Positions 1-64,000 of a stretch of DNA of 64,000 nucleotides are shown here, in pieces. The stretch comes from Saccostrea cucullata (lineage: Eukaryota). The notes below the pieces were generated by a model. It searched no databases. It was not told where the DNA came from and worked only from the letters and a program-made list of their open reading frames with translations. The translations under genes were made by a program, and so were the position numbers. The stretch is from NCBI RefSeq assembly GCF_032062105.1, contig NW_026933830.1, positions 372,001-436,000 on the forward strand, in the 5' to 3' direction. Each line of letters opens with the position of its first letter. Position 1 is the first letter of the stretch.

Positions 1-11500: not shown

Positions 11501-14088
11501 ATTCATTGTAAGGCTTGTTACGTTTTAAACTAAATACTACTAATAAAAATTAACTTGACTTAATTTGAGGATGGGGAGTAACTTTAGTTACAGAAATGGC
11601 TTTGCAATAAAAAGCCCTTTTAAACAAAATTTTGGTCAGAAAAATATATCTTATTAATTTATTGAAAAAAAAATTGAACAGAGAAAAAGTCTTACACTTT
11701 TTGGCATCATTCTAAGGTTATGGTGAGATCAAAACAAACCATACCTTTTTGACTCTGTAGAATCATGTCATTTTCTTTTTATATCCCCGCAAACGTAGTT
11801 TGGGAAGGTATATAGGAATCACCTTGTCCGTCTGTCCATCTGTCTGTCTGTCCGTCTGTCTGTGCAAACATGTCCGGTCCATATCTTTCTTATGGAGGGA
11901 CATTAGAATCTACTACTCCACACAAAGATTGCCCATGACCCAAGAGTGTGTCATGACCTTGACCCAAGGTCATTTGGGGAACTTCAAGGTCACTGGAAGA
12001 AAAATTTCATAATTCGTGTCCGGTCCATATCTTTCTTATGGATAAACTTGGTAGGTTCTCATTTCACAGAAAGATTGCCCTTGACCCAAGGGTGTGTCAT
12101 GACCTTGACCCAAGGTCATTTGGGGAACTTCAAGGTCACTGGAAGAAAAATTTCATACTTCGTGTCCAGTCAATATCTTTTTTTTTGGTAAACTTGGTGA
12201 TTCTCATTTCACACAAAGATTGCCCATGACCCAAGGGTTTATCATGACCTTGATCCAAGGTCAATTATGGAAGTTCAAGGTCATTGGAAGAAAAATTTCA
12301 TAATTCATGTCCGGTCCATATCTTTTGTATGGATTAACTTGGTAGGTTCTCATTTCACAGAAAGATTGCCCTTGACCCAAGGGTGTGTCAGGGTGTGTCA
12401 TGACCTTGACCCAAGGTCATTTGGGGAACTTTAAGGTCACTGGAAAAAAATTTCATAATTCATGTTTGATACATATCTTTCTTATGGAAAAACTTACTTC
12501 TGAAAAACCCATCAGGGGGTATTTTGTCCCGTTTGGACAGTTCTAGTTTATTCAATTCCCACAAACTTCCTTATGAAGCATAAATAAACATAATTTGAAA
12601 AGTTGTGACCAAAGTGTCAAACATTAAATTTTATTGAAACCGTCATTAAAATCAACTCCTATCAGTACTTTAAATACTTTGAATAGTAGAGGAGATCAAG
12701 CCCGAAGCTTGTATAAGCGATAAATTTTATAAACAAAATATGTTGCGTGAGCGCGCCGACGCGCCGAATACAATTAGCCACCTGTAAAATAAGATTGAAA
12801 ATGTGCAATTACTTTATTTACTCATACTTCCGGTATCTATAAAAGTAAAACATCGATGGTCGGAACTGAAAATTCCGGATTTTATTGACTTTCCATCTCT
12901 CGAACCCTTTGATCTCTCGAACTTTTCTCGCGGTCCCTTGAACTTCGAGAGATCGAGAGTCACCTGTAGATTGGGCCGTGTGAAGATCCTCTTGAATCAT
13001 AGCTCATCATATTAAACATTACATGTATTGATCTCTCTACCTGGAGTGTTGACCCAGTAATGTGGTTCTCTTTGTAGCCTGTACCAAGCGGTTCTTCTGA
13101 TGTTTTCAGCATCACTGTTTATCTCATTTGCATTACAACTGTACGTCCCAATCAGAATCATCTGGCCAAAGATAGAGCATTACCTTGTGTCTAAAAAGAA
13201 GAAGCACTTGGGAGAATATATTCTCAGGATTTTTCTCGTTGTCCTTACAGGTAACTTACAGATAATGTCCTCACAGGTAACATACTGTTAGTTATCCAGG
13301 TCCAATCAAGGGTGTACGGGGATTTACCCTGGATTTTATTCCAAACACCCTGAGGCCGAAGGCTGAAGATTGTATGGAATACAACCCGGGATAAATCCCC
13401 ATACACCCTTGATTGGACCTGGATAACAAATTTATTTTTTTTGTAATCAAATAAACATTCTTTGTAAACATAAGTTTAATGAACGGTATTTTAAGCTATA
13501 AGTAAAGTGTACTTCATGCTACAATGTATCGTGACATCATATCATTTGCTTTTTATCATAGAGAAGCTATGCATTGTAACATCTTATTAGTTATCCAGGT
13601 TCAATCAAGGGTGTACGGGGATTTGGCCTCAGGGTGTATGGAATAAAACCCAGGGTAAATCCCTGTACACCCTTGATTGGACCTGGATAACGAATTTATT
13701 TCCTTTGTACCCCAAAAATGCTTTGTAAACATCAGAGTGTGTCTCTGTCTATCAATAAGATATCTACGTACTACAATGCATCGTGACGTACGTCATATTA
13801 TTTGGTTTTTATCATAGAGAATGTATGCATTGTTACGTTACGTTTTATTTACACCCGGCTCAAGTCGGGTGCATGGATTTTGTGACCAATCAAACCTCTT
13901 GTTACAAGCTACATAGGAAATAATGTGATTTACACTGGGTTCAAGTCGAGTGTATGGAAATTTATTTGTAACCAATCAAAGCTCGTGTTACAAGCTTGAT
14001 AGGAAATAAAGATAATATCAAACGCGGATCCAGAAGCCCCAAAAACAAAAAAAAACAAAAAACTCGCCCAAATGTCAAAAACCTATTT

Positions 14089-14123
<35 letters not shown>

Positions 14124-15479
14124 CCTCAAATCTTTCACTTTTCATACCATTTTCACACCTATTCGCGTTTACCGGGGGGGGGGGTGTCAGTGTTTTCGAA
14201 GGGGGGTCCATGGTAACTTTTTTTCTTGCTTTAGAATATACATTTTTTAACCTTGTAAATTCCACCCCCTTGACCCCCCTCTAGATCTTCGCATGCATAA
14301 AACATACAGATACTCCGGTAAATGTCCTCACAGGTAACATACAGATAAAAATGGCTTTTTCTACACTTTATATTATATACTTGAATAAATAAGAATGAAA
14401 TATTGCACAATTATTAGTAAATCGCATATAGCAAAAGGAATTCAATATTTTTTTTTTATATAGCTAATAGTCTATACCAAAAAAACTGATAAAAATCTAG
14501 AGAATTTTAGGGTTCAATATCTTGGCATTTTATTGAACGCTGAGTTTGTATTATGAGTATGCCTGGAAACATACTGAATACGAGTGTTCAATATCAAATG
14601 CCCAGTTATAAACAAAAAAATGTTGTCTGATCAATCTTGGAAAGGCATTCAAAAAAGATAGCAGCAACCATGCAGGTAAGATGTGTTTATTTTCACACAA
14701 AAATGAAATTTTTGATTTAAAATTTAGCATGTATCAGCCCAACTAAAGCCTAAATAAACAAATAATGTTTTTTAGGTCATATGGAATGATGCGATATTGA
14801 ACACTGACAGGACAGGCGTTAACTTGAATAATGATACTAAAAAAACAAGAGTTATTTAGTTTGAATAATTATTATAATTCATTGGGAAAATGTTTTAGCT
14901 ATATTATATGAAGCAGTTATTGAACTTATATTGGTGAATATTGGCACAAGTTCACTGTAAAAATGTACTAGCAAGCTTGTGTATTTGTACAGCCAACTTG
15001 TGCCAGTATTCACCAATATAAATTCAATTATAACTCTACAATGTCATTAAAACAAATTTGATTACATACATTAGGAGTCTGCTTAAAAATTCAAATATAT
15101 ATAAAATATGTAACACAGTATGTCTAATGTTAAACTAAATCCTGCGTTGTTTTTTTCAGCTATTGTAGCCATAGTGGTTCCGGAGTTGGACTTGCTTATC
15201 TCCCTTGTGGGGGCACTGGCCAGTAGCTCCCTGGCTCTGGTGTTCCCTCCCCTGATAGAAATCCTTACCTACAAAGCGCCCAATGAAAAAATATCTCCCA
15301 TCATCCTCGTAAAAAACATTGTTATAATGTCGTTTGGGATTTTTGGATGTGTGGTTGGAACTTGGATATCTATAGATGAAATTATCAAGAAAAGAAATCC
15401 ACAAACTACAACTCTGATGCCATTTAGTTCTACAACTGCAAATCCTAGACATAATTTAACTTTGTTCAACAGTTCATGA
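2562..15479 (+). CDS. Proton-coupled amino acid transporter, SLC36/PAT family (~516 aa, 9 coding exons)
   Basis: GT-AG exons 2562-2806, 3655-3745, 5394-5482, 5817-5909, 6035-6119, 6916-7191, 7435-7613, 13078-13250, 15160-15479 join in frame (1551 nt). Motifs [73 protein letters not shown]. Probable non-coding first exon ends at 1804 (GTAAGT at 1805). Confidence 0.92.
2782..3245 (+). repeat. Tandem repeat seeded on the SLC36 first-coding-exon end and donor
   Basis: Repeated GCTCCCAGACAG(A/G)CTCAAAATCTC|GTA.GT...AACAGTTAAGTAAACTCA, ~82-bp higher-order unit, ~5.5 copies. Confidence 0.85.
4962..5388 (+). mobile_element. Helentron-associated non-autonomous element (HINE-like)
   Basis: T-rich ends, 5' hairpin TGCCCCCCTTCGAAGAAGGGAGGGCA, GTCT microsatellite seed, two ~165-bp internal units, 3' GGAGGCATAAGTGTTTTACAAACATCTCTTGTT. 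Confidence 0.7.
6107..6790 (+). repeat. 20-bp minisatellite containing the SLC36 exon end and donor (CAAACAG|GTAATGT)
   Basis: About 34 copies of (C/T)AA(T/G)GTCAAACAGGTAATGT starting inside exon 6035-6119. Confidence 0.95.
8353..10104. mobile_element. Fold-back element with TTAA target duplication (Kolobok-like)
   Basis: TTAA at 8349-8352 and 10105-10108. Termini GGAGGAATGCCACACCAACTTTTTATTTTATAGATCT ... AGATCTATAAAATAAAAAGTTGGTGTGGCATTCCACC. Imperfect inverted arms extend ~500 bp. Confidence 0.75.
8898..9533. mobile_element. hAT-family MITE
   Basis: TIR TAGGGATGTCAA ... TTGACATCCCTA with a perfect 8-bp TSD GTTAAAAC (8890-8897 and 9534-9541). Confidence 0.85.
11776..12549 (+). mobile_element. 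HINE/Helentron-like element with ~170-bp internal tandem units
   Basis: T-rich start, GTCT/GTCC microsatellite, four units containing the palindrome ATGACCTTGACCCAAGGTCAT, 3' hairpin TGTCC...GGACA followed by TTCTAGTT. Confidence 0.75.
13291..14017. mobile_element. Unclassified non-autonomous element with duplicated long palindromes
   Basis: GTTATCCAGGTCCAATCAAGGGTGTA ... TACACCCTTGATTGGACCTGGATAAC hairpin at 13291-13427, repeated at 13590-13691 within a ~300-bp tandem duplication. Confidence 0.55.
14915..15035. repeat. Imperfect palindrome (MITE-like)
   Basis: TTGAACTTATATTGGTGAATATTGGCACAAGTT ... AACTTGTGCCAGTATTCACCAATATAAATTCAA. Confidence 0.6.
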
Positions 15480-17156
15480 CAAACACTTCTTGATCTGGGT
15501 GTGAATTTCTCAGTAAGTTTACATCATGTTTTGGACACTTGTTGTTATGCATGGATTTGAGTCCCCTGGTAGAATTTCAACCCTGGGGACTAAAGGTCAT
15601 GACCTCTTGTTTTGTATCAGCTTAATTTTACTTTCAATTTCTTTTTCTGGTGATGCCAGATATTTAAACAAGATCTTATGGTTAATTTTTATCTTTTATG
15701 ATTAAAATTGTCTGTGATGCTGGTCATCATGGACCAATGGTAATGTCCGTTACAATATATGGTCAACTTGGATCCCAGTTATGGACCATTACAATATAGT
15801 CAACTCAGATCACAATTATGGACCAATGGTATGTAGTCAATGTAGTCAACTGAGATCAAAGTAATTTGGGAGGGATGGAAATAAAAGTTTTGTGTTTTTT
15901 CTTTTTATTGTTAGGAGTTTCTTGGTTGTTTTGAATTGTTACAAACTTATAACTGAATTATTATCTTATACCATGTATACCAATTGATTTTATATGTATT
16001 TTATAGAAAATTTCTAGGTGTATTTTTAGTTTTATTAACAATGAAGAAAAATTGAATTTTTCAACGTACATACTCTTATAACATTCCATCAAGTGCATTT
16101 TCCTCAGATGGGACTTTCTTGGTCCAGAGAAATTAAAGTCAGCAATTAGCCATTGGATTACATGTGGCATTAGAATAATTGTAGAAAAGTTACAGGGTAT
16201 TACTTTTGACTTGAGGTTGTCTATAACAATGTTATCTACAGGAAAAAACTTCTCTTTACATGTACTGTGATATTCAAAGAATAAATGATATATTTTCTTT
16301 TCTTGTTTATTTCTGTCAACAATACATATTGAGTTTAATACAACTCCTCAATGGCTCATGAGTAAAAGAGAGTTCAACCATCATCCGAACCTGTATGCCA
16401 AGTTGTATCAAAATCAGACCAAAACTGTAGTAAGAGAAGTGGTTTGAAAGAATGTTACAGAAATATTTATTTATAGGCAGGGGATCAAACAGACCAAAAA
16501 CTGTTTGCCTCTGAATCTTTCATTATGGGGGCATAACACCCCTACTAAATATCCATTTCAAAAGGATTTAAAACACATATACATGGAAGCCAAAGCATGT
16601 GATCTGGAGGAAATTACAATATTTAAGACGGTGCAGTTAAGATTTTTATCCTGCACACCAAGATAAATAAAAAGGCAACATGGTACTGCTGATGTAATGT
16701 TTATGGTGTTTGTTCATAGTTCATCACACTGAAATGAAACACGACAAAGAAAAAAAAATCAGTTGTATCTTAGATCATTAGATAAATGAAAGACATGGTA
16801 CAACCCTATAAAATGGAAGCATCGGTATGCATACCAGTAACTAGCATATTAATCTCCCTTTTAATACAGAACAATCTACAGCACAGTCAGAATCAACTTC
16901 TTAACTTTTTTGACAACCATCAATAATTCTACAGGCTGCTTCAACAAGATTTCTGAGTAGGGTTCTTTTCCTCTTCATTTTATGAAAATGGTTTCCATTT
17001 CCAGCACTCAGATCTAAGATGGGCAGTAAAATGAGTAATACATGTATCTGATATTTGTGTATAAATAATTATTTGTCTGTCTATGGAGCACTATAGATAT
17101 TCTCTCCACTGAAGTTTATTTTGTCACCCCCAGATCCCGTTCTACGATATTAAATG

Positions 17157-17393
17157 TCACCCCTTCACATGTACAAACTGTTCTCCGTAGTAATTAAACA
17201 CTGTCAAGTCGGGCTTCTTTCTTACTACGTCTTCGATCAATTCATCAATTATCTGAAACCAAGGGGAAAAAACTTTCAGTAAAATGGACTTGTTCTCCAA
17301 ATTTTTAATATAAATTTTCACAATAGTTATGACATAAAAATAAACTTATAAACTAAACCTGTGTAGAGATGTACTTATTATTAATGAAAATGA

Positions 17394-17425
<32 letters not shown>

Positions 17426-20400
17426 AAACACTCCAAAATTCTTATGGTAGATGTACAGAGGCCATCAGAAAAGATCTCATTTTAATCAGACTGATGACAA
17501 GTACAAGTTAACAAATAATTCCTATCGTCACTTTCATCACTTACCCTATTACACTGCTGTAGACACTTACCCTATTACACTGCTGTAGACACTTACCCTA
17601 TTACACTGCTAAAGACACTTACCCTATTACACTGCTGTAGACACTTACCCTATTACACTGCTGTAGACTTACCCTATTAAACTGCTGTAGACACTTACCC
17701 TATTACACTGCTGTAGACACTTACCCTATCACACTGCTGTAAACACTTACCCTATTACACTGCTGTAGACTTACCCTATTACACTGCTGTAGACACTTAC
17801 CCTATTACACTGCTGTAAACACTTACCCTATTACACTGCTGTAGACACTTACCCTATTACAGATAGGACACTTACCCTATCACACTGCTGTAGACACTTA
17901 CCCTATCACACTGCTGTAGACACTTACCCTATTACACTGCTGTAGACACTTACCCTATTACACTGCTGTAGACACTTACCCTATTACACTGCTGTAGACA
18001 CTTACCCTATTACACTGCTGTAGACACTTACCCTATCACACTGCTGTAGACACTTACCCTATTACACTGCTGTAGACACTTACCCTATTACACTGCTGTA
18101 GACACTTACCCTATTACACTGCTGAAGACACTTACCCTATTACACTGCTGTAGACACTTACCCTATAACACTGCTGTAGACACTTACCCTATCGTACTGC
18201 TGTAGACACTTACCCTATCACACTGCTGTAGACACTTACCCTATCACACTGCTGTAGACACTTACCCTATTACACTACTGTAGACACTTACTCTATTACA
18301 CGGCTGTAGACACTTACCCTATCACACTGCTGTAGACACTTACCCTATCACACTGCTGTAGACACTTACCCTATCACACTGCTGTAGACACTTACCCTAT
18401 CACACTGCTGTAGACACTTACCCTATCACACTGCTGTAGACACTTACCCTATCACACGTTATTTTATGTAAACCAATAATGTCAAGGACTTCTAAATTCC
18501 TGTCAAAGAAGAGAGATTAGAAAGATACCTGTTATTCAAATAATCAAACAATTATCATGTGTATACAGCGTTATATGTGCTGGTGTTGTACTTGAATTGA
18601 CACAGCAAGGTTAAGTGGAAAAAATGTCCAAAAAAACCCCCTAAAATTTAAGCTAAAATGAGCTAATTCAGCAATTAATTTACAGAAAATGGAATTTCAG
18701 AAATAAGTAGACTGTATTTTGAATGGCATGATTTTGTGAGAATCTAAGCTGTTAAAAGAATCTAATAGATTGTTAACTTCATGACAGCTGTGTGTGATAT
18801 TGACTTTACCTGCAGTGGTCGACAATGGAGATGACCCCAGGGTCAGTGATGTCCCAGCACCAGGACAGGGCCAAATTCTGGAGGGTAGGGCCACAACTGT
18901 ATGTAATATATAATACTCAAAGTTAGTACAGGACAGGGCCAAATTCTGGAGGGTAGGGCCACAACTGTATGTAATATATAATACTCAAAGTTAGTACAGG
19001 ACAGGGCCAAGTTCTGGAGGGTAGGGCCACAACTGTATGTAATATATAATACTCAAAGTTAGTACAGGACAGGGCCAAATTCTGGAGGGTAGGGCCACAA
19101 CTGTATGTAATATATAGTACTCAAAGTTATTACAAGACAGGGCCAAGTTCTGGAGGGAAGGACCACAACTGTATATGATATATAGTACTCAGTTATAACA
19201 ATTAAGAGTAAATCACAAGTTTTATATACACTGTCCTGCATATAGAAAATCTCAACTTTTGACATGAATTAATCTATTCTAAGTGCAATTAAGTATCTCC
19301 TTGTTCTAAATGTAGCATCTTTAGTTTCTTAGGAAATTTCTTTCTCATAAATATGCAGCCTTTCTGTGTGAAATTCCTTAAATTAACAGATCTACACAAT
19401 ATAAAGCTAATTACGAGTTTGATGGAATCTCACCATTTGGTCATCTGGATGACGCAGTCGTTGACGAATTGCGTACTCTCGGAGAAGTCGAGCTCCCCCA
19501 AGTGAGACATGGATTTACAGGTAAACAGAGACAGCAGGCCCTCTGTGGTGAAATACACACCCTTCCTCATCTTCAGGTAGGTCAGGTTCTGTAGAGTCTA
19601 CCATAAATAAAATGAAATTAAAGTAATGGTATATGTACTACATGTATGTGTATACATGTATATAGAATATATTATATGTAGTTTTTTGTTAAGCATCAAA
19701 ATGTGACTTGAAAATTGAATATTGTCTTTGTACAAATTCACATACAAGTATAACTTTTATATACCTGAAGGATCTGACCATTGTATTACATGTACCTGTA
19801 TATACCTGAAGGATCTGATCATTCATATTACCTGTATATACCTGAGGGACGTGGTCATTACCTGTATATACCTGAGGGACTGGTCATTACCTGTATATAC
19901 CTGAGGGACTGGTCATTACCTGTATATACCTGAGGGACTGGTCAGTTAACCCCTCACAGAAGGACACGTGGAGTTTTTTGAGTTTGGCACACCTGGCGAT
20001 GTGGTGGAAACTTTTATCTGAGAGCTCCGCTCCGTCTAGGACCAGTTCCTCTAGATTCTGATGTTGGTTGTCTACTAAGGTGACCACAGCACTGAAACAT
20101 ATATTTTAGGGAATTAAAATCACGCTGCTGTAAATACAAGTTCTTGCCAAAGTGTTTCAGTTTGGAATAGGGGTGTTTTACTGTATTGGCATTATCATGA
20201 AAATACAACCATTCCACAGCCAGAAAGATCCCCTTATTCATCATGTACATTGACAAGTATTTCTAGGTCTTGCACGTAAGTTGGTTATACCATTCAAGAC
20301 AAAATATATATAATTGCCTTTCAAGCTATTGTTAAGCATTTCTGTGTTGTGTTTTTAATCTCCATCTGTAATTAAATGATTTTCATAGCATAACAGCTTA

Positions 20401-21278
20401 AAATTCTTTACATCAACAATAGATAAGCACCTGTCAGAGATCCAGGAAATGCCATCAATATTGAGGGACACAATTCTCTTGACTGCAGAGGCTAGTAAGA
20501 CAATGCTGTCATCTGTCAGGTTACAGTGGGAGAAGTTAAAGCTCCGGAGCCTCTCTCCGCGGGGGAGGGCCGCCGTGACACTGTCGTCCACCGTGTGACA
20601 CCCCTCCACATTGAGCTCTGTAAGTCGTGGACAGTTCCTCACAAAGTACTCAGTCACGGTCCGGTTGACACCAGTACAGAAGCCCAGATTAAGGGATTCC
20701 AGGAGAGGTATATACTGAGAGAAGACCGCCACCTCAGCTGTGCTTAGATCCAGCCTTCCCATCAAGCTTAGTTTTTTGAGTGACGTTGCTCTGGAAATTG
20801 TCCTACATAAGACGGTGGATGGGAGCTCGCACTGTCGACTAAAGTCCAGCTCCTTCCACAGGCTCGGGTCATGACCTGCATCATACCACTGCTTACAAAC
20901 TGGTATCACACAGCGACACAACTCCACTGATGAAAAAAAGCTAAAAATCTTTAAAATTATCTCCCTTGGTAAAGAGTTAAAACAGTTTTCTTGCTCATCT
21001 TGTGTATCACTTGTGTCACCTTGTCTACTACTAAGCTTTTCTGTACTTGAAATCAAGTTTTCTACTTCATTTGATATCACTTTGATGTCGTTTTCTAACA
21101 TTGTTTTTGATCCATCATCAACAGTTGAAGATGCCTCACAAATGCGAAATACTCCTGGACCTACAATGAAATGATTTTCACTGCCATCCTCTTCCAGAAA
21201 ATGAACTATTTCTGTGCGGAGTGAAGACGACTCCTCTCCATCTTGTTCTGGATTTTGTAAACCATCTTCTTCATCCAT
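17157..21278 (-). CDS. F-box/leucine-rich repeat protein (FBXL family, ~472 aa as assembled)
   Basis: Exons (minus) 21278-20431, 20091-19920, 19597-19434, 18896-18810, 18499-18448, 17252-17157 join in frame. F-box LPREIILKIFSFF...VCKQW...LW is followed by Cys-containing LRRs (LNLGFCTGV, LNVEGCHTV, LHVSFCEGLTD, LALSWCWDITD). The penultimate exon may be truncated (see findings). Confidence 0.82.
17538..18457 (-). repeat. 26-bp minisatellite containing an FBXL exon end and donor
   Basis: About 35 copies. The minus-strand unit CTACAGCAGTGT(A/G)ATAGG|GTAAGTGT reads LQQC(N/D)R plus a consensus donor. Confidence 0.95.
18861..19197 (-). repeat. 68-bp tandem repeat of FBXL branch point + acceptor + exon start (5 copies)
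   Basis: The acceptor G sits at 18897, 18965, 19033, 19101 and 19169. Unit TACTAACTTTGAGTATTATATATTACATACAG|TTGTGGCCCTACCCTCCAGAATTTGGCCCTGTCCTG. Confidence 0.92.
19757..19944 (-). repeat. 29-bp tandem repeat of FBXL exon end and donor
   Basis: TGACCAGTCCCTCAGGTATATACAG|GTAA, about 6 copies, decaying away from the exon. Confidence 0.88.
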
Positions 21279-22532
21279 TTTCACATCACTCTTTCATCTT
21301 CCATGAAATCATTTCGTGCTAAATCATCTTTTCAAATCATAATTTTAAAATCTAATGACTAAATTTAACTGTATATATTCACTGAAAAGCAAGAATATAT
21401 GTGTAAAAACTGAATTCTTTAATTTAGATATCTTTCATATTTGGTAGTCAAATGTCAAAACAAAATCCGAGGAAACGTGGAATTTATTCTTAATCAAGCA
21501 TACAAGTGAACTTGACGAACAAATTGTAAATATTAAAACCAGCACACAAAAATTTTTTTCCCGTCTTCATCTTCATAAAATAAAATAAAAGCTAATAAAC
21601 TGTATAATTGAATATTTTATATTTTGAAGAGGATGATATTATTCCTTTCACATAAAATGAATGACAAGGGAATGTCTGAAATACTATATAGTATACTTCA
21701 GGAGGTGTACTGAGCGTCGGAAAGCGGCACGTTACTGCCTCTTCCCCCCCCCCCCCCCCCCCCCCCTTTTAATTTTATGCTAACAATTCTAATACAAAGT
21801 AATGTATTTTAAAACCATGTTTATCACATATAATTTATTTGTTATAAAAATTAAAATTTTTATTCATTTGCTTAAAGTTACGCTCTAAATTGAAAATAAA
21901 ATGTTCTAATTAAGCTATGCATTAACAAAATTAGGGGAGGAAGCTTTTCAATGAACATTAATTAATGATAGTAAAGTAAATCTTTTCAAAAGGGAAAAAG
22001 TTAGATTTTGGAAATACCCATTGATTCAGAATTTTACTTTTAATTAATAAAATTATATTGTAATTTATAAAGTAATTAGGTCTTGTTCTTTATTGATAAG
22101 AAAATATTTTGGAACTAGCAATCAAAGCAATGCCTTAATCAATAATTAGTGGTAATGCAAAACTACAAAAGTCCCATCTAGTGCTGTTAGAATTCCGATA
22201 TAGATTTGCTGATATATATAAAAGCTGGCCATGTTAAAATTATTTTGCAATACTTCCATGACAAATTAAGTCTATAGTAAAATATATTTTGAGAAACAGG
22301 TGAAGAACTTAATTGTAAGTTGCAAGAACTTGTTGTGCCAGAACTTTCAATTTAATTTTGCCCGAAGGGAAAAAGTTATATTTTTAAAATACCCATTGAT
22401 TCAGCGTTTTACTATATATTTTAAAACTAATAAAATTTTAGGATAATTATAATTATTTTTAGGTCTTGCCTATATATTGATGAATTTATATCTGAAAATG
22501 AAAATCTTTCAAAAATTTGAAATCAAAAGTCC

Positions 22533-22713
22533 NNNNNNNNNNNNNNNNNNNNNNNNNNNNNNNNNNNNNNNNNNNNNNNNNNNNNNNNNNNNNNNNNNNN
22601 NNNNNNNNNNNNNNNNNNNNNNNNNNNNNNNNNNNNNNNNNNNNNNNNNNNNNNNNNNNNNNNNNNNNNNNNNNNNNNNNNNNNNNNNNNNNNNNNNNNN
22701 NNNNNNNNNNNNN
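22533..22713. other. Assembly gap (181 N)
   Basis: Run of N. Confidence 1.
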
Positions 22714-22854
22714 AAGCCGCTGGCTATGGTGGAACTGTTAATTGCTAAATTTTAATCAGTTAATTACAGCATGCATAATTATTTTTTTTAAGAGAAAGTG
22801 TCCCTTCAGGTTTAAAGAGATTGTGCGACTCGGGGCCTTCTAACGACCGTAAAA

Positions 22855-23022
22855 TTTCCCAGCCAATGAAAACGTTCCCATGGCAGCATATCAGTTTTTG
22901 ATTCGCCAGCCGCGGGGAAGTGGGTCATAGAGCAATCAGATGCTCAGAATAAATTAAAGTAAGCCGGCCGAGAGAGAGTGAACAGCGCCCATTTTGTAGT
23001 CATCAGTGTTTGAATATTAACC
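22855..23022 (+). promoter_or_regulatory. Probable beta-tubulin core promoter/5' UTR
   Basis: CCAAT (AGCCAAT ~22861), GCAAT and a GC-richer patch directly upstream of the ATG at 23023. Confidence 0.35.
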
Positions 23023-26268
<3,246 letters not shown>

Positions 26269-27233
26269 AGCAATAAAATCCACAAAACAGGAAGTTAACA
26301 CAAGGACCAATTTCTGTCAACACGGCTTTAAGAAATCTCAATGACTTCAGTTTTCTAGTCACTCTCTTCTCTTCTCTGTGATCTGACTTCACACAACTTT
26401 GTGGACATTTTGTGAATCATTTTTACTTTTACACATTGTTTAAAGAGCTTATCATGATTAAAAGTATGAACAGAATATTGATTGATTTGAGTTTTATATT
26501 TTATATTTTTTATGACTAAATTAAAACTTCAGGTGAAATGACCCTCTGCTACAATTACATCTTTTCAGGTCTTTCCAGCAAACTTTAAAAATCCACCTAA
26601 AAAGTATTTACATCACCAGGACTGACCGGGTGATATTTTTAGAAAAAATGGAGTTCCTTCTATTCAATAAAGTATTAGGTGTGTAGCGCTATAGAGTTGA
26701 TTATCTCTTTCGTAGTATATATTATACTTTTATATTTTTTGATCAATATCTACATTCATTGAAGATAAAATTCAGACTGTACAGATTAAAGGTGTGACTG
26801 GGGGGTCATCATTGATACCTTCATAACAAATTCATTGAAGGTTGTTTTTCCACTTGTTAGAAAGGCCCAGGAAGTTGAGATCGCCCTCTGCTAAGGGAAA
26901 TAACTAAGACTGATGGTATTTAGGCCTAAGTAAGTGCTTCTTGAAGAAATATTGATGAATTCTTAAACAACGTGAAAGAATTGACACAAAATTGTGTCTT
27001 CTATCTTGCCAACTTCAGGAAAATGACCCTTAGTTTCTACTATGGCTCCAAACACAAGTGCATATATAAAGATACATGTACTTGATAGGTAGTTTAGGTA
27101 CGGTACACATGACCCCGGGGGTAGACATTGACCAGTAATTTAATATGTCTATTGTATATATATGGGAGGCAAGTTATTATCTGCTGTCACCATATGGCAA
27201 GCAGAGTATTTTTTTGTTATGACCTCATACAGT

Positions 27234-59700: not shown

Positions 59701-62407
59701 AACAAAAAGATATGACAATATTTAGCATTAGACTGAAGCTTATCACAGAACTAATACATGTATTTTCTGGCAATAAAAAAATCATTTCCATGCAATTAGC
59801 ATTTAACATCATGCAATCCATATAAAAAGTATGTAAAGATGCAAAGATTATCTTTAATATTGCAGTATTAATGTCTATAATTTATTACAGAAGCACATTC
59901 ATAATCAAGACAATCAGAATATTACTTTGCAATATCATACAAATATCTACTTGGATTAAAATTTCTAGCATCTCTGTCAAAGCTTCATATCTAAATGTAG
60001 CACACAGCAAAATATAGCTAACAAGATCACCATTAAATGGAGTATACATCGTTTATATTGTTTCTCAAAGACCATAGGTGTTATAAAGTTAATGTCCCAT
60101 ACAAGGTGATCGAGTAGGAAATGTGCACACCAGTGCTTGACCCTGGAATCAACATTTAATGACATTTAACCCTTCAACTCTGACCTATAGTAACCCTTCA
60201 ACTCTGACCCATAGTAACCCTTCAACTCTGACCCATAGTGGAATTAGTTTATTATTCACCATTTCCAAAGTGAAGACTTAGGGAGGAACATAGATAGACT
60301 TTGTCATTGTTATTGTTTTGTTGTAGTTGTCAAGTAATTTCCCCATAGAAGTCCAAATGTACTACAAATCAGTCTGAAATAAATATATACAATGTAGTTG
60401 ATCTTTGGTATCTCTAACATTGATGTCTCGAATACGAATGTCGAGATTATTTGGTAGTCCCATCCACTTATTCTTTTATTTTTTTTTTACTCCTGATATC
60501 TCAAATCCTAAGATTTCTCTCGATTTTTTTTCTCGGTCCTTTCGAGTTTGAGATAATGAGGTTTGACTGTCAATAAATTGACTGGGGATTTTTATCATCA
60601 TTACGTATACTCCTAACTCCCTGTTCAATAATATGACTGGGGATTTTTATCATCATTAAGTATACTCCTAACCCCCTGTTGATAAACTTAGTAATCAGCA
60701 ATTAACACTATAGTGCAGCCAAATTAAATTAAGCTGTTCATGTGAACATTTGAGTTTTAAAAAAGGCTAATCTATGTATGATTTTAAAGTCATTTTGTTT
60801 TAAACAGCTGTGTGATATAAAAGCATGTGTAACTCGGATAAAAATTTACTTAAGTTTGCAAGTATAGAAGTGTATGAGGAAACCTCAATAAGCTTTCAGT
60901 AATTAATGTGTGAGATAAAGAGTCTCAGTAAATTTAGGTCATTTTGTCCATTGCTTTACTAGTGTATTAAATATTAATTAAGATTTGTACAGATTTTTGT
61001 TAATGAATTTAAGACGTCAGGAAGATCATGTTAAGTTGAATACAGCAAGTAAATATCAAGTTATTAATTCAATTACTTCGTTAAGTTTTAGCTACTACAC
61101 ATTCTTGCCTGCACAGCCCTGCGATTTATTGAAGTAGCAGTATAACATATAACTCCCCTCTCATTTAAATCAGTTTTTTCCTGCCATTTTTAATGATCCT
61201 TTCCTGTTTTCTAAACTAAGCAGCTATAATATACAACTAATACACAACCCTCCTCAACCAGCTGAATTTACAATATCATATTTATAATGCAAAGCTCCCC
61301 ACTGGCATAGAGTCTAATAATTAATTACAAAGCATATATATATTAAACTTCTGTTTTACATGTAATGCCTGTCACCTTTAAGCATTAGGAGGGATTTTTG
61401 ACCTTACAATATCAGTTATGTAATTCAATCTGACCTCATATTTCTTTTAATCTGTATATATTACGGTGTTATTGTACTGTGTACTTCAAAGCTTGTATTT
61501 ATACATGTAATACTGTAAGCTTTTTATAAATAAACATGCATTATGTACATGTAAATGTCTTATTGTGATAATGCATATGCAAAAAAGGACAATTTTCCAA
61601 GTAGCATGATTTACATGTCTTTATGTAAATGTTAGATCAATACATTCAGTTTTAGAGTTTTAATTCCTCCTGTCTAGAGGAGGAAGGACATTCTCATGTT
61701 AGACATAAAATGGAGGCCAGTCAGACATTTTACATTCCTCACTGCAAAAAATATACACATCAAAAACTCCAAGAGAAAATGGCTACGGCAGGCAAGAGGT
61801 TACGGGGTTACCATGTTTACCACGGATTACCTTATCCTCAATCCCCATTTTATACACCTCGGGGAAGTGTAACAGGGTGGACGGCATTAAGTCTTTGTCA
61901 AATATGCCGTTAACGACCGGCGGAAACGCCGTGAATAAGACATGGATAAACAACAGAAAGAGGCTGTTGAATTGGAGTGAGCCCGAGTATCCGCTATAGA
62001 GCTGGAACCAGAGCATGGTGAACTCAATTCCCTAAAATCAATCAGGAAACAAAACAATTAATGTACAATGATTATACAAAGCAGTGCAGTATTTACCGTA
62101 TCATCAATGCCCATTTTGTAGATATGAGGAAATCGGAGGAGGGTTTCTGACGACAAGTCTTTGTCTAAGACCCCGTTCACCAGAGGGGGAAAAGCACAGA
62201 AGACTACATGCGTGAGCATGGTATAAAGACTGTCAAATTGCATCGATCCCGAGTACGCACTGTAGATCTGGTACCAAAACATGACTAATACACTGATCTA
62301 GAAACAGACGAGATGGGGTTAGAACACAGAAAACAGATCTCAGGCCAGAGTTATCTCCCCATAGTCTGTCTACAGAGTTATACACCTTACTGCTGCACTT
62401 AAACCTT

Positions 62408-62458
<51 letters not shown>

Positions 62459-63923
62459 TTAAAAATCAGTTATGTAAATTAATAGTGTTTTTTTTTTAAC
62501 TGTGTTCATTTTAAAAATTTTGATAATTGTAAAACATTCTAATCTAAATGTAATATTCAGTGCAACAGCAGTTTAAGGTGACCTCTGCCATTTATGGTGA
62601 GGTGACATCAAGAGGAGGTAACTCTAGCCTAGAACCTGGTTAAAATGATTGATGATAATACAAGAAAATCTAGCAACTCATCACACATAATTTCTGTATA
62701 AATATTGTGCAATATCAATTAATATTGTTCAAGTTATTTTTACTTCTCACAACCAAACAATGAGGTATGGTACATGTTCTAATATACTGATTGATATATA
62801 ATGATCTTCATCCACTGAAAATGAACAATCTACATTCTGAGCTTGTTTCACAGTTTTACTTTTAGGTAGTAATCATTTTTCCTTTATGTTTTCTTGTCTA
62901 AAAATTTGGAATTATAAATTCAAAGCAAAACAACTAACTACTTTAGCAACTAGTTACTAAATGTCAGCAATTCTGTTTTGATTTCTTTCAAAAGATATAT
63001 TGTATGCAAAAAATTTGTCAAAGAATGAAATACCAAAAGCATCTATCACCACAAAGTTTTGATGGGAACTACAGTAATATTATGTTGTTATTCTAAATGA
63101 TTCTAAATGATTCATGACTGAATGTGTCAATTTTTTGGTGCCATCATCAGGAAAATAAAATGTGTTCGAATTATAAGATTACCAAAACACAAACATTTAT
63201 TGTTAACAGAAAGACAGATTATAATATTGTTACAAAAAAAATTGTTTTATGCAATATCAACATGCACAATGCACGCCTGGTATTAACAAGAAAAAAGATT
63301 CCCCTGATTTGATCAGTGTGTTAGAAATTTGTGCCATTTTTTTTTTAAAGAGACATAATTTAAGTGGGATCTTCATTTCAAAAATTCAAACAATCATGTG
63401 ATAAGCACAATTGTGACATATATATACAAAAAAAAAAAAAACATTCAGTGATCACAGGTACTTTACACACTTTTATCCTTTCTTCTATAAATTAAAAATA
63501 AAAACATTATTATAATAGTTTGGAGAATTTTTTATTTATGAAAAGAAAGGATAAATAAGTCAAGTGCCTGTGACAGTGATATAAAATATATTCTTTTCAA
63601 CTTCTGAACTTCTGATATTTAAAAATATTCAAACTGTGTACAAACTTATTTTTAGCATAATACAAATCTCATATGTAATTATTTAATAACAAAAAAATAA
63701 GAGCAGAAATGAAGACCTACCAAGCTTTTATAGAACATGAAGGAGGAGAATCGCGCGAGGCGACAGTAACACCAGTGTCCATGGACCAGAAGGAGGCGCT
63801 GGAGAAACATGAAGCGAGAAATGGCAAAATCTGATGCCATGACGGCTTGCATGCCTTCCTGTCCAGAAATCCCAATCCCGATGTCGGCCACCTGTATCAT
63901 ACTGACGTCATTGGCTCCGTCAC
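56773..63923 (-). CDS. Phospholipid-transporting P4-ATPase (ATP10-like flippase), 3' part; gene continues beyond window
   Basis: Exons (minus) 63923-63721 ([38 protein letters not shown]...[10 protein letters not shown]), alternative 62297-62097 or 62031-61831, 59648-59568, 59432-59328, 58588-58401 (NPYWVM...SLFPR), 57001-56773. All phases are compatible. Confidence 0.92.
57600..58430 (-). repeat. ~72-bp tandem repeat of P4-ATPase exon end and donor, with nested G-rich sub-repeat
   Basis: CCTTGG(G) (= CCCAAG|G) at 58400, 58323, 58251, 58180, 58109, 58037, 57927, 57680 and degenerate ~57620. Internal GGGGAGGGGATTATAGCAGATGAT repeats at ~57715-57990. Confidence 0.9.
58661..58834. mobile_element. 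Tc1/mariner-type MITE
   Basis: TA flanks, CAGAAAAACTCG...CGAGTTTTACTG termini. Confidence 0.6.
58930..59311. mobile_element. Palindromic non-autonomous element (unclassified)
   Basis: ~168-bp near-perfect palindrome 58930-59097 with nested sub-palindromes, then TTCTAATGCA...TGCATTAGAA. Confidence 0.55.
61831..62031 (-). CDS. P4-ATPase alternative exon B (TM5 end-TM6), 201 nt
   Basis: AG at 62033-62032 and GT at 61830-61829, phase 0/0. Encodes [48 protein letters not shown]...KMGIEDK. Confidence 0.85.
62097..62297 (-). CDS. P4-ATPase alternative exon A (TM5 end-TM6), 201 nt
   Basis: AG at 62299-62298 and GT at 62096-62095, phase 0/0. Encodes [48 protein letters not shown]...KMGIDDT. Confidence 0.85.
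62409..62454. repeat. (TA)n microsatellite
   Basis: About 22 TA units. Confidence 0.95.
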
Positions 63924-64000
63924 CTGTATCAGATGTAGAGGAAACATTAATTTTTTTTTCAGATGTGTCTTGTATGATATTCCTCTATGATGAATTTAAC

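Follow-up and report, generated by a model that had tools for sequence, protein, structure and literature searches.

The oyster gene described here encodes an ATP10-like P4-ATPase and contains two adjacent, homologous exons, A and B, that code for alternative versions of one membrane segment. On balance, we favour a reading in which the gene splices in either A or B, a block imposed by a short intron is the likely reason, and the two resulting proteins differ in the lipid they take up or in how tightly they bind it. The window analysed, a 64-kb stretch of Saccostrea cucullata DNA, carries the 3′ end of the gene on the minus strand; the 5′ part lies beyond position 64000.

Exon A (62097–62297) and exon B (61831–62031) are each 201 nt long and encode 67 residues, with a preceding AG, a following GT, an open frame and phase 0 at both ends, as the initial annotation had described. 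Our recount agrees with its figure of 38 identical residues out of 67 in frames without stop codons, and 128 of 201 bases match. The two exons have 18 codons in common, show silent changes at 20 and encode different residues at 29. The Nei–Gojobori method yields a dN of 0.32 and a dS of 2.35, which is near saturation, for a dN/dS of ~0.14. Five other oyster species keep 63–67 of the 67 residues of A and 60–65 of those of B (rest of the protein, 90–97%), and the proposal that both copies are under purifying selection is upheld. Both exons match positions 43–107 of the Pfam model PF16212 (E = 1e-18 and 3e-18), and each is identical over 67/67 residues to one S. cucullata RefSeq isoform (A to X1, B to X2). 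The Pfam matches, the dN/dS values and the RefSeq identities together indicate that the pair did not arise by chance.

The pair is flanked by introns of 1,423 and 2,182 nt. The shared upstream exon (63721–63923, minus strand, like all exons of the gene) extends from the GDGAND motif of the P domain into TM5, whose inner half it encodes, and ends in FYKSL, so that the conserved TM5 lysine is encoded here and not by the alternative exons. It was located by tblastn (residues 956–1023 of protein P0008); its 3′ end recurs as a loose end in reads at 62298 and 62032, and its 5′ boundary was placed at an AG. The shared downstream exon (59568–59648, 81 nt, QYTR to AHF) begins the TM7 region and is delimited by read joints at 59648 and 59431/59567 (cut +1). 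It is followed by a constitutive exon of 105 nt (59328–59432; read joint, loose end and translation), a constitutive exon in the late TM region (58401–58588; tblastn and translation, with the 3′ boundary placed at a GT) and the last coding exon, which extends to the stop codon (56773–57001; tblastn and translation). The two isoforms are 1,290 residues long, share 1,223 identical residues outside the swap and differ at 29.

Several other features were seen. A 71-nt minisatellite of ~6 copies (57988–58430) has its start within the 3′ end of one flippase exon and carries copies of that exon's donor site on into the intron. An intronic stretch of 43 nt (60528–60570) is matched by reads that derive from other transcripts and have long, unrelated flanking sequence; it is probably a dispersed repeat. 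Outside the window, proteins P0010, P0011 and P0014 differ from X1/X2 by 7–9 residues net around residues 459–522, which marks another alternative segment of the gene, in the large cytosolic loop. Elsewhere, on the plus strand, a repetitive stretch at 43550–44080 is open in three frames, and, judged by their motifs, four long open frames look beta-tubulin-like (24348–26265), ubiquitin-specific protease-like (31695–36592), glucosamine-6-phosphate deaminase-like (50474–50863) and amino-acid transporter-like (15114–15476).

The best non-mollusc matches of the protein are vertebrate ATP10A and ATP10D, and all named non-mollusc matches among the best 120 are labelled VA, VD or AT10A, or have no class name. 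P4 motifs are present as GDGAND in the window, DGET and DKTGT in the matching RefSeq proteins and PF16212 in both exons. By these features the gene appears to be a P4-ATPase of the ATP10 (class 5) branch. All oyster sequences aligned have the glutamine at Pro-4 of TM4 (FQTVIP). The TM6 asparagine that binds the lipid phosphate (N882 in ATP8A1, N905 in ATP8A2; PMC12424579, bioRxiv 10.1101/666321) is replaced by histidine in both isoforms and in every mollusc ortholog aligned. The TM5 Lys-Asn pair is Lys-Ser in most mollusc orthologs, whereas cephalopods and Lottia have Lys-Asn. In place of PISL, the mollusc orthologs have PLPL, PLAL or PLPM; both isoforms carry PLPL. Characterised GlcCer/PC flippases have PISL and the TM6 asparagine; here PLPL and histidine stand in their place, and we therefore file the gene as ATP10-like rather than as a GlcCer/PC flippase. 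Judged from these changes, the lipid-binding site appears to have been rewired throughout the mollusc lineage. The N905H variant of ATP8A2 is reportedly nearly inactive, and the mollusc histidine, at an asparagine otherwise conserved among P4-ATPases, tests how essential that residue is.

RefSeq predicts isoform pairs of the same length, identical outside the swapped exon, in six oysters: S. cucullata (XP_062577585.1/XP_062577586.1), S. echinata (XP_061165425.1/XP_061165426.1), M. gigas (XP_011442075.1/XP_011442076.1), C. angulata (XP_052675448.1/XP_052675449.1), C. virginica (XP_022321880.1/XP_022321881.2) and O. edulis (XP_056012522.1/XP_056012520.1). In the five oyster species tabulated, 21 of the 29 differences between A and B are fixed. 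In trees built from the 67 columns, the A clade and the B clade are each fully supported, with a longer stem branch for B (0.68) than for A (0.37); a single clade of A plus B against pearl oyster, scallops and mussels was neither shown nor rejected (p-AU 0.425). In annotated proteins of other bivalves we saw no second version of the exon, only one per species. The annotations covered 11 proteins from five Mytilus species (of 29 cluster members, 15 were listed, and four of these lack the region), 14 from scallops, 2 from Mercenaria, 3 from Dreissena, 4 from Mya, 5 from other assemblies and 1 Pinctada model. The occurrence of both exons in other molluscs, proposed earlier as a check, thus holds for six oyster species and not for the other bivalve annotations: the pair looks oyster-specific rather than mollusc-wide. 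In Mytilus edulis, the X1/X2 models differ at residues 736–763, and the ortholog appears to have a same-length alternative exon of its own there, in the N-domain region of the cytosolic part; a model from M. coruscus has 24 extra residues at this segment.

Alternative use of exons A and B in RNA

Eight of 24 listed RNA runs were aligned to positions 59300–62405, namely three raw-read runs from one study and five contig runs from five studies. From each raw-read run 44–47% was taken in, depth was low, and joints were displayed from three reads per run upwards. Because the aligned stretch stops short of the upstream exon, upstream junctions were scored from the consensus of loose read ends. The reads are mostly 95–99% like the window, and their source is therefore a close relative or distant alleles.

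Each exon was found joined to both flanking exons, and all four junction types were observed. In the three raw runs, exon A is joined to the upstream exon by 3, 5 and 10 reads (18 in total, as loose ends) and to the downstream exon by 2, 3 and 1 reads (6 in total). Exon B is joined to the downstream exon by 9, 4 and 2 reads (15 in total) with another 5, 0 and 3 short overhangs (8 in total), and to the upstream exon by 3 listed reads in one raw run only. Among the joints listed for these runs (at least three reads per run, at low depth) there was neither an A–B joint nor a skip of both exons. Ten reads cover the base 7 nt from the donor of A: six continue into the downstream exon, up to four into the intron between A and B, and at most one is unassigned and might represent an A–B join.

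In three of four further contig runs, A and B occur as separate 202-nt contigs, each run having the B–downstream joint and a loose end of A at the downstream exon; overall, the B–downstream joint is present in four of the five contig runs. The upstream–A junction was seen in all four further runs, in the fourth of which A runs unspliced into B. The upstream–B junction was not seen in contigs, and for this reason the contigs cannot exclude A–B joining. None of the 362 proteins compared has two TM6 motifs.

Of the junctions named in the initial annotation, the four that connect the pair to its neighbours were thus recovered, and the A–B junction is not listed at this low depth. We saw neither use of one exon only, nor constitutive inclusion of both, nor a degraded copy in related species. 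Reads, contig bubbles and the isoform pairs of six oyster species all support the proposed mutually exclusive use, which we consider almost certain.

Residues exchanged in the membrane segment

Ungapped matches to solved chains place exon position n at ATP8B1 959+n, Dnf1 1196+n and Dnf2 1239+n. The alternative segment comprises the outer half of TM5, the exoplasmic TM5–6 loop, TM6 and the next cytosolic loop. Its earlier description as a pair of TM5–TM6 exons is right for TM6 and too broad for TM5, of which only the outer half is included. At the positions of interest, exon A has Val3, Asp22, Thr26-Met27 and His30, and exon B has Glu3, Asn22, Leu26-Leu27 and His30.

Position 22 corresponds to ATP8B1 E981, Dnf2 E1261 and bovine ATP8A2 E897, and is fixed as aspartate in A and asparagine in B. 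Twenty-three other mollusc sequences have aspartate (20), glutamate (1) or glycine (2) and never asparagine here; across 330 non-B proteins of the family, a redundant set, the residue is acidic in 302 and asparagine in 22. The authors of PMC5585164 assign E897 of ATP8A2 to the entry gate, and report that E897D is wild-type-like and that E897Q lowers the K0.5 for PS 2-fold and Vmax 1.6-fold (Table 1). This ~2-fold effect was obtained in a PS flippase with a neighbouring arginine that the oyster proteins lack (PMC5585164). Positions 26–27 (TM in A, LL in B) correspond to MM in Dnf1, L1265/T1266 in Dnf2 and L1148/I1149 in ATP10D. The Dnf2 and ATP10D residues affect transport of GlcCer and not of PC (bioRxiv 10.1101/373712), although the same study states that residues of the GlcCer motif may not be primary coordinators, and in other molluscs the two positions vary freely (LM, LT, TM, LL, MM). 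Position 39, leucine in A and valine in B, is equivalent to L891 in the acyl pocket of ATP8A1 (bioRxiv 10.1101/666321). Sites with fixed changes include the residue that is mutated in human cholestasis (ATP8B1 E981K) and the GlcCer motif of TM6.

The initial annotation had singled out the glutamate that exon B introduces at position 3 in place of valine, and correctly placed it a few residues (five) past the TM5 lysine. This glutamate is fixed in B and occurs in none of the 23 other mollusc sequences and in none of 310 non-B family proteins (a redundant set from which sequences >85% identical to B were omitted). The TM5 lysine is thought to stabilise the helix core together with the TM6 asparagine (PMC4937031). 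In the literature, we found no mutagenesis of the residue equivalent to position 3. Since positions 22 and 26–27 are backed by mutagenesis, we regard them as the better leads and the TM5 glutamate as the weaker one.

Taken together, exon B would remove an acidic residue from the exoplasmic entry gate (Asp22 to Asn), alter the TM6 GlcCer motif (TM to LL) and add a glutamate to TM5. Such a swap would shift head-group affinity, and form B would be the more tolerant of anionic head groups. That the isoforms would differ in affinity in this way, through the entry-gate, TM6-motif and TM5 changes, is in our judgement an even call; a lipid-selectivity switch is plausible on this comparison. No activity data for a mollusc ATP10 were found in the literature.

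A stronger form of this reading, which we consider rather unlikely, holds that splicing rewires the lipid gate itself: in B, the acid at the entry gate would be given up for a buried glutamate in TM5, next to the mollusc-specific histidine, yielding two pumps for different lipid classes that are switched by tissue or intertidal stress. The classes might be, for example, neutral glycolipid or PC for one form and anionic lipid or phosphonolipid for the other. Oysters are rich in a phosphonosphingolipid. If true, this gene would be the first P4-ATPase in which splicing sets a substrate switch within the membrane pathway. PMC12424579 describes the entry-gate basis that separates GlcCer, PC and PS flippases as unresolved. 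Under any reading, the pair is a natural matched experiment, with 1,223 residues held constant and 29 varied, kept over an oyster family (Ostreidae) that is ~180 million years old (PMC12021676).

It is also possible, if somewhat unlikely, that the exons are mutually exclusive but both isoforms carry the same lipids, and that what sets them apart is turnover, stability, assembly with CDC50 or sorting, for instance as a result of changed helix packing in TM5 and the cytosolic loop after TM6. In keeping with this account, the 29 differences extend across the entire exon, with ten of them after position 39. The TM1 and TM4 specificity determinants, as well as His30, are common to both isoforms, and TM5–6 are described as a mostly accessory hydrogen-bond network in lipid transport (PMC11460456, a review; PMC4937031). 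What speaks for a difference in lipid handling instead is that fixed differences fall on two head-group sites defined by mutagenesis.

The short intron between the exons

The intron between A and B (62032–62096, minus strand) is a GT–AG intron of 65 nt. Motif prediction places its branch adenosine, within TTAAT, at 62058, which is intron position 39 and 26 nt from the 3′ end; both the length and this position had been given correctly in the initial annotation. The only other good branch motifs are closer to the 3′ end, at distances of 10 nt (a CTGAT, 55 nt from the donor) and 6 nt. In the species of the reads, the branch motif is TTAAC and the intron measures 63–66 nt. The Magallana intron is estimated at ~69 nt from an exon A read-through peptide, assuming homology between the last codons of that peptide and the 3′ end of the intron in the window. 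Unspliced contigs cross the intron in all five contig runs, as do up to four raw reads, and in three runs retention amounts, by a crude measure, to 20–32% of the contig depth of exon A. In the window, the retained intron meets an in-frame stop after 12 codons, and RefSeq contains intron-retained models of 1,113 residues (X4) in M. gigas and C. angulata that end after TM6.

We propose that a 65-nt intron would be too short to be cut out, so that either A or B is spliced in. With the branch point ~39 nt from the donor of A, U1 and U2 would be too close to assemble jointly, and A could not be joined to B; transcripts that keep both exons would be dead-end by-products in which the intron, with its stop codon, is retained. 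A donor-to-branch threshold of ~50 nt is applied in PMC5740500 and PMC7969005, and short unspliceable introns between exons of 3n length are described in C. elegans (PMC4165533). That the predicted branch point blocks A–B joining, with the retained-intron transcripts as a by-product, is probable, and we grade the steric mechanism as likely. The initial annotation had likened the spacing to that of alpha-tropomyosin. The steric argument stands, with a predicted 39 nt falling below ~50 nt and an intron that is often retained, but the parallel is partial: tropomyosin blocks joining through a distant branch point (PMC7969005), whereas here the whole intron is short.

Two other causes of exclusion were set aside. 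Frameshift decay was rejected, as a product with A plus B is in frame; for the same reason, decay cannot hide double inclusion. Incompatibility with U12 splicing looks unlikely, since all three donors read GTA[AG] and lack the U12 consensus.

An unlikely account attributes exclusion to splicing regulators or RNA pairing and treats the short intron as incidental. It can draw on the fact that animal introns of ~65 nt are near the lower limit and not impossible (PMC4463651); for oysters, the literature searched, PMC13644364 included, gave no figure for minimum intron length. Against it, the intron stays within 63–69 nt across alleles and genera (the upper value being the Magallana estimate) and is retained at the depth given above. 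A scan of 21 segment pairs for competing (docker–selector) RNA pairing found none clearly above shuffled sequences and one marginal case.

The high retention and the X4 models could also be taken as dosage control, in which the cassette sends many transcripts to the intron-retained stop form and B is weakly active or regulatory. The longer stem branch of B and its unusual glutamate would fit this idea, which we nevertheless regard as very improbable, given that B keeps 60–65 of 67 residues across genera and that, in these reads, its joins to the downstream exon are no rarer than those of A. Finally, the notion that one of the two exons is a decayed copy or the result of misassembly is already refuted by the splicing of both in reads and by the isoform pairs of six oyster species; in addition, 11 of the 12 exon differences listed in the comparison of the reads with the window (40 rows displayed, 21 hidden) are synonymous.

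Comparison with known systems

The class of homologous, mutually exclusive exons is well described, and the oyster pair is implicit in automated annotation. In the openly accessible literature searched, we found no paper on the oyster isoforms of this gene, nor one on paired exons for the membrane pathway of any P4-ATPase; the oyster gene is the only P4-ATPase case we found in which the membrane pathway is swapped. For human ATP8A1, we presume from a listed peptide and the domain layout that a comparable event falls in the actuator region. This event is a vertebrate-wide tandem duplicated exon substitution (event 29, PMC8373072) and, like the oyster pair, consists of homologous alternative exons in a P4-ATPase; it exchanges ~25 residues of that cytosolic region, in contrast to the membrane pathway of the oyster gene. 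The human catalogue contains two P4-ATPases with such events, internal in ATP8A1 and N-terminal in ATP10B (PMC8373072), and ATP11C has C-terminal variants (PMC11775268).

With respect to splicing, the oyster pair resembles OGDH exons 4a/4b, alpha-tropomyosin exons 2/3 and C. elegans egl-15 and let-2, all with a donor-to-branch distance below ~50 nt (predicted in the oyster) and exon lengths of 3n (PMC5740500, PMC7969005, PMC4165533). In OGDH, distant branch points lie in a longer intron. The oyster gene resembles the C. elegans cases in that its entire intron is short; its branch point is a motif prediction.

With respect to the pump, the TM4 glutamine is common to the oyster gene and the GlcCer/PC flippases, namely vertebrate ATP10A/ATP10D and yeast Dnf1/Dnf2. 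Mollusc orthologs differ from these in having histidine for the TM6 asparagine, mostly serine for the TM5 asparagine, and PLPL, PLAL or PLPM for PISL, and the vertebrate ATP10 sequences compared have a single version of the exon where oysters have two. A parallel within oysters is exon 10 of the alternative oxidase, which is likewise duplicated, alternatively used and different near functional sites; it is a terminal exon with a measured stress switch, whereas the flippase exons are internal (PMC5589949).
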